A program made the position numbers and the translations under genes. Source: Candidatus Hodarchaeota archaeon (GTDB lineage Archaea; Asgardarchaeota; Heimdallarchaeia; Hodarchaeales; Hodarchaeaceae). Taken from it: a DNA stretch of 64,000 nucleotides. The notes under the pieces are model-generated. The model did no database searches. It saw only the letters and a program-made list of their open reading frames with translations, and had not been told where the DNA came from. Location: positions 1-64,000 of the forward strand of contig JAEOTM010000076.1 of NCBI GenBank assembly GCA_016839815.1, given 5' to 3'. Positions 1 to 64,000 of the stretch are shown one piece after another (position 1 is the first letter of the stretch; each line of letters starts with the position of its first letter).

Positions 1-753
1 GATACCCGCAATCCCACTGGAGGTTAAGATTAATCCAAATGTAAAGAATCCTGAGATAAAATAGTCAAATTGAGTTAATTCGGTACTTACTACATTCTCA
101 AAAACTGAATGGAAATTTCCTGCTGTTACTTCTATGCCATAAAGTTGCGATTGGAAATTATCTAATGCATTTTCGACTTCTGTAAGGCCAGTTTGAAATG
201 CTAAGAAGCTGGGATCACCTAAAATGTTAATCGTTAAATTTTGGTTACGAATTAACGTATGATCTACAATAGGTTGTCCAGTTAGAATTATTTCCCTAGC
301 GTTAAGACCTGATAAAACCGCAAGAGAGAAATCACTCGGGATCACAATTCCGATGGATACAACCCTACTTTGCACAGAAACTAATGCTTCATCTATAGAT
401 TCGAATTCAGTCATCCTAAATGTACTATTTGAGATGTCTAAATTTGTTTGATCTTCTAAACTCTTCACGAAATATGCTCCAAACCCTTCTGTAAATGGAT
501 TAGATGATTCGTTCTCTTTCCATTTCTTTGTCGCATTTGTAAAGCTCTCCTCCCATTCAGGTTGTATAAGACTAGAATCATCAAGATTAACAATTCCAAG
601 AGACACGGTTGTCTCATCATATCCACTTCCTCCAAATATAAAGGCAAATATGAAAATAAAAAAGATGGGGAAGCCTATAATAAGAGTCATCCGAGCTGGC
701 GAACGAATGACTTGTTTAAAGGATCGAATGAAAACTTTTATTGTCATATCCAT
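1..753 (-). CDS. ABC-2 type transporter permease (partial, runs off window start)
   Basis: Not in ORF track. Manual translation from ATG at 753 (abuts the TAA of the upstream permease) gives MDMTIKVFIRSFKQVIRSPARMTLIIGFPIFFIFIFAFIFGG...SLGIVNLDD, paralogous to the N-terminus of 754..2124. Confidence 0.85.
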   Translation of the reverse strand, partial: MDMTIKVFIRSFKQVIRSPARMTLIIGFPIFFIFIFAFIFGGSGYDETTVSLGIVNLDDSSLIQPEWEESFTNATKKWKENESSNPFTEGFGAYFVKSLEDQTNLDISNSTFRMTEFESIDEALVSVQSRVVSIGIVIPSDFSLAVLSGLNAREIILTGQPIVDHTLIRNQNLTINILGDPSFLAFQTGLTEVENALDNFQSQLYGIEVTAGNFHSVFENVVSTELTQFDYFISGFFTFGLILTSSGIAGI

Positions 754-2124
754 TTAGACATCTCCTGTAAATCGTCTTATACTATAGAAAAACATCCCAA
801 ATACGAGTAGAAAAATGGAGGGAATGATTAAGAGCATTACTTCAGCCCAGACTTCAGAAATTGTAAACTCATATAACAAAATAGAGCGTAGAGCATTTAC
901 TGTGTGGGTTGTGGGTATAATATCCCATAAGATAAAATCACGAGCGACACCTGAAGCTGTCGGGACTGCGCTTGAGAACAGGGTGATCGTGGGAATTTCC
1001 ATAAACGCCCCAGACATAAATGCAATGGGGGTCATGAGAAACCCTGATGATTGTCCAGCAGTATCTGGAGAAGTAAAGATCCCTGCTAAAACAAATCCTA
1101 ATCCCGTTGTAAATATCGTTGTTACTAAGAGAACTGAAAAACCTTCAATTAAATTCCCGGCAGGACGAAAACCAAATAAGAGAATTGGTAAAATAAAGAG
1201 AATTCCCATTTGGAAAAAGGAAATGACAAATTGATAAATGGTTACTCCCATGATATATTCCCAAGGTTTGATGAGAGACAATCTAACTCGAGTGATGGTC
1301 TTTGTTTCCGCAAATTCGGTCACAAGAAATGCAGCCAGCATCCCTGATTGTGTTAGAATTCCAAATACAAGGATTCCGGGCATAATTGTGTCAAAAATGC
1401 TGTATTCCTTAAGTGCAACTGAACTAATCTCATACTCAATATTCCCCCCTGAAAATTGAAAATTATGGATATTCTCGGTAAATGATGTTAAGATCTTATC
1501 CAGAATTACTTTCACTATTGTATATCGAGTGTATCCTTCATCCCCGATAATCGTTATTTCCCCATTATCTGTTTTAGGTATGGGTGGCCCTAACCAAAAT
1601 GGATTATCATCGAGATACAGGCCTGTTTGAATGAAATTTGCATTGTTTACTGCAGAGAGGGTAGTATTAGAATAATTGTCTGGAAAGTAAACTACTGCAT
1701 CAATTTCTCTAGATTCAACATCATCTTTTGGATCAGAATTGTTTAACGCAATTTCTGTTGTATTATATTCTTCTATACTGAAGATTGGGATATCTCCTGG
1801 CACTCCTTCCTCATTAGTGTAGTTTATCGAACTCAAAGTTTGAATAAAATCATGTGCAAATCCATGGGTTAGTGTTTGATTTGAGATTCCAGTATTGTTT
1901 TCAGAATTTATAGTACGGAAATAATCTGCTAAGTCGTCAGCTATCCCTTCATCTTCATTCACGACTCCCAAGATATATGTTTCCGCGGTACCAAGTCCTA
2001 CACTACTAAAAGCAAACCAAAACATGAATGCCATAAACGCGGGTAAGGCAAGAAGGACAACTAATGATATTCTCATACGGATGAGTTCCTTCCCAAAACG
2101 TTTCGCAATTTCTAGGGGTAACAT
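754..2124 (-). CDS. ABC-2 type transporter permease
   Basis: N-terminal TM, large extracellular loop (LGVVNEDEG), then multiple TMs with MPGIL and FMSGAF motifs; directly downstream of an ABC ATPase. Confidence 0.9.
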   Translation of the reverse strand: MLPLEIAKRFGKELIRMRISLVVLLALPAFMAFMFWFAFSSVGLGTAETYILGVVNEDEGIADDLADYFRTINSENNTGISNQTLTHGFAHDFIQTLSSINYTNEEGVPGDIPIFSIEEYNTTEIALNNSDPKDDVESREIDAVVYFPDNYSNTTLSAVNNANFIQTGLYLDDNPFWLGPPIPKTDNGEITIIGDEGYTRYTIVKVILDKILTSFTENIHNFQFSGGNIEYEISSVALKEYSIFDTIMPGILVFGILTQSGMLAAFLVTEFAETKTITRVRLSLIKPWEYIMGVTIYQFVISFFQMGILFILPILLFGFRPAGNLIEGFSVLLVTTIFTTGLGFVLAGIFTSPDTAGQSSGFLMTPIAFMSGAFMEIPTITLFSSAVPTASGVARDFILWDIIPTTHTVNALRSILLYEFTISEVWAEVMLLIIPSIFLLVFGMFFYSIRRFTGDV

Positions 2125-2138
2125 CGAAAAATTCTCCC

Positions 2139-3137
2139 TTAATTGCGTAATGCCCTTCCAGTAAGATGAATAAACACATCTTCTAAAGTAGTATTACGTA
2201 TAGCCATGTTCTCTACCTCTGCTCCATGATCTTCCATATGATTCAGAATCCGGGACAGATTAGAGATCACATCCTTTGATCGCATGATCACACGATCAGA
2301 AGAAACGTAAACGTCTTGAATTGATGATCCTCCATTAAATTTCTTCAAAGCCGAGGCAATCTGTTCAAGATGTTCCTCAGCTGTATCAGCAAGCATAAAC
2401 TCTACCAAGTCACCCTCTCCAATAGATTTTTTCAAAGCCTTAGGAGAATCCATGACAAGTACTTCACCACGATCAATGATTGCTACTCGATCTGAAAGTC
2501 GATCAGCCTCCTCCATGAAATGTGTTGTTAGGATAACTGTTTTTCCCTGTTTGGGTAAATCTTGAATGTATTCCCACACCACAACACGGGATTGGGGATC
2601 TAAACCTGGAGTAGGTTCATCACACAGGACGAGTTCTGGGTTATGCACCAAGCCCATAATTAAATTTAAACGTCGTTTCATTCCTCCCGATAAGTTCTTT
2701 GCTAGTGCCTTCCGCTTCTCTTCTAACCCCATGTCTCGTATTAATTTGTCAATTGTCTCTTTTGCAGTATCGCGAGGGATACGATAGGCGTTAGCAATAA
2801 ACCACAGATTCTCTTCCACCGTTAACTCTAGATAAAGTGAAACTTCCTGAGGAATGATTCCAATTCTCTCTTTGATGAAATTCTGATTTTGTCTCTCTTT
2901 GGGATCCTTTCCTAGTATTATCACGTCACCCGCGGAAGGATTAAGTAAACCTACCATCATTCGCAAGCTTGTAGTTTTTCCAGCACCATTGGGTCCAAGA
3001 AATCCGAAAATTTCGCCCTTCCTTACCTGAAGTGAAACTCCTCGGACTGCTTCGACTTTATTGTCTCCTTTACCGAATGTTTTTCTTAGATCCTTTACTT
3101 CAATAGCAAATTGTGATTCTGTAGCCATTTTTCTCAC
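2139..3137 (-). CDS. ABC exporter ATP-binding protein (DrrA/NodI-like)
   Basis: Walker A GPNGAGKTT, signature LSGGMKRR, Walker B LCDEPT, H-loop LTTH, C-terminal TLEDVFIHLTG. Confidence 0.95.
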   Translation of the reverse strand: MRKMATESQFAIEVKDLRKTFGKGDNKVEAVRGVSLQVRKGEIFGFLGPNGAGKTTSLRMMVGLLNPSAGDVIILGKDPKERQNQNFIKERIGIIPQEVSLYLELTVEENLWFIANAYRIPRDTAKETIDKLIRDMGLEEKRKALAKNLSGGMKRRLNLIMGLVHNPELVLCDEPTPGLDPQSRVVVWEYIQDLPKQGKTVILTTHFMEEADRLSDRVAIIDRGEVLVMDSPKALKKSIGEGDLVEFMLADTAEEHLEQIASALKKFNGGSSIQDVYVSSDRVIMRSKDVISNLSRILNHMEDHGAEVENMAIRNTTLEDVFIHLTGRALRN

Positions 3138-3348
3138 AGAAAGTTGAGTCGGAATGAGAGTTCAAAAAACATCTTATCAAGTTAACTGAATCGAATTCTA
3201 ATTTTCACATTTCATCTAAGTAATGCTTAGAGAAGAAATTTTGATTATTTCTTACTCCTAAATGTGTTATATTTTAATTACACGCGAACCTTTTTATTTC
3301 CCACTTCTGATTCTATTTCAAAGACCTAATCTCAGGAACTGTGAACTA

Positions 3349-4401
3349 ATGAGTCATAAGGAGTATAACAGAATTAGTTTTGTTCTTTTTACACTTAGTT
3401 TATTCCTAATTATATTTTTAGCTGGTTGTACACAATCTGAAGATGGCCCAAACAGTTTCCAAATTTCGATTATTAATTTCGATAGATCAAAGGTGAATAT
3501 TACTTTTTCGGAGTTAACAGAGCTTGACAGTGTTACAGGTACAAGTTCTTTTGAAAATCGTTTTGGAAATGTTGGCGGTAAGGGAACGTATACTGGTGTC
3601 AATATAAGCTCCATTTTTGAATATTGTGGAATTATTTTTTTACCATCCGATCTTCTAATTGTTAAGGCGAGTGATGGTTATGAGGCGATTTATAATTACC
3701 ACAATATCTATCCAAACTCAACTTTCTACAATCTCCAGGGATCGATGGCTTTAGCATATTCTTTTGATGGAATCGATATTCCCCAATGGGATAAAGGACC
3801 ACAAATCGTTTTTTTTCCCCCAGATGGATTGTACTCGAATGAAGACAAAGGCAGTACTTCTTCACTGGAAATGGTGGGATCAGCTGGAAGTAGATGGATC
3901 TCTAATGTAGTATCTTTAGAATTGATACGAGAAAGTGAGACGTTATCAATTTACCACAATAAGAATTATACGTTAAGCTACTCGCAGTTAAAATTCCTTC
4001 CTAAAGTAACTGGAAGTGGTGGTTATATTAAGACAACAGGTGCAATCGAAGGGCCCTTCACTTTTGAAGGAGTAGATCTTGTCAAAACGTTTGATTTATT
4101 CTTAAATACTTCTGAAGACTTCTCAATCGAAGTTATTGCCACAGACGGTTACAAAATGTCTTATACGAAAGAACAAGTTTTTGGAAAAGTCCCTATATAT
4201 AATACCGAAGGAAATCAAATAGGTTATGGCGCATATGGGACAAACTTATCTCTTGTACTCGCATATAACGAAGATGGATCTCCACTTGAACATGGTGGTC
4301 CATTTAGAATGGTTTATCTGGGTGAAGATGTTATTACTGATGGTCACTTCTGGACTAAATATGTGAAGACAATTAATTTTATTCCGAGTATCACAGAATG
4401 A
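3349..4401 (+). CDS. Exported protein with two molybdopterin-oxidoreductase-like repeats; lipobox-like signal; probably C-terminally truncated
   Basis: Hydrophobic N-terminus ending FLAGC. Two repeats of YTGV/FEGV...ASDGY/ATDGY...LAY..DG...GP..V...W...V..I. ORF track starts at 3262; ATG 3349 is more plausible. Confidence 0.7.
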   Translation: MSHKEYNRISFVLFTLSLFLIIFLAGCTQSEDGPNSFQISIINFDRSKVNITFSELTELDSVTGTSSFENRFGNVGGKGTYTGVNISSIFEYCGIIFLPSDLLIVKASDGYEAIYNYHNIYPNSTFYNLQGSMALAYSFDGIDIPQWDKGPQIVFFPPDGLYSNEDKGSTSSLEMVGSAGSRWISNVVSLELIRESETLSIYHNKNYTLSYSQLKFLPKVTGSGGYIKTTGAIEGPFTFEGVDLVKTFDLFLNTSEDFSIEVIATDGYKMSYTKEQVFGKVPIYNTEGNQIGYGAYGTNLSLVLAYNEDGSPLEHGGPFRMVYLGEDVITDGHFWTKYVKTINFIPSITE

Positions 4402-4548
4402 TCACTCTCCCTTTCGGGTTTATCGGATGTAGATATTGGTTTAGATGTCTTCGATTCCTTGGTTTATTGTAATGACGAAATTCACACCTTAAATCACAGT
4501 AAAAGCATCTCATTAAAAGTTCGTTGTTTGAATCAACCATATATCTGA
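4402..4548 (+). pseudogene. In-frame continuation of the 3349..4401 gene after a TGA (probable remnant of a third repeat)
   Basis: Frame stays open after TGA 4399-4401: SLSLSGLSDVDIGLDVFDSLVYCNDEIH... to TGA 4546-4548. TE*SLSLSG looks like an EW.L.L.G repeat start, implying TGG>TGA. Confidence 0.45.
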
Positions 4549-5207
4549 ATGTCAGAAATTACGGAGTTAAAAACCAATTTTAAATTGTCTAGAATCTGAT
4601 TTAAGTGAACAGAGATGAGAGTTTGATCGAGTCCGAAGGGACACCATGCAAAGTAGAGTGCATTAGAGGTAGTGTTCGTTATTACCGTTCGTTGAGCAGG
4701 CCCATAAAGGAGACTGGCAAGTATCCCCTCATTATCTCTTAAAATTATATCATCCTTTTTCAAGATCTGTTTTTTTCCGTTCAGCTTTAAATACTGCTCA
4801 CCTCCCGTTGAAACGTCAAATAGTAATTCTCCATCGATTAAATCTAAGTCATGGCCAGATGTTAGTATGCGATCTTTAAGTTCCGCCAGAAACATACTAT
4901 CTACTAGTACGGACACTGCAGGAAACTTTCCACCCTTCTGAATGGTTAGGATTTGATACTCTATGGGGTATGTCTTCCCCCATTGTTTGAAAAAAAGGTT
5001 ATAACTGCTTATTAAGGCATCTTCACTTGGTTCAATCGGATTTTGTCTAATATCCAGTTCCAGTTCCCGTTTTTTGTTGTCAAGTAATTCACTCCCAGAC
5101 CTATTTGGGATATTCTTAACAATAAGACTACCAAAAAGTGCTTTTGAGTATGATCTTCCCAGTTTAGCGGATTTCCTTATCGATACACTCTCACTATCTT
5201 TCAACAA
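4533..5207 (-). CDS. Stand-alone B3/B4 domain protein (PheRS beta-related, putative tRNA trans-editing)
   Basis: Motifs FPAVSVLVD, GHDLDLIDG, DIILRDNEGI, RTVITNTT are typical of B3_4 proteins. Confidence 0.75.
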   Translation of the reverse strand: MLKDSESVSIRKSAKLGRSYSKALFGSLIVKNIPNRSGSELLDNKKRELELDIRQNPIEPSEDALISSYNLFFKQWGKTYPIEYQILTIQKGGKFPAVSVLVDSMFLAELKDRILTSGHDLDLIDGELLFDVSTGGEQYLKLNGKKQILKKDDIILRDNEGILASLLYGPAQRTVITNTTSNALYFAWCPFGLDQTLISVHLNQILDNLKLVFNSVISDIQIYG

Positions 5208-5263
5208 AAATCACTCTCTTCTTTTCCACTTCTAACAACTCTTGCATTGACTGAAATTTAATG

Positions 5264-5584
5264 TTATCTATGACTGTATTTCGATTTAAAAAGACGTGAA
5301 AAACCTGGATAGGGTTTTAGTGGGATTAGATCAAACGAAATCAATTTTTCCTTAACATAAGGTAGCCGTTGGAGTGTTTTACCAGCTTCTACTACGTCCT
5401 CGGATTCTAAAATCAGAACTGCACAGGATTGATCTGCTTTAAAGTACATTTCTCTAATAAAACCCTCTTGATATAAGTTCCAAGCTTCTATTGCTTCTCT
5501 CTCTGAAAGATCTTTGAAATCTTGTGGTTTACTGTCAGGGAGCTCTTTTTCAATTGCAATAATTTTCATAACTAGATGTACCAC
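5264..5584 (-). CDS. Muconolactone-isomerase-like small alpha/beta protein
   Basis: EA..AW.LY..G.IRE.YF, AVLILE, LP.VKEKLI.FDLIPLKPY pattern. Confidence 0.6.
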   Translation of the reverse strand: MVHLVMKIIAIEKELPDSKPQDFKDLSEREAIEAWNLYQEGFIREMYFKADQSCAVLILESEDVVEAGKTLQRLPYVKEKLISFDLIPLKPYPGFSRLFKSKYSHR

Positions 5585-5790
5585 CTTTATTGTATAATTT
5601 TCTTTCGTTAATTCGTGATCAAAGATTATTCAATCAATATTCATTACCGTCATAACTGATTTTTTAACTATCATTTCTCCCTAGATGTTTTATCTGAAGG
5701 AGCGTTACAACGATAAACACACCTAAAACCAAGTACAGTGCAACTCGAGTATTAACTTCTACTTTAGGAGTACTTGTCGGGTTTTTTGGG

Positions 5791-6426
5791 ATGGAACATG
5801 GAATTTTTGAGATACTCCAAGGAAATACTCGACCAACGTCAGCTCCTTTAGGTCTTCAGATGGACGCACTTGGTTTTGGGTATGTAATAGATGCGATTGG
5901 ACCAGCCCATGAATTCTGGCCAGGCGCAAGTGAACCTGCTTTTACACTAATTCCCAATTTTTTAATTACAGGAATTTTAGCCTTAATAACTGGTTTGATA
6001 GTTATTATTTGGTCAATATTATTTATTGAACGAAAATTCGGTGCCCGTATTTTCTTCTCTTTATGTATTATGTTATTTTTAGTTGGAGGAGGTTCTCCAC
6101 CCGTAACTAATGGAATTATTGCTAGTTTGCTGGCAACGAGAATTAATAAGCCATTAAATTGGTGGGTTTCACATCTTTCTGAGAAAGTTGTAAGAAATTT
6201 GGCTTATTTCTGGCCGTTGTCAATTATTTGTGTAGTCATCTTATCATTATTCGGGGTTGAACTAGCGATTTTTGGTTTGCCTCTAATCTGGTTCCTAAAT
6301 TACGATCAGATGATGATCTTCCTATTAGCTATTGGAAATTTTACTACATTATTCATACTAGCTACGGTAATTACTGCTTTTGCGTATGATATCCATTCTG
6401 GCTTAGAGTCACAAAGTAATTCCTGA
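5791..6426 (+). CDS. Conserved multi-pass membrane protein (true start probably about 5710-5713)
   Basis: Multiple TM helices with EHGI.E.LQG, EPAFT.IPNFLITG and LVGGG motifs. Upstream in-frame coding-like stretch SATRVLTSTLGVLVGFFG has no ATG/GTG/TTG. Confidence 0.75.
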   Translation: MEHGIFEILQGNTRPTSAPLGLQMDALGFGYVIDAIGPAHEFWPGASEPAFTLIPNFLITGILALITGLIVIIWSILFIERKFGARIFFSLCIMLFLVGGGSPPVTNGIIASLLATRINKPLNWWVSHLSEKVVRNLAYFWPLSIICVVILSLFGVELAIFGLPLIWFLNYDQMMIFLLAIGNFTTLFILATVITAFAYDIHSGLESQSNS

Positions 6427-6466
6427 TGTTTAGGTTACCATTCTAATCTTAACTCTGTTATGAGAA

Positions 6467-8173
6467 TTACTTATTTCTAATCATTCTCTTTTTTCTATAA
6501 AGTAAGATGAAAGATAATGGGATAAGAAGGAACATTAGTTCTGGAAATCGTGTTTTCGAGGTAGTTGTCTCCACAGAAGTTGTTGGAGAAGTAGACTGGA
6601 TAGTGGATGAGTGATCGATCTCCTGACGTTCATAGACTGCTAATCCAAGTACAATATATTGTATATTATTGTCAATTGGAATTAAGGCCATCTTAACATC
6701 TGTTTGAGGTAGCTGAAAGAGGAAGGGTTCGATTTCAACCCACTCAGCATCATACGTTTCCCCAAATTCTATGAAAGTCGTTTTTAATGTCTCTGAAGGC
6801 TCATTTACAGAAAGTTCAACTGTGGAATAGGGGATACTATCGGTGAATTCCCCTTGTTCATACTTTTCGTGAGGATAACGATTAAACCAGTAAATTCCTT
6901 CATAAAGGTGTTTTCGCTCAGAAAAATCTTGGGTAGGTACTGGTTGGGGGAGTAGAGAAGGAAAAAATCTGTCATAAAACGATGCAAGAAAGTATTCACG
7001 AAATCCTGAGCTAATACTGTTATGAGAAAGGAAGAAACCAAGTTTTAGTTCGGGAATGAGTACTAATTCACTCGCAAATCCGTATAAATCCCCAGCATGG
7101 TGGATTGTAGTTATGTTTTGCTCAACATGGTCGATATACTCATAAAATCCATAGCAGTATCCTCCTAATCGTGGATGATGAGTAAATTGTAGACTCTGCA
7201 TCAAGTGAATAGTTGTTGAATTGAGGATCCTCGAATTATTATATATTCCCTCATTTAGATGGGCAATAATGAATTTTGACATGTCAGATGCAGTTGTATA
7301 AAGAGAACCTGCTGGATAAGCCATGAAATAAAGTAGCGGTTCTAAGGGAGTCAGCTCCCCATCCTCCAGATAGTATCCTGGTGCGAGATCCTCAAGATAA
7401 TTAGGATGAATAGGTTGTTTAAAACCAGATGAATTCATGCCTAATGGATCAAAAATATTAATCTTCACATATTGGTCGAATTGAACACCAGTGATTACCT
7501 CTACTAAATAACCAGCTAATGCATATCCATAATTAGAATAGCAGAACACTTCCCCTGGTGCATAGATACGTTTAGGTAAGTTTGTTGCGAGGTACTCCTC
7601 TAAGTTTGAACTACTATTAGCAAGATATGTGTGATTCCATACTTCATCTAGGCCAGCAGTATGAGTTAAAAGATGATGGAATGTTATGGAACGATTAGGA
7701 TAAGTATTAGGGATTTTGAAAGTGGGTAAATACGTGTTAATATCTGTAGTTAAATTAAGAAGACCTTTTTCATAAAGTTGCATTACCGCAGTTGCAACAA
7801 ATGTTTTCGAAACGGATCCTGCTCGAAATATCGTCTTATTCGGATTAATAGGTATAGTTGAGGACAAGTTTGCCTGTCCAAATCCTTTTACAAAGAGAGT
7901 TTCGTTGTTTTGGACAGCAGATATTACAAGCCCCGGAACAAAGAGTGCATTGAGTATTTCTTCATCACAAATATTATCAATGAATTCTTCTATTGCAGTC
8001 GAGTTTATTGTTGAAAAATCTCCCTTAGAGAAAAAGCCAATGTCTTGTAACTCATAAGCAACACCCTTTCTCACTTTTATAGGGAGTTTACTTGGTTCAA
8101 CATTGCTCCCAAGTGATAAAAAAAGGATCAGAAAAAGGAATAACGTCTTGATTTTACTAATATACATTTTCAA
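6467..8173 (-). CDS. Exported serine hydrolase (beta-lactamase/AmpC family) with C-terminal membrane anchor
   Basis: Signal peptide; SxxK (GSVSKTF), LLTHTAG, YSN, HAGD; S/T-rich linker + TM + RKKR tail. Confidence 0.9.
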   Translation of the reverse strand: MKMYISKIKTLFLFLILFLSLGSNVEPSKLPIKVRKGVAYELQDIGFFSKGDFSTINSTAIEEFIDNICDEEILNALFVPGLVISAVQNNETLFVKGFGQANLSSTIPINPNKTIFRAGSVSKTFVATAVMQLYEKGLLNLTTDINTYLPTFKIPNTYPNRSITFHHLLTHTAGLDEVWNHTYLANSSSNLEEYLATNLPKRIYAPGEVFCYSNYGYALAGYLVEVITGVQFDQYVKINIFDPLGMNSSGFKQPIHPNYLEDLAPGYYLEDGELTPLEPLLYFMAYPAGSLYTTASDMSKFIIAHLNEGIYNNSRILNSTTIHLMQSLQFTHHPRLGGYCYGFYEYIDHVEQNITTIHHAGDLYGFASELVLIPELKLGFFLSHNSISSGFREYFLASFYDRFFPSLLPQPVPTQDFSERKHLYEGIYWFNRYPHEKYEQGEFTDSIPYSTVELSVNEPSETLKTTFIEFGETYDAEWVEIEPFLFQLPQTDVKMALIPIDNNIQYIVLGLAVYERQEIDHSSTIQSTSPTTSVETTTSKTRFPELMFLLIPLSFILLYRKKRMIRNK

Positions 8174-8206
8174 ATGGATGGAGCGGTATAAACTCTTTTA
8201 AGCCTG

Positions 8207-8773
8207 ATGAAAGTGGAATATTTTATTCAATTTGCACTTACTCGAGATGATGTCATGTCAGAGGCAGTTACAAAGTTAGAATCTTATGCAATTAAGACAG
8301 TTTGTATGTCTGCTTCATTAACCGTTTTAAGCTATCTAGCAGGAGCCGTTGTCTTATATTTCCTATATCCAATCTTAGGGGCATTTTATCTTGGCCTTGC
8401 AGTGCTCACCCTCATAGTTAGCATGAAACTCCGTTGTACTCATTGTTACTATTTGGGGAAATACTGCAATTTCGGTTTGGGCAAGCTCGCCTCATTTCTC
8501 TTTAGTAAAGGAGATCCAAGTGAATTTAGTGATTCTAAAAAGGTCGGTATCACTGCAATCATGAGTTTTGGTACAATGCTCATTCCAGTAGTTGTTGGAT
8601 TACTGTTACTTGTAATTAATCTTTCTATAGGAACTTTAGGATTGTTAATTGGGTATATTCTTATCGGTATTGTACCAAATTTCCTTATACGAGGGGATTT
8701 GTGTGAGAAATGCATGCAGGGGGACCTTGGTTGTCCGAGTTATGATCGAATGCTGAAACGTAAGCTAGATTAG
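8207..8773 (+). CDS. Membrane protein with two Cys clusters
   Basis: About 4 TMs; CTHCYYLGKYC and CEKC...GCP motifs. Confidence 0.7.
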   Translation: MKVEYFIQFALTRDDVMSEAVTKLESYAIKTVCMSASLTVLSYLAGAVVLYFLYPILGAFYLGLAVLTLIVSMKLRCTHCYYLGKYCNFGLGKLASFLFSKGDPSEFSDSKKVGITAIMSFGTMLIPVVVGLLLLVINLSIGTLGLLIGYILIGIVPNFLIRGDLCEKCMQGDLGCPSYDRMLKRKLD

Positions 8774-8903
8774 ATAGCCCTTCTCTTATATAAATAATGC
8801 ATCAGAATTACTTCTTTCACTGGAGTGATTTGCCTTAAGAATTCTTGTAAATTTTATAGGTGTAAGTCACTATTTTAACTCACGTCCAGTTGATTCTGTG
8901 TTT

Positions 8904-9338
8904 TTATTGGTTTTTCACTTTCTCAATGTCTTCTACGGGTAACCAATCATCCATATTTCCATATTCAGATCTATCAATTGCGAATGGTGATACTTCTTCC
9001 ACATCTTTGATTGAAATAAGAACAAGATAGCGTTTACCTGCCCAGCGTTTGATCTGTTTCTCTGTTAAATTCAACTTGGGTTGATTTTCTTCTACTAAGT
9101 GGATTGAAGCTTCCTTTGTCAACTTATCTGTATTTACAACGTTCGTTACCACACATTTTACTCGAATCAAACCCTCTCCATTATTACGTATTAGATATAA
9201 TGTGTCATCTTCGTGAACTCTTCCATAAGGTAGTTTGCGTCCAGTTGCTCCACGAATGATCATCGTTCGTTTTCCTGCAACAATTTCCTCCATATCTGTT
9301 GCTTTTGCTTTTGCATCTACATAGACTACGTGATCCAT
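8904..9338 (-). CDS. ASCH/PUA-like domain protein
   Basis: EEIVAGKRTMIIR resembles the ASCH I..G.K...R motif. Confidence 0.55.
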   Translation of the reverse strand: MDHVVYVDAKAKATDMEEIVAGKRTMIIRGATGRKLPYGRVHEDDTLYLIRNNGEGLIRVKCVVTNVVNTDKLTKEASIHLVEENQPKLNLTEKQIKRWAGKRYLVLISIKDVEEVSPFAIDRSEYGNMDDWLPVEDIEKVKNQ

Positions 9339-9467
9339 TGATTTACACCTTAACCTATCAGCTGTACCACAAGTTACCCAGAGTATTCTGAAGGAAAGTA
9401 AAAGAATTCACACATGACTCTGATGGTATGGTTAAAAACTAAGCTTGTAAATTTTTCACTCGTGCAT

Positions 9468-9596
9468 TTATTGAAAAACTAAAGCGGGATCTACGCCATT
9501 AAGATTAATTGTTGCTTCATAATTCAAATATTCCAGAATTTTTATGAGATCTTTGATCTCACCATCAGCTGAAGATTCTTTTGATTCAGTTGTCAT
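9468..9596 (-). CDS. Small ORF or gene remnant (42 aa)
   Basis: MTTESKESSADGEIKDLIKILEYLNYEATINLNGVDPALVFQ*, preceded by SD-like GAGGTGAAGG; below ORF track cutoff. Confidence 0.3.
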   Translation of the reverse strand: MTTESKESSADGEIKDLIKILEYLNYEATINLNGVDPALVFQ

Positions 9597-9772
9597 TTTT
9601 CCTTCACCTCACTTATACCTCTTCTGGTTTATAAGTTTAATCTCTGAGGCAGAAGAGAAAACCTCCTGATTATCTGAATTTCATCCACACCTCGTTTGGA
9701 TATATCTATGATCATTTATAATAACTAGCTTAAGATTAAGCACTAAGAAAAGGAAGGAAGGGGAAAAGGTCC

Positions 9773-10534
9773 TTACTTTTGTTTTCGTGAAATAATTACT
9801 AGGTATAATATACCAACTACAAGTAAAAATCCCTGAAATCCAGGAGTACTCGCGGTCTGAGTTGAAGTAGTCAGTTCATCTTGAGAAATCGTAACTGAGA
9901 CTGTCATTGTAGTACTCTCTTGCGGAGTACTGATGGTCATACTTGAGGAGCCTCGAGTTCCACCATGATACTCACTAAAGCTATCAGATACACCATATGC
10001 CCAAATGATGTCGATTTCACCAGATAAAGGGATATCACTATCATATTGATCTCCAGTAGCGAGAAGACGAGTAAACTCAATCGTTGTACTAGTTGTATTC
10101 TCGAGACCAGCATATGAGAGGATATCATTGGTTCCTCCCAGATCAGTGTCCTCTGGGTGGTTTGAGCCTGTTGCAACAAGGGAATAAGCATCTTTAATAA
10201 CAACGGTACCATTTGATTCTACCCATGCATAAATAATATCTGCATCCTTCATCTGCACTGATGGATTAAAACCTATAGCTAACCACCCTGTAGTTTTTAC
10301 AGTTATACCAATTGATATGTTAGTATCATCTATTACTTCCCAATTAAGATTATAATTCCCACCTCCAAGTGATAATGAGGAAGTATATTCATCTGAAGAG
10401 ATAACTCCATCAACTTCCGGTACTCGCAGTATGGAATATGTAAATGTGTAAGTACTGACCATTTGGATACTAGCGACGAGAAGAATAAAGGAGAAAAATA
10501 TAAGAAGTATTTTTATTGATTTTTTTTGTAACAT
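9773..10534 (-). CDS. DOMON-domain surface protein with PGF-CTERM-type sorting signal
   Basis: Signal peptide; GWLAIGF...MKDADI, TTIEFTR.L.TGD.YD, IIWAYG...YHG; C-terminal T-rich linker TPGF + TM + RKQK. Confidence 0.85.
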   Translation of the reverse strand: MLQKKSIKILLIFFSFILLVASIQMVSTYTFTYSILRVPEVDGVISSDEYTSSLSLGGGNYNLNWEVIDDTNISIGITVKTTGWLAIGFNPSVQMKDADIIYAWVESNGTVVIKDAYSLVATGSNHPEDTDLGGTNDILSYAGLENTTSTTIEFTRLLATGDQYDSDIPLSGEIDIIWAYGVSDSFSEYHGGTRGSSSMTISTPQESTTMTVSVTISQDELTTSTQTASTPGFQGFLLVVGILYLVIISRKQK

Positions 10535-10775
10535 GACAATTACCTTGTGAACTTGTGCTGATAGATACGCATATGCTAGTTTTTTTTAGATAATTGCCAA
10601 TGATTCTCGAAGATTTCGATTATCGAAGAGAATTTAAGCACAGAAAGGACTAAAACTAAATCAAGACGAGAAGTCTATCTAATTATTTTCCATTTTCTAC
10701 AATTCTTATTTTCAATTCAAAACAGAAAGTTATTGAGCATTCTAAAATTCAAATTCGGAGATATCTACAATCGTA

Positions 10776-12248
10776 TTGACTCAACTATATGAAATTAATA
10801 CCAGAGTGTGGTTATACTCTCTGCAGAAAGAACTTAACAGAAAACTAACCCTATTAACTATTCCTGATGAACTTTGGATCGATATTATTGAAAAAGGATT
10901 TGAGTGGATTTGGTTGATGGGAGTATGGGAACATTCTCCCCTTTCTCAAGAAGAATTAGCTAAACTTCCAGGTTTAGCTACAGAGATAACGAAAGCTTTT
11001 CCCTCTTGGGCCCCTATCGATGTAATTGGTTCACCTTATTCAATCATAGATTATAAATTAAATTCGATGTTAGGCAAACCAGGAGATTTACAACGTCTCA
11101 AGCAAAAATTAAATGATTTTGGAGCTAGATTGATTCTAGATTTCGTTCCTAACCATTATGGAAATGCTTCTAAGTTGGTCTTGACAAACCCAGAATTTTT
11201 TATTTCAATCGAAGACACACCAAATGATCAATCATTGTTTAAACTGGTAAATACCAAAAAAGGAAAACGCTGGATAGCCTATGGGAAGGATCCTTACTTT
11301 TCTCCATGGACTGATACATTTCAGTTGAATTACTTTAGTGAAAAGACACGTGAATACATGATCACAAAATTACGCGATATCGCTCTCGTATGTGATGGTA
11401 TTCGATGTGATATGGCTATGTTATGTCTGAATGAAATTATTCAGAAAACTTGGGGGCTTTATCTTGACGGAAATAAAGCTGCTGAGCCAAATAGATCTGA
11501 ATTCTGGACTCAGGCAATTGAAACTATTAAAACCGATCATCCCAACTTTCAATTTCTCGCAGAAGTATATTGGAACCTTGGTGGACGATTACAACAAATG
11601 GGGTTTGATTATACTTATGATAAAGACCTGTATGATTTACTAGAATCAGGTTCTGCAGAAAAAATTCACTCCCATATCAATTCAAGCAATAAGACTCTAT
11701 CAAATACAATTAGTTTTATCGAGAATCATGATGAAAAACGAGCTATTGAAGTTTTTGGAAGAAAAAGATCAATTGCAGCAGCTATTGTTATGGGTACCCT
11801 TCCTGGGATGAGTTTATACCATCAAGGTCAGTTAGAGGGGATGAAGATAAAAATTCCTGTTCAGTTGAGACAGAAACAGTCAGAATATCCTGATAATGAA
11901 ATTAAATCTGTATATAATCGTATTCTTGGATTTACACGACAAATAATTTACAATCATGAAATATGGTCAATGTTATCTTCCTCAAATCCCCATGTCCTCG
12001 CTTGGCAATGGAGTACTCCTAATTCCGATAAGTACCGTCTCGTAGCAGTTAACTATTCATCCACTCCTGCTCAAGGACATATTTTTCTTCTCAAAGAATT
12101 CATTCAAAGCCATATTGAACAATTTATCTTTAATGATATCTTGAATCAGGAGAAATATAAGTGGGATAGTATACACTTATCTAAACACGGTCTTTATGTC
12201 GATCTTCCCCCGTTTGAGAGTCATCTCTTCACTGTAAATCCAATCTAG
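10776..12248 (+). CDS. Alpha-amylase family glycoside hydrolase (GH13)
   Basis: LDFVPNH, catalytic GIRCDMA (D), FLAEVY (E), IENHDE (D). Confidence 0.9.
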   Translation: MTQLYEINTRVWLYSLQKELNRKLTLLTIPDELWIDIIEKGFEWIWLMGVWEHSPLSQEELAKLPGLATEITKAFPSWAPIDVIGSPYSIIDYKLNSMLGKPGDLQRLKQKLNDFGARLILDFVPNHYGNASKLVLTNPEFFISIEDTPNDQSLFKLVNTKKGKRWIAYGKDPYFSPWTDTFQLNYFSEKTREYMITKLRDIALVCDGIRCDMAMLCLNEIIQKTWGLYLDGNKAAEPNRSEFWTQAIETIKTDHPNFQFLAEVYWNLGGRLQQMGFDYTYDKDLYDLLESGSAEKIHSHINSSNKTLSNTISFIENHDEKRAIEVFGRKRSIAAAIVMGTLPGMSLYHQGQLEGMKIKIPVQLRQKQSEYPDNEIKSVYNRILGFTRQIIYNHEIWSMLSSSNPHVLAWQWSTPNSDKYRLVAVNYSSTPAQGHIFLLKEFIQSHIEQFIFNDILNQEKYKWDSIHLSKHGLYVDLPPFESHLFTVNPI

Positions 12249-12301
12249 GAATTCTTTCTGAATATTACTTCCCACTAGGAATAAGAAATCTGTTCTTTAA
12301 C

Positions 12302-13135
12302 TTACAAATTACCAACTGGTGCGCTATGATATACTTCTCGAATGTGTTGAAGTCCTTCAATCAATAGTGGTTTTAAAGAATCTTTTGAATATAAAGTATC
12401 TTCATTGACTACTCCCATAAAATTGTCTATCATTATTCGAAATCGGGGGGCAAGTCCTTCAGTTTGTTCATAAACTTGTGTTCTTGCCTCTACTAATCTC
12501 ATTTTCAGATCTAAACCCGAGATTTCAAGTAAGTCGGTTGAGAGGTCAGAAATCAAGTTGTCTATAATTGTCAAAATATTAGCTTTATCTTGTTCTGATA
12601 AACAGACTATCTGTGATCGAATTTTTGATAGTTCTTGTTGAATAGTTCTTTCAGAGACACTTGAAGGTTCACTCTTTCGTATAGGGATTTCTAATTGAGA
12701 GTTTATTACCGATATATCCGATTTGATAACTAAAATTGCTTTCTCAATCGTATTCATTCCTTGAGTGAACTGGGAGTTAATGGTTTCCTGATAATTCGCA
12801 AAAGATTTGGAAATTTCTTTAAGTTGACTGGTTAACAAGACTATTGCATCGTGCATTTCACTTATTGAGTCCGATTGTCCGTTGGGAGAATCAGTATCGT
12901 CAGTAATTTGAGAAATCGAACCGAGTAAGTTTTCGATTTTTTCCAGCCCTGCTATCTGGGAGACCTCAAGAGATTTTAGATTTGCTTCTGTTGTTGAAAG
13001 ATCATCTAATTTTTCATTAACACTCCGCAACACACTTGTTGTGTTTCGGTTACTCATTCGGATCCATTCAATAAAATTATTTATTGTTTCTTCAAGAGAT
13101 TTTCCTGGATTTAGTTTGGGATCATATGGTTTCAT
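12302..13135 (-). CDS. Hypothetical helical/coiled-coil protein
   Basis: 277-aa ORF with heptad-like L/I periodicity; no motif recognised. Confidence 0.7.
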   Translation of the reverse strand: MKPYDPKLNPGKSLEETINNFIEWIRMSNRNTTSVLRSVNEKLDDLSTTEANLKSLEVSQIAGLEKIENLLGSISQITDDTDSPNGQSDSISEMHDAIVLLTSQLKEISKSFANYQETINSQFTQGMNTIEKAILVIKSDISVINSQLEIPIRKSEPSSVSERTIQQELSKIRSQIVCLSEQDKANILTIIDNLISDLSTDLLEISGLDLKMRLVEARTQVYEQTEGLAPRFRIMIDNFMGVVNEDTLYSKDSLKPLLIEGLQHIREVYHSAPVGNL

Positions 13136-13280
13136 CTTAATACCCAGAAAGAAGTTGTTATATCAAAGCTTTGGAAGGAATAAGGATTAAAAACTTTATT
13201 TCTGAATTTAGCTTTAGTTACCTGATTGGAGTAAACAATCATCTCTTATAATCATTTGTAAATCCTATTTATTGGTTGGT

Positions 13281-14102
13281 TCAATCAACCCATGAGAGAT
13301 GGAGGTTTAAGGCGATGAGAGCGACTATTGCTATTATTATCTGAATATGAATCCCTCTCGCAATTCTACGAGCATTTTTCATCAATGGTGCTTTTTTCCA
13401 CCAATTTATTCTTAGAATAAGTCCTGCTAACGATAAATAGACTCCATAAGCCATTGCTGTCCACGCAAAGAAAAAATTTGGTCCATTATGATCCTCAAAC
13501 AAGCTGATCATATGAAGAATCACGAAGATACATAACATAAGACATCCGATACAATGAATATTTAGTAAAACTCTCCGAATTGTAAAGTAAATGGATTTAC
13601 TCAGTTTTTTAGGATTATATATTCTAACTCCATCATTTTCTTCTTCAACCATTCCTTTATTTCGATAATAGCTATATTTCATGACAATTTTTTCTAATGT
13701 ATAAACTATTAGATCTTTCAAGTATATCCACAGTACGAATGGTAAGATTAAGATTAGTACAAAAGAATTTGCTGTTTCTCCAAATGATTTTCCTAAATCT
13801 TTCTCTGTCTCCAGTGAAAGATCAAGGTTTGATTTAAGTAAATCAGCAGTTAGAGCAAATAATAGAAGTAATGAGAGCGAAAAAAGAAGAGTTCTAGGAT
13901 ATTTCACCTGTTTCTTGATTGCACGATTTCCCGTCTTTTTAAGTAGTAGAATGAGTTCGCCACTCAACAGAGTTCCTTCCAGTATGGAATTAGAGCAATA
14001 CTTCCAGATCTGACCCGTATCCTTTAATAAAGTTACTTTTTTTAATGGTAGGGTATGTAGTCGTAAGGAACGATTATGAGGTAATAAGACTATGAAAATC
14101 AA
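13281..14102 (-). CDS. Membrane protein with four TM histidines (cytochrome b/ferric-reductase-like); real start probably near 13907-13967
   Basis: Paired His in two TM helices: NIHCIGCLMLCIFVILHM and GIHIQIIIAIVALIALNLHL. The 5' part of the ORF overlaps the hcp start and probably its promoter. Confidence 0.6.
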   Translation of the reverse strand: MIFIVLLPHNRSLRLHTLPLKKVTLLKDTGQIWKYCSNSILEGTLLSGELILLLKKTGNRAIKKQVKYPRTLLFSLSLLLLFALTADLLKSNLDLSLETEKDLGKSFGETANSFVLILILPFVLWIYLKDLIVYTLEKIVMKYSYYRNKGMVEEENDGVRIYNPKKLSKSIYFTIRRVLLNIHCIGCLMLCIFVILHMISLFEDHNGPNFFFAWTAMAYGVYLSLAGLILRINWWKKAPLMKNARRIARGIHIQIIIAIVALIALNLHLSWVD

Positions 14103-14703
14103 TCAGACCCAAAAAGTAATGATTACGATTGTTTTATCGATAGCTGTCTTTTCTAGCATTTTAATCACGATAATTAATCAGCAATCAGCCACTGCAAGTA
14201 TAGATGGATCTACTGATATATCCGCTGTAGCTACTTCGTTATATCTGAAGCTTACCGGCGAAACCCAAGGTGATATCAATGGTGGTGTCACTAGAGCTTC
14301 ATATGAAAATTGGATTGAAGTTCTGAGTTATTCACATACTATCAAGGCTCCCTACGATCCTGATACAGGTCTTCCTACTGGGAAACGTCAACACTCTCCG
14401 TTTCGAGTAACAAAATCAATAGATCAAGCCACCCCCTTATTGATGAGTGCACTTTCAAACAATGAATTACTTGTTAGTTTCGAATTTCGAATTTTAACCC
14501 CCTCAAATACAGGTCAAGAGGTTCATCTGATGACTATTGAGCTTCACAATGCGCGTATTGTTTCGTATCAAGGATCTGGATCAACTGCTTTTGATTCTAA
14601 TGTACTTACCGAGACATTCTCCTTTGTGTACACCAAAATAACTTGGACGTGGATGGATGGTGGTATTACTTCTGAAGATGACTGGAATCCTCCACCTGTA
14701 TAA
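14092..14703 (+). CDS. hcp: Hcp/TssD-family (type VI secretion tube) protein with N-terminal signal peptide
   Basis: YLKLTGETQGDI.G, WIEVLSYSH, TGLPTGKRQHSPFRVTKSIDQATPLL..AL..NE.L, TIEL.NARIV, E.FSF.Y.KITWT, DDW match the Hcp1 pattern along its length. Residues 1-35 are n/h/c signal-like, ending SATA. Confidence 0.9.
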   Translation: MKINQTQKVMITIVLSIAVFSSILITIINQQSATASIDGSTDISAVATSLYLKLTGETQGDINGGVTRASYENWIEVLSYSHTIKAPYDPDTGLPTGKRQHSPFRVTKSIDQATPLLMSALSNNELLVSFEFRILTPSNTGQEVHLMTIELHNARIVSYQGSGSTAFDSNVLTETFSFVYTKITWTWMDGGITSEDDWNPPPV

Positions 14704-14726
14704 AGCTACGAATGCATCAATTATAG

Positions 14727-15407
14727 TTGATTAGCATGCGACATAATAAATTCAGCCCTTGGCTAATTATTGCAATTTTTATTTCTCTTACTCCCGCAGC
14801 TGCAATTACCGAACCTGTGGAAGTATTAAATATCTACCATGAAGGGGCACTGATTTCTGTTCAACTTACAGATTATTCTTTAGCGGATCGAGATCGAGAA
14901 GATTGTTTTGTTCTTTTCATTGTGATTTCACCTACTGAAGATCCATTCGAAATTCATGCAGCCATTCTACTGTTTGAGACGGCTGGTGGAGGATCACACT
15001 ATTGTTTTTGGATCCTTGAAAATCCTTATTTCAGTGCCACATGGCATTCAGGATATGTAAATGAGCATTTCTTTGTAATGGACCTTCAATATGATTTTAT
15101 GTTTAGTGAGTATACCCATATCGCAAGCCCCTCTGTCTCAATCCTTGCTCTTGCGGGGATTATTCCAAGTTTCCCAGTAAGTTCTGAAACAAATGAGTTT
15201 TCTCCAATTTTGGATGAGTTTGCTGACATACTATTGACCTACAACGTTACTATCTCTCCTCCTGTTACTACTTCATCTACCACTACAACATCTACATCAA
15301 TCCCCTTATCTACAACAACTGACTCCATTAGCTCAGGAATAGGTGTACTTCTAGGACTTCTGACATTATTTTCTGTGGTAATCCTTAGAACCAAGAAAAA
15401 TCGATGA
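14727..15407 (+). CDS. Exported protein with S/T-rich linker and C-terminal membrane anchor
   Basis: Signal peptide ending PAAA; C-terminal PPVTTSSTTTTSTS...TM + RTKKNR; 23 nt downstream of hcp. Confidence 0.75.
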   Translation: MISMRHNKFSPWLIIAIFISLTPAAAITEPVEVLNIYHEGALISVQLTDYSLADRDREDCFVLFIVISPTEDPFEIHAAILLFETAGGGSHYCFWILENPYFSATWHSGYVNEHFFVMDLQYDFMFSEYTHIASPSVSILALAGIIPSFPVSSETNEFSPILDEFADILLTYNVTISPPVTTSSTTTTSTSIPLSTTTDSISSGIGVLLGLLTLFSVVILRTKKNR

Positions 15408-15512
15408 ATTATCCTCTTCCCTCCCTTTTTTAAGAATATTGAGAATTCCTAAATCAACATTACTCATGGGGAAAAAACCAGAGAGATCCTGAATCTCGTT
15501 ATTTACTGTTGT

Positions 15513-16580
15513 TCAATAAATTCGGGCTAATGCGAATAAGAAACCACCTAAAGCCAAAAACATGGTTCCTGCAATTAACAAATAAATACCTACTCCAATA
15601 TCTAGGGAAATGATCCCACCTACAATGAAAAAAGTTCCTAAGGCCAGCGAAAGAATTCCATTCCGAATATTTCTTCGTCGAACTACACTCGCTTGAGATC
15701 GTGTTTTCGCTACTGCATCTCTAACAATTGTATCTGATTCTTCCTGAGATAAATGATATGGTTTGGTTTCAGAAGAAGTGTAACTAGATGTACTTGCTGA
15801 TGATTTTGATATCTGTGGTTGCGTGATCGTTTGGGGAGTCTTAACTCGTTTCTTTTTGGAGGAATTAAAACGATATAAGCCAATTCCTATAACTGCAAGT
15901 ACTCCTACAATCGCCATTAATGGAAGTAATTGATCTATTAATGAAGGAGAATCAGAATCCTCCTCTACCTGAAGTTTCATTCCTGTCATGTCTACATCAG
16001 GTTTTCCTCCACTCACAAATAAGTAACAATCAATCTCAATATAAGTGGATTCCTGATCCTCATCTCCATTCAAAAAGATAAAGGCCCAAGGTGTTGAGTA
16101 ATCGATACCTAAAAAAGTCTGGAATTCTGACATACTTGACCCTTCAAACAGAATGTATGAAGTAATTGAATATGAATCTGAAAAAGCCCAAGAATCAAAG
16201 GAAGCATTTGTCATGGCTGACAACTCGATATCGACATCTGAATTACTTCCTGTGAAGAAGTAATCAAGTTCATAATCCTCATCCACATCATTATCAGTCC
16301 AAAATACGTAATATTCGTTATAATCAAGTGTACCTTCCCATGTTATACGTGTATATTCAGAGGAAGAAGTTTTAAAACTTTTAATTGGTTTACAATATTC
16401 AGTGTCAGTGGTATTTTGATGAAGGGATTTTTCTTGGAAAATTATTGGTAATGTGATAGTCAAAGCTAGAATGAATACTGTTACGATTACCAATGAGTTG
16501 GTACAAACTCTTCCCTTCCGTAAACAATTGAATTCCTTTATTCTCATCTGAATTTCCTCCCGAATCACCCCACTTGGCAT
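15513..16580 (-). CDS. Hypothetical membrane protein
   Basis: N-terminal TM, acidic/aromatic extracellular domain, TM + basic stop-transfer, S/T-rich linker, two C-terminal TMs. Confidence 0.7.
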   Translation of the reverse strand: MPSGVIREEIQMRIKEFNCLRKGRVCTNSLVIVTVFILALTITLPIIFQEKSLHQNTTDTEYCKPIKSFKTSSSEYTRITWEGTLDYNEYYVFWTDNDVDEDYELDYFFTGSNSDVDIELSAMTNASFDSWAFSDSYSITSYILFEGSSMSEFQTFLGIDYSTPWAFIFLNGDEDQESTYIEIDCYLFVSGGKPDVDMTGMKLQVEEDSDSPSLIDQLLPLMAIVGVLAVIGIGLYRFNSSKKKRVKTPQTITQPQISKSSASTSSYTSSETKPYHLSQEESDTIVRDAVAKTRSQASVVRRRNIRNGILSLALGTFFIVGGIISLDIGVGIYLLIAGTMFLALGGFLFALARIY

Positions 16581-16714
16581 CTTTAAAACTTTTTTGCTTG
16601 ACTGAATTTAGTTACAAACACTTCTATCATGAACTAAAATCTATGAACTTAAGAATCAGTCTTTTCATAGTATAAAGGAGGACTTTATATTTAATTCTTT
16701 TATGGAAATCAATC

Positions 16715-17239
16715 ATGACTCAGGAAAAATCTTCTCGGTGGTTATTGCCTAAACGGGCATTTGGTGATTGTTTTGGGTGTGCCCCACATAATACAAAAGG
16801 ATTGAAACTACGATTTTGGCTTACTGAAGAAGGGTGTGAGAGTTACCATGCTATACCCAAAGAATATTGTGGATTCACTGGATTAGTGCATGGAGGTATT
16901 ATTGCAACCATCTTAGATGAAGTAGCGGCTTGGACAATAATAACACAGTTTTTTCGTATAGGGATTACTGCTCAGGCTAAAGTTAAGTATCTTAAACCTG
17001 TCCCAACTGAAGAAGAGTTAATAATTAAAGGAAATATCCGAGAACAGACTGGAAAGCAGATTGTAGTTCTTTCTCAAATCACCACAAAAGACTCCACTGT
17101 ACTTGCAGAAGCAGAGAGTAAATGGTTACTGCCAGATAAAACGATGTTACAAAAGCTTACTGGATTAACAGCTGAAGAACTGAATTACATTATTGATGAA
17201 GTGGTTGAACCATTAAAGAAGATACGTTCTGAAAGCTAA
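16715..17239 (+). CDS. PaaI-family (hotdog) thioesterase
   Basis: CFGC...N..GLKL.F and G..HGGIIATILDE motifs, Y.KPVP. Confidence 0.9.
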   Translation: MTQEKSSRWLLPKRAFGDCFGCAPHNTKGLKLRFWLTEEGCESYHAIPKEYCGFTGLVHGGIIATILDEVAAWTIITQFFRIGITAQAKVKYLKPVPTEEELIIKGNIREQTGKQIVVLSQITTKDSTVLAEAESKWLLPDKTMLQKLTGLTAEELNYIIDEVVEPLKKIRSES

Positions 17240-17250
17240 CGTCTTACTTT

Positions 17251-18534
17251 TTGTTATTAAATTCGGTGATATCAAGAATGGAAGAGCAATCCACACCAGA
17301 TAGACCATTCACATCTGATTTCAGCTCAATGCTTAATCTAATTACATTAAATAGTTTAGGTATGTTTTTTTTCGGCTTTTTAATTCCTTTCGTTGTTAGT
17401 CAGCAAATTGATGCATCAGGTACAGAAATGGGTTTAGTCTTTTCGTCTAATGTAATTGGATATATGATATCATCGCCTATTGCTGGAATCTTAGTAGATT
17501 ATGGACTGAGTAAGAAGAAAATGGTATTAATTGGATCGTTTGGAAGGGCGATGTCATATATAATCTTATTCCTAGCAATCTTAACCGATTTTTTGGTTGG
17601 AATACTCGCTGGAATGTTCTTTCTTGGATTTATCGTCAGTTTATTCTGGATTCCTCTTAATACTATGATTGCTGAGAAATCATCGAAATTCCATAGAGCC
17701 AAAGCTTACGGTCTCAGGGATTCTAATATCGGGAAAGGCCAATTAATTGGTGCCTTCATTGGATTTGGCATTTGGGGATATGCTAACTCATTTACAAATC
17801 CTAATCCTCTTTTTGTTTATAGCCCACTTTTAATCTATTGCTTAGGAAATATGCTTGCAGGAATTTTATTTTTTTTTAATGTGGATGAGGACATCAAATT
17901 TATTTCTTCAGATGAACCTCAAGTAAAAATCGTGGAAAATAACCAAATAGCGAGGTATTACAGACTGAGTATCTTATTCTTTTTGTTTGTACTTCTATTA
18001 GGTTCTATAAATGGCTCGCTTGCTAAACCCTTTTTGTTAGTTTACTTATTAGAGAATCTTACGACTGATCCAAATATTGCAACGTATATTTACATTCCTG
18101 CAGGGGTCGCTTCAGTATATCTTGCCCCAAAGCTTGGGGACCTTGCTGATAAAATTAATCCCTATAGTGGTATTACTTTGGCTAGCTTATTAGGAGCAGT
18201 TACTACATTCTTTCTAATAAATACCTCAAGTCTATTAATTTTTACCCTCCTTTTAACCCTAGATACAATTATTGTATCAGCGGGAATTCTAATCATCCAG
18301 AATTTTTTAAGTCGTGTCTCAAAAAGCCATCGTGGAAGGTTGTTCGGATTACAGTCCACTTTTAATAATTTAGGAGGAATAATTGGCCCTCTTGTAGGTG
18401 GAATGTTATGGGATACATTCGGTCAAAAATCCCCATTCTATTTATCGATAGGTGTAGAATTGTTTCTTATCCCTTTTTTCATAATTGCGGTCTTTCTGAT
18501 CTATCCACACCTGGAAGAATCAATCGTGAGGTAA
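17251..18534 (+). CDS. MFS transporter
   Basis: About 12 TMs; G.L.D loop motifs, RGR.FG, LGGIIGPLVGG. Confidence 0.9.
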   Translation: MLLNSVISRMEEQSTPDRPFTSDFSSMLNLITLNSLGMFFFGFLIPFVVSQQIDASGTEMGLVFSSNVIGYMISSPIAGILVDYGLSKKKMVLIGSFGRAMSYIILFLAILTDFLVGILAGMFFLGFIVSLFWIPLNTMIAEKSSKFHRAKAYGLRDSNIGKGQLIGAFIGFGIWGYANSFTNPNPLFVYSPLLIYCLGNMLAGILFFFNVDEDIKFISSDEPQVKIVENNQIARYYRLSILFFLFVLLLGSINGSLAKPFLLVYLLENLTTDPNIATYIYIPAGVASVYLAPKLGDLADKINPYSGITLASLLGAVTTFFLINTSSLLIFTLLLTLDTIIVSAGILIIQNFLSRVSKSHRGRLFGLQSTFNNLGGIIGPLVGGMLWDTFGQKSPFYLSIGVELFLIPFFIIAVFLIYPHLEESIVR

Positions 18535-18664
18535 GGAATTTTCCTAGTTTCTCTCCCCAGAAATGAGTCTTAAGAATCAGTTTAACGAATTCAGTCTAGA
18601 TTAGCTCTTAAAGAAGAGTATCTACTGTGTGTATATGCAAATTACCTTACTGTGATGATTAATT

Positions 18665-19135
18665 ATGGCTAAAAAGAAACGGGGAAGAAAATCAACAACT
18701 GTCAAAAAAGCATCCGAGAAAAAAACATCCAAAATGGTGCCTTTGTCAAAGATATATGATTCAGCTTCGATGTATACAACCCATCCTATTAGGAATTACG
18801 AAATTTCAAAGAAATTCTATGAGGAAGTCTTAGAACTATCTGTAAATCTAGAAATCCCCATGGCAGGATGGTATGAGTTTTGCTTACCAGTAAAAGGAGC
18901 TTTCTTAGGGTTAAGTCAATATCGAGAAGAATCAGGAGATTTTAAACCTGCAAATTCGCTAAACATTTCAATTAATGATGTTGAGAAAGCAAAAGCATCA
19001 CTTGAATCAAAAGGAGTTACTACTTCTGATATTATTGACTACCCCGAAATGGTATCAATGATTTCGTTCGAAGATCCAGATAAAAACAATATTTTTTTGA
19101 TCGGTCCTCCTAGAGTAAAAAGTGAGTCAAAGTAA
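18665..19135 (+). CDS. VOC/glyoxalase-family protein with basic N-terminal extension
   Basis: SKKFYEEVL, ISINDVE.A...L..KGV, F.DPDKN. Confidence 0.8.
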   Translation: MAKKKRGRKSTTVKKASEKKTSKMVPLSKIYDSASMYTTHPIRNYEISKKFYEEVLELSVNLEIPMAGWYEFCLPVKGAFLGLSQYREESGDFKPANSLNISINDVEKAKASLESKGVTTSDIIDYPEMVSMISFEDPDKNNIFLIGPPRVKSESK

Positions 19136-19251
19136 GCATTCTTTATTCTTAAATTTCTTTTTACTTCTCAAAAACACGATTTATAACAATTTTCTTCAAG
19201 CTCTAACCTTATGAAAACTCCCAAAAGGTGTATCTATAGAGGTAATTCAGT

Positions 19252-20280
19252 GTGAAAACATCCATTCTTAGTCCTTCTCCCTCAAAGACAGATATAGTGC
19301 AAGAAGTTGAGCGTTTATATAAGATAATGAAAACATTGAATTGGACTAGAGAACAATGTGAACTAATTGCTCCGCTTACTTGGGAAATCAATCAAAGAAA
19401 GAAAGAACAGAACGCAGTGATCCTCGCTCATTCCTATCAAATGCCTCAAGTTATTTTTGGTGTTGCAGACTTTGTGGGAGATAGCTATGGCCTTAGTCGT
19501 CAAGCTATGGAAGTTGAGGCAGATACTATTATTTTTTGTGGAGTGGAATTTATGGCGGAAACAGCTAAAATCCTAAATCCGGAAAAAAGGGTCTTAATCC
19601 CCTCACTCGAAGCTGGTTGCTCTTTAGCTGAAGGAATTACCGCAGAGGATATAATTAATTTACGTAATCAACATCCTGAAACTCCTGTTGCCTGTTATGT
19701 TAACACCTCTGCTGCTGTAAAAGCTGAATGTGATGTGTGTGTTACAAGTGCGAATGCTGTAGAGATAATCAAGAAATTAGACTCCGATAAGGTAATCTTT
19801 GTTCCAGATAAGCACATGATGAATAATCTTGGGCCACTTACAGGTAAAGATATTGTAGGTTGGACAGCAGAATGCATTGTCCATAACCAGTTTACGAAAG
19901 AACAAGTTCAACAACTTCGCTCAGAGCATTCTGGTATTAAAATTCTAGCACATACCGAATGCGATCCTTCTGTTGTCATGGTAGCTGACTTTGTAGGGAG
20001 TACAGGAGGTATGATCAAATATGTTAAAACATCTTCAGCAGAGAAATTCGCTTTAATAACTGAATGCGGATTAGCAGAGCGTTTAAAAGTTGAGGTTCCA
20101 AACAAAACAATCTTAGGAAGTTGTGTACTCTGCCCACATATGAAAAGCATTAATCTGGAAAATACCTTACAAGTTCTTCGTTCTCCCTCTCCAGAGCATG
20201 AGATTGAAATTCCTTCAACTGTTTCAACCAGAGCAAAGGCATCTTTACAAAAAATGTTTGAACTAACAACCGAGAAGTAA
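19252..20280 (+). CDS. nadA: Quinolinate synthase
   Basis: ILAHSYQ, GDSY.L, FCGVEFMAETAK, AGCSLA, YVNTSA.VKA, CIVH, AHTEC, CPHMK (three Fe-S Cys). Confidence 0.95.
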   Translation: MKTSILSPSPSKTDIVQEVERLYKIMKTLNWTREQCELIAPLTWEINQRKKEQNAVILAHSYQMPQVIFGVADFVGDSYGLSRQAMEVEADTIIFCGVEFMAETAKILNPEKRVLIPSLEAGCSLAEGITAEDIINLRNQHPETPVACYVNTSAAVKAECDVCVTSANAVEIIKKLDSDKVIFVPDKHMMNNLGPLTGKDIVGWTAECIVHNQFTKEQVQQLRSEHSGIKILAHTECDPSVVMVADFVGSTGGMIKYVKTSSAEKFALITECGLAERLKVEVPNKTILGSCVLCPHMKSINLENTLQVLRSPSPEHEIEIPSTVSTRAKASLQKMFELTTEK

Positions 20281-20306
20281 AAACAACTTAATTTTTTGGC
20301 ATCAAA

Positions 20307-21143
20307 CTAATCCACGGAATTTGTTAAGTCTCGAAACGCAGATTTTACTTTTTTTATGCTTGTTTCTGAAGTTCTCCAGATATCTCCTAACTGTGATGAG
20401 ATTTCAGTTCTTAGCTCACTCATTATGTCTATCAATGAGTCACAAGCGTTCATCAATGAAGTTTTTTCAGGTATCGGAAAGAGATTTTTTAAGAGATCCA
20501 AGTCTTCAAGAGAGAATTTTGATTCTAACCTTCTTGTACCAAATGGTGAACGATACCGAAAATGTGCAATCCATTTTTCAACGATCCCTCGAAGCATAAA
20601 GAAATCTGCAGCCAAGGTATAATATTCCCCCCTAGCAATATGGAGGTAACAATAGAAAAGCCAGGCCCAAATACGTTCATCATCGTGAATAATTTCTTCT
20701 ACATCAAGGGATGAAGGGATTTCTGTTGATTTCACATTCAGATTATTACTTACATTCCAATCACTTATCTTAGAATTATCTACATAAGTTAAAAGATATG
20801 GTCCTCCTTCTGGAGGAGGAAGTGTATCCATTGTATACAATACGATATCTGCTTTCACATCAGGGTAGAAAAAATATATGATAAAATGATCTCTAACATG
20901 ATCTGCATCAAATCTATGAAACCATTTGGGTAAAGCCCATTTCCACCTATTTTTCCAGATAGAATCCCGATTGTCATCGGAGTTCACCACAATTCCTATA
21001 TCTATGTCGCTAAATTTATCCATAGAATCAGTAGCACTACTTCCGCTTAGAAAAATCCCAATAACTGATTTAAATGATTTGAAGTAGGCTACTAGTTCTG
21101 AGTAAACACGATAATGTTCCGGTAACTCTTGTAGAACTACCAT
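20307..21143 (-). CDS. Nucleotidyltransferase (aminoglycoside/lincosamide adenylyltransferase-like)
   Basis: Pol-beta NTase motif LSGS....D..SDID; helical C-domain with IARGE. Confidence 0.75.
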   Translation of the reverse strand: MVVLQELPEHYRVYSELVAYFKSFKSVIGIFLSGSSATDSMDKFSDIDIGIVVNSDDNRDSIWKNRWKWALPKWFHRFDADHVRDHFIIYFFYPDVKADIVLYTMDTLPPPEGGPYLLTYVDNSKISDWNVSNNLNVKSTEIPSSLDVEEIIHDDERIWAWLFYCYLHIARGEYYTLAADFFMLRGIVEKWIAHFRYRSPFGTRRLESKFSLEDLDLLKNLFPIPEKTSLMNACDSLIDIMSELRTEISSQLGDIWRTSETSIKKVKSAFRDLTNSVD

Positions 21144-21169
21144 TATGTCACCTTGTGTTTCATAACTTT

Positions 21170-22423
21170 TTATAAGTAGGTTGAGCTGCCAAAGTACCCT
21201 TCTTCTCCAAGTGTCACACTGGAGAGCAAAAAAGCATTTACACCAACTCCATCTCCATTATCATCATAATGCGGATGCTCTGCTCTACTATCCATTACTA
21301 AGGCATAATTAAAGGCTTCTCTCATCGAAATAAAGCCGTCAGTATTTACATCATGCCAAGTAACAGGTGTACCGTCAGGTGTTTGCATATTTACAGCAAC
21401 CATGAAATGATATACAAATTCGTCATATGATCCTTCATTGTCACATGACCATGAGCTTTCAGTCCCAGAGGCTGCAGTCATAATAACACGATTGGATCCA
21501 GATAGCGCAGGTATGAAAATACCTGAATTACATTGTTCCATGACGATTATCATCTTAGCATAATCTATTGGATCTAATACTTCTGCAAAATGTTCTGGAG
21601 ATATCGTTTCGTAATAATACAAACATAATCCTTCTTCCCACCCATGGTTTGTTGTGTATATAAACAAACTATCTTTTGGATCCATAATTTGTGCAAGGTA
21701 GTTAAATGTGTTGTTGAAATGCTGTGAATTGGCAGAAATATTGACAGGCATATCTGTATCTTCTGCTATTCCATCTTTATAAATAACAATGATATTTTGT
21801 GGGTCATAAGCGTATTTATTAACAAGGATTGAATACATGAATTTCAAATCGTTCCAATACCGGCTATAGGCTTTAGCAGCACGATAACCTCCACTGATTA
21901 AAACAGCATATCTATTCGCATATGTTTGAGCTGAATAATTCATAAGAATATGATAAATGCTTTCTCTGTACTGTGGATGTCTTGTCATTACGGTATATGA
22001 GGATTTTTCAAGAAGATACTCAAGTCCACCTACTCCTTCCGATTCTTCTGCCCAAGTTATATTTCCTTTAATCCTAATCCAGCTACCTGTTTCACGAGAA
22101 AGTACACTTGGTACGTCTCCTAATACTTCCATATACTTTGTGGTAGGTATAATAGTATTTTGTTGAAAATCATCCACATTTTTGAGTAATAGCGCCTTGT
22201 GTGATCCACCAAGAACATAATATCCTTCCATGGTCACAATCTTGCCTAAAAATTGTGTTACATTTTCCATTACTTCAGTAATATCCCGCGGAACGTCTTC
22301 CTCGGGAATTCCAGGAGGGGGAATTTCAGGAGGGGAAATTTCAGTAAAATAGTAAAATTGGAACATATTTGCTCCAAGAAGAACAATGACTAATATCAAA
22401 AGAACACTTGTTGTTTTTCCCAT
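21170..22423 (-). CDS. Membrane-anchored C13-family (legumain/GPI8-like) cysteine peptidase
   Basis: N-terminal TM, Pro-rich linker; YAVLISGG, RYWND, His in YTTNHG, Cys in MEQCNSG, IMTAA..ESSW; Ca-loop-like DVNTDGFIS..E. Confidence 0.8.
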   Translation of the reverse strand: MGKTTSVLLILVIVLLGANMFQFYYFTEISPPEIPPPGIPEEDVPRDITEVMENVTQFLGKIVTMEGYYVLGGSHKALLLKNVDDFQQNTIIPTTKYMEVLGDVPSVLSRETGSWIRIKGNITWAEESEGVGGLEYLLEKSSYTVMTRHPQYRESIYHILMNYSAQTYANRYAVLISGGYRAAKAYSRYWNDLKFMYSILVNKYAYDPQNIIVIYKDGIAEDTDMPVNISANSQHFNNTFNYLAQIMDPKDSLFIYTTNHGWEEGLCLYYYETISPEHFAEVLDPIDYAKMIIVMEQCNSGIFIPALSGSNRVIMTAASGTESSWSCDNEGSYDEFVYHFMVAVNMQTPDGTPVTWHDVNTDGFISMREAFNYALVMDSRAEHPHYDDNGDGVGVNAFLLSSVTLGEEGYFGSSTYL

Positions 22424-22518
22424 TATAAATCACGTATTCCAATTAATAAACGGTTTTTCCGATAATCAGATACCTACCTTAAATCCATTGCCACCATTAC
22501 ATATTCGGAGTTAAAAAT

Positions 22519-23394
22519 CTAAAGTAAATCAATTAGTTGAAAAAGAGTATCGACTGCATAGAAAGTGTTTTCCAGAGTAGCGATTCCAGTGTAAGGAGTT
22601 CTAGAAAACCCACCGAGGGTTGTTTGACATCCTTTGACTAATTTGAGAGTTGTATCTAAATATTTTGGTTTATAGGATAACATCCTTGAAACAATGAAAC
22701 CAGCGTGGATATACTCCAAGAAAGATAACGAAGTTCCAGGTATGTTCGTGAATGACTGATGTGGACTGTTACAACTTGAGATGAATCTAGTTACATTGTT
22801 TATCTCATTAATGGGAAAATCCAACCAGTTGAGAATTTGAACCGCCTGCATAGTCTCAGTTAAAGTCGATAAATTTGAACTCCCAAAACCATAATCTTGA
22901 TTCCTAAATGATAATATAAAGGAAATTATTTCTTTTTTTAATTCAGGATATAACTCATGCTTTAATGTAGTAGTAAGACTTGTTAAGAAATAGATTTTTC
23001 GAAAAACGGATATTTCTACAGGCAGATTTTGATCATGGAATGAATGGTATTTATCTAAGATGAACTGGGAAGGATCCTTTGTTGGAGAACTTAGAAAAAG
23101 AGAAAGAGTGTTTATTACATAATATGCTTGAATTATACTGAAGAATCCCCCATCAGGATGTTGTAGTCCGTGTAGATATGAAATAGTGGCGGAACTCTCA
23201 ATCGACTTCTCATCAACCAGTTTTTGGATAGCAATTGCATAATATGTGTCGGAGCTGTTCGCTTCATCCTGACGATAAAAGCAATATCCTCCATTTGTGC
23301 ATTTACGTTCCTCAATGTATTTTAGTATGTTTTCAATTTCATTTTGATTAAGAAGTCCTTTTCTTTGTAATTTTTGCACATTTGTCAGAAGCAA
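22519..23394 (-). CDS. Prenyltransferase/squalene-cyclase repeat protein (prenyltransferase beta-subunit-like barrel)
   Basis: Repeated GG(F/Y)...T(Y/F)YA units: NGGY...DTYYA, QHPDGGF, GFG...ETMQA, CQTTLGGF...NTFYA. Confidence 0.75.
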   Translation of the reverse strand: MLLTNVQKLQRKGLLNQNEIENILKYIEERKCTNGGYCFYRQDEANSSDTYYAIAIQKLVDEKSIESSATISYLHGLQHPDGGFFSIIQAYYVINTLSLFLSSPTKDPSQFILDKYHSFHDQNLPVEISVFRKIYFLTSLTTTLKHELYPELKKEIISFILSFRNQDYGFGSSNLSTLTETMQAVQILNWLDFPINEINNVTRFISSCNSPHQSFTNIPGTSLSFLEYIHAGFIVSRMLSYKPKYLDTTLKLVKGCQTTLGGFSRTPYTGIATLENTFYAVDTLFQLIDLL

Positions 23395-23424
23395 TTCCCT
23401 TCCTAATTTGATCTTCCTTAGTTC

Positions 23425-24048
23425 TCACCATATGAAAGGAATAAATCGCTTAGTTTTTTTCTGGTATTCACCATACTCTTTCTCGAAATATTTTCTTAAG
23501 ATCTCTTCCTCATACTTTGAGATACTCACATAACCTGGAATTCCCAGAAGAAGTAACAATAAAAGAGGATTTTGTAAAACTAAAAGGAAGCCAAGAAAAT
23601 AGTAACAATATGAAGCATATAACGGATGTCGAATATATTTATACATCCCTCCTGTTTCTAATATAATAGGGATTCCCCATGAAAACGCACGTTTCCCTCG
23701 TGAAAGACGACCAACGACAGCGACCACTGTACCTACAGAAATAAGAAGAATCCCAATGAACTGAATACAAATCCCATAAAATCCTAGGTTTGAACCAAGC
23801 GGATAGTAAAAAAAGTTGGACTCAAATATCTGCTCGAATGGTATTAATATAAACAGGACCCATACGGTTAATGAAGACAAATAGGTGAGAGTTGACAGAA
23901 TATCTTGTTTTGCCTTAGGACGTATCTTTTTTTTCCGTGTACTTTCTTCACGTCTGTATGTCATAAGATCCAATGGAAGAGTAATAATCAGATACAACAG
24001 TAGATTTATACCGATTATTATTCCAATATGTACGTAAGCTAGCATCAT
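23425..24048 (-). CDS. Isoprenylcysteine carboxyl methyltransferase (ICMT/Ste14/PEMT) family protein
   Basis: TM protein with G.YKYIRHPLY, EE..L...F..EY..Y.....RFIP. Confidence 0.9.
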   Translation of the reverse strand: MMLAYVHIGIIIGINLLLYLIITLPLDLMTYRREESTRKKKIRPKAKQDILSTLTYLSSLTVWVLFILIPFEQIFESNFFYYPLGSNLGFYGICIQFIGILLISVGTVVAVVGRLSRGKRAFSWGIPIILETGGMYKYIRHPLYASYCYYFLGFLLVLQNPLLLLLLLGIPGYVSISKYEEEILRKYFEKEYGEYQKKTKRFIPFIW

Positions 24049-24120
24049 TTCTCACTTAAAAGATGTGAATTTAGTAGTCAGGGTGTAAGGTATTCAATTC
24101 TATCTTTTTTATAGACGATT

Positions 24121-25032
24121 CTAGCGTTTTGTTGTTTCCTTATATAGTTCTGCAAGTTCATCGATATCAAATTCGTCAACAACGTCTTTTTGCTCTTTTA
24201 ATGCCTTACCCGTTTCCTTCTCATCCAGAATTGCCCGTAATTTTTCATGTTTGGTTCCTTTTATGAGATCTGGATCTTGTAATTTCCCTCGGCCTTTATC
24301 GGTTATTTTCCAGACTTGTTTGAAATCATCATACTCCAAGTCACCTTTTGTACGCAACTTCCTAAGAAGAATGAGAATTTTGTCGCGATTATATTCTACT
24401 TGACCCGTCCTGGATATAATTTCTAGCTGACCCAATAGCGCTAGTAATGGTAAACCTTCTTTCTTTTCTACGAGCATATCGAAGATATAGATGGTGAGTA
24501 GTCTTGAAACTTTATCCTCTAAAGGAAATTTATCCTCTTCCATGCATTCATGGATCCAGACAAGAACATCCCCGAATGACTTTGGAATTTTGCAGGTTGT
24601 GGAAAAAACACGATGTGGACGGTCATATCGGTTTAAAATATCCAAACGATCGATCACTACTGAAGGATGTGTTCTAGAAATATCTACTTTGTTAAACACA
24701 ACAGCTAGAGGTTTTCCAAGTGTAATTGGATTGTTTAATATCCGTAGAAATTCTCTTCTAACCTCAGAGAAGGTTGTTTCATCACTACCGTCAATCACAA
24801 AAATCGTGGCATCGACATGGGGGAGATATTCCTCAACAAACCTGCGTACCTCTTTTCTTCCACCCACTTCGATAAGTGAAAAAGTTGCCTTCCCTTCAAC
24901 GACTATATCATATGATTGATGTGCTGTAGATGGAATTCCAGGCCTAAATTCTCCTTTTTGATATGATGAAATAAGTGTAGATTTTCCACTTCTTTCTAGG
25001 CCGTATAAAAGTACTTGTATCGCTCCTTTCAA
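24121..25032 (-). CDS. Arf-family-like small GTPase fused to C-terminal winged-helix domain
   Basis: G1 GLERSGKST, G3 EVGGR, IFVID, G4 NKVD; C-terminal L..L...G.L......W.ITDKG wing motif. Confidence 0.85.
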   Translation of the reverse strand: MKGAIQVLLYGLERSGKSTLISSYQKGEFRPGIPSTAHQSYDIVVEGKATFSLIEVGGRKEVRRFVEEYLPHVDATIFVIDGSDETTFSEVRREFLRILNNPITLGKPLAVVFNKVDISRTHPSVVIDRLDILNRYDRPHRVFSTTCKIPKSFGDVLVWIHECMEEDKFPLEDKVSRLLTIYIFDMLVEKKEGLPLLALLGQLEIISRTGQVEYNRDKILILLRKLRTKGDLEYDDFKQVWKITDKGRGKLQDPDLIKGTKHEKLRAILDEKETGKALKEQKDVVDEFDIDELAELYKETTKR

Positions 25033-25038
25033 AGTTAT

Positions 25039-25377
25039 TCATTCCTCGTTTTGTTCTACTCTTTCGATTTTAAAATAGACTGGTCGAATCCAGTCAGTAC
25101 AACCCACAATATTACTGTTTTCGCTGGCCATATGAGGAATTGTACCACCATATGCCAGTGCTAGAATATCATGACGAATATCTGCCCATGCCCATTCACA
25201 AAATCCCTCTGGAGATTTATAACTAGTCTCCTCGGTAACCATAAACTCCTGTCCATCCTTGAGACGTTCACAACTCTTGATAGCATGATATTTTTCTTTT
25301 ACATATTTTTTTATTAGATCGTGATTGACGGTTCTCTTCACTACAGTTATTTTACAATCAAACATAATTTTCACCAT
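25039..25377 (-). CDS. TIGR04076-family protein
   Basis: CKITV, C...K.GQEF, PEGFC.WAW, CTD..RPV.FKIER. Confidence 0.8.
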   Translation of the reverse strand: MVKIMFDCKITVVKRTVNHDLIKKYVKEKYHAIKSCERLKDGQEFMVTEETSYKSPEGFCEWAWADIRHDILALAYGGTIPHMASENSNIVGCTDWIRPVYFKIERVEQNEE

Positions 25378-25520
25378 ACTGTGACGTTCAAAAGCAAATC
25401 TCGGAATAAAAATGTTATTTACCTTTCATTCTGAAAAAGATCTTAAAAAATCTCCTGAAAATCTGATTTAGCTGAAATGGTAATGAACCATATCCAATAT
25501 CCCTATTTGAGGAAACCAGA

Positions 25521-25913
25521 ATGAGTGTGATAACATCAATTACAGCAGTACTAGTAATTATAATCTTCATAGGACTTAGTATCTTTCAACTTCTCCTTGC
25601 TCTTGGAAAACCGTATGGGAAGGCAGCCTATGGAGGAAAGTAAGAAGTTTTACCTGATAATTTAAGAAGATTAAGTGTAATTACTCTCTTTATATTCTCA
25701 ATTGCCACGATTTTCGTTGCAGTTCAAGCTGAATTTATTATAAACTTCCCATTTCCTGATATAGCCAATCTAGGTATCTGGGTTTTTGCGATATATTTAA
25801 CAATTAACACGATTGCCAACTTTATGTCTCGGAGAGAATTGGAAAAGAAGATAATGACACCTTTGTCTTTTACTGCTGCGGTGTGCCTTTCCATAATAGG
25901 ATTAAATCTATAA
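25521..25913 (+). pseudogene. Four-TM membrane protein interrupted by one in-frame TAA
   Basis: Manual translation: MSVITS...FQLLLALGKPYGKAAYGGK*EVLPDNLRRLS...EKKIMTPLS...GLNL*. Internal stop at 25641-25643; 131 codons including the terminal stop. Confidence 0.75.
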
Positions 25914-27200
25914 ATCGGTATTCACAGAATTTTGAAGAAGAAGACTAAATCCGATTAAACTTAAAAATTGGCTTATTCCCAAAATTAATTTGGAGAATAA
26001 AAAAGTAAATATACGAAAGATCATATCAGGTTCATCCATCTCTTGTGATGATAAAAGTATCAGTGAATCAGCAACAGAAACTGTTATTAAGAGTACCGGT
26101 ACCAGTAAACAGGTAGTTAAAAGTATTCGCCCTGTCCTATTTCTTTCAAAGTTTTCTGGTCTTTGAACTGTTAGAAAGATGAGAATTAATATTACCAATG
26201 AAGGGATAATTGGAAATAGGTGTGCGAACGAGGGAAATAATCTTCCAGTTGTCGGTAATACAGGAGGAGGAGTAGCGAAATATTGTGGGTCGATATCATA
26301 TTCCAAATTCTCTGTTAATATTGAGAGAATCCCTAGTGAAAATCCGGATATTAACCAGAAGTGAGGCTGTGTAAATAATCTGATTTTACTCAATGTTAAC
26401 ATACTCTCTTCAGGGATCTTGTTTTCTTGAAAACCTGATATTAAAGACATAAGTAGGAATACAAGCGTATAAATTCCAAGCCAGATAAAGATTATTGAAT
26501 TTCTTGTTATAATCGGAGATTGAAAGATTATTCCATGATCATACTGTTCATTGAAAATCCAAGTTGTTAAAATTCGAGGAAACTTATCATGATCAAAGCC
26601 AAAATTTAGAGCTGCAAACGCTATAGCAACACCAATGATGTACAAAATCAATAGAGTAAAGGAATTATGAAAAGCGATTGAAAGGGATAATTTCTGACTT
26701 TTTATTTTCCATAGATAGGTAAATAAGTAAATCATTGGAAAAATAAGCACTATCCCATACATAAAGGAATATAATAAATCTAAATCTGTAAATATTGTTG
26801 TCGATATGCCTAAAAGTATAGTAAAGAGAACACCAACCCCTAATGTAATGTAAAGTAGTAGCAAAAAGTCTTTTCTAAATTTAAAACTCATATCTTCAGA
26901 CTTTACTGAAATTGCTTCTTGAGGGTCTGATTCTAACTTAATCTCTCCATTCTCAAACTTAAGCAATAAGAAGTAGATTTTCTCTCCCAAAGGAGTTAAT
27001 TCGTATAGACCACTAGTATTTTTGTGAATAAGAGAAGATAATTTCTCCAAATGAAATGATAATTTGCTAGTTGACTCTAATGATAGCTCCTTCAAAAAAT
27101 CTGAAAAAGAACGCGGTTCATTATCGAGAAATTTTATAATATCGACTCTAATAGGGTTTGCCACCAAGCTCAACAGTTTTGCTAAATCTTCTGAATCCAT
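25908..27200 (-). CDS. ArsR-type winged-HTH fused to multi-pass membrane domain
   Basis: ANPIRVDII..L...SFS......STSKLSFHLEKL...Y.LT.LG followed by about 8 TMs. Confidence 0.8.
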   Translation of the reverse strand: MDSEDLAKLLSLVANPIRVDIIKFLDNEPRSFSDFLKELSLESTSKLSFHLEKLSSLIHKNTSGLYELTPLGEKIYFLLLKFENGEIKLESDPQEAISVKSEDMSFKFRKDFLLLLYITLGVGVLFTILLGISTTIFTDLDLLYSFMYGIVLIFPMIYLFTYLWKIKSQKLSLSIAFHNSFTLLILYIIGVAIAFAALNFGFDHDKFPRILTTWIFNEQYDHGIIFQSPIITRNSIIFIWLGIYTLVFLLMSLISGFQENKIPEESMLTLSKIRLFTQPHFWLISGFSLGILSILTENLEYDIDPQYFATPPPVLPTTGRLFPSFAHLFPIIPSLVILILIFLTVQRPENFERNRTGRILLTTCLLVPVLLITVSVADSLILLSSQEMDEPDMIFRIFTFLFSKLILGISQFLSLIGFSLLLQNSVNTDL

Positions 27201-27422
27201 CCTGTTTCAAATGACCTGAAATCCCAAATTTTAAAATAATTTTGACAATTTTATCCTGTCAGGTTTAATTGACTATTTGAATCCTCTGCTTGAATTTATA
27301 ATTTTTCGCCATAGAACCATTCCCCCAATCCAAACTCTAGGAAATAGTCATTATTCTCTCAATATTCTGTACTTATTTGTTATTTTCTTCTACACACTCA
27401 AAGTATGTTTAATAATTAAAAT

Positions 27423-27965
27423 TTATTTTGATTCAGCCAAGTATTTTTCTAATATCTCATTAGTAGTTACTAATTTCGCAAAATAACCTCCAAGAACGTT
27501 ATTATGATGCCTAATAATCTGCGAAGCCGAAAGATCTTCAGAATTCCAGGTACTATGGCAATCTTTCACTAGTAATACATTATACCCTAGAGTATAGGCA
27601 CGTCTAACAGTCGTATCGATACAATATTCTGTTTGGAGACCAAGAACTATTAGTGTTTGTACATTCATTGATTTTAGAACTACATCAAGTTCGGTTTTGA
27701 AAAATGAATCAGGTGTTGTTTTCTGAAGAACAACTTCATTGTTTTGGGGTTTAATACTAGGATGAATTTCCCATCCTTTAGTTCCAGGTTCATCTGGATC
27801 TCCTGTCCCACCCATATGTTGAATAAAAATTACTTTCGCTTTAACTTTTCTTGCTGCACTTAAAATTTCTCCTGTGTTTTCAAGTAGAAATTTTCCTTGG
27901 AATATTGGTGGTGAACCAACAAAGTTTCCCAATTGTAAATCCAAAATAAGGAGAGTATGACTCAT
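27423..27965 (-). CDS. Isochorismatase-family cysteine hydrolase
   Basis: LLILDLQ, K...DSF, GLQTEYCIDTT (D-K-C triad). Confidence 0.9.
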   Translation of the reverse strand: MSHTLLILDLQLGNFVGSPPIFQGKFLLENTGEILSAARKVKAKVIFIQHMGGTGDPDEPGTKGWEIHPSIKPQNNEVVLQKTTPDSFFKTELDVVLKSMNVQTLIVLGLQTEYCIDTTVRRAYTLGYNVLLVKDCHSTWNSEDLSASQIIRHHNNVLGGYFAKLVTTNEILEKYLAESK

Positions 27966-28054
27966 CTAATTTCCCTTTTACAAAGACTGATTCAAAATGT
28001 CCTTTACGAAGAGGGAATAAAAAGTACTTTATCTTCATTATTTTTGTTTCATTT

Positions 28055-28483
28055 ATGGCAGAATTGAAGACAAAGAAGAATGATCTTAATGTAGAGGAAT
28101 TCCTGAATTCAGTAACAGATCAAGAGAAGCGTAAGGATTGTTTTGAAGTACTGGAACTAATGAAATCAGTAACTCAGGAAGAACCTTCGATGTGGGGTGA
28201 CAGTATTGTTGGATTCGGTGAATATCATTATAAGTACAAAAGTGGTCGAGAAGGTGATTGGCCCTTAATTGGATTCTCTCCTCGTAAACAGTACCTTACA
28301 CTATACATCATGTCAGGTTTTGATCGCTACGATCATCTATTGTCTAAACTGGGAAAATACAAAACAGGAAAATCTTGTTTATATCTTAAAAAGCTTTCAG
28401 ATGTGGATCACAATGTTCTGGAAAAGTTAGCTAGTGAATCGGTGGAATATGTCAAGATTCATTTAGATTCTCGAAATGACTAG
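28055..28483 (+). CDS. DUF1801/YdhG-like protein
   Basis: MWG.SIVGFG.YHYKY.SGREG.W, GFSPRK, LGKYKTGKSCLY. Confidence 0.85.
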   Translation: MAELKTKKNDLNVEEFLNSVTDQEKRKDCFEVLELMKSVTQEEPSMWGDSIVGFGEYHYKYKSGREGDWPLIGFSPRKQYLTLYIMSGFDRYDHLLSKLGKYKTGKSCLYLKKLSDVDHNVLEKLASESVEYVKIHLDSRND

Positions 28484-28661
28484 TAATATAACTATTAATT
28501 GCAAAACCTATCCCTTAACCCTTTTTAAACAAACCATACTCAAATCCTCAATTCGTATGGTAATTTTTCTTTTCTCTTCTCGCAGATCATATACTGCTTT
28601 CGTGGAGCTCTTAAACGGGAATGTATATTCTTTACACAAAACCTAATCTGGTGAAGTGTGA

Positions 28662-29378
28662 TTGTCAACTGCTTCGTTGCTGTTTATTATTCTTGGAATT
28701 AGCATAATAATACTAGAATTGGTAATTATTAGAAAAAATTATATCAGTACTAATTCCAAAGTTGTAAGCAAAAAATATTATTTTTTACCAATAACTACAG
28801 TTATTAATGTAGGTATAGTTCTCCTAGGATTAATATTAGGTGTATCTATTGATTCTCCTTATGCAACCGCCATCTTATTAGGGATGAGTATTGGTCTTCT
28901 CGGTGATATAAACAATGTGTCAATTAATGACAATACACAAGCGTTTGTTGTTGGGAGTTTTATCTTCATTGTAAGTTATTTATTTTATACGATAGCCCTT
29001 CTTTATACAAGTGGAGGATTTTTTCTTCCGTTGGACATTTTAATACTCAGTGGTGCTCTTCTCCTCTATACATTATCCCTAAAATCAAACTGGGATGCTA
29101 CTTATATTCATCAAATGGGTAAATTTCGCGTAATAACCTGTTTTTATCCAATTATGCTTTTATATCTCTTATCACGAGCTATTATTAATTGGTTTGGAAG
29201 CATATTGCCTTTAGTAAGTGTGATTATACTTACATCAGGATTATTCCTTATTTTTATTACAGATATTGAATTCTCCATGAATAAGTTCTTCAAACCCATG
29301 GACAGGATGATTGGTCCGATACTATATCCTCTTGGACAGTTAGCAATTGCTTTATCCACTATTGTTTTACCGATATAA
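28662..29378 (+). CDS. YhhN/TMEM86 (lysoplasmalogenase-like) membrane protein
   Basis: About 8 TMs; LLGD, F..G...F, G.FL..ITD, Y..GQ..IA.S motifs. Confidence 0.6.
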   Translation: MSTASLLFIILGISIIILELVIIRKNYISTNSKVVSKKYYFLPITTVINVGIVLLGLILGVSIDSPYATAILLGMSIGLLGDINNVSINDNTQAFVVGSFIFIVSYLFYTIALLYTSGGFFLPLDILILSGALLLYTLSLKSNWDATYIHQMGKFRVITCFYPIMLLYLLSRAIINWFGSILPLVSVIILTSGLFLIFITDIEFSMNKFFKPMDRMIGPILYPLGQLAIALSTIVLPI

Positions 29379-29407
29379 CGGAAAAATATCCTCATTCCTT
29401 ACAGTGA

Positions 29408-30232
29408 TTAAAAAGGGCGCGGAGGTAATTGATCCTTTATTCCTTCATAGAGCTGGGAATTAATTTTATTCAACAAGGTCTCTAGGTAGGGTTTAATATC
29501 ATTATTGTAGAAGAAACGACACATTAACAGAAAGTCAGTATTTTCTCCAATTCGTTTAATAATCCATCCCTCACGATCCATTTCTTCTAATTCATCAGAT
29601 TCAGTTCGTATGGCTTCTAACCATAAGTCTTTTCCAGAAGGAATAATAGGTATAAACGACTGAAAAATTGCCCGTTCATTCGGATTATTTTTACCAAAGT
29701 TCTTAATTATTCCTTCATCCAGATCTGCTATATATAGACTAAGAAACCGCATACCCATCATATTTTTTGCTTCAAAACGGTTGATTTCAGCAGTAATTGA
29801 ATCCGAGAGGGAATCTGGAAAATGTTGGGAAAACTGAATAATTGTTTTCATTCGTTTCTGTTCATTGGCTGGGATAACGCTTAGTTTAGAGAAATTTGAA
29901 TCAATTATTGTTGATAAAAAAACGTTCAAATTTTTGTCTATTGCATCAATTTTAGCTTTTGTATAGCCTACATTATCATAAATATCCTGTAGTACGATAT
30001 AGGCTATTGGTATGGTGTTTTCTTCCTTCGGATTGTACATAACTAACTGAAATTCAGCTAGATGAACGCTACGTAAGGATCCTTCGCCTGCAAATTCTCT
30101 AGAAAATGCTGTCAATGCACTTACTAATGGCCAGAGGAGAGTTGGATCTATTTTCAATTTAATATCCTTATTCACAAAGATTTCGTGGCCTATCCCAGTT
30201 TCAATGTTACAAATAGCAAAAAGATGAATCAT
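29408..30232 (-). CDS. Longin-like domain protein (possibly tandem)
   Basis: MI..F.I....G...(beta-beta) then DPTLL..LVSAL..FSREF....LRSV, as in longin-like domains of Asgard archaea; the second half repeats a beta-beta-alpha pattern. Confidence 0.6.
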   Translation of the reverse strand: MIHLFAICNIETGIGHEIFVNKDIKLKIDPTLLWPLVSALTAFSREFAGEGSLRSVHLAEFQLVMYNPKEENTIPIAYIVLQDIYDNVGYTKAKIDAIDKNLNVFLSTIIDSNFSKLSVIPANEQKRMKTIIQFSQHFPDSLSDSITAEINRFEAKNMMGMRFLSLYIADLDEGIIKNFGKNNPNERAIFQSFIPIIPSGKDLWLEAIRTESDELEEMDREGWIIKRIGENTDFLLMCRFFYNNDIKPYLETLLNKINSQLYEGIKDQLPPRPF

Positions 30233-30368
30233 TTCAAATTTTCACACACTACTTCTTCCTTTTATAGGACTATTGTATGAGTGATGAATCATAATGTATA
30301 TTAGTATGATATAAAACAATACTATACCGTATTATCGTATATCGTACAAATATTTAAACGGGTTCACG

Positions 30369-30830
30369 ATGAATGAAAAAGAAATGAAAGACTTTAGTGC
30401 TAAGTTGATGCAAGAATCAAAGACGGCATGCTTCACAACAATTGATAAAAACGGGTACCCTCATACGAGGGCTGTATTTAATCTTAGAAATAAAGAACAG
30501 TTTCCAGAGCTTGTTAAAATTTTTGATGCTCATAAAGAAGACCTCTTAATTTATATCTCTACAAATACTTCATCATCAAAAGTAGCACACATCCAAAGTA
30601 ATACAGCTGTTTCTCTCTGTATTAGTGATCCTGAAAACTTCAGAGGACTCACACTGGGAGGAGCCATTGAAATTGTGACAGATAAAAACATAAAGAGTGC
30701 GCTATGGCTTGATTGGTGGGATAGATATTATCCGAAAGGCAAAGAAGATGAAGACTATACTATCCTGAAGTTGATTCCGAAAACTGTTGAGGTTTGGTAC
30801 AAAGGTAAGTTTAAATTTCAATTTACGTGA
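30369..30830 (+). CDS. Pyridoxamine 5'-phosphate oxidase-like FMN-binding protein
   Basis: TTID..GYPHTR, STNTSS.KV..I..N, W...W..YYP.G..D.DY. Confidence 0.85.
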   Translation: MNEKEMKDFSAKLMQESKTACFTTIDKNGYPHTRAVFNLRNKEQFPELVKIFDAHKEDLLIYISTNTSSSKVAHIQSNTAVSLCISDPENFRGLTLGGAIEIVTDKNIKSALWLDWWDRYYPKGKEDEDYTILKLIPKTVEVWYKGKFKFQFT

Positions 30831-31294
30831 AGTGTATGAGTTCTATGAAAGACCAGCGTGCTGCTGGTTATTTAATTGCTAAAATTCACCAACGTAGTGG
30901 ACGGATCTTTACAAAAAAACTAAAGACTCACCAAATCCAAGATATTAATCCTGCTCAAGGAAGGATACTATTTGCCCTATGGAAACAAGATGGTTTATCC
31001 ATAATAGAACTTGCAAAAGAAACTGGACTTAGTAAATCAACTTTGACATCTATGCTGGATCGTCTGGAATCCTCCGATCATATTAAACGAATTCATTCAA
31101 CAGAAGATAGAAGGAAAATACTTGTTTACATAACAGATAAAAATAAATCCCTCCAATCAAAATATGTGCAGGTTTCTCAAGAGATGACTGAAATTTATTA
31201 TGAGAATTTTACAGAAAAGGAGCGAGATCAGCTTGAAAGCTATTTAGGACGTCTGCTTGATAATCTAGTGAAAGAAGAAAATCAAGATCTATGA
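30827..31294 (+). CDS. MarR-family transcriptional regulator
   Basis: QGRILF.LW, ELA..TGL.KSTLTSMLDRLE, DRR...V..T; GTGA overlap with upstream gene. Confidence 0.9.
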   Translation: MKCMSSMKDQRAAGYLIAKIHQRSGRIFTKKLKTHQIQDINPAQGRILFALWKQDGLSIIELAKETGLSKSTLTSMLDRLESSDHIKRIHSTEDRRKILVYITDKNKSLQSKYVQVSQEMTEIYYENFTEKERDQLESYLGRLLDNLVKEENQDL

Positions 31295-31869
31295 GTCGAA
31301 GATCCACACTTCGGACAGTATCGCTCATTAAATTCAATGATTGCTCCACAAGTTGAACAAAAAAGTTCTGTATTCTGATAGCTATCCCTAATTGGTGAAC
31401 GCAAATCTCCAAGCGACTGTTGAAATACTTCTCGTTCTTTTTGAATAGCTCTTGATCTTCTTGGCTTTGTAAACCGAAATGTAACCAAATATATCCCTAC
31501 GAAGATGATAGGAATAAGAATGAACATTGGTACAAAGACCCAGAATATTATACTAAAACTCTGTGAATCACCAATAAACATGAAAAGAAACGCCAGAATA
31601 AAAAGGAAAAAACCAATAAAGATCGCAACAAAAATTAGTGGGAAAACTATCCCAATCCTGTTTGAGGTTGCCTGTCTTTTTTCCTCGGCTTCATAATAAC
31701 AATTCGGACAAAGTACCGTTTTTGGAGAAAAAATATCTGGCCTTTGAATTCGGGTTCTATTGGCACGAAGTATCTTCTTACACTCTAAGCAAATATAAAT
31801 GGAACAATTTTCGCATTTGTCAACAGCATTTCGATTAGGATGATAACTGCAAGAAAATTCGGAGCTCAT
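31282..31869 (-). CDS. Zinc-finger membrane protein (B-box-like N-terminus, 2 TM, C-terminal zinc ribbon)
   Basis: CSYH...CENC...CLEC...CPNC; two TMs; CSTCG...CPKCG. Confidence 0.8.
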   Translation of the reverse strand: MSSEFSCSYHPNRNAVDKCENCSIYICLECKKILRANRTRIQRPDIFSPKTVLCPNCYYEAEEKRQATSNRIGIVFPLIFVAIFIGFFLFILAFLFMFIGDSQSFSIIFWVFVPMFILIPIIFVGIYLVTFRFTKPRRSRAIQKEREVFQQSLGDLRSPIRDSYQNTELFCSTCGAIIEFNERYCPKCGSSTHRS

Positions 31870-31933
31870 ATCTTCTCAGGGGTCTAGTCTTATTCTTAAC
31901 GAAAAAGCTTTCTGAACTGGATTTTCGAAAGAA

Positions 31934-32527
31934 TTATGCGAAACATTCTTTCTTGGAGTTCCTTTTCAATGCACCAAAAAAGGCCAGAGATAATAGGAAA
32001 GGCCAGACTTCGATATTTGTGATTTGGTTATTTGTTATTGTGGTTTCATTTAGTGTAAAAGTATAATTTATTGTTACGTTTTCCAATCCCCCAATAATAT
32101 GAATTCTAATTGTTTCTGAATCTGCCTTATGGAACTCTTGATATTTCCACGCAAGGGGAACAAGGTTAAATTCCAATGTTTCCCATAAAAGAGCCTCACA
32201 TGAATCATTGTTTGCATCATGACTTAGAAGAACGTAAGTTTGAGCAGGAGAGGATGCTAAATACTCATTGGATCCAATTAGACGAAAAATATGATCCTCA
32301 CATCCTCCCCCATACGTGATGTTAATCGTTAGGATGTCACCATCAAGAAAAAGACTCATAATAGTGAAAGAGTCTCTTGGTGCTGATTGATAGAGAGAAT
32401 TATCCAAGAGAATATCGGTTGCATCTTGATTTATTGAGAAAGTGGATTTGTATCCTCCGACCATTATTAGATTTGTCATAATCATACATAGTAAAAGAAA
32501 AGTTGTTTTCTCACAAGGTATCCGCAT
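31934..32527 (-). CDS. Exported NigD-C-like protein with C-terminal anchor (paralogue of 33209..33685)
   Basis: SLYQSAPRDS, YGGGCEDH.FRLI, HDANNDSCEA, FNL.PL. ORF-track start 32752 overlaps the GNAT gene, so ATG 32527 was chosen. Confidence 0.7.
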   Translation of the reverse strand: MRIPCEKTTFLLLCMIMTNLIMVGGYKSTFSINQDATDILLDNSLYQSAPRDSFTIMSLFLDGDILTINITYGGGCEDHIFRLIGSNEYLASSPAQTYVLLSHDANNDSCEALLWETLEFNLVPLAWKYQEFHKADSETIRIHIIGGLENVTINYTFTLNETTITNNQITNIEVWPFLLSLAFFGALKRNSKKECFA

Positions 32528-32635
32528 CTCATTACCCTTCTTAATTCTCATGAGGGGGATTAGTTCGATAGTATAAAAAGTTTCAAGAGAAATCGAAAAA
32601 GCAAATTCCTCGATCAAGTCTGATGGGAAAAAACG

Positions 32636-33178
32636 ATGATGATTGGAGAAAAAGAAGGAGTAGTTCTTCGGTATGCGGAAAAGAAAGATTTTCCAGAGAT
32701 AGATGAAATTACGGTTGTATGCTATTCTGAAATTTACGAGAGCTTTGTACAAAGAGTAGGCGAAGAAGTGTTTAAAGGAATATATTTTAACCCCGAGCTA
32801 CCTTGGCCTGAAAGCAAAACAACTCAAAATCACAAATTGTATTCAGAACATCCAGAATGGATATGGGTATTGGAGAATCAAGAGGGAGTTTTTGGATATG
32901 TTTCTTTTATACTAAGACCAGAAAAAAACTATGGTATAATTGAGAACAATGGGATTCTTCCTTCATACACAGGTGAAGGTTGGGGAAAATATATGTACAG
33001 ACATGTACTTAAATTCTTCCGATCGTCTGGTCTCAGATTTGCACTTGTCGAGACGGGTTTAGATGATGCACATATTCCCGCTCGTCGGGCATATGAGGGA
33101 GTAGGGTTTGATCATCAGGATCGCATTACAGTTTATTACCAGGATTTAGATATGAATAATCCAGGATCAGAGATTTAA
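32636..33178 (+). CDS. GNAT-family N-acetyltransferase
   Basis: Motif A variant P.YTGEGWG, PARRAYE.VGF. Confidence 0.85.
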   Translation: MMIGEKEGVVLRYAEKKDFPEIDEITVVCYSEIYESFVQRVGEEVFKGIYFNPELPWPESKTTQNHKLYSEHPEWIWVLENQEGVFGYVSFILRPEKNYGIIENNGILPSYTGEGWGKYMYRHVLKFFRSSGLRFALVETGLDDAHIPARRAYEGVGFDHQDRITVYYQDLDMNNPGSEI

Positions 33179-33208
33179 ATATTAAAAATCAATGTAATCT
33201 CGCTTATC

Positions 33209-33685
33209 TTAGAATGAGAAGTCGATTCCTATATAATCTGTCCCACCTTCGATCCTCAGATGGATCGTCGCTGAAGTCTCCCTATATAGTTCCTGATATC
33301 GCTCTTTTAACGGATTTAAATTAAAGCTGAACAATTCGGTGAAAAATGCTTCGCACATATCGTCATTTGATTCATGACTGAATAAGACGGGTGTTTGGAC
33401 AGGATAAGACTCTAACCATGAATCAGAGGCAATTAATCGAAATAAATGATCTTTACATCCTCCACCATAAGAGACATTAATTACTATTTTCTTCCCTATA
33501 ATCGAGACATCATTAATTAAAACACTGTCACGAGGAGCAGATTGATATAAGGAATTGTTTACGATAATATCCTCACTTTCTAGAAAAAATACAGGATTCA
33601 TTATAAATGCTCCAACAACAATCAAACCCAGAAGTCCCACGGTGATAAAAGACCCTATTACTAGCTTCAGTGAAATTGACATCAA
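33209..33685 (-). CDS. N-terminally anchored NigD-C-like protein (paralogue of 31934..32527)
   Basis: N-terminal TM; SLYQSAPRDS, YGGGCKDH.FRLI, HESNDDMCEA, FNL.PL. Confidence 0.7.
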   Translation of the reverse strand: MMSISLKLVIGSFITVGLLGLIVVGAFIMNPVFFLESEDIIVNNSLYQSAPRDSVLINDVSIIGKKIVINVSYGGGCKDHLFRLIASDSWLESYPVQTPVLFSHESNDDMCEAFFTELFSFNLNPLKERYQELYRETSATIHLRIEGGTDYIGIDFSF

Positions 33686-33824
33686 AATATCTCCATATTT
33701 TTGAGAAGAGTCATTTTTAGAGATTCTCTTCAGGAATACCTAGAAGTGTAAATGCAATAAGTGCTTATTTGTGTAGGAAAGAACACTAGCAATAGTCCTC
33801 CCCAACACTTAAGCTAAACGTAGA

Positions 33825-34958
33825 TTATTTTAATTTTGTATAGAGCTGGGAAGCTCTATCTTTGTAATTCTGAACCGCGGGTTGGTCAAATGGATTAGAT
33901 CCTTTTAATTGGCATAATCTAATTGTTAACGCATGAAAAAAACCCACACATTTAGCTGTTTCTGCAACGGTATTTTTTTCTAGTTCTATCTGAAATACTG
34001 GCCCAGGAAAAGTATCAGCAACGGCCTTAGAGGTGATATTCAAATGTTGTCCTGCCTTCGCCTTTATTCCAGGTACAATTTTCCCTAGTTTTTTTGGAAA
34101 GTCTTCCTCCACTAGATCGTTGAGATATTCGCTGCAGAATATTGAAAAGAGAAAAGAATCGTTAATCCCACCATACCATCGTTGTACATCTGAATGAGCA
34201 CTTCGAGGCATTAGATGTAATGATGTATCTAAAGCATCACTAGAATGTTTTGGGACAGATTCATTCAAGAGTTGTGTTAATAAAATTCCTAAACCATTAG
34301 TATAATGACCAGAAGGAAGAATCTTGGCCTTAGAAATGCCCGATTGTTCTAAATTCCAAATCTTAATAGCTGCTTCTTCTGCCGAGGAACCTTTCTTAAA
34401 AAATTTCCCATAACTCTTCTTTAAATTCGATAAGAATTCATCTGGATCGAGCCCCATTGCAATCATTGGAACAACACCTAATTCATTCTGGATTGCGAAT
34501 CGACCTGAAATATCATGAGTAACAGAGACGATGGACCACCCGAACTGGTTTGCGACTTCCAATAAGGCTCCACCGTTGGTAACAACAAGAGAATCATAAT
34601 CCATAAGATAAGGAATAAAACTTAGTACTTCATTTGTCGTGCCTGAACGTGAGCAATATATAACACGAGTATCTTTGATGTCCTGTTTCAGAAAATCATT
34701 CAAGATATAAGGATCTGGAACTTCCAGATGTGTAGTAGGAAAGGAGCAATGTGGTTTGAATATTAAGGGTTGAACTTGAGAACCACCAATACCAACTATT
34801 CCCAGGTGTTTATATTCACCCAATACACTTGGAACGCTTGTTTTTAGTTGTTTAGCTCGTGAAATAAACTCATTCATTTTTTTAACAAAGTCAGGAATAA
34901 GAAATGAGTCCATCTCTGATGGAGGTTCATTAAAGTTTTCTGGAACGACAATTTTCAT
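33825..34958 (-). CDS. pgi: Glucose-6-phosphate isomerase (compact, divergent)
   Basis: GIGGS, SRSGTT.E, ISGRF, QL..ES, HS..Q, NPFDQP.V...K motifs all present. Confidence 0.75.
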   Translation of the reverse strand: MKIVVPENFNEPPSEMDSFLIPDFVKKMNEFISRAKQLKTSVPSVLGEYKHLGIVGIGGSQVQPLIFKPHCSFPTTHLEVPDPYILNDFLKQDIKDTRVIYCSRSGTTNEVLSFIPYLMDYDSLVVTNGGALLEVANQFGWSIVSVTHDISGRFAIQNELGVVPMIAMGLDPDEFLSNLKKSYGKFFKKGSSAEEAAIKIWNLEQSGISKAKILPSGHYTNGLGILLTQLLNESVPKHSSDALDTSLHLMPRSAHSDVQRWYGGINDSFLFSIFCSEYLNDLVEEDFPKKLGKIVPGIKAKAGQHLNITSKAVADTFPGPVFQIELEKNTVAETAKCVGFFHALTIRLCQLKGSNPFDQPAVQNYKDRASQLYTKLK

Positions 34959-35063
34959 AGAATTTCACCTTTCTTAGTAGAAGGGGTCTCACGATACTTT
35001 CAAGTCATGACCTAGTAGGTTTGAAAGAAAGAGACAATAAAAAATCTATCTGTTAAGATAGTC

Positions 35064-35657
35064 TCATTTAATCTTCTTGAAGTAACGTTCCCGAATAATC
35101 ACAATAATTACTATCAGAAATGTACCCACTACAGTTATCAGGACTAAGTATCGCATAAATGTTCCGGTAGGATCAATAAATGGTGATTCATAAGAAAATC
35201 CTGCCTCTTTCCAAGCATTGAAACCTCCTAACATGTTAAATACCATTGTATAATTCAAATCGACTAAGGAAAGTGAAGCAATGACGGATCTTGTCCCCGA
35301 TCTACAGTAAACTAGAATGGGACGCGATTTATTATCTGGAAGTTCATTTTGTCTCGAAAGTATTTCAGTATGAGGAATCAACGTCGCATTTGGTATATGG
35401 CCACTCGAATATTCATCTTGGGTCCTCACATCAAGTATAAAGAGACTGGTCGTATTTTCTATTAGATTGCGCGCTTCAGTTACCGAAACATCGGTATAGC
35501 CGTTAGATAACTTGGCTTGAGACGTAAAAAAATTCATTGAACCATAAGAAAGGAATGAAAAGAACATTAGGGATATAAGAAGGTAGTTTTTCTTTGTTAA
35601 CATCAAGTTCAATCCTGAATGTATAGATTTTTGAAAGAAATTAAATCTGATTATCAT
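35064..35657 (-). CDS. Exported rhodanese-domain protein with C-terminal TM
   Basis: LDVRT..EY..GHIP.A, active loop CRSGTRS, GGF.AW; N-terminal signal, C-terminal TM + basic tail. Confidence 0.85.
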   Translation of the reverse strand: MIIRFNFFQKSIHSGLNLMLTKKNYLLISLMFFSFLSYGSMNFFTSQAKLSNGYTDVSVTEARNLIENTTSLFILDVRTQDEYSSGHIPNATLIPHTEILSRQNELPDNKSRPILVYCRSGTRSVIASLSLVDLNYTMVFNMLGGFNAWKEAGFSYESPFIDPTGTFMRYLVLITVVGTFLIVIIVIIRERYFKKIK

Positions 35658-35698
35658 TTTTTAGCATTGTGTTGGGAAAGGTAACACTTAAACGGAGA

Positions 35699-36715
35699 TT
35701 ATCCTTCTAGATTTAATTTTATAGCATTCTCAGGACAGATTTCAACACAACGATTACAATAATAGCATTCACCTTTATTACTATCAGCCGATGCTTCTTG
35801 AGTTGGACAAATCTGTTCACAAAGTCCACAATCTGTACAATCGTCAGTTCTTATGTAATTATTCTTTGCATATCGACTACAAATATCTGAACCTGCTCCA
35901 AATGGGCAAAAAATTCTACAATACGGCCGATAAATAAAGAAACTCGCAATTCCTACAACTACAAGACCGAGGAATGAAATTAATACGAATCCAGTTACAG
36001 AAGGTCGGAGAACAGAAAAACCAGAGAATGGATCCAAGAGTGCGAGGCTATTGAGGAAGTTAATCCCGAAAATAGCAAAGACAAATAGAAATCCAGTGTA
36101 ATATATCCGCATCCAAACGGTATATTGCCGTGAGAGCTCAATATGATACTTATTAGCTCTTTGTGCTTTTATGTTTGATTTAAAATTAAACATAGATAGT
36201 AATTCCTGAAACGTACCTAGAGGACAGGCAAATCCACAAAAAACCCTTCCAACAAGGAGAGATGAGCCAAATAAAATTGTGAGAATTGCTAAAACTGGAA
36301 GAAGATACCATAAATCTTCTTTTTCAGCTATTGCTGTAAGAATCTCTGAAAAAGGAATGAGTGTATTGGGAATAGAAACCAATAACATTCCCCCTATTAT
36401 CAGAGTTACGAAATAGATAATCTTTGCAGTTTTCTGGGACATTAATTCTGCATCAAGTAATATAATACAAAAAATATAGGTAATTAACCACAAGAAAAGC
36501 ATAAAGACTCCTGAAATCGCTCCATAAGTGTCAAAGGGAAGGGGATTTGTTTGAAATGATCTATTAATGGTGCCAAAACCAATTTGTTCAATAATTTCCA
36601 TACTTATTCCAGCTAGTTGGTCGTTAATCGGTTTTACATTTGGATTGGATAAGGAACTACTTATTTTTATCTCTGGGAAAATAGAAATGATTGGAAATAT
36701 GAAGAGATTCTCCAT
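35699..36715 (-). CDS. NapH/MauN-like membrane 4Fe-4S protein
   Basis: GRVFCGFACPLG, RPYCRIFCPFG, CTDCGLCEQICP, CYYCNRCVEICP. Confidence 0.85.
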   Translation of the reverse strand: MENLFIFPIISIFPEIKISSSLSNPNVKPINDQLAGISMEIIEQIGFGTINRSFQTNPLPFDTYGAISGVFMLFLWLITYIFCIILLDAELMSQKTAKIIYFVTLIIGGMLLVSIPNTLIPFSEILTAIAEKEDLWYLLPVLAILTILFGSSLLVGRVFCGFACPLGTFQELLSMFNFKSNIKAQRANKYHIELSRQYTVWMRIYYTGFLFVFAIFGINFLNSLALLDPFSGFSVLRPSVTGFVLISFLGLVVVGIASFFIYRPYCRIFCPFGAGSDICSRYAKNNYIRTDDCTDCGLCEQICPTQEASADSNKGECYYCNRCVEICPENAIKLNLEG

Positions 36716-36736
36716 ATTTCCTTAATGGATGGAGGA

Positions 36737-37585
36737 CTAAGATTTTTGTTTCGGTGCTTGGACAAGTCGCTCCCACAGAGTTGGCCAAAGTGGAATGATT
36801 AACAGGATTGTTGCTAGGATCGGGGCCATAAAGAACATAGAGAATTTATTAAAACTGAGAGAGGAGGCCAAAGCTACAGGATAACCAGCAATAACTCCTA
36901 GGAGGGATGCCCCTATTGTTAGAATTCGAACCCAATCTTTATTTGGTCTACGGAGAACTCCAATAGTTACAATGCCAAAACCAATGGCAGCTACCCAATT
37001 AACCCGTTGTAACGCTCTAAATACGGAATGTACAGTCACTATAGGATCTGGGACAGGGGGATAGGATTCTGGACTTGGCGGATATAGATACATTCGATTT
37101 GTACTGGCGATTCCATTTAAAAAGCACATAACATATGCTATTCCAGTAATTAAAGCAAATAATATTGTTATCCATGGGATATTTTGGACATATCGATTCA
37201 TTAAAAAGAATATGAACAGGTTAGGGAGAAAAATTAATCCCCATAACGGAACCAATCCCATTTGCATGGCAGGAATTGCGGGCCAGAACCCCGCAAGAAG
37301 GCATAAAGTATTTCCAACAACAGCAAACGAAACGGCCCATTTCTCATCAGTGTAAAATCCGTAAGCACTTAAGGCAAATAATATTCCACCAATAAAACTA
37401 AGGTCGAAAATATAAGGGAGAAAATCCTTTACAATGACTTCACATCCTGACTCAGCAGCAAGATTTGTCATTTCTTCTAGAATGTAAGGTTCATAGGTTA
37501 ATACAAAGAGACCTAAACCTCCTACAATCCCTACAATCGCTCCAAAAAATGAGAGGAGAAATCCTAATCGTTGATTATTATCCAT
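36737..37585 (-). CDS. Multi-pass membrane protein
   Basis: About 8 TMs; first gene of a putative operon with the 4Fe-4S protein and rhodanese. Confidence 0.75.
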   Translation of the reverse strand: MDNNQRLGFLLSFFGAIVGIVGGLGLFVLTYEPYILEEMTNLAAESGCEVIVKDFLPYIFDLSFIGGILFALSAYGFYTDEKWAVSFAVVGNTLCLLAGFWPAIPAMQMGLVPLWGLIFLPNLFIFFLMNRYVQNIPWITILFALITGIAYVMCFLNGIASTNRMYLYPPSPESYPPVPDPIVTVHSVFRALQRVNWVAAIGFGIVTIGVLRRPNKDWVRILTIGASLLGVIAGYPVALASSLSFNKFSMFFMAPILATILLIIPLWPTLWERLVQAPKQKS

Positions 37586-37600
37586 TTGAATTCTTCCATA

Positions 37601-37617
37601 ATTACGTTAATCGTAAT
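37601..37617. promoter_or_regulatory. Palindromic putative operator (ATTACG-N5-CGTAAT)
   Basis: Perfect 6-bp inverted repeat between the divergent TrmB gene and the membrane/Fe-S operon. Confidence 0.35.
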
Positions 37618-37714
37618 ATTCCGATGAAAATGTAACTCACAACAATTAGTGGTTAAATATATCTTTTATACTCAGTATTCCACAATTTTCTGTTGAAAAC
37701 TATAAAAGACCTTC

Positions 37715-38581
37715 ATGCAGTTTATTGATTTGGTGTCATTCCCAGTGAAGGAAGTAGATTATGAGAAAATATCTCCCGAGGAACTTGAGGTATTTGGTTT
37801 ATCAAGTTATGAGTCTCGGGTTTACCTTTCTTTATTATCTTCAGGTATTCGAACGGCAAAGAACATTTCTAGCGATTCAAAAATTCCGTTTGGAAGGGTT
37901 TATGATGTTTTGAGTTCTTTAGAAGATAAAGGGCTTGTCGAAAAACAGGAATCTCGGCCTAAGAAATTTATTGCTAAGGATCCAAAATCAGCACTAAATA
38001 ATCTCTTAAACATTAAGAATTCAGAATTAGAATCTATAACTCAAAAAGCTGTTCTCGTTGAAGAAAAACTTTCACTACTACACACAGTTAAACCAGAAGA
38101 GAGCTTATTTTGGAGTGTTGCCCTAGGTGAGAAAGCAATAGGCCAATATATTGAAAAAATAGGAGAAGCAAAAAAAGAACTAAATACTATTCTCAATCTT
38201 CGTGTCGCGTCTCGTATGCCACGAAAGGATATTATTATGGCTCTAATCGATACGATTACGCAGTTAAACGTGAGGGGAGTTTCGAATAGAATTTTATTAA
38301 GTGGTGTAACCCCTGGTAGTTTGGAAGAAGAGTATATGGCTTCCATCGCGAAATTCTTTGATGTATTTGATCGGAAAGTTGTCAGATATTGCTTGAAATG
38401 TACAACCGCTTTTGATATTATTGACAATGAAAAGGTCATTGTCAAGGTAATGAATCCAGTAAAGCCCGATGAGTTTTTTGCTTGGATATTTGTTTGGCAG
38501 AAGAAGTTTGCTGAGGAATTAAAACCCAAATTTGACGAAATGTGGTCAAACGCAAAAGAGTTACGTATTGAACTGAGATAA
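37715..38581 (+). CDS. TrmB-family transcriptional regulator
   Basis: FGLS.YE..VY..LL, S.IP.GRVYDVL.SL..KGLV....SRPK.F; C-terminal PLD-like effector domain. Confidence 0.9.
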   Translation: MQFIDLVSFPVKEVDYEKISPEELEVFGLSSYESRVYLSLLSSGIRTAKNISSDSKIPFGRVYDVLSSLEDKGLVEKQESRPKKFIAKDPKSALNNLLNIKNSELESITQKAVLVEEKLSLLHTVKPEESLFWSVALGEKAIGQYIEKIGEAKKELNTILNLRVASRMPRKDIIMALIDTITQLNVRGVSNRILLSGVTPGSLEEEYMASIAKFFDVFDRKVVRYCLKCTTAFDIIDNEKVIVKVMNPVKPDEFFAWIFVWQKKFAEELKPKFDEMWSNAKELRIELR

Positions 38582-38587
38582 GCAATT

Positions 38588-38971
38588 TCAAATTATTAAA
38601 AGAATTACTGAAATCAGGGAAATTGTGCTCCATAACGCGAACGCGTCTTTTTTTCGAAATTTTCCATATTCTAGTAAACCATTTAGGAATATTAGTGTCG
38701 TACCAACTATAAATAGTTGAGGTATGAATAATATTGATACAAGTGAAATAGAAAGAAGTAAAAATCCGAGTACAAGCATTTGAATCACTTTATGGCGGAC
38801 AATCTGATCATTAACTTGAGAAGGAAGTTCTTTTCCGTGCTGTCTTCTAGGGAGGTTCCAGTTGTTTGTAAGAAGATAAAAAGCGTTTGTAAACAATTCA
38901 AAAAAACCAAACACAAATCCAAAAAGTCCTATACTCACACCCTGTAAAAGAGATAACTGGAATTCCGTCAT
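38588..38971 (-). CDS. Small membrane protein
   Basis: About 4 TMs; QHGKELP motif. Confidence 0.65.
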   Translation of the reverse strand: MTEFQLSLLQGVSIGLFGFVFGFFELFTNAFYLLTNNWNLPRRQHGKELPSQVNDQIVRHKVIQMLVLGFLLLSISLVSILFIPQLFIVGTTLIFLNGLLEYGKFRKKDAFALWSTISLISVILLII

Positions 38972-39073
38972 TAGTTTTCACTTAGTAGAAATTATTCTTG
39001 ATCTACATTCATATTTCCAATTCTCTTTAATACCTCCCGAACTTTCTAGCTTAGATATCTCACAGAGTTTTAA

Positions 39074-39148
39074 CTACCAAGAGAGTTCTCTGCCCTGTCA
39101 ATCAAGAAATTTTCCGCTATCGTTTAATTCTAAGGAGTCATTAGCGTC
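39074..39148 (-). pseudogene. Remnant resembling the C-terminus of a short-chain dehydrogenase
   Basis: Reads DANDSLELNDSGKFLD*QGRELSW*, like the DSGKF.DW.G..LPW end of CsgA/sniffer-type SDRs, with TGA at the Trp position. Confidence 0.35.
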
Positions 39149-39168
39149 CTAAATTATCTATTTCTGCA

Positions 39169-39576
39169 TTATGAGGTAAATTGTACAATTTCGTGCACAT
39201 TTCCAAAAGGATCTGTAAACGCATTAAAAAGGCCAGCAGGGAACTCTAACATATCATTGTAGATAAATTGAACACCTTTCGCCTTAAGTTCTTCCATTGT
39301 TTTTTTTAACTCATCTGTTTTGAAAATAATAATGGATTGAGCTTGATTGGGATAATCAATGACTGTCTCCTTTTCCACTTGATATAATAGTAGCCTTATA
39401 TCTCCTTTTTGAACCAGATCAACTGCTCTTGGAGGATAATGATGCTCTTTTGAGAGTTCAAAACCCAGAATCTCTGTATACCATAGAATTGCCTCATCCA
39501 TATCTGTCACATTAATTTGATTCATAGCAATTTCTAGCTTCAAATTGAATACCACTCCATTCCTGTATAGAATCAA
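39169..39576 (-). CDS. VOC/glyoxalase-family protein
   Basis: NVTDMDEA..WY..ILGF, LKAKGV.F, FTDPFGN..E. Confidence 0.85.
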   Translation of the reverse strand: MILYRNGVVFNLKLEIAMNQINVTDMDEAILWYTEILGFELSKEHHYPPRAVDLVQKGDIRLLLYQVEKETVIDYPNQAQSIIIFKTDELKKTMEELKAKGVQFIYNDMLEFPAGLFNAFTDPFGNVHEIVQFTS

Positions 39577-39755
39577 TGAATGTTTTTTGGAAACCCCATT
39601 AAAAAATTTTTGATCTCCACAATCTTTTATTCCTATATCGTAAGTCTGTTAGTATAAATCGCATAATTCTTTTCTTTCAATTTCACACACAGTATTTAAT
39701 CTTCAATTATGTCTTGTTATACAATTTAAAATTAATTTTGTTTAAATTCAGTTCT

Positions 39756-40442
39756 TTAGTTAAGATTAACTATTCTATAACGCCAGATACCATAACTCTG
39801 GATCAAAAAACACAAAAGAAGACTGTAAACAACAACTTTCTGCATAGTAACCCGAATAAGGAGGTCATTGTAGGTGATAATTTCAGGGATTAGAAAGAAC
39901 AATCCACCATAAGCAAGTATGACAATAATCAGGAGTATATATGTCAGAGTGTAAAACTTTGAAAACTTAGGATCATTTAATGTTAGGACGAGTAATAATC
40001 CGAGTAGTATTGCTACTAATGAGAATCCCGTGACCACTAGTGCATCGTGAATAGGTGCAACTAAGTTTGCAGGGGTAACAGCCACTCCCATAAAGGTAAA
40101 AGCTGCTATAGTACCGATGTTTGCAATGATTTTACCCAATTTTTCTTCCATTTCATTTTGGTTAAAAATTTCTGGGATTATACGAAAATAAGCTAGAAAT
40201 GTAACCCCCAGTCCAGTAAGAGCAAGAACGAATAATATCACAGATACTAGATTCCCCTCCCTAGAATAGGTAGTGGTTCTCCCTAGATCACTTAAAAAAT
40301 TCGTAAAAAAATTATAACCCTCAGTTGTTTTATCAATTCTCGTTCCCCCTGTATAGAACATCATTGCTATAATTGTCAAAATTACAAATTGGAGAGTTCC
40401 AATAACAATTACAGGAAAGATCTGTTTTTTCTCAAGATACAA
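39756..40442 (-). CDS. DUF998-like membrane protein
   Basis: Y.GG......GY.F..NFLSDLG, multiple TMs, H in PIHD, MQK. Confidence 0.65.
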   Translation of the reverse strand: MYLEKKQIFPVIVIGTLQFVILTIIAMMFYTGGTRIDKTTEGYNFFTNFLSDLGRTTTYSREGNLVSVILFVLALTGLGVTFLAYFRIIPEIFNQNEMEEKLGKIIANIGTIAAFTFMGVAVTPANLVAPIHDALVVTGFSLVAILLGLLLVLTLNDPKFSKFYTLTYILLIIVILAYGGLFFLIPEIITYNDLLIRVTMQKVVVYSLLLCFLIQSYGIWRYRIVNLN

Positions 40443-40539
40443 TGTGCTACCTCTAGTGTAGTTGTTACCTAAATCCTTTTTTACATATTTGTATTGAGGA
40501 AAAATCTGTATATCCTATCAAAATAAAGGATTCCTAGTA

Positions 40540-41325
40540 ATGTTAGGTCGATGGTTAGAAACTAATTTCGAGAATGTTCACTATAATCTCGCTCTGGAAC
40601 ATGCAATTCTGTTTCTCTCATCTCAAAATGATTTTTCTGCCACCGTTCGTGTGTGGACAAATCCTAAAGCTGTTATTCTAGGACGGAGTCAACAAATTAG
40701 TGAGGAAGTAGATTTAACTTATTGTTCAGAAAATGAAATCACGATAGGCCGTCGAATATCAGGAGGGGGGACAGTTTATCATGATTTGGGCAATATTAAC
40801 TTATCGATTTTTTTACCAAAAACAAAACTATTCCCAAAAGCACGAGATGTTAAATCTATTTCGAGAATGTTTTCAGAACTCATAATTAATCAATTGAAAC
40901 TAGAATTAAAGACTGGAACATTTTCTATCTATAACGAAAATTCGATTCTGTATAATCAAAAGAAGTTCTCAGGATCTGCAGGGTATTTCCGGAGTGATTG
41001 GTTCCTTCATCATTTTACTCTTCTCTTCGAGACAAATCAAATTCATTTAAATCATGTTCTCCGGGCTGGAAGAAGTGATTATTCAAGCAAAAGGCCTAGT
41101 AGCTTTATTCCAACAGCTAATTTACCTCCTTTATCCAAATCTAATCTGATAAAAAGCATCATCGATCAGTTGGAAAACACTTTCGATGTAGTATTCGAAT
41201 TTAAACCATTAACAGAGTCAGAAATCCAATTAGCTACTCGTCTCGCCAATGAAATGTATTCCCAAAAATCATGGATCTGGAATAAAAAAAGAAGGTTAAT
41301 TGAAGAAAGGTTTTCTCCGAGTTAG
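40540..41325 (+). CDS. lplA: Lipoate-protein ligase A, catalytic domain only
   Basis: NLALE, RRISGGGTVYHDLGN, KFSGSA; adjacent to the 2-oxoacid dehydrogenase operon. Confidence 0.9.
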   Translation: MLGRWLETNFENVHYNLALEHAILFLSSQNDFSATVRVWTNPKAVILGRSQQISEEVDLTYCSENEITIGRRISGGGTVYHDLGNINLSIFLPKTKLFPKARDVKSISRMFSELIINQLKLELKTGTFSIYNENSILYNQKKFSGSAGYFRSDWFLHHFTLLFETNQIHLNHVLRAGRSDYSSKRPSSFIPTANLPPLSKSNLIKSIIDQLENTFDVVFEFKPLTESEIQLATRLANEMYSQKSWIWNKKRRLIEERFSPS

Positions 41326-41332
41326 TTAATTT

Positions 41333-42760
41333 TTATTTTTTTTTTCTAACAAGAGTTACTTGATGGATAGCCTTGTCTAAAGCTGCGTCAGCAGCTTCCA
41401 TAATCATTTCAGGAAGAGTGGGATGAGGATGTACAGTAAGACTTAAGTCTTCAAGCGTCGCGCCCATTTCAAGAGCTAGTGCGATTTCGGAAATTTGATC
41501 TGATGCATCTGGTCCGACAATCTGGACACCAAGTAGTTGATTGGTAGTTCTATCAGCGACAACCTTAACGTATCCATCTTCAACTAACTGGGTCATCGCT
41601 CTCGCAGAGGTACCAAACGCAGCTCTTCCAGTAATAACATCGAAACCAGCATCTTTTGCTTGTTTTTCCGTAAGTCCTGCATACGAGATCTCGGGTTCTG
41701 TGAAAATTGCCACTGGGATAGTTTGAAAATCACTTTCAGAAGGTAAACCATTGAGTACCTCTGCAGCTATGATTCCTTGCTTTGTTGCACGGTGAGCTAA
41801 GAATGGTGGACCTGTACAATCTCCCACAGCATAGATTCCTTGAATTGAGGTCTGTTGTTTTTCATTTACAACAATATAACCTTTATTATCTATTTTTAAA
41901 TTGAGAACTGATAGATTCAGATCCTCTATCTGAGCTTTTTTCCCTACTGCTAAGAGCACTTTATCCACTGTAATCTTTTTCTTCTCACTTTTTGTTTCAA
42001 TCTCAACTGATAGTTTTCCATTTTTCTGTGGCGAATAACCTTTAGAAGTCGCAGAAGTGAATATCGATACTCCTAATTGTTTTATCTTTGCGCTTATTAA
42101 TCGTTTGATTGGGAGATCGACCCCTGGTAATATTTCAGGTAATAACTCTACAATAGTTACTATAGACCCAAGTTTTGCAAACAATGTTCCTAATTCGAGT
42201 CCAATCACTCCTCCTCCAATAATGAGTAGATTACCGGGAATTTCCTTTACTGATAATAATCCTTTTGCGCTGAGTATCTTCTTCTCATCAATTTTAAAAT
42301 TAGGAAGAGAAATAAACGTTGTTCCAGTTGCCAGAATCACCTCAGAGTATTTTACTGTATTCTTAGTTCCATCTTCATTTGTAACTGTTACTTCACCATG
42401 TTTCTCGAATTTTGCTGTTCCTAAGACCGTTGTTACACCATTTCTTGTAAGTAACTGCTTGATTCCATTAATTAATTTTGTTTGAATTCCCGTTTTCCAT
42501 GCTTGGAGTGTGGTGAAATCTAATTCAACCTCTTTTACCCTAATACCCATCTTGGGAGCGTCATACTTCAATTTATGAAAGAATTTAGCCGCAGAAATCA
42601 ATGCCTTGCTTGGGATACATCCCCAATTTAGACATTCTCCTCCAATGTATTCTTTCTCTACAATTACCACTTTTTTTCCTAATTGGGCTGATCTTATTGC
42701 CGCTGGATATCCTCCAGGACCAGATCCTATTACAAGTACATCTGTTTCTATCAAATTCAT
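41333..42760 (-). CDS. lpdA: Dihydrolipoyl dehydrogenase (E3)
   Basis: GSGPGGY, GGECLNWGCIPSK, GGGVIGLE, HPHPTLPE. Confidence 0.97.
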   Translation of the reverse strand: MNLIETDVLVIGSGPGGYPAAIRSAQLGKKVVIVEKEYIGGECLNWGCIPSKALISAAKFFHKLKYDAPKMGIRVKEVELDFTTLQAWKTGIQTKLINGIKQLLTRNGVTTVLGTAKFEKHGEVTVTNEDGTKNTVKYSEVILATGTTFISLPNFKIDEKKILSAKGLLSVKEIPGNLLIIGGGVIGLELGTLFAKLGSIVTIVELLPEILPGVDLPIKRLISAKIKQLGVSIFTSATSKGYSPQKNGKLSVEIETKSEKKKITVDKVLLAVGKKAQIEDLNLSVLNLKIDNKGYIVVNEKQQTSIQGIYAVGDCTGPPFLAHRATKQGIIAAEVLNGLPSESDFQTIPVAIFTEPEISYAGLTEKQAKDAGFDVITGRAAFGTSARAMTQLVEDGYVKVVADRTTNQLLGVQIVGPDASDQISEIALALEMGATLEDLSLTVHPHPTLPEMIMEAADAALDKAIHQVTLVRKKK

Positions 42761-44020
42761 TTAAAATTCCTCATTTAGGAGTAATAGCGCTGGATTCTCC
42801 ATATACTTGATTAATTCATTCGTAAACATTGCTCCAACTGCCCCATCAACTACTCTATGATCAATCGTAAGGGACAACATCATTATTTTTCGAATAGCAA
42901 TTTCTGGCTTTCCATTTTGTTCAATTACAACCGGTCGTAATTTACTACGCATCAATCCTAGAATCGCCACCTCTGGCCACCGAATAATTGGAGTAGCTGC
43001 AAATCCACCAATATTACCAACAGAAGTTATTGTAATTGTACCCCCAGTTACATCATCTAAAGTAAGTGAATTATTCCGTGCTTTATCTGCTAGGATCTGA
43101 ACTTCCTGTACTAGTTCCCAGATACTTTTTTGATCTACATTCTTAATTACAGGGACAATTAATCCCTCGTCTGTATTTACAGCAATACCTATATTTATCG
43201 ATCCTTTCAAAACTATTTCTCCAGCATCATCTTCAAGTGTAGAATTTAAATGTGGAAATTTACGTAATGCTGGGACTAAACATTTAATGACTAATGGAAT
43301 ATAGGTGAGTTTAACTCCATATTGCTCCGCTAGAGGCTTTGCATCCTGACGAAGGGCTTCTAATGCACTCATATCGACTTCTTCGAAATAAGTATAATGA
43401 GCGGCAGTATCTTTTGAATTTCTCATTGCTTTAGCAATATTTCGTCGTAACCCCCGTATTGGAATTCTCTGGTCCTCTCTTGATATGATTCCTTTACTTT
43501 TCCGAGTCCAAGGAATTGTTGAAGATTGTTTTTCTGTAAAATTGTTGAAATCTTGATGTGTAATTCTTCCTGCTGGACCTGTACCTTTTACTTCATTTAA
43601 GTTTATACTTAGCTCTCGTGCTTGTTGTCTTATTGAGGGAGCCGCAAGTGGTTTTTCTGATCTTAAATATCCTTCACTCTTCGACGATTTTATTTGTTTA
43701 AATGGTTTAGCAGCCGTGAAAAGCGAATCATCTTCTTCAGATGGTTCATCAATGTCAGTAGGTGAATCTGAGTTTTTCTCCTTTACAGGCTCGATTGTTA
43801 CCAATACTGCCCCAACTCTTACGATATCTCCTTCCTGATATTCCAACGTTAGTATTTTCCCGTTTATTGGTGAGGCCAGTTCTACAGTCACTTTCTCCGT
43901 CATTACTTCAACCAGAAGCTGTTCATTCTTGACTATTTCACCAGCTTTCACATGCCACTGTAATATCTCTCCTTCATGGACTCCTTCCCCTGGATCTGCA
44001 AACTTGAATTCATATGTCAT
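42761..44020 (-). CDS. pdhC: 2-oxoacid dehydrogenase E2 acyltransferase
   Basis: Single lipoyl domain (EVMTEKV), PSBD (A.PS.R..ARE...GTGP.GRI), catalytic DHRVVDG. Confidence 0.9.
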   Translation of the reverse strand: MTYEFKFADPGEGVHEGEILQWHVKAGEIVKNEQLLVEVMTEKVTVELASPINGKILTLEYQEGDIVRVGAVLVTIEPVKEKNSDSPTDIDEPSEEDDSLFTAAKPFKQIKSSKSEGYLRSEKPLAAPSIRQQARELSINLNEVKGTGPAGRITHQDFNNFTEKQSSTIPWTRKSKGIISREDQRIPIRGLRRNIAKAMRNSKDTAAHYTYFEEVDMSALEALRQDAKPLAEQYGVKLTYIPLVIKCLVPALRKFPHLNSTLEDDAGEIVLKGSINIGIAVNTDEGLIVPVIKNVDQKSIWELVQEVQILADKARNNSLTLDDVTGGTITITSVGNIGGFAATPIIRWPEVAILGLMRSKLRPVVIEQNGKPEIAIRKIMMLSLTIDHRVVDGAVGAMFTNELIKYMENPALLLLNEEF

Positions 44021-44039
44021 TATATCTCACTCCTTGTTT

Positions 44040-45020
44040 TCAAAAATTATACACCTTAACAATGGTATCTACCGTCCTTTTAGCTGTTGGAAGATATTCC
44101 TGCTCTAGAGCTAATGGAAAAGGTGTGTCATACCCTGTAACTCGCATGATTGGGCCTTCCATGTACTCAATCCATCTTTCAGCTACTAATGCTGATAATT
44201 CCGCACTAAAACCGCTCGTTTTAGGAGCTTCAGTAACAGATATCATACGACCAGTTTTCTTTACGGTTTTCTCTATCGTTTCAAGATCTAAGGGAACTAG
44301 AGTACGTAAATCAATAACTTCACATTCAATTTGATGTTCTTTGGAAGCAAGTTCCGCTGCTTCTAATGCAACATGGAGCATAGCCCCATAAGCAAGGACT
44401 GAGACATCGTTCCCCTCCCGAGCCACTCTTGCTTTTCCTAATGGAATTGTGTAATCTCCTACAGGGACTTCTTCCTTAAATGCACGGTATAGTCGCTTAG
44501 GTTCAAGAAACAGGACAGGATCTTGTTCACGCATTGCCGTGGTTAGTAATCCTTTAGCCTGGTATGGTGAACTGGGTATTACAACTTTTAATCCAGGTGT
44601 ATGTGTAAAATATGCTTCAGGAGACTGACTATGATAATGTGCTCCACGGACTCCACCTCCGTATGGAGAACGAATAACCATTGGCGAAGTAAACATTCCT
44701 CCACTTCGGTAACGAAATTTTGCAGCTTCAGATATTAATTGGTCAAATCCAGGGTATATAAAATCCACAAATTGAATCTCAGCAACAGGCATTAATCCCA
44801 TTAATGCCATTCCAATTGCAAACCCAATAATCCCATTTTCCGATAATGGGGTGTCTAATATTCGTTTTGACCCGTATTTTTCAAGAAGGCCCTGAGTTGC
44901 CCGAAAAACACCGCCATTCGGTCCAATATCTTCACCTAAAATTATCAACTTGCTATTTCGTTGTAATTCTTCGTCTAATGCCAATCGAACTGACTCAACT
45001 AAGGTTAGTTCTGGCATCAA
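44040..45020 (-). CDS. pdhB: 2-oxoacid dehydrogenase E1 beta subunit
   Basis: GEDIG..GGVFRAT.GL, DTPLSE, EIQF.DF, HSQSPE, FLEPK, IDLRTL.P. Confidence 0.92.
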   Translation of the reverse strand: MMPELTLVESVRLALDEELQRNSKLIILGEDIGPNGGVFRATQGLLEKYGSKRILDTPLSENGIIGFAIGMALMGLMPVAEIQFVDFIYPGFDQLISEAAKFRYRSGGMFTSPMVIRSPYGGGVRGAHYHSQSPEAYFTHTPGLKVVIPSSPYQAKGLLTTAMREQDPVLFLEPKRLYRAFKEEVPVGDYTIPLGKARVAREGNDVSVLAYGAMLHVALEAAELASKEHQIECEVIDLRTLVPLDLETIEKTVKKTGRMISVTEAPKTSGFSAELSALVAERWIEYMEGPIMRVTGYDTPFPLALEQEYLPTAKRTVDTIVKVYNF

Positions 45021-46108
45021 TCATTCATCCTCTGTAAAGCACTGAGTTCTTCAAATTGTTCCCTTAAATGCCAAGGTTGATCACTATACACATCGGTAAA
45101 TAATGTTTCTAAGGATGGAGGAGGCAGTTTTTCTGCTTTGGTTATTAGTTCATTAATTTCAGTATCATATGAGGAACGAATTTCCTCTACTCGATTATCA
45201 GAAATTATACCTTTCTTGAGCAAATAATTTTCAAAACGCTTAATAGGATCTAATTTCTGCCAAGTTGCGAGTTCTTTCTTTGGTCTATAACGTGTTGGGT
45301 CATCCGATGAAGTATGCGGTCCTGCGCGATATGTCACTGCTTCTATGAATGTTGGCCCATTTCCCATCCTAGCTTGTTTAACGGCATCTTTCACAGCTGT
45401 ATAGACAGCTAAAATATCGTTCCCATCAATTCGAATACCTGGAATACCATAACCCAGAGCTTTATCAACTAAGGAGGAAGCACCAGTCTGTTTAGATAAT
45501 GGAACTGAAATTGCCCACTGATTATTTTGACAAAAGAATATTGTTGGCGTTTTAAATACAGCACCAAAATTCATTCCCGCATGAAAATCACTTGAAGAGG
45601 TAGCTCCATCACCAAAAAAGACTATATTCACAGCTTTTTCTGATAAAAATTTGTTCGCAAATCCTGCTCCAGCAGCTTGAATAATTTGAGTCCCAATCGG
45701 TGCTGAAGGATTAACATAACGATGTTCTTTAGAACCAAAAAGTCCTGGTAATCGTCGTCCTTTTTGAGGATCCTCTTCATTCACAAACCAGTGATTGATT
45801 AGGTCAAATAGAGGTAATCCACGATAGAAGGCCATTCCAGGTTCTCGATAAGCAGGAAATATCCAATCTTCAGGATTCAATGCTGCTACTGCTCCAATTT
45901 GAGTAGCCTCCTGTCCAGTACTTGGTATGCTAAAGCTTATTCTTCCTTGACGCTGTAAACGCATACCTTTTTCATCTAAAAGACGGACTAGGATCATGTA
46001 CTGTAGCATTTTTACTAATTCTTTCTCAGGAATATCGGGTTCTAGCTCAGAATTAACCTTACCCGAAGAATCCAATATTTGCATCAAATTCATGGTAATG
46101 TCCCTCAA
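45017..46108 (-). CDS. pdhA: 2-oxoacid dehydrogenase E1 alpha subunit (pyruvate or branched-chain)
   Basis: RQGRI, GQEA, TPP motif GDGATS...CQNN, YRAGPHTSSDDP..YR. Confidence 0.92.
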   Translation of the reverse strand: MRDITMNLMQILDSSGKVNSELEPDIPEKELVKMLQYMILVRLLDEKGMRLQRQGRISFSIPSTGQEATQIGAVAALNPEDWIFPAYREPGMAFYRGLPLFDLINHWFVNEEDPQKGRRLPGLFGSKEHRYVNPSAPIGTQIIQAAGAGFANKFLSEKAVNIVFFGDGATSSSDFHAGMNFGAVFKTPTIFFCQNNQWAISVPLSKQTGASSLVDKALGYGIPGIRIDGNDILAVYTAVKDAVKQARMGNGPTFIEAVTYRAGPHTSSDDPTRYRPKKELATWQKLDPIKRFENYLLKKGIISDNRVEEIRSSYDTEINELITKAEKLPPPSLETLFTDVYSDQPWHLREQFEELSALQRMND

Positions 46109-46296
46109 GAGGTCTGGATTATCAAATGTTAATAATTCTTCATTGGGGTTTTTCGTAAAAAATAGGCATCATATAACGAGTTTTTCTTTTTCGTAATTAA
46201 AAGATCTTAAACAAATGCTTAAACAATCCAAATTAAGGAATAGGAATTTAAACCCTTAATGATTACTAGTGAATCACTTCTCTACTAATTGGTGTA

Positions 46297-46488
46297 TTGA
46301 TTTTGGTCCATTCAAATAAAAATAATCCCCTAAAGACTGATTTAGCTATTCTGGAACGGTTTTCAAGTGATGAGCTTTGGCTACTTTTCGTAGAAAAGAA
46401 ATGTCAAGAATGTAACATACCTGAGGAAGAATGCGATAGCCTGAAGGCACAAAACTGTCGTAATGAGTGGATCAGAGGATGCGATTAA
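46297..46488 (+). CDS. Small Cys-rich hypothetical protein
   Basis: 63-aa ORF filling the gap between pdhA and rpiA; CQEC...C...C...C. Confidence 0.5.
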   Translation: MILVHSNKNNPLKTDLAILERFSSDELWLLFVEKKCQECNIPEEECDSLKAQNCRNEWIRGCD

Positions 46489-46515
46489 AGCCCCGATGCA
46501 AAATCATCAATATAA

Positions 46516-47220
46516 TTAGCTTAAAATTTTAACAGTCCCATCCTCTTGCCCAATATAAGCCTTATCCACCATGTTGACAAACAATCCAGAGTCTACCACC
46601 CCAATCATTGATTTCAGCTTAGTACTTAGCTTTTTTGGGTCAATTATTTTTCCAAAATTAACATCCAATATGAAATTTCCATTATCGGTTATTAAAGGAC
46701 CAATTTTTGCCTTTCCTTCTCTTAATTTCACCTTTCCTCCCATTTCTTTCAATCTTTGAGTAAGGGGAATCTGGGCTTTAGCAATAATCTCGATTGGAAC
46801 TCCTTTTTTCCAAGACTCACCCAGTGTCATAGAGACCTTTTTCCAATCACCAATGATCACAAGCTTTATTGAATTATCAGCGACAATCTTTTCCTGAACT
46901 AAACATCCTCCACCTCCCTTGATCGCAGTTAAATCAAGTGTAATTTCATCTACGCCATCAATTGTTACATCAACATGAGGATGTTGGTCTAATGATCCTA
47001 GGGGAAGATGATTGTTGATAATCAATGCTTCAGCCTGATAAGAAGTAGGAATACATACAATATTCCAGTCATTCTTCTCAACCATGGCTGCTATCTCTTT
47101 AACAGCGTAAACAATTGTGGAACCACTGCCAATTCCTACTATCATTTCATCATGAACATTTTCGATAACTGCTAATTTTGCGGCCTCTTGTTTGGCACGT
47201 TCTACAGGTGAAAGAGTCAT
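46516..47220 (-). CDS. rpiA: Ribose-5-phosphate isomerase A
   Basis: GIGSGST, DG.DE, IKGGGG....EK, G...TDNGN.I.D, GVV..GLF. Confidence 0.95.
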   Translation of the reverse strand: MTLSPVERAKQEAAKLAVIENVHDEMIVGIGSGSTIVYAVKEIAAMVEKNDWNIVCIPTSYQAEALIINNHLPLGSLDQHPHVDVTIDGVDEITLDLTAIKGGGGCLVQEKIVADNSIKLVIIGDWKKVSMTLGESWKKGVPIEIIAKAQIPLTQRLKEMGGKVKLREGKAKIGPLITDNGNFILDVNFGKIIDPKKLSTKLKSMIGVVDSGLFVNMVDKAYIGQEDGTVKILS

Positions 47221-47268
47221 GTAATGTCCTCCAAAGGAGTTAAGCTCCTAACGTAATGCAATCTTAAG

Positions 47269-49035
47269 CTAGGTTTTTGATCGTTCTTCACTTTTTAAGA
47301 CGCGTCTTAATACTTTTCCAATATCTGACAGTGGTAATTCAGTTCGAATCTCAACGTACCGCTCATCATGAGGTTGTTTATATTTCACTAGCTTTCTACG
47401 CGCATACTCCAAGATTTCTTCTTTAGTTAGTTCCACATTAGGTTTAGGGACAACGAATAGTTTTACTGTTTCTCCAACCGAAGGATGGGTCACACCAATG
47501 CATGCAGCATTGGAAATTTTCGGATGTTCTATCATGACTTCTTCGATTTCGCGTGGATATGCCTTGAATCCTCCAACGTTAATTAAATCCTTCTTTCTAT
47601 CTGTAATATAGAAATAATAATCAGAATCATATTTACCAATGTCACCGGTCAGGAAATAACGCTTTCCATCGATTTCTCTCATAACTTCAGCTGTTTCCTT
47701 TGGTTTCTTGTAATATCCTTTCATCACCTGAGGTCCAGAAATTGCAATTTCTCCCTCTGTATCAATTCCTAATTTTTTTGTCCCTGTTTCAACATCAAGG
47801 ACTATAGCATCAGTATCAGGGAGAGGAATACCAACAGATCCTTCCTTCTTTAATGGTTTATCTGAACCTGGAGCAGGTGCCATTGGAATGATATGAGTCA
47901 CAGGTGATGTCTCAGTAAGGCCATATCCCTCTGCTAAATTAGCTCCTGATACAGCTTCGAATTCCTGCAACACTGAAACGGGAAGTGGGGCTGCTCCACT
48001 TGAACTGGTTAACAAAGAACTTAAATCATATTTTTCTAGATCTGGGTGGTTCAATAAAGCCATATACAAAGTAGGTACTGTATTGAAGAGCTGTACTTTA
48101 TATTTCTCTAAAAGATGCAAAATCTGACTGAATTTGTTTTCACGTGGGTCCAGCATTAAAACCATTAATCCTGCAAAATAAATGCCTAAGTTCATCGAAG
48201 TGGTTGCCCCATAGCTGTGGAAAAATGGTAAACTACCAATTCCAATCATTGTACCCCTTTCAGGAGGAGGTTCCATCCAAAGAGAGCATTGTACCAAATT
48301 ACTAACAAGATTTCCGTGAGTTAACATGGCACCTTTAGGGGTACCTGTTGTTCCGCCGGTAAACATAATTACTGCGATTTCGTCAGGAGTATTAGTAACA
48401 TTTGGACGATTTTCAGGCGAATATTCCCGGAGAATGTCTTTCATATATTTATCCTGTTTATCTAGCTTACTAATCTTACCTAATAATCCTCCCAACACTC
48501 CTTTAATTTTAGAAAGGTACGGTTTGACACTCGCAACTACTATAAATTCTAATGGGGTTTTTCCTTCATCTCTTACTTCTTTGCAGATTTCATATGGGGA
48601 AGCAGCTGTTGTGATCATATCTGCACATACTATACCTTTTGCTTCACTTTGGATAAGTTGTCCGGCAAGTTCGCTTGTGGGATACTGAAAATTTAAGCTC
48701 ACTACTGTTGCTCCTACTTTTAAAATGCCATAATATGCAACAACAAATTCAACCATATTCGGAAGAAATACTGCTACTTTATCCCCTTGTTTAATTCCTT
48801 TATCGACGAGAAACGAAGCGAACCTATCAGTTTGATCCCCTAATTCGCTATAAGTAACCTTGGCGATTTTGTCAAAACTTAATGTTTCTAGTACAAGGGC
48901 ATCATTATTAGGAAAATCAGCTACTGCATCATCAAGAAACTTGAAAAGAGGAATTTCAGGATAATCCATTGTTTTTGGTACTTTTTCTGGGTACAAAGGA
49001 ATTTCAGTGGGATTAACCATAATTTCGTCCACCAT
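47269..49035 (-). CDS. fadD: Long-chain fatty-acid--CoA ligase (AMP-binding)
   Basis: FTGGTTGTPKG, EGYGLTE, TGDIG, DRKKD, YPREIEE, LP....GK.LRR. Confidence 0.9.
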   Translation of the reverse strand: MVDEIMVNPTEIPLYPEKVPKTMDYPEIPLFKFLDDAVADFPNNDALVLETLSFDKIAKVTYSELGDQTDRFASFLVDKGIKQGDKVAVFLPNMVEFVVAYYGILKVGATVVSLNFQYPTSELAGQLIQSEAKGIVCADMITTAASPYEICKEVRDEGKTPLEFIVVASVKPYLSKIKGVLGGLLGKISKLDKQDKYMKDILREYSPENRPNVTNTPDEIAVIMFTGGTTGTPKGAMLTHGNLVSNLVQCSLWMEPPPERGTMIGIGSLPFFHSYGATTSMNLGIYFAGLMVLMLDPRENKFSQILHLLEKYKVQLFNTVPTLYMALLNHPDLEKYDLSSLLTSSSGAAPLPVSVLQEFEAVSGANLAEGYGLTETSPVTHIIPMAPAPGSDKPLKKEGSVGIPLPDTDAIVLDVETGTKKLGIDTEGEIAISGPQVMKGYYKKPKETAEVMREIDGKRYFLTGDIGKYDSDYYFYITDRKKDLINVGGFKAYPREIEEVMIEHPKISNAACIGVTHPSVGETVKLFVVPKPNVELTKEEILEYARRKLVKYKQPHDERYVEIRTELPLSDIGKVLRRVLKSEERSKT

Positions 49036-49198
49036 TTTTGAGCGGAAAATGTTCTCCTCCTCCCAAACGACTATGTATTAATAAGGTTAATTACATCCTA
49101 ATCATCAGTAATTTTCCCCACCCTTAGAGAAATTTCTAAAAAATTAGCTTTTACTCGTTTGAATAATTAATAAAAAAGGTACAGGAAATGGAGAAAAT

Positions 49199-49339
49199 TT
49201 AATGCCAATTCCATTTCTCTGAAGGTTCGATCTTGGGTTCCAGTCCATACTTTAATTCTAAAGGATGAAGTTTATCTTTATTTTGCAGTCCCTTCTTAAG
49301 ATTCATTTCATCCGCCTTTTTATCAGTAGTCGGGTCCAC
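49199..49339 (-). CDS. Putative small protein (46 aa)
   Basis: GTG start, MDPTTDKKADEMNLKKGLQNKDKLHPLELKYGLEPKIEPSEKWNWH*; followed by a T-tract on the minus strand; fills part of a ~540-nt gap. Confidence 0.35.
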   Translation of the reverse strand: MDPTTDKKADEMNLKKGLQNKDKLHPLELKYGLEPKIEPSEKWNWH

Positions 49340-49578
49340 CTTTTCTCATTCCTGGGGCTTTAATTGAATTTAATTCTCTAAAAGTCCCGTGAAATAATAG
49401 AGTTAATTTACTAATAAATGACGTTACTACCAGAGTGCTACTAATCAAATTCGGGAGAAATCGGAAACAATTATAAAGCAAGATAAGTGTAATTTCAAGT
49501 CAGGAACAAAAAACGGATTTTTCAGTTCTCCTGTGGTAAGTTCTTTTTAGTGTGTTCTAATTCTCTCTTAACTGTTGA

Positions 49579-51003
49579 ATGATAGTGTCTCCTCGAACTA
49601 AAGAAACGAAAGACCCTGCTAAGCTCGTACGATCGGGAGTTTTTGCATTAAATAACAAAAAATGGAAAAAAGCTGTACGGAAATTCCAGGCAGCTCTAAA
49701 TGATGAAGAAATGCAGAATAATGCCATTGTATGGGCCAATTATGGTATCGCCCTCATCAATGTAAAAAACCTCCCAGAGGCTTTAAATGCGTTTTCAGTA
49801 GCAGTTCAAATTGAAAAAAAGAATGATACATTCTGGTCAAAGAAGGGACTTGTTGAATTTCAGCTGGAGCTCTATCAGGAGGCAGAAAATAGCTTTAGAC
49901 AAGCAGAAAAGCTCAATAAAACGAATGACGAACTACCGATACTCAGGTCAAGGAGTTTACGGAAACAAGACCAAATAAAAAAAGCTGTCAAAGTTCTTGA
50001 ATCAGGAAGGAAAAGATATCCCAATTCTGCGAAAATCCCTATTGAATTGGCTAGGATCTGGGAGGAACAAAATGATCTCGAGAAATCGCTCTCTGTACTT
50101 AATAAGGCTCTTAATGAAACAAATCATCCTGATCCAGGGCTTTTACTCGGTCAGTTGTGCTTAGATAAGCAGGAATATGCAAAAGCAATTAAAACCTATA
50201 CAACGGTGCTAGAGCGGTTTCCCGATTCATATCACGCCCAATATGGAATTGGAGTTGCTTATCATGCTAAAAAAGATTATCACAACGCATTAGAAGCATA
50301 TCGTGGTGTAATTACCAAATATAAGAATACTAAACCTCCTCAAAGCCTCTATATTAATATTTCACGTGTTCTACGAGAAATGAAACGACCAAAAGAAGCA
50401 TTAGACGCGTTGTATCGGGCTAAAAAGCTGGGAAAGCCATCATTGGAAATCTTCTTACTGCTAGCCGATCTTTATATAGATACAAATCGTCCAGATAAAG
50501 CCAAACGATCTTTAGAGGATGCAGTTCTAATGGATAAGACTAATCCAGCGCTTCACTATTACCTTGGTATGACACATCTTAGCTTAAAATCATATAAAGA
50601 AGCAGAAAATTGTTTTAAACGTAGTATAAAACTTGATTCATCATTTCACGATAGTAGGATCCAATTATCCCTCCTTGCAATAAATGCAAAAAGATATAAT
50701 GAAGCATACTCAATAGTGAATGAAATTTTAGCTCTAGATCCCGATAATATAAAAGCAATGCGACTCACCGCTCAACTAGCATTTGATTTGAGAGATTTTC
50801 GTCGTACAATTGAGATTCTCAAGCCTCTTGTTCAAAAGGATCCTTCTCATACAAAAGATCTCGAGATACTATTAAATGCATGGTTAATTCTCAGTCAACC
50901 CGAAAAAGCACATACCTTTATGGTTGAGCTTTTAAATAATCATAAAGAATTACGTTCACAACTTAAACCTATTGCGTTTTTCAATCAATTTTTGGAGAAG
51001 TAG
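49579..51003 (+). CDS. Tetratricopeptide-repeat protein
   Basis: Many W/Y..LG......Y.EA...F..A...P TPR units throughout. Confidence 0.9.
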   Translation: MIVSPRTKETKDPAKLVRSGVFALNNKKWKKAVRKFQAALNDEEMQNNAIVWANYGIALINVKNLPEALNAFSVAVQIEKKNDTFWSKKGLVEFQLELYQEAENSFRQAEKLNKTNDELPILRSRSLRKQDQIKKAVKVLESGRKRYPNSAKIPIELARIWEEQNDLEKSLSVLNKALNETNHPDPGLLLGQLCLDKQEYAKAIKTYTTVLERFPDSYHAQYGIGVAYHAKKDYHNALEAYRGVITKYKNTKPPQSLYINISRVLREMKRPKEALDALYRAKKLGKPSLEIFLLLADLYIDTNRPDKAKRSLEDAVLMDKTNPALHYYLGMTHLSLKSYKEAENCFKRSIKLDSSFHDSRIQLSLLAINAKRYNEAYSIVNEILALDPDNIKAMRLTAQLAFDLRDFRRTIEILKPLVQKDPSHTKDLEILLNAWLILSQPEKAHTFMVELLNNHKELRSQLKPIAFFNQFLEK

Positions 51004-51013
51004 GGAACATAAA

Positions 51014-51805
51014 GTGACCTTAAGTTTACAGGAAAAGACCCATATTTTAATGGATTGTGATGGTGTAATTTGGAAAGGGAATCAGGCAATTCCAGGAGCG
51101 AAAGAAGCATTAGAAAATCTGGAATCATTGGGCTATCAATTAGGATTTGTAACTAATAACTCAAGCCTCTCACGTGATGGATTTTCCCAAAAATTCGATT
51201 CCTTGGGATTTCCCTCGGAAAAATACGTTATTCTTAATTCAGGTTATGGAGCAGCTGTCTATTTACGGGATAATAAGCTCACAAAAATCTTTATGATAGG
51301 AGAGAAGGGTCTACAAGACGAATTAGAGTACCAAGATTTAACTGTCTCAGAAAACTATCATCAGGACTTACAGGCTGTTTGTATTGGATGGGATCGCAAA
51401 CTAACTTGGACTAAATTGGCTGATGCGATGTGGGTGATATTGAATAATAATAGTCAATTCGTAGGAACCAATCCAGATAATAGTTTTCCATCTGTAGATA
51501 GATTAGTTCCTGGTGCTGGTGCTGGAATTGCTGCTCTTGCAAACGCATGTGGAAAGGATCCTGATATAATCATTGGTAAGCCTAATCCCTATTTACTAAA
51601 TTTAAGCTTAAAAGAGATGAATTGTTCCGATTCCACTAGGGCAGTCTTCATTGGGGATCGTTTATCTACAGATATTCTAGCAGGGATTAATGCAAATATG
51701 GATACGATATTAGTTCAGACTGGGATTTCCGATTATCATCTGAAAAAAACAATTTTACCGACTTATACTCTCGACTCACTTGCACAGATTGATCAATTGA
51801 TTTGA
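51014..51805 (+). CDS. HAD-IIA (NagD-like) phosphatase
   Basis: DCDGVIW, TNNS, TNPD, GKP, IGDRL.TDI..G. GTG 51014 chosen over ORF-track 50972. Confidence 0.9.
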   Translation: MTLSLQEKTHILMDCDGVIWKGNQAIPGAKEALENLESLGYQLGFVTNNSSLSRDGFSQKFDSLGFPSEKYVILNSGYGAAVYLRDNKLTKIFMIGEKGLQDELEYQDLTVSENYHQDLQAVCIGWDRKLTWTKLADAMWVILNNNSQFVGTNPDNSFPSVDRLVPGAGAGIAALANACGKDPDIIIGKPNPYLLNLSLKEMNCSDSTRAVFIGDRLSTDILAGINANMDTILVQTGISDYHLKKTILPTYTLDSLAQIDQLI

Positions 51806-51841
51806 ATTTCCTTTACCGCTTTACTGAAGGACTGAAAATTT

Positions 51842-54568
51842 ATGCGTAGAATAGGATTTCTGCAAAAAAAAGGTCTTGTTTTGTTGTTGTTTATTGTTTT
51901 CCCACTTATAGGCAGTTTTGGGTATAATTCTAATTTAGCTGTGAGAATAACTGCATCTACTTCTAATATTTATCAAGAGACTGATGATTTTCATCCTCAA
52001 AGAAACTACATCTCTTCTATTCCATCTGATTTAGTTTCGATCCAGTCACCAATTTCAACAGAGATATTTGATGTTAATGCTAGCTTTGAAGAAAAATTAA
52101 GCTTAATTAATCCATTAAAGGATGATACACTGACTGGGAAAGATATCAAAATCGCAGTTTTAGATTCTGGAATAAATAATTCACTTTGGATAAGAGAAAC
52201 TTCAATTATCAACCGCTCAAGAGTAGTTGCTAGTGTTTCTTTTAACGATAGTATCGGACATGGGACACTGGTTGGAAGTATTATCTCTAAAATAGCTCCA
52301 GAGTCCAATCTATACAGCATTAAGGTTGTCGATGAATCAGGGGTAGCAACCCAAGAAAATGTTGAGAAGGGACTACTTCTCGCTCTCTCTTTGAATGTGT
52401 CAATTATTCATGCTTCACTTGGATCACAGGATATAATGGCTATTAATTCGTCTTTAATCTCAAGCTTAATAAACAATAATATCTCTCTAATAGTATCTGG
52501 GGGAAATAACGGCCCCTTTGGTAGTAGTATTACTTCTCCAGCGATTTTCAATGAAGTGATAGCTGTAGGCATGACCTACAATCAAACATACATACCCTCC
52601 ATCTCTTCTGTTGGTCCACGGCCTTCAGGTATACTAGGTCCAGATATAGTTGCCCCAGGAGTATATATTCCTTCCTACAATAATTCAGAAACCTACCAAA
52701 ATGTTTCAGGAACCTCTTTCTCTGCACCATTTGTTACTGGCTCTGTTGCGCTTTTACGTCAGGCTTTTCCAAAAATTTCTCCATTAACCATAAAAACTGC
52801 TCTTCTTTCTTCTGCAACTTTTATTGAGGGTATTTCACCTTCTCGACAAGGTAATGGTCTCCTCAATGTAGTAGAAGCTTATAATGTTCTTGAAGAGGTA
52901 AATAAGTCTCCTTTAATTACTTTCACACCTAGAGAAATATCATCCGATTTTTATTACTTCGGTCAATCGATAAATGGACAAAATCAGACGTATAATTTAG
53001 GTATTTATTCCTCATTGAAATGTAATTTAACAAAGATGGATAGCAGCACATTACTTCCAATCATTGCAGAAATACCACAAACTGACAGTTCCAATCTCAA
53101 AATACCCATCAATGTGGGATTCAATTCAATCAAGTTATCTCTCACCATCCCAGAGACACTATCTATGAATGAATGGATTGGTAATATTATATTCGATTTT
53201 GAATATAATAAATCATTTATGGGTAATAAACCTCTTGAACACCTGACTCAAAGAGAAATACCAGTTCATATCGAAAATCGCTATCCTGGAGGACGAATTC
53301 TTTTCTATCAGGGCTATGATAACGATAGTTTTATTCCCGATGGACCCACAGGTAGATTTAGCCAGTTACATTACTTTTTTGAAGATATATTTGGGATGCA
53401 AACTATAGGGGCAATCCCAGCAACTCTCGGGTTGTCCATCGCAGGTCCACTTCAAAATACTGCTTCATCACAAGGTAATATTTCCCCAGAAGACCTGGAG
53501 AACTATGATATTCTTGTCTTGGCTGACATTGAGAAAGGATTAGCAGAAGAAGACAATAAAATTATTCACGAATGGGTAAACGATGGTCATTCATTACTTG
53601 TTCTCTCATATCCTTCCTTCACTATAGGTCAGACTGAATATTTATCAAATCGGACAGCAGTAAATTTACTTTTAGAACCGTTTGACCTATCAATTGATGA
53701 AGATTCCTCTAATTTCACAATGAACCGGTTTATACAGGCCGAGCTCGCCCCTTCAAGTCCAATTGATGATATTGACGGTCTTATGTTTGACTATAATGGT
53801 ACTTCTGTGAGTGTAAGCCCAGGTGGTTACGCTGAAGTACTTGCTACTGCTACAAATGTGCTTAATGATACTGATGATATCCCAATTGCTGGTTTCTGGC
53901 ACAATCCTGATACGAATGGAAAAGTAGTCGCATTCGGAAGTTTAGATCCGTTTAGGGACAGTAACTTCTACTCACCTAATCTTAATCATAACTTTTATCT
54001 AGCCTCTCAAATCTTCCGCTGGCTGATACGAGATCAAGAACCTGCCATGGATGTAAATCTTGCCGGAAATCCTAGTAAGGGGACATCTACTAAGATTCAA
54101 ATCTCTTTTCCAGATGCTGATCCCACTGGGGATTTCAATGGAACAATAGTTGAACCAAATGGGTCTTATACGCAAATTACTTTTAAATTCAAGGTCAATG
54201 CTTATATTGGATCATGGAAACCACTAAAGACAGGTACTGCTATTTTATGGTTAAATCTCCATATAGAAGGATACGTTCCCTCAAATGGGTTATTTATTCT
54301 TACAGTGTACAACCCAGCTCAACAGGAAATCTTCTTGCTATTTCTCCTCTCGAGTTTTATCATTTTTGCTGTTGTATATTATTGGATTTCATCCCGTAGA
54401 TCAAAACCACGGCTTACACTTCAAGAACAGTTAGCCATGCAATACACGAAACCTAATGCACATGTAGGTACAAAATCTATGGAACCAGGTGAAATCTGTA
54501 CTCGGTGTCGTACTCCCCGTCATAATGACAATTCACACTATTGCTACAAATGTGGTAAAGAACTGTGA
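51842..54568 (+). CDS. Membrane-anchored S8 subtilase with C-terminal GATase/DUF4350-like domain, TM and cytosolic zinc ribbon (Site-1 protease-like architecture)
   Basis: Signal peptide; triad AVLDSG / GHGT / SGTSFSAP; oxyanion GNNG; YDILVLAD...GHSLLVL domain; TM; CTRC...CYKCG. Confidence 0.85.
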   Translation: MRRIGFLQKKGLVLLLFIVFPLIGSFGYNSNLAVRITASTSNIYQETDDFHPQRNYISSIPSDLVSIQSPISTEIFDVNASFEEKLSLINPLKDDTLTGKDIKIAVLDSGINNSLWIRETSIINRSRVVASVSFNDSIGHGTLVGSIISKIAPESNLYSIKVVDESGVATQENVEKGLLLALSLNVSIIHASLGSQDIMAINSSLISSLINNNISLIVSGGNNGPFGSSITSPAIFNEVIAVGMTYNQTYIPSISSVGPRPSGILGPDIVAPGVYIPSYNNSETYQNVSGTSFSAPFVTGSVALLRQAFPKISPLTIKTALLSSATFIEGISPSRQGNGLLNVVEAYNVLEEVNKSPLITFTPREISSDFYYFGQSINGQNQTYNLGIYSSLKCNLTKMDSSTLLPIIAEIPQTDSSNLKIPINVGFNSIKLSLTIPETLSMNEWIGNIIFDFEYNKSFMGNKPLEHLTQREIPVHIENRYPGGRILFYQGYDNDSFIPDGPTGRFSQLHYFFEDIFGMQTIGAIPATLGLSIAGPLQNTASSQGNISPEDLENYDILVLADIEKGLAEEDNKIIHEWVNDGHSLLVLSYPSFTIGQTEYLSNRTAVNLLLEPFDLSIDEDSSNFTMNRFIQAELAPSSPIDDIDGLMFDYNGTSVSVSPGGYAEVLATATNVLNDTDDIPIAGFWHNPDTNGKVVAFGSLDPFRDSNFYSPNLNHNFYLASQIFRWLIRDQEPAMDVNLAGNPSKGTSTKIQISFPDADPTGDFNGTIVEPNGSYTQITFKFKVNAYIGSWKPLKTGTAILWLNLHIEGYVPSNGLFILTVYNPAQQEIFLLFLLSSFIIFAVVYYWISSRRSKPRLTLQEQLAMQYTKPNAHVGTKSMEPGEICTRCRTPRHNDNSHYCYKCGKEL

Positions 54569-55479
54569 AGCTTGTTACACATACCGATTTAGATGGATTA
54601 TGTTGTGCAGCACTATTTATTCGAAAATATGGTTCATCTATTGATATCATTTATGCCACAGTACAAGAGGCTAAACAACTGTCTATCGATAATTTTCAAG
54701 CAAGTTATACCTGTGATTTACCTAAAGTATCGCAATCAGTAAATATAGACCATCATAAAACCAATTTTAATGACCTAGTTACCTCAAATCGCTTAACAGA
54801 AAACGATAGGGTTGTACCAGAAGCTTCCTCCGCTACTGATCTTGTCTTTGAATATTTAGGATTTCAAAACGATCCAATTGCAGAAGAAATTAGGGAAATA
54901 GGGCATCTTGCAGATATAGCTCTCCTACCAGTGGAATACAAACCACTTGATATTGTACTAAATCTAAATGTGGAAAATAAGCTAATACTAAGAGAAATTA
55001 GCGAGCTCTTAGCAGAGAATGGAAAAGATGTTTTACAGACTCCATGGTTGAAGAAAAAACATATAGAAGTTGTATTCATATATCAAGAGACTCATCAAGC
55101 CATTAGTAAGTTTTTAGAGGTTCACACAGTTATTCCACGGTTTGTACTCATAGATTCACGTGATTTTATTCCTGGAAAGTTAGCTAAAGAGATTTTTAAA
55201 CCATTGTTTGATCATGGAGCAGTTGTCATTGCTTTGATCTACAATAAAACAACCAATGAAATTCCAAGAATTAGTTTCCGAGTAACCAAGGCTGAGCAAG
55301 ATAATTATGATGTTTCGGTTGTAGCCAGACATTTTGGTGGTGGTGGACACCGTATGGCAGCTGCTTGTACTCCTAATCCCCACGATATCCCTGAAGAAGT
55401 CATGAACCAAATGAAAACAATCATGCTTCCTATCGATACTGTGGAGTTCCTTTCTCTTGACTTAAAATCGCAATTATGA
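54565..55479 (+). CDS. DHH-family phosphoesterase
   Basis: HTDLDG, IDHH, GGGH..AA (DHHA1); GTGA overlap with the subtilase. Confidence 0.88.
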   Translation: MKLVTHTDLDGLCCAALFIRKYGSSIDIIYATVQEAKQLSIDNFQASYTCDLPKVSQSVNIDHHKTNFNDLVTSNRLTENDRVVPEASSATDLVFEYLGFQNDPIAEEIREIGHLADIALLPVEYKPLDIVLNLNVENKLILREISELLAENGKDVLQTPWLKKKHIEVVFIYQETHQAISKFLEVHTVIPRFVLIDSRDFIPGKLAKEIFKPLFDHGAVVIALIYNKTTNEIPRISFRVTKAEQDNYDVSVVARHFGGGGHRMAAACTPNPHDIPEEVMNQMKTIMLPIDTVEFLSLDLKSQL

Positions 55480-55611
55480 AAAAAAAGCCCCAGAGTAAAA
55501 TTCTAAGTTAATTATTCTGTATCAGATTAATAAATAAATCTACCGAGATTTTTAATAACCTTGGACTCTTGGCTACAAACCAGTAAAGCACGATATTACA
55601 GGTAAATCAAA

Positions 55612-56808
55612 TTGAAAATTGGTATTTTTACAGATTCATGGGTCCCTAATCTTAACGGTGTGGTCGTCTCTATTATCAACGAAATACAATCTCTAAAAAA
55701 GAACCACGAATTTGTCGTTTTTGCTCCAAAACTTAGAAAAAGCGTCCCGTTTCGAATTGAAGATGTTCCAATTTATGAGCTTCCAAGTGTTCCTTTTCCC
55801 CCGTATCCTGGGTATAATGTTGCTTTTCCGAGTGTTGGCCTTTCAAGAGTGTTACGTAAGGAAAAATTTGATCTTATCCATTGTCATTCCCCTTTTTCCC
55901 TTGGTTATTTCGCAACATTAACTGCAAGAAAATTTTATGATATTCCCCTACTTAATACCTACCATACACACTTGGTTGAATATTCTGCCCATTTGGTTGG
56001 GGGAATTTATGCAGACAAAATTACTGCATTACTGGAACAAGCAGTGTGGTTGTATATTCGTTGGTTCTATAAACACTCCGATGTAGTCGTTACTCCATCC
56101 AAAACACTCCAACACGATTTACTTGCTCATGGTGTGAAGCCTCCTGTGTATTCACTACCTAATATGATTTCTAAAGTATTTCTGACTAATACTAAAGACA
56201 CAAATGAGGATATCGATCTTCAAAATAAAATTCGCGAGAAATATGGAATTAAACCCTCAACAAACATAATTATTTACTGTGGTCGCGTTTCATATGAGAA
56301 AAAGCTGGAAGTTATGCTGGAGGCTTATAAAAGTATTCAAGATTCATTTCTGGATAGTTTTCTCTTGATTGTGGGTGATGGTCCTCATCTGCAAACGTAT
56401 CAGAACATGGCTATTGAATTAAACCTTAAAAATTGCGCCTTCACGGGTTTTATAAGTCATACTAAACTTCCTGCTATATATCGAATGGCTAATTTTATGG
56501 TTACTCCAAGTGATACAGAAACTCAAGGTTTAACGGTCTTAGAAGCGATGAGTCAAAGTCTACCAGTAATAGGAGTCTCAGGAGGAGGTGTGGTAGACTA
56601 TATTTTCCATAAAAGGAATGGGTTACTCTCTCCACCTGGAGAAGCACAGGCCTTTGCGGAATCCATGAAAACTTTGCTTGAAGAGCCCGATACATTGAAA
56701 TCATATTCAATAGCTGCGAAAAAAACCGCAACACAATTTTCTTCAAAAGGTTATACTTCTTTACTCGAAAAAGCATTCCGATTAGCTGTTCAACTCCACA
56801 CAAAATAG
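55612..56808 (+). CDS. GT4 glycosyltransferase (monoglycosyl-lipid synthase-like)
   Basis: MKIGIFTDS..P..NGV..S, HCHSPF, TYHT, GRVS.EK, VGDGP, ETQGL..LEA. Confidence 0.88.
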   Translation: MKIGIFTDSWVPNLNGVVVSIINEIQSLKKNHEFVVFAPKLRKSVPFRIEDVPIYELPSVPFPPYPGYNVAFPSVGLSRVLRKEKFDLIHCHSPFSLGYFATLTARKFYDIPLLNTYHTHLVEYSAHLVGGIYADKITALLEQAVWLYIRWFYKHSDVVVTPSKTLQHDLLAHGVKPPVYSLPNMISKVFLTNTKDTNEDIDLQNKIREKYGIKPSTNIIIYCGRVSYEKKLEVMLEAYKSIQDSFLDSFLLIVGDGPHLQTYQNMAIELNLKNCAFTGFISHTKLPAIYRMANFMVTPSDTETQGLTVLEAMSQSLPVIGVSGGGVVDYIFHKRNGLLSPPGEAQAFAESMKTLLEEPDTLKSYSIAAKKTATQFSSKGYTSLLEKAFRLAVQLHTK

Positions 56809-56950
56809 TGGTAAGCAATTTCAACTCGTTCCCTCTATTTCATACTTCCGACTCATAGCTTAAGTTGGGAAATAGCTTTTTATTACGTCCATTTCTGATA
56901 GTTAGAATACAAACAACTTATTTATATCAGAAGAAAACTTAATAGAAGAT

Positions 56951-57397
56951 GTGACAATTATGGCCTTACAACAAAACAACACTAGTGACATTGAAACTCT
57001 GTTATTGCTAATTATTGCTGTTGTGCTTGTTACTATAATTTTGTATTTTGGAGCACGCTTGATAGCAGGTAAGAAAAATACTGATACTGGTTATATAATC
57101 CGGTTACTGGTCATTGCGCTTATTATCGTAATTTTGGTCGCTGTGGTCATTGGAGCAATTGTTGGTGCTGTTAATGAAATACCCTTTGTTTCAACAGCAG
57201 CATATCAATTAGTACCAGTATTGATTTACCTAGCCATTGTGTATTTACTCAAATTTTTGCTTATTCCCGAGAAATCCGAATCAACCAATTGGCATGCTTC
57301 AGTTTGGATTGCGGTGATTACTTTATTCTTGATCTATTTAATAAACGCCATTGCGATTGAGTTAAGTTTTCCTCCACTAATTGATGCGGGTGTTTAA
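56951..57397 (+). CDS. Four-TM membrane protein
   Basis: Highly hydrophobic 148-aa ORF followed by a T-tract. Confidence 0.75.
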   Translation: MTIMALQQNNTSDIETLLLLIIAVVLVTIILYFGARLIAGKKNTDTGYIIRLLVIALIIVILVAVVIGAIVGAVNEIPFVSTAAYQLVPVLIYLAIVYLLKFLLIPEKSESTNWHASVWIAVITLFLIYLINAIAIELSFPPLIDAGV

Positions 57398-57403
57398 CTC
57401 CCC

Positions 57404-57438
57404 TTTTTTCCTTTTTTTTTATTGAAAAAAGAAAAAAA
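57404..57438. terminator. Oligo-T terminator-like tract followed by mirror A-tract
   Basis: TTTTTTCCTTTTTTTTT-ATTG-AAAAAAGAAAAAAA immediately after the 57397 stop. Confidence 0.5.
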
Positions 57439-57564
57439 TTCTATCTACTGAATTCTTCAAGAAAAAACTTCAAATAGATTTCATTAAAAAAGATCTTGAA
57501 TCTAACTAGTTCAGATTATAAAATCATCCAGCTATTTGACAACTAATGGATAGGTCAAGTTAAA

Positions 57565-64000: not shown

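What the first reader, a model, noticed from the sequence alone, without database searches (positions are those of the whole stretch)
14092..15407. Orphan Hcp (T6SS/phage-tail tube) homologue with a signal peptide, paired with a membrane-anchored surface protein, in an apparent Asgard archaeon
Seen: residues ~48-200 follow the Hcp1/TssD pattern end to end (YLKL.G..QG.I.G, IEV.S.SH, TG..TGKRQH.P...TK..D.ATPLL, E...F.Y.KI.W, DDW). They are preceded by a basic n-region, a hydrophobic h-region and an SATA|S cleavage-like site. A second exported protein with a Thr/Ser stalk and C-terminal TM + basic tail starts 23 nt downstream. No sheath (TssB/C), VgrG, PAAR, baseplate or ClpV gene is in these 64 kb. 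Known: bacterial Hcp is cytoplasmic, has no signal peptide, and stacks as hexameric rings inside a contractile sheath. Inference: this Hcp was repurposed as a Sec-exported ring or tube protein (non-contractile surface tube, conduit or cargo-binding ring), possibly nucleated or tethered by the neighbouring anchored protein. That would be a minimal two-gene extracellular structure that I do not know to be characterised.
Basis: partly seen in the sequence, partly recalled or inferred. Interest (0 to 1): 0.9.

Follow-up and report, generated by a model that had tools for sequence, protein, structure and literature searches.

The report
Exported Hcp with anchored partner, Asgard
An Asgard (Hodarchaeales) archaeon with no injection machinery carries the bacterial type VI "syringe tube" protein Hcp behind an export leader, always next to the same surface-anchored partner gene, so a bacterial weapon part seems to have been reused as a two-protein cell-surface device whose job is still unknown.

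Summary
Window 14092-14703 encodes a true Hcp/TssD (PF05638 E 7e-33; TIGR03344 E 3e-36; model TM 0.91 to E. coli Hcp1) behind a basic and hydrophobic leader. The next gene encodes a signal peptide, an Ig-like domain, a Thr/Ser stalk and a C-terminal TM with a basic tail. The contig belongs to a Hodarchaeota-type Asgard genus. The genome has no TssC, sheath, VgrG, gp25 or PAAR, and neither do single-contig relatives.

New here:
- The pair is a self-contained cassette found in 23 of 400 phylum genomes. The two genes co-occur near-perfectly, are always adjacent and co-diverge.
- This genome has a second copy on contig C196.
- The partner family is tiny (87 representatives in 1.84 billion proteins) and ends in a Heimdall/Loki-CTERM-like sorting signal. 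The genome encodes heimdallarchaeosortase.
- Archaeal Hcp domains have purged N-glycosylation sequons (8 observed, 38 expected). Their cytoplasmic bacterial relatives and the partner have not. This is independent evidence that the Hcp domain is exported and must stay glycan-free.

Ring or tube assembly, leader cleavage and Hcp-partner binding remain unproven.

The scan found this module before on other DNA (at least 9 genomes, including this genome's C196 copy). I found no paper describing it.

The parts
14023..14046 (+). AT-rich TATA-like stretch (tttaataaa ... tttttttaat) 46-69 nt upstream of the Hcp start; candidate archaeal promoter
   Evidence: Read directly from the sequence. By eye only, not tested.
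14078..14082 (+). Shine-Dalgarno-like GAGGT, 9 nt before ATG 14092
   Evidence: Read directly from the sequence. It supports the upstream start that includes the leader.
14092..14196 (+). Hcp leader, residues 1-35: n-region MKINQTQK (+2), a 20-residue uncharged h-region, and c-region NQQSATA with an AxA-like site before S36. Either a Sec signal peptide or an N-terminal signal anchor.
   Evidence: the same tripartite leader occurs in all 35 archaeal homologues (n-region charge +1 to +5, uncharged run median 21). AF2 models it as helix 5-29.
14197..14232 (+). Ser/Thr-rich disordered linker, residues 36-47
   Evidence: pLDDT below 50 for residues 31-42. Across homologues the equivalent linkers are enriched in N-x-S/T sequons (29 observed, 20.6 expected). 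This copy has none.
14233..14703 (+). Hcp/TssD beta-barrel domain, residues 48-203, plus the stop codon
   Evidence: PF05638 and TIGR03344 above their cut-offs; PDB Hcp hits; Foldseek 4hkh_A TM 0.91; zero N-glycosylation sequons.
14736..14804 (+). Partner signal peptide (MRHNKFSPWLIIAIFISLTPAAA|I). ATG 14736 is the likely start; TTG 14727 is the longest ORF.
14805..15260 (+). Partner ectodomain: Ig-like beta-sandwich (ORF residues 29-147) plus helix 159-175. Conserved core motif FW.LGDP...W..G..EHF...L.FIE.
   Evidence: AF2 pLDDT above 90 over most of the domain. Only generic Ig-like structural matches, Z 6.5 or less. No Pfam, NCBIfam or PDB sequence match. The family profile finds 87 representatives in 1.84 billion proteins.
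15261..15335 (+). Thr/Ser-rich disordered stalk
   Evidence: 16 S/T in a 20-residue window; pLDDT below 50 for residues 180-202.
15336..15407 (+). C-terminal sorting-signal-like tail (GIGVLLGLLTLFSVVILRTKKNR) plus the stop codon: small motif, TM helix, basic tail. This is a degenerate form of the (P/S)G(F/Y)-TM-basic tail of the family.
   Evidence: Relatives score on Heimdall-CTERM NF045529 (best 23.9 bits, cut-off 24), and one scores on Loki-CTERM above its cut-off. The window copy itself gives no HMM hit.
15426..15431 (+). Oligo-T run 19 nt after the partner stop; candidate archaeal terminator closing a two-gene transcript
   Evidence: Read directly from the sequence. Not tested.

Best explanation
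The two genes form a self-contained cell-surface cassette derived from a bacterial T6SS tube protein.

Shown:
1. Gene 1 is a bona fide Hcp/TssD fold preceded by a conserved Sec-type leader.
2. Gene 2 is an orphan Ig-like surface protein with a glycosylatable stalk and a C-terminal (P/S)G(F/Y)-TM-basic signal of the Heimdall/Loki-CTERM type.
3. The genome encodes the matching heimdallarchaeosortase and an STT3/AglB oligosaccharyltransferase.
4. The genome has none of the five contractile-machine marker families searched (TssC, sheath, VgrG, gp25, PAAR).
5. The two genes are inherited, duplicated and diverge as one unit.

Inferred:
1. The leader takes the Hcp domain across the membrane. There it is either released by signal peptidase at SATA|S or held by the leader as an N-terminal anchor.
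2. The partner is exported, its C-terminal tail is removed by the sortase, and it is lipid-anchored on a glycosylated stalk. This is by analogy with ArtA substrates of Haloferax.
3. The Hcp domain works as a glycan-free oligomer, most likely the hexameric ring typical of the family, that docks on or encloses the partner's roughly 17-kDa Ig-like domain. The result would be a ring-on-a-stalk, or a short non-contractile tube, at the cell surface.

Its biological role (adhesion, cell-cell contact, cargo holding, protection) is not known.
For: Hcp identity and fold.

Leader conserved in 35 of 35 archaeal homologues, from four genome families (f1, f6, f19, f32) plus metagenome contigs.

Export supported independently by sequon statistics:
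- Archaeal Hcp domains carry 8 N-x-S/T sequons against 37.8 +/- 5.3 expected (0 of 500 shuffles as low).
- Partner ectodomains carry 43 against 39.3 expected.
- Canonical cytoplasmic relatives carry 83 against 63.6 expected.
- The two sequon positions conserved in the canonical relatives are lost in 39 of 39 archaeal forms, by many different substitutions. Bacterial-like signal-peptide forms keep the NAS position in 2 of 2 and the NIT-type position in 1 of 2.
- STT3/AglB is present.

Pairing:
- The next gene has the same architecture in about 29 of 34 loci, with gaps of -22 to +58 nt.
- Only these two genes are conserved across 16 loci.
- The partner profile hits the same 23 genomes as Hcp, with mostly matching copy numbers, and essentially nowhere else among 400 genomes.
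- Distant partner-family members also have Hcp directly upstream.
- Pairwise identities of Hcp and partner correlate: Mantel r 0.71, 0 of 2000 permutations as high.

Sorting:
- Heimdallarchaeosortase NF045528 scores 275.6 bits against a cut-off of 130.
- CTERM hits in relatives.
- 72 of 86 family representatives end in TM plus a basic tail.

No machine:
- for the own genome.
- (sheath, TssC, VgrG only) for five relatives, four of them single-contig.

Not contamination:
- Present in single-contig genomes of the genus.
- The neighbouring gene has orthologues only in the same genus.
- A named Hodarchaeota relative exists.
Against: - No experiment, and no oligomer model, shows rings or tubes for these proteins.
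- The long h-region (median 21 uncharged residues) and the conserved N-A-S/T sequon right at the putative cleavage site in many homologues fit an uncleaved signal anchor as well as a cleaved signal peptide.
- The window partner's own C-terminal tail (SGIG...) gives no CTERM HMM hit, and its relatives mostly score just under the cut-off.
- In family f6 the exported Hcp sits beside different exported proteins (Kelch propeller, NosD-like), so the Hcp can apparently work without this particular partner.
- Related genomes are not independent samples, so the co-occurrence and Mantel figures overstate the support.
Confidence: 0.7

Rival explanations
1. The leader is not cleaved. Hcp is a type II (N-in) membrane-anchored ectodomain on a short glycosylated stalk. 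It acts as a monomeric or low-order binding module (receptor or adhesin) beside the C-terminally anchored partner, without forming Hcp-type rings or tubes.
For: The uncharged run has a median of 21 residues, and AF2 models helix 5-29. Linkers are enriched in sequons, including the conserved VNAS/T motif that cleavage would destroy. In family f6 the Hcp pairs with other exported proteins.
Against: The Hcp domain has lost sequons over its whole surface, while the partner's Ig domain tolerates them. That is easier to explain if most of the Hcp surface is buried in an oligomer or complex. Every solved Hcp family member retrieved is an oligomeric ring or tube component (ring formation itself is established knowledge, not tested here). 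AxA-like sites follow the h-region in most homologues.
Confidence: 0.22
2. The Hcp ring is a periplasm-free 'chaperone or holder' whose lumen encloses the partner's small Ig-like domain. This would mirror how T6SS Hcp holds small effectors, so the partner is the cargo rather than the tether.
For: The partner ectodomain is about 150 residues, within the size range of Hcp-lumen effectors (established knowledge of T6SS Hcp-effector complexes). The two genes are strictly adjacent and co-diverge.
Against: No interface evidence exists. The partner is stalked and anchored like a structural surface protein. This is a sub-variant of the best explanation rather than a true alternative.
Confidence: 0.15
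3. The Hcp is the tube of a cryptic contractile or phage-tail-like machine (T6SS, eCIS, tailocin or provirus) encoded elsewhere or too divergent to detect.
For: The genome is only 89.5% complete. Only five marker families were searched in it, and three in the relatives.
Against: No TssC, sheath, VgrG/gpD, gp25 or PAAR in the own genome. No sheath, TssC or VgrG in five module-bearing relatives, including four single-contig assemblies. A leader that puts the tube subunit outside the membrane is incompatible with cytoplasmic assembly inside a sheath. Flanking genes differ from locus to locus and are metabolic.
Confidence: 0.03
4. Artefact: a bacterial contaminant contig in the bin, or a recently transferred decaying gene with a mis-called start.
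For: Bin contamination is estimated at 7.8%. The window's Hcp is closer to bacterial Hcps (about 50% identity) than to most same-genus copies (31-36%).
Against: The neighbouring gene has orthologues (45-65% identity) only in the same genus, partly in the same position relative to an Hcp pair. The partner belongs to the Asgard-only family. The pair occurs in single-contig genomes. Leader, fold and sequon purge are all conserved.
Confidence: 0.01

Closest known systems
Hcp / TssD, inner-tube protein of bacterial type VI secretion (PF05638, TIGR03344; solved examples: EAEC Hcp1 4HKH, P. aeruginosa Hcp3 3HE1, V. cholerae Hcp in 5MXN)
   Same: Full-length sequence and fold match. Conserved motifs such as TGKRQH and DDW. 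The nearest sequences are 162-aa Hcps of Desulfobacterota-type bacteria at about 50% identity.
   Different: Carries a 35-residue export or anchor leader plus a linker. Found in an archaeon with none of the T6SS/eCIS marker families searched (TssC, sheath, VgrG, gp25, PAAR). The surface loop before the last strands is about 10 residues shorter. All N-glycosylation sequons are purged. Always coupled to an orphan anchored Ig-like protein instead of VgrG, sheath or effectors.
Archaeosortase substrates: PGF-CTERM / ArtA proteins of Haloferax (e.g. the S-layer glycoprotein) and NCBIfam Heimdall-CTERM (NF045529) / Loki-CTERM (NF033507) proteins with heimdallarchaeosortase (NF045528)
   Same: The partner has a signal peptide, a Thr/Ser-rich stalk, and a C-terminal small motif, TM and basic tail. 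The cognate sortase is in the genome.
   Different: The ectodomain is an undescribed Ig-like family restricted to Hcp-linked genes. The window copy's motif is degenerate (SGIG instead of PGF) and does not reach the HMM threshold. Processing is inferred, not shown.
Phage and eCIS tail-tube proteins (Hcp-like fold, e.g. T4 gp19-type and Afp1-type tubes)
   Same: Same ancestral tube-protein fold, which self-assembles into hexameric rings.
   Different: Those assemble in the cytoplasm on a baseplate inside a sheath or with a tape measure. None of those genes is present here, and this protein is exported subunit by subunit.

Membership tests
Hcp/TssD (PF05638, TIGR03344) | Sequence matches the family HMMs above the curated cut-offs over the full length | tested here: met
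   PF05638 114 bits against 23.5, profile positions 1-129 of 129. TIGR03344 124.8 bits against 58.9.
Hcp/TssD (PF05638, TIGR03344) | Hcp beta-barrel fold | tested here: met
   AF2 pLDDT 88. Foldseek 4hkh_A E 4e-16, TM 0.91 by target, rmsd 2.1. 95 PDB matches at E 0.001 or below; 49 of the 50 listed are Hcp structures, and the other is a Hcp1-fused GspE.
Hcp/TssD (PF05638, TIGR03344) | Forms hexameric rings that stack into a tube | not testable with these tools
No coordinates were available to map interfaces. Whole-surface sequon avoidance is only indirect support.
Hcp/TssD as a T6SS component | Cytoplasmic, leaderless, and encoded with or used by sheath TssB/C, VgrG, baseplate and ClpV | tested here: not met
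   Leader present in all archaeal copies. TssC, sheath, VgrG, gp25 and PAAR not found in the own genome. Sheath, TssC and VgrG not found in five relatives.
Sec-type signal peptide or signal anchor | Positively charged n-region, hydrophobic h-region, polar c-region with small residues at -3 and -1 | tested here: met
   MKINQTQK, a 20-residue uncharged run, then NQQSATA|S. The same layout occurs in 39 of 39 signal-peptide forms. No twin-arginine motif (1 of 39). No class III [KR]-G/A motif at the n/h border, by inspection.
Sec-type signal peptide or signal anchor | Cleavage by signal peptidase I | not testable with these tools
   No SignalP or DeepTMHMM was available. The h-region length and the sequon at the site leave cleaved and anchored forms both open.
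Heimdall-CTERM / archaeosortase substrate (NF045529, NF033507) | C-terminal tripartite signal: short motif, TM helix, basic tail, preceded by a Thr/Ser-rich linker | tested here: met
   By inspection in the window protein (GIGV..., TM, RTKKNR) and in 72 of 86 family representatives.
Heimdall-CTERM / archaeosortase substrate (NF045529, NF033507) | Match to the curated CTERM HMM above its cut-off | tested here: not met
   The window partner has no hit at E 10 or below. 8 of 30 relatives hit NF045529, the best at 23.9 bits against a cut-off of 24. One relative (the L017 partner) passes Loki-CTERM at 20.5 against 19.9.
Heimdall-CTERM / archaeosortase substrate (NF045529, NF033507) | Cognate sortase encoded in the same genome | tested here: met
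   G000 C6 ORF matches NF045528 heimdallarchaeosortase, E 2.8e-82, 275.6 bits against 130.
eCIS / phage-tail-like particle | Tube gene accompanied by sheath, baseplate (gp25-like) and spike genes | tested here: not met
   PF04984, PF04965, PF05954 and PF05488 give no match in the own genome. PF04984 and PF05954 give no match in five relatives.

The most novel reading that the evidence does not exclude
Sec-exported Hcp subunits assemble outside the cell into glycan-free hexameric rings or a short non-contractile tube. This structure is docked on a sortase-lipid-anchored, stalked Ig-like protein. It would be a previously unknown kind of archaeal surface appendage, built from a captured bacterial T6SS part. 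It sits on the envelope of Hodarchaeales, the Asgard lineage closest to eukaryotes, and may serve cell-cell contact with syntrophic partners.
Probability: 0.3. Interest if true: 0.85.

Novelty: new variant of a known kind. Interest (0 to 1): 0.7.

Why it matters
Hcp is the textbook example of a protein that works only inside a contractile machine. It is made without a signal peptide, polymerised in the cytoplasm within a sheath, and fired.

This cassette shows the same fold living a second life. It is exported by the general secretion route in archaea that lack the marker genes of such a machine (sheath, TssC, VgrG, gp25, PAAR searched), and it is locked to one orphan surface protein.

That widens what the tube-protein fold can do. 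It is a clear case of bacterium-to-Asgard gene capture followed by re-tooling: a leader was added, glycosylation sites were purged, and a partner was recruited.

It also points to a defined, small, expressible two-protein component of the almost unknown cell surface of Hodarchaeales. Surface contacts with bacterial partners in this group are central to models of eukaryote origins.

The sequon-purge test may also be useful more generally. It is a sequence-only way to tell whether an archaeal homologue of a cytoplasmic protein has moved outside the cell.

Tried and rejected
- Complex prediction on the mature Hcp domain (residues 44-203, alignment A3) with the partner ectodomain (27-178, A4) returned 'no answer' (0.31, 0.32, 0.19; mark 0.32). 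It is not evidence either way.
- The search for related loci with the six-partner alignment failed for lack of a conserved stretch. With the three closest partners it found no named genome.
- The protein-atlas search on the partner ectodomain gave no usable hit.
- Structure searches with the partner model gave little. Foldseek PDB found nothing at E 0.001 or below. VIA-align wide found only generic Ig V-set-like matches, Z 6.5 or less. ESM Atlas gave TM 0.45 or less. A profile search against PDB sequences found nothing.
- One genome search (NadA among relatives) returned an error. The amylase-family neighbour was used instead.
- A class III (type IV pilin-like) signal was considered and rejected. 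No [KR]-[GA] cleavage motif precedes the hydrophobic run (inspection).
- Tat export was rejected. Only 1 of 39 leaders has RR.
- Donor inference was not pursued. The nearest leaderless Hcps carry Desulfobacterota names, and in the tree all signal-peptide forms lie outside one canonical clade. However, the bacterial sample was chosen by similarity to the query and the tree is unrooted, so I do not claim a donor or a single origin.
- Literature searches on Hcp, signal peptide, archaea, Asgard, Hodarchaeales and CTERM found no description of this module in the held library. That is not proof that none exists.
Full report
**1. The observation**

The window holds a 203-codon ORF at 14092-14703 (+) and, just downstream, a 226-codon ORF at 14727-15407 (+).
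- The first ORF matches Pfam T6SS_HCP across the whole profile (E 7.3e-33, 114 bits, cut-off 23.5). It also matches NCBIfam TIGR03344 'type VI secretion system tube protein TssD' (E 3.1e-36, 124.8 bits, cut-off 58.9) and thirteen solved Hcp sequences (best 3he1, E 1.2e-21).
- An AlphaFold2 model built on a 51-sequence alignment has mean pLDDT 88. It shows an N-terminal helix (residues 5-29), a disordered linker (about 30-47) and a beta-barrel (49-197).
- Foldseek places the barrel on E. coli EAEC Hcp1 4hkh_A (E 4e-16, TM 0.91 by target, rmsd 2.1 A). Hcp structures fill 49 of the 50 listed matches.
- So the Hcp assignment is not a chance motif match.

The start is supported.
- Residues 1-35 read MKINQTQK, then 20 uncharged residues, then NQQSATA before S36.
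- An SD-like GAGGT lies 9 nt upstream of ATG 14092, and an AT-rich TATA-like stretch lies 46-69 nt upstream.
- The next in-frame Met after M10, which precedes the hydrophobic run, is M118, inside the barrel. In-frame GTG/TTG codons between them were not checked.

The second ORF has a signal peptide, a confidently modelled Ig-like sandwich plus a helix, a disordered Thr/Ser stalk, a TM helix and an RTKKNR tail. Its real start is probably ATG 14736. That is the 223-aa form held in the database, and it agrees with the homologues' starts. An oligo-T run follows its stop codon.

**2. Organism and contamination**

The window is contig C17 of a 4.24-Mb, 206-contig genome, 89.5% complete with 7.8% contamination.
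- A same-genus contig carrying an 80%-identical copy of the genome's other Hcp is titled 'MAG: Candidatus Hodarchaeota archaeon isolate YT2_065'.
- The genome encodes an NCBIfam-equivalog heimdallarchaeosortase (275.6 bits, cut-off 130).
- The amylase-family gene 1.8 kb upstream of the Hcp has orthologues (45-65% identity) only in the same genus. In one of those genomes it again lies just upstream of an Hcp pair.
- Hcp is found in 17 of 21 genomes of the genus, including single-contig assemblies.
- The contig is therefore archaeal and belongs to this lineage. 'Asgard' is correct.

**3. No contractile machine**

TssC/VipB, phage/eCIS sheath, VgrG/gpD, gp25 and PAAR give no match in the own genome. 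Sheath, TssC and VgrG give none in five relatives that carry the pair, four of them single contigs at 70-96% completeness and one 70-contig assembly at 99%. The positive controls rang in each search.

**4. The pair is a conserved, self-contained cassette**

The genome has a second Hcp on contig C196. It has the same leader type and is followed immediately by a protein with the same architecture as the window's partner.

In a 400-genome sample of the phylum, PF05638 hits 26 genomes. These are 17 of 21 in the genus, 3 of 12 in family f6, 4 of 14 in f19, and one in f32, plus the own genome.
- All 35 archaeal Hcp ORFs I extracted have a positively charged n-region (+1 to +5), an uncharged run (median 21 residues) and a polar stretch rich in small residues.
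- In about 29 of 34 loci the next gene, 22 nt overlapping to 58 nt away, encodes a 220-290-aa protein. It has a signal peptide, an S/T-rich linker and a C-terminal (P/S)G(F/Y)-like motif, TM and basic tail.
- Across 16 loci with 7 kb of flank on each side, only these two genes are shared. Neighbours differ and are ordinary metabolic genes.
- A profile of the partner ectodomain hits 24 genomes, one a marginal hit (G365, E 9.6e-4). The other 23 are the same genomes as Hcp, with copy numbers that match apart from two extra hits in G064, one next to its Hcp and one orphan fragment. There are no such hits in the other 376.
- Searched against 1.84 billion representative proteins, the profile finds only 87. 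Nearly all are 200-316 aa with the domain in the same place, and 72 of 86 have the C-terminal anchor.
- Two divergent members that I looked up also have Hcp immediately upstream.
- Pairwise identities of Hcp domains and partner ectodomains over 27 pairs are correlated (Mantel r 0.71; 0 of 2000 permutations as high). The pair therefore duplicates and diverges as a unit.
- Related genomes are not independent samples, so these numbers overstate the case. The signal nonetheless spans three genome families with the partner (f1, f19, f32) and several paralogous lineages.
- The exception is family f6. There the exported Hcp is followed by other large exported proteins, a Kelch propeller and a NosD-like protein.

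**5. The partner and its sorting signal**

The ectodomain has no Pfam, NCBIfam or PDB sequence match. Structural similarity is only generic Ig-like (Z 6.5 or less).

The C-terminal tail is of the archaeosortase type.
- Eight of 30 partners hit NCBIfam Heimdall-CTERM, the best at 23.9 bits against a cut-off of 24.
- One partner passes Loki-CTERM (20.5 against 19.9).
- The window copy's motif is degenerate (SSGIGV...) and gives no hit.
- With the sortase in the genome, C-terminal processing and lipid anchoring is the most economical reading. It rests on analogy with ArtA substrates of Haloferax (established knowledge; review PMC6098224 listed) and is not shown here.

**6. Independent evidence that the Hcp domain is outside the cell**

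Archaeal oligosaccharyltransferase acts on N-x-S/T sequons on the outer face of the membrane, and the genome has an STT3/AglB (154 bits).

I counted sequons against composition-preserving shuffles.

| Region | Observed | Expected |
|---|---|---|
| 39 archaeal signal-peptide Hcp domains | 8 | 37.8 +/- 5.3 (0 of 500 shuffles as low) |
| 51 leaderless bacterial relatives | 83 | 63.6 |
| Partner ectodomains | 43 | 39.3 |
| Linkers in front of the Hcp domain | 29 | 20.6 |

Two sequon positions are conserved in the canonical relatives: N-I-T in 6 of 10 aligned rows and N-A-S/T or N-T-S in 8 of 10. Both are lost in 39 of 39 archaeal forms, through more than twenty different tripeptides. The two bacterial-looking signal-peptide forms both keep NAS, and one of them keeps NLT at the other position.

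Selection against sequons makes sense only if the domain meets the glycosylation machinery, which means it is translocated. That the whole domain is kept glycan-free while the neighbouring Ig domain is not suggests that most of the Hcp surface is engaged in protein-protein contacts. A ring, tube or tight complex would require this. That last step is an inference.

**7. What remains open**

- Cleavage versus anchoring of the leader. The AxA-like sites argue for cleavage. The long h-region and the frequent sequon exactly at the site argue for a retained anchor with a glycosylated stalk.
- Oligomeric state. It could not be modelled with the tools at hand.
- Contact between the two proteins. The one complex job gave no verdict (see the tried-and-rejected field).
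- Origin. The nearest leaderless Hcps (about 50% identity) are named for Desulfobacterota-type bacteria. All signal-peptide forms fall outside one canonical clade in an unrooted tree with a biased sample. That fits capture from sediment bacteria, but it does not prove a donor or a single event.
- The window copy's place in the genus. It belongs to a rarer, more bacterial-like lineage (with metagenome proteins P0002, P0003 and locus L005), whereas the C196 copy belongs to a common genus lineage.

**8. Comparison with what is known, and novelty**

By sequence and fold the first protein is a member of the Hcp/TssD family. As a system it fails the defining features of T6SS and eCIS: a cytoplasmic, leaderless subunit used with a sheath, spike and baseplate. 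The partner resembles archaeosortase substrates in layout, but its ectodomain is an undescribed family.

Full-text searches found no paper on signal-peptide Hcps in archaea or on this pair.

The scan itself has reported the same module before, in at least nine genomes, including this genome's C196 copy. My results agree with those notes. I add the sortase and CTERM evidence, the co-occurrence and co-divergence figures, the family census and the sequon-purge test.

I rate it a new variant of a known kind. It is surprising to specialists in both T6SS and archaeal envelopes, and it is readily testable. Interest 0.7.

Noticed in passing
G000 contig C196, about 67965-69200 (locus L002: Hcp 1426-2040 minus strand, partner 740-1426 minus strand): A second, paralogous Hcp-partner pair in the same genome. 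The Hcp domains are 41% identical and the partner ectodomains 24% identical to the window copy. The Hcp stop overlaps the partner start. The partner has a poly-Thr stalk and a clear GFPGF motif.
   Followed up: partly
L016, L023, L025 (genomes G049-G051, family f6): In this Asgard family the leader-bearing Hcp is followed not by the Ig-like partner but by larger exported proteins (more than 465 aa), one with Kelch beta-propeller repeats and one weakly NosD-like. The exported Hcp may have been re-paired with other surface proteins.
   Followed up: partly
L006 1535-2188 (protein P0065), and P0061: Bacterial-looking Hcps with a short classical signal peptide and a 40-residue Pro/Thr/Ala-rich extension. 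They have no Ig-like partner and sit next to sulfatase and Na/H-exchanger genes. They keep the canonical NAS sequon. Exported Hcps may therefore also exist in bacteria.
   Followed up: no
Protein P0057 (352 aa): A lipoprotein-like leader (LLLAGC) and an N-terminal domain of about 190 residues of unknown type, fused to a C-terminal Hcp domain. This is another non-canonical exported Hcp architecture.
   Followed up: no
L003 6525-9368 (JGI metagenome contig, 104 kb): Two Hcp-partner pairs in tandem on one contig, showing that the cassette duplicates as a unit.
   Followed up: partly
L011 and L013 partners (leader ...FALVGCTLSPSIA): Some partners carry a lipobox-like LVGC in the signal peptide as well as the C-terminal sorting tail. 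This hints at lipid anchoring at both ends, or at alternative processing.
   Followed up: no
window 10776-12248 and 8207-8773; G067 C142 48166-49641; L038 9378-9908: The amylase-family gene and a 188-aa gene near the window's pair have orthologues next to the Hcp pairs of two other species of the genus, although those pairs belong to a different Hcp lineage. The locus may be an old insertion site where the cassette was replaced or diverged fast.
   Followed up: partly
G064 C1 1008590-1008868: A partner-like fragment (profile positions 55-149, E 9e-29) with no Hcp hit nearby. It may be an orphan or decayed copy.
   Followed up: no
window 13281-14102 (-): A 273-codon multi-TM ORF on the opposite strand whose longest form overlaps the Hcp start by 11 nt. 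It has no Pfam match, and its TTG start is probably over-called.
   Followed up: no
window 9773-10534 (-), 21170-22423 (-), 51842-54568 (+): Other probable exported or surface proteins in the window: a DOMON-domain protein, a peptidase C13 (legumain-like) protein and a 908-aa subtilase.
   Followed up: no

Follow-up and report, generated by a model that had tools for sequence, protein, structure and literature searches.

Within the window (the 64,000-nucleotide stretch of Candidatus Hodarchaeota archaeon contig JAEOTM010000076.1 analyzed here), a genuine open reading frame on the forward strand (51842..54568, + strand, ATG start) encodes a 908 aa S8-GIFT protein that we identify, with moderate confidence, as a catalytically competent subtilase that is anchored in the membrane and probably N-glycosylated, that would act in surface proteolysis, and whose three-part ectodomain resembles that of the eukaryotic site-1 protease (S1P). 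It belongs to an Asgard-wide superfamily that probably shares its fused S8-P-like-GIFT-TM-zinc-ribbon architecture with S1P by common descent. The gene itself is a side-branch paralog, not a demonstrated ortholog of S1P; the S1P-like domain arrangement hints at an archaeal root for S1P.

Domain architecture and membrane topology

The domains of the protein and the adjacent genes are listed in Table 1. Only two hydrophobic segments are apparent from hydropathy (approximately residues 4-30 and 826-851), and the protein is predicted to be a type I membrane-anchored enzyme with the catalytic part on the non-cytosolic side. In the AF2 model, a beta-rich segment (359-478) precedes an alpha/beta domain (485-730). 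The cytosolic tail of 57 residues includes a zinc ribbon and a conserved extreme C-terminus (...CGKEL): among the 44 aligned sequences, the four cysteines, G905 and L908 are invariant, and E907 is conserved in at least 90%. The signal peptide, beta-rich segment, single transmembrane (TM) segment and cytosolic CxxC...CxxC motif proposed in an earlier note on this DNA are thus borne out by hydropathy, the AF2 model and the invariance of C886, C889, C901 and C904. Not among the features listed in that note is a further beta-sandwich, of the Ig-like type (737-823), which is located after the GIFT domain and ahead of the TM helix. The ectodomain contains one cysteine in total and 22 N-x-S/T sequons, compared to 11.3 +/- 2.9 in shuffled sequences (2000 shuffles, maximum 21), and, judging from the sequence, is probably N-glycosylated. 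Along with the conserved triad and oxyanion Asn, the restriction to two hydrophobic segments and the basic residues after the second, these features support an active protease on the outer side of the cell membrane.

Table 1. Features of the S8-GIFT gene and of its neighborhood, in window coordinates
Feature	Position	Strand	Evidence or context
TPR protein gene	49579..51003	+	part of block conserved within the genus
HAD-IIA (NagD/PGP-like) phosphatase gene, upstream	50972..51805	+	Hydrolase_6 E 3.5e-26; Hydrolase_like E 5e-17; syntenic across the order
Signal peptide or signal anchor, aa 1-27	51842..51922	+	basic n-region and hydrophobic core; hydropathy peak ~4-30; AF2 helix 2-24
Linker, aa 28-77, poorly conserved, low confidence	51923..52072	+	pLDDT <50 for residues 23-75; no consensus in alignment of homologs
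Peptidase S8 catalytic domain, aa 78-351	52073..52894	+	Pfam Peptidase_S8, residues 99-339, E 1.1e-35; invariant residues; subtilisins Z ~33, rmsd 2.1-2.4 A
P-like beta-sandwich, aa 356-480	52907..53281	+	AF2 strands 359-478; inside span aligned to S1P 479-874
GIFT domain, aa 484-733, GATase1-like fold	53291..54040	+	IFT52_GIFT in 44/44 homologs; IFT52 structures E 3e-18
Ig-like beta-sandwich 'stalk', aa 737-823	54050..54310	+	AF2 strands; filamin repeat and CrdA Z ~10 over 83-91 residues
Transmembrane helix, aa 826-851	54317..54394	+	hydropathy maximum 2.37; AF2 helix 825-852; SSRRSKPR directly after (positive-inside)
Cytoplasmic tail with C4 zinc ribbon (C886, C889, C901, C904), including stop codon	54395..54568	+	invariant cysteines; weak Zn_Ribbon_1/DZR matches
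DHH/DHHA1 phosphoesterase gene, downstream	54565..55479	+	DHHA1 25.8 bits vs cut-off 25.9; syntenic across the order
GT4 glycosyltransferase gene	55612..56808	+	genus-conserved block
148-aa membrane protein gene	56951..57397	+	genus-conserved block
Gene for 272-aa protein without Pfam family	57565..58383	+	genus-conserved block, ends at 58383

Affinities of the S8 and GIFT domains

The D/H/S triad, previously described as intact, is invariant (D108, H140 and S292) in the 44 aligned homologs, the oxyanion residue N222 is at least 90% conserved, and the S8-GIFT protease is apparently catalytically active. By bit score, taken as a proxy for phylogenetic position, the S8 domain is no nearer to S1P than to subtilisin BPN': the sequence yields 86.4 bits with BPN' vs 73.3 bits with S1P, and the family profile yields 135.2 and 129.3 bits, respectively. 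No NCBIfam family was matched at its cut-off, the best being mycosin (88 bits vs the required 278.75). A folded pro-domain of the I9 or S1P type is absent before the S8 domain in the AF2 model, where structural matches begin at residue 77-80; between the signal peptide and the S8 domain, there are about 50 poorly conserved, low-pLDDT residues, and the alignment with S1P begins at S1P residue 190.

The GIFT domain defines a family that was reportedly described by Beatson and Ponting in 2004 and is said to include IFT52, OST48 and GldG. Among the members of the archaeal family, PF23355 (IFT52_GIFT) was detected in all 44 and PF09822 in 41 of the 44. IFT52 (5FMS, 5FMR, 8BD7; PF23355) is the best match of residues 484-733 both in sequence and in single-domain structure. 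With a wide C-terminal profile from which the S8 domain was removed, the matches ahead of S1P (E 0.0089, 17.7 bits) were a GATase1-like protein and three chains of IFT52 (E values between 3e-18 and 1e-11); with the C-terminal profile of the gene's own subfamily, S1P was missed at a threshold as loose as E <= 10. When the latter profile was run against 1.84 billion representatives, 148 matches were obtained at E <= 0.001, and a Pfam scan of 64 of the 148 revealed genuine IFT52 proteins but not a single genuine S1P. In the predicted structure, the GIFT domain alone is nearest to IFT52 (5FMS; 208 residues aligned by VIA at rmsd 2.6 A, Z 22.0); S1P, aligned along a longer stretch, reaches Z 17.9. 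Unlike the archaeal protein, IFT52 is a cytosolic IFT-B subunit that lacks a protease, a beta-sandwich and a TM segment. There are no cysteines in residues 484-733, so that the GIFT domain can be predicted to be non-catalytic.

The GIFT motifs that had been taken to mark a relationship with S1P are present in the translation (RILF..., YDILVLADIE...GHSLLVLS and AVNLLLEPF), and their counterparts are indeed found in the human S1P chain, where RVLWDQYHN, YGTLLMVDSEE...GLSLVIFS and ALNELLS are placed by HMMER, at high posterior probabilities, against the consensus of the archaeal GIFT domains. As an S1P signature, however, these motifs do not hold because IFT52 aligns to the same stretches far better, indicating that they are common to GIFT domains generally.

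Structural similarity to site-1 protease

Eukaryotic S1P (MBTPS1, also known as SKI-1; MEROPS S8A) is represented in the PDB by 8UW8, 8UWC and 9CSD. A Foldseek search of the whole PDB placed 9CSD_A first (E 3.1e-37, 751 columns) and 8UW8_A next (E 5.3e-34, 757 columns), with the best non-S1P entry at E 2e-20. VIA-align superposed residues 80-732 of the model on residues 190-874 of 8UW8_A, with 582 residues aligned at rmsd 4.6 A (Z 35.5); subtilisins were aligned over only about 250 residues, and human S1P (8UW8/9CSD) is the sole PDB match that spans the S8, P-like and GIFT domains as one body. For a second model, of residues 356-908 alone and built from a separate 14-sequence alignment, S1P was again the top Foldseek match (E 1.8e-14), and model residues 1-377 were superposed on S1P residues 479-874, with 319 residues aligned at rmsd 4.6 A (Z 17.9). 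The post-catalytic region, which the earlier note had proposed to compare, thus matches human MBTPS1 at the level of predicted structure. This span takes in the P-like subdomain of S1P (479-616), for which the HMMER posterior probabilities are low to moderate.

With a profile of 49 Asgard-type S8-GIFT proteins, one envelope covers human S1P from chain residue 192 to 854 (profile positions 140-735); in the alignments of the five top-scoring matches, the other subtilases stop at about profile position 425, and Vpr at 537. The low-confidence loops 222-228 and 247-265 of the model are aligned by HMMER with S1P loops 338-348 and 372-384, which pack on the GIFT domain (PMC11231238, partial text). 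The Pfam model MBTPS1_4th (PF23090) does not match this protein even at E <= 10 and recognizes one of the 44 family members and none of the 21 genomes of the genus; across 400 Asgard genomes, it matches S8-GIFT-sized frames in 32 (19 over the cut-off), compared to none of the 14 control genomes. MBTPS1_3rd was not detected in this protein, in the family members or in the Pfam-scanned profile matches. In a protein search with residues 180-900 (P0062), none of the 120 listed of the 632 matches was named S1P. In the ESM Atlas, eukaryotic MBTPS1_3rd/4th clusters ranked second (0.84) and sixth (0.78), and OST48 ranked fifth (0.79); with all these values <0.9, we treat them as leads only.

Taken in order, a signal peptide, an S8 domain with the catalytic triad and oxyanion Asn, a beta-sandwich (predicted from the model in the archaeal protein), a GIFT domain, a single C-terminal TM segment and a cytosolic tail are common to S1P and the archaeal protein, as is the type I topology with a non-cytosolic catalytic part; the relative placement of the S8, P-like and GIFT domains is predicted to be the same as well. 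The order of domains noted from the sequence thus stands, and it fits the published plan of S1P, in which GIFT is described as unique to S1P among the proprotein convertases (PCSKs; PMC11231238, partial text). The two proteins, at 18-20% identity, also differ in several respects. The archaeal protein lacks the A/B pro-domains, a pair that S1P removes by autocatalysis, contains an extra Ig-like domain before the TM helix, and has a C4 zinc ribbon in the tail, whereas the S1P tail is short and basic. Neither a SPRING partner nor substrates of the SREBP/ATF6 type are known in archaea. The original proposal of a candidate S1P relative holds with regard to domain order and the three-part superposition, but is weakened by S8 bit scores that favor BPN', the GIFT E value of 0.009, the absence of the pro-domains and the presence of three paralogs.

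Distribution among Asgard archaea and gene neighborhood

Judging from sequence searches, the S8-P-like-GIFT build is widespread in Asgard archaea. One ortholog of the gene is present in each of 20 of the 21 genomes of the genus. The genome itself encodes three S8-GIFT paralogs including this one; the other two are on contigs C66 and C100, and the S8 domain of the C100 paralog is relatively more S1P-like (72 bits to S1P vs 53 to BPN'). Other Asgard S8-P-like-GIFT proteins share the build, often with C-terminal zinc ribbons, but are longer (~950-1300 aa), with an N-terminal extension of ~140-235 residues before the S8 domain, whereas the subfamily of this gene is short, retains intact catalytic residues and is linked to HAD and DHH genes. 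GIFT matches were found in 162 of the 400 Asgard genomes, including frames without an S8 domain; there are also giant proteins with S8, dockerin and GIFT, and the wide C-terminal profile produced two matches among proteins of 1312-3745 aa. A scan of genome contigs identified 18 Asgard loci, along with 9 bacterial loci matched within the S8 part only (query 65-357), and the named sources of proteins with a precomputed GIFT-type family are all Asgard. Literature searches returned neither a prokaryotic S1P counterpart nor a description of the Asgard S8-GIFT family. The terms S1P, subtilis-, GIFT and protease do not occur in the main text of PMC10307638, nor MBTPS1, site-1 protease, subtilisin, PF00082, GIFT and IFT52 in six of its supplement files, nor S1P, MBTPS1, subtilis-, GIFT and site-1 in the available main text of bioRxiv 10.64898/2026.10.28.762692.

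The tight run with TPR, HAD and DHH genes, recognized earlier, is co-directional, and the start of the DHH gene overlaps the stop of the S8-GIFT gene by 4 nt. The arrangement HAD-S8GIFT-DHH is found at 18 loci of the genus, wherever the contig allows, and recurs in another family of the same taxonomic order, at 28% identity. The S8-GIFT protein diverges faster than its neighbors (41-65% vs 45-90% identity). The search for S2P (M50) that had been suggested did turn up genes in this genome, on contigs C149 and C182, but all 14 control genomes encode M50 proteases as well, so that their presence is uninformative.

Alternative scenarios

Instead of sharing descent with S1P, a pyrolysin/Tk-SP-type subtilase with a beta-sandwich might have independently gained an IFT52/GldG-like GIFT domain in Asgard archaea, in which case the likeness to S1P is an analogy, a scenario that we consider possible although rather unlikely. 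The affinities of the separate domains speak for it: the GIFT domain is far nearer to IFT52 than to S1P in both sequence and single-domain structure, the S8 domain of this gene is nearest to BPN', and the profile of the wider Asgard superfamily finds its best S8 match in Tk-SP (3AFG, 413 bits). The pyrolysin, Tk-SP and Vpr subtilases (3AFG, 9UES, 8JMW) also have an S8A domain followed by a beta-sandwich, which is not specific to S1P, with Vpr 8JMW aligned as far as profile position 537, and GIFT occurs in many contexts, from frames without S8 to the S8-dockerin-GIFT giants. These subtilases, however, lack the GIFT domain, the TM anchor and the zinc ribbon and possess an I9-type propeptide that is missing in the archaeal protein, although the profile of the wider superfamily reaches the Tk-SP propeptide region. 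Independent fusion is disfavored by the same order and geometry of the three domains in two models that were built separately (rmsd 4.6 A over 582 residues in one and 319 in the other), by the single HMMER envelope that carries S1P through GIFT, and by the recognition of Asgard S8-GIFT frames, and none in the control genomes, by the S1P-derived MBTPS1_4th model; OST48, the other multi-domain GIFT protein, was aligned only at rmsd 20 A.

With respect to function, the protein could be a degradative or nutritional surface protease, with GIFT and Ig-like domains acting as spacers or as glycan or substrate binders and without regulated or site-specific processing. In support, the S8 domain shows its closest likeness to subtilisins of broad specificity, there are three paralogs in the genome, and the fast divergence is as expected of a surface-exposed protein; still, a membrane tether on a short stalk, an invariant cytoplasmic zinc ribbon and C-terminus, and a single ortholog per genome that keeps its place among genes for cytosolic enzymes are not expected of an enzyme of bulk degradation, which is accordingly disfavored and, in our assessment, somewhat unlikely. 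It is very improbable that the protein is an N-glycosylation accessory comparable to OST48/WBP1, in which the GIFT-beta domain-TM half would work as it does in the OST complex and the protease would be secondary. In favor of this reading, residues 484-856 are colinear with OST48/WBP1 (6S7O, 6S7T, 6C26), a stand-alone protein of about 440 aa in which a GIFT domain on the luminal or extracytoplasmic side is followed by another domain, a TM helix and a short tail in the cytosol. The C-terminal model has OST48 chains near the top of its match list (6S7O_G, Z 18.6, 333 residues, model 129-501, Foldseek E 4e-13), and a GT4 gene is located two genes downstream. At rmsd 20 A, however, the OST48 domains are not superposed as a unit, and OST48/WBP1 lacks a protease and a P-like domain. 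Moreover, another gene of the genome encodes a GIFT protein comparable in length to OST48 (431 aa; OST48_N, 35.3 bits vs the cut-off of 36), which fits the WBP1 homologs published for Heimdallarchaeia (PMC10307638, partial text). Given also that the catalytic residues are kept in 44/44 sequences, we rejected the protein as an OST48 equivalent.

Predicted function and implications

For the membrane-anchored subtilase with an S1P-like ectodomain, we infer a function in surface or juxtamembrane proteolysis. The protein would be exported by the Sec pathway through its N-terminal signal peptide, and the ectodomain is modeled to stand on the Ig-like stalk just outside the membrane. There, judging from the anatomy of the protein, D108, H140 and S292, with N222, would cut proteins on the cell surface or close to it, in the shedding of membrane-proximal ectodomains or the maturation of surface or secreted proteins. 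The S8 domain would be buttressed by the P-like beta-sandwich and the non-catalytic GIFT domain; by analogy with S1P, GIFT may pack on the S8 loops that include the oxyanion Asn and might stabilize or gate the active site. More speculatively, the invariant zinc ribbon could be a cytoplasmic docking handle, with the translationally coupled DHH phosphoesterase as a candidate partner.

A stronger version of the evolutionary scenario, which we regard as unlikely, is that the Asgard S8-P-like-GIFT-TM superfamily is the prokaryotic source of S1P, and that its GIFT domain has an Asgard origin in common with the GIFT domains of IFT52 and OST48. In that case, the initial, extracytoplasmic cleavage in two-step regulated intramembrane proteolysis would be older than eukaryotes. 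The Hodarchaeales enzyme would cut membrane-tethered substrates before an M50 protease does, and the invariant zinc-ribbon tail, perhaps together with the co-translated DHH phosphoesterase, would connect proteolysis at the surface with the cytoplasm.

In eukaryotes, S1P starts SREBP, ATF6 and CREB3 signaling and lysosome biogenesis (PMC11231238, partial text), and Heimdallarchaeia, including Hodarchaeales, are the subject of a paper on eukaryote ancestry (PMC10307638, partial text). A Heimdallarchaeia family with the fused build and predicted geometry of S1P would be a candidate for a new eukaryotic signature protein and would provide a tractable, pro-domain-free model of GIFT control over a subtilase. 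Furthermore, the best structural matches of this one Asgard protein come from each of the three GIFT families of eukaryotes (S1P, OST48 and IFT52), an observation that bears on the origin of the GIFT domain.

Domain architecture of the S8-GIFT protease

The S8-GIFT gene starts with ATG and encodes a 908-aa protein in which Pfam identifies Peptidase_S8 at residues 99-339 (E 1.1e-35) and, below threshold, IFT52_GIFT at residues 543-623 (22.7 bits, the cut-off being 27.2). Across 44 homologues (alignment A1), D108, H140 and S292 are invariant, as are the tail cysteines C886, C889, C901 and C904 and, in the conserved terminal CGKEL, G905 and L908; the oxyanion position N222 is conserved in at least 90 %. 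Hydropathy analysis yields two hydrophobic segments only, at approximately 4-30 and 826-851, the second being followed by SSRRSKPR. Thus, the alignment and the hydropathy profile show that the S8 active site is intact, that the C4 motif is invariant, and that there is one signal-like and one predicted transmembrane (TM) segment. The signal peptide, the S8 triad, the beta-rich segment, the domain with the RILF and YDILVLADIE stretches, the single TM segment and the CxxC...CxxC tail observed in the earlier note are all present; an Ig-like beta-sandwich (737-823) between the GIFT domain and the membrane was absent from its list. The ectodomain contains a single cysteine and 22 N-x-S/T sequons, compared to 11.3 +/- 2.9 in shuffled sequences (2000 shuffles, maximum 21). 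The protease would be exported and N-glycosylated, and might cleave surface or membrane-proximal substrates.

Judging from profile comparisons, the post-catalytic part is a GIFT domain. Of the 44 A1 members, all match PF23355 (IFT52_GIFT; best E 3.8e-13) and 41 match PF09822, and IFT52 structures are retrieved both by the post-catalytic subfamily profile A2 (E 6e-8 to 6.5e-7) and by the wide C-terminal profile A4, built from 19 sequences from the window and the locus references (E 3e-18, 1.3e-17 and 1e-11). The GIFT domain contains no cysteine, which rules out class I amidotransferase activity. In a separate observation, a GIFT domain of the IFT52 type (E 2.4e-19) is fused to a Ras/Roc/Arf-like small GTPase (Ras E 7.9e-33) in a 468-aa protein from the representative library (P0121); in eukaryotes, IFT52 acts alongside small GTPases of the IFT-B complex.

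Structural comparison with S1P

S1P is described as consisting of a signal peptide, pro-domains A and B, the S8 domain with catalytic residues D218, H249, S414 and N338, a P-like beta-sandwich (479-616), a GIFT domain (617-998), a TM helix and a short tail (PMC11231238). The AF2 model of the whole window protein (44-sequence alignment, no templates; mean pLDDT 77.9, pTM 0.72) retrieves human S1P first among PDB entries in Foldseek (9CSD_A, E 3.1e-37, 751 columns; 8UW8_A, E 5.3e-34, 757 columns), followed by 8UWC, an S1P structure without visible GIFT (E 1.3e-21), and the first non-S1P entry at E 2e-20. In VIA-align, the model superimposes on 8UW8_A with Z 35.5 and rmsd 4.6 A over 582 residues (model 80-732, chain 190-874), whereas the match to subtilisins (Z about 33) is limited to about 250 residues.

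To exclude the S8 domain, residues 356-908 were folded separately from their own 14-sequence alignment (pLDDT 78.5). S1P once more leads the Foldseek matches of this predicted structure (9CSD_A, E 1.8e-14, rmsd 7.4 A, 446 columns); OST48 comes next (E 4e-13, at rmsd 20 A) and IFT52 is found at E 6e-10. The ranking differs in VIA-align against 48,161 representative chains without the Foldseek pre-filter: IFT52 is first, for the single GIFT domain (Z 22.0, rmsd 2.6 A, 208 residues), OST48 second (Z 18.6, rmsd 20 A, 333 residues) and S1P third (Z 17.9 over 319 residues, rmsd 4.6 A; model 1-377, chain 479-874). Among the VIA-align matches listed, only S1P spans the P-like and GIFT domains at low rmsd and high Z. 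The model predicts that the GIFT and P-like domains are packed against S8 in the manner of S1P.

In such an arrangement, GIFT may support the oxyanion-hole loops of S8. The low-confidence S8 loops of the model, 222-228 and 247-265, align in HMMER to S1P loops 338-348 and 372-384, which are reported to pack on GIFT and to be disordered without SPRING (PMC11231238); this correspondence is only a parallel, as low pLDDT may have other causes.

Sequence relationship to S1P

The sequence link to S1P is present but weak. The window protein and A1 match S1P over S8 only, with lower scores than for subtilisin BPN' (73.3 vs 86.4 bits for the protein, 129.3 vs 135.2 for the A1 profile), and A2 did not find S1P even at E <= 10. 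Human S1P aligns to the profile of 49 Asgard-type S8-GIFT proteins (A3) within a single envelope (profile 140-735, chain 192-854; 308.9 bits), whereas the alignments of the other subtilases among its five best matches stop near profile position 425 or, for Vpr, 537. With S8 excluded, A4 matches the GIFT domain of S1P (chain 652-853) at no better than E 0.0089 (17.7 bits). The S1P stretches named in the earlier note do align to the GIFT consensus at high posterior probability, but IFT52 aligns to the same stretches better, so that these are motifs of GIFT domains in general. In the reciprocal search, the S1P-derived Pfam model MBTPS1_4th (PF23090) has matches in 32 of 400 Asgard genomes (19 above the cut-off), in frames roughly 800-1440 aa long, and none in 14 control genomes or in the 21 genomes of the window's genus. 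The companion model MBTPS1_3rd had no match in Pfam scans of the window protein, 26 A2 matches or the A1 members. In the ESM Atlas, eukaryotic MBTPS1 clusters come second and sixth; scoring below 0.9, they serve as leads only.

With its GIFT domain, the window protein is a membrane subtilase of S1P architecture that also has features of its own. Common ancestry with S1P is probable rather than proven. Unlike S1P, the protein has no folded pro-domain (residues 23-75 have pLDDT <50 and no consensus), whereas members of the wider Asgard superfamily are extended at the N-terminus by a stretch alignable to the Tk-SP propeptide. It further differs from S1P in the additional Ig-like stalk and in the C4 zinc ribbon with the CGKEL end that replaces the short tail. 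Speculatively, the ribbon could dock a cytoplasmic partner, for which the product of the adjacent DHH gene is a candidate. We found no description of an archaeal S1P-like subtilase in the literature, exclusive of the supplements of a 2026 structural-clustering preprint, where one may be listed.

Phyletic spread

Among 8000 scored candidates, 52 proteins match residues 360-908 at E <= 0.001, the nearest with 64-66 % identity, and all source-supplied names among them are Asgard (Hodarchaeales, Hodarchaeota, Heimdall-, Thor- and Hermodarchaeota, Kariarchaeaceae, Promethearchaeota). A scan of genome contigs gave 18 Asgard and nine bacterial loci, the latter aligning within the S8 part only. A2 was also run against 400 genomes of the phylum. 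Of the 21 other genomes of the genus, 19 have matches that are near-full-length or high-scoring fragments (E 1e-119 to 1e-279), and one more has a weak match only (20 of 21); at E <= 1e-5, matches extend to 162 of the 400, many of the frames being about 970-1290 aa long. In a genome of the genus that consists of a single contig (CP070760.1), the orthologue appears in two pieces about 147 kb apart (positions 1763174-1764121 and 1910931-1911164), an N-terminal S8 piece beside TPR and HAD and a GIFT-to-zinc-ribbon piece elsewhere, which may reflect a rearrangement, a misassembly or a genuine split.

Among 1.84 billion representatives, A2 has 148 matches at E <= 0.001, 64 of which were scanned against Pfam (26 + 38). 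Most of these combine S8 and GIFT in a protein of some 790-1340 aa, frequently with zinc ribbons; two of the 64 are true IFT52 proteins and none is a true S1P. Sub-threshold MBTPS1_4th matches occur in 7 of the first 26 (E 4e-6 to 7e-4). Two much longer proteins, P0315 (2260 aa, with a precomputed PF23090 match) and P0316 (2161 aa), combine Peptidase_S8 with dockerin, CARDB/PKD-type and GIFT-type domains, which suggests that the S8 + GIFT pairing is also found in quite different contexts.

Gene neighborhood

As the earlier note had observed, the protease gene lies in a tight run with TPR, HAD and DHH genes; the full co-directional order is TPR - HAD - S8GIFT - DHH - GT4 - 148-aa membrane protein - 272-aa protein, with a 4-nt overlap between the protease stop and the DHH start. 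All 18 Asgard loci retain the block up to the ends of their contigs, including the two terminal genes wherever a locus reaches them, and the neighbors are 45-90 % identical across loci, compared to 41-65 % for the protease. Within the genus, inheritance of the gene order suffices to explain this conservation. In a genome of another family of the same order (G079), the order HAD (42 %) - S8GIFT (28 %) - DHH (38 %) is retained around a 1055-aa protease with S8 at 237-465 and a C-terminal zinc ribbon, whereas none of these neighbors occurs at the other 11 loci inspected around distant paralogues; the block therefore marks an order-level orthologous group. Divergent from the block is an acyl-CoA synthetase/AMP-binding enzyme-like gene (table).

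Paralogues and other GIFT genes

The window's genome (G000) has two more long S8 + P-like/GIFT genes, on C66 and C100. For the C66 paralogue, S1P is absent from the best 60 PDB matches. The C100 paralogue scores 72 bits with S1P, just under Vpr and Tk-SP and well over BPN' (53 bits), so that its S8 domain is relatively nearer to S1P and the window gene is, by S8, not the most S1P-like of the three. The S2P search proposed in the earlier note did find M50 genes, on C149 and C182, but this is uninformative because M50 is also present in 14 of 14 control genomes.

Coordinates of the S8-GIFT gene, adjacent genes and other GIFT genes of the same genome
Feature	Location	Strand	Remarks
S8-GIFT protease	51842-54568	+	
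148-aa protein, largely hydrophobic stretches	56951-57397		Pfam: no family; 49-90 % identity; block end
272-aa protein	57565-58383		Pfam: no family; 55-81 % identity; block end
588-aa ORF, acyl-CoA synthetase/AMP-binding enzyme-like by sequence reading	47269-49035	-	86 % identical at corresponding position in loci L001, L003
S8-GIFT paralogue, 1251 aa	G000:C66, L091:3025-6780	-	S8 173-450, GIFT + zinc ribbon
S8-GIFT paralogue, 1050 aa	G000:C100, L092:2635-5787	+	S8 163-443
Stand-alone GIFT protein, 431 aa	G000:C32, L033:1270-2565	+	OST48 size; OST48_N 35.3 bits (cut-off 36)
2134-aa open frame with weak GIFT matches	G000:C33, ~50422-51903 (L034)		PF23355 E 8e-5, A4 E 0.0016

The stand-alone GIFT protein on C32 is probably a WBP1/OST48 homologue of the kind published for Heimdallarchaeia (PMC10307638).
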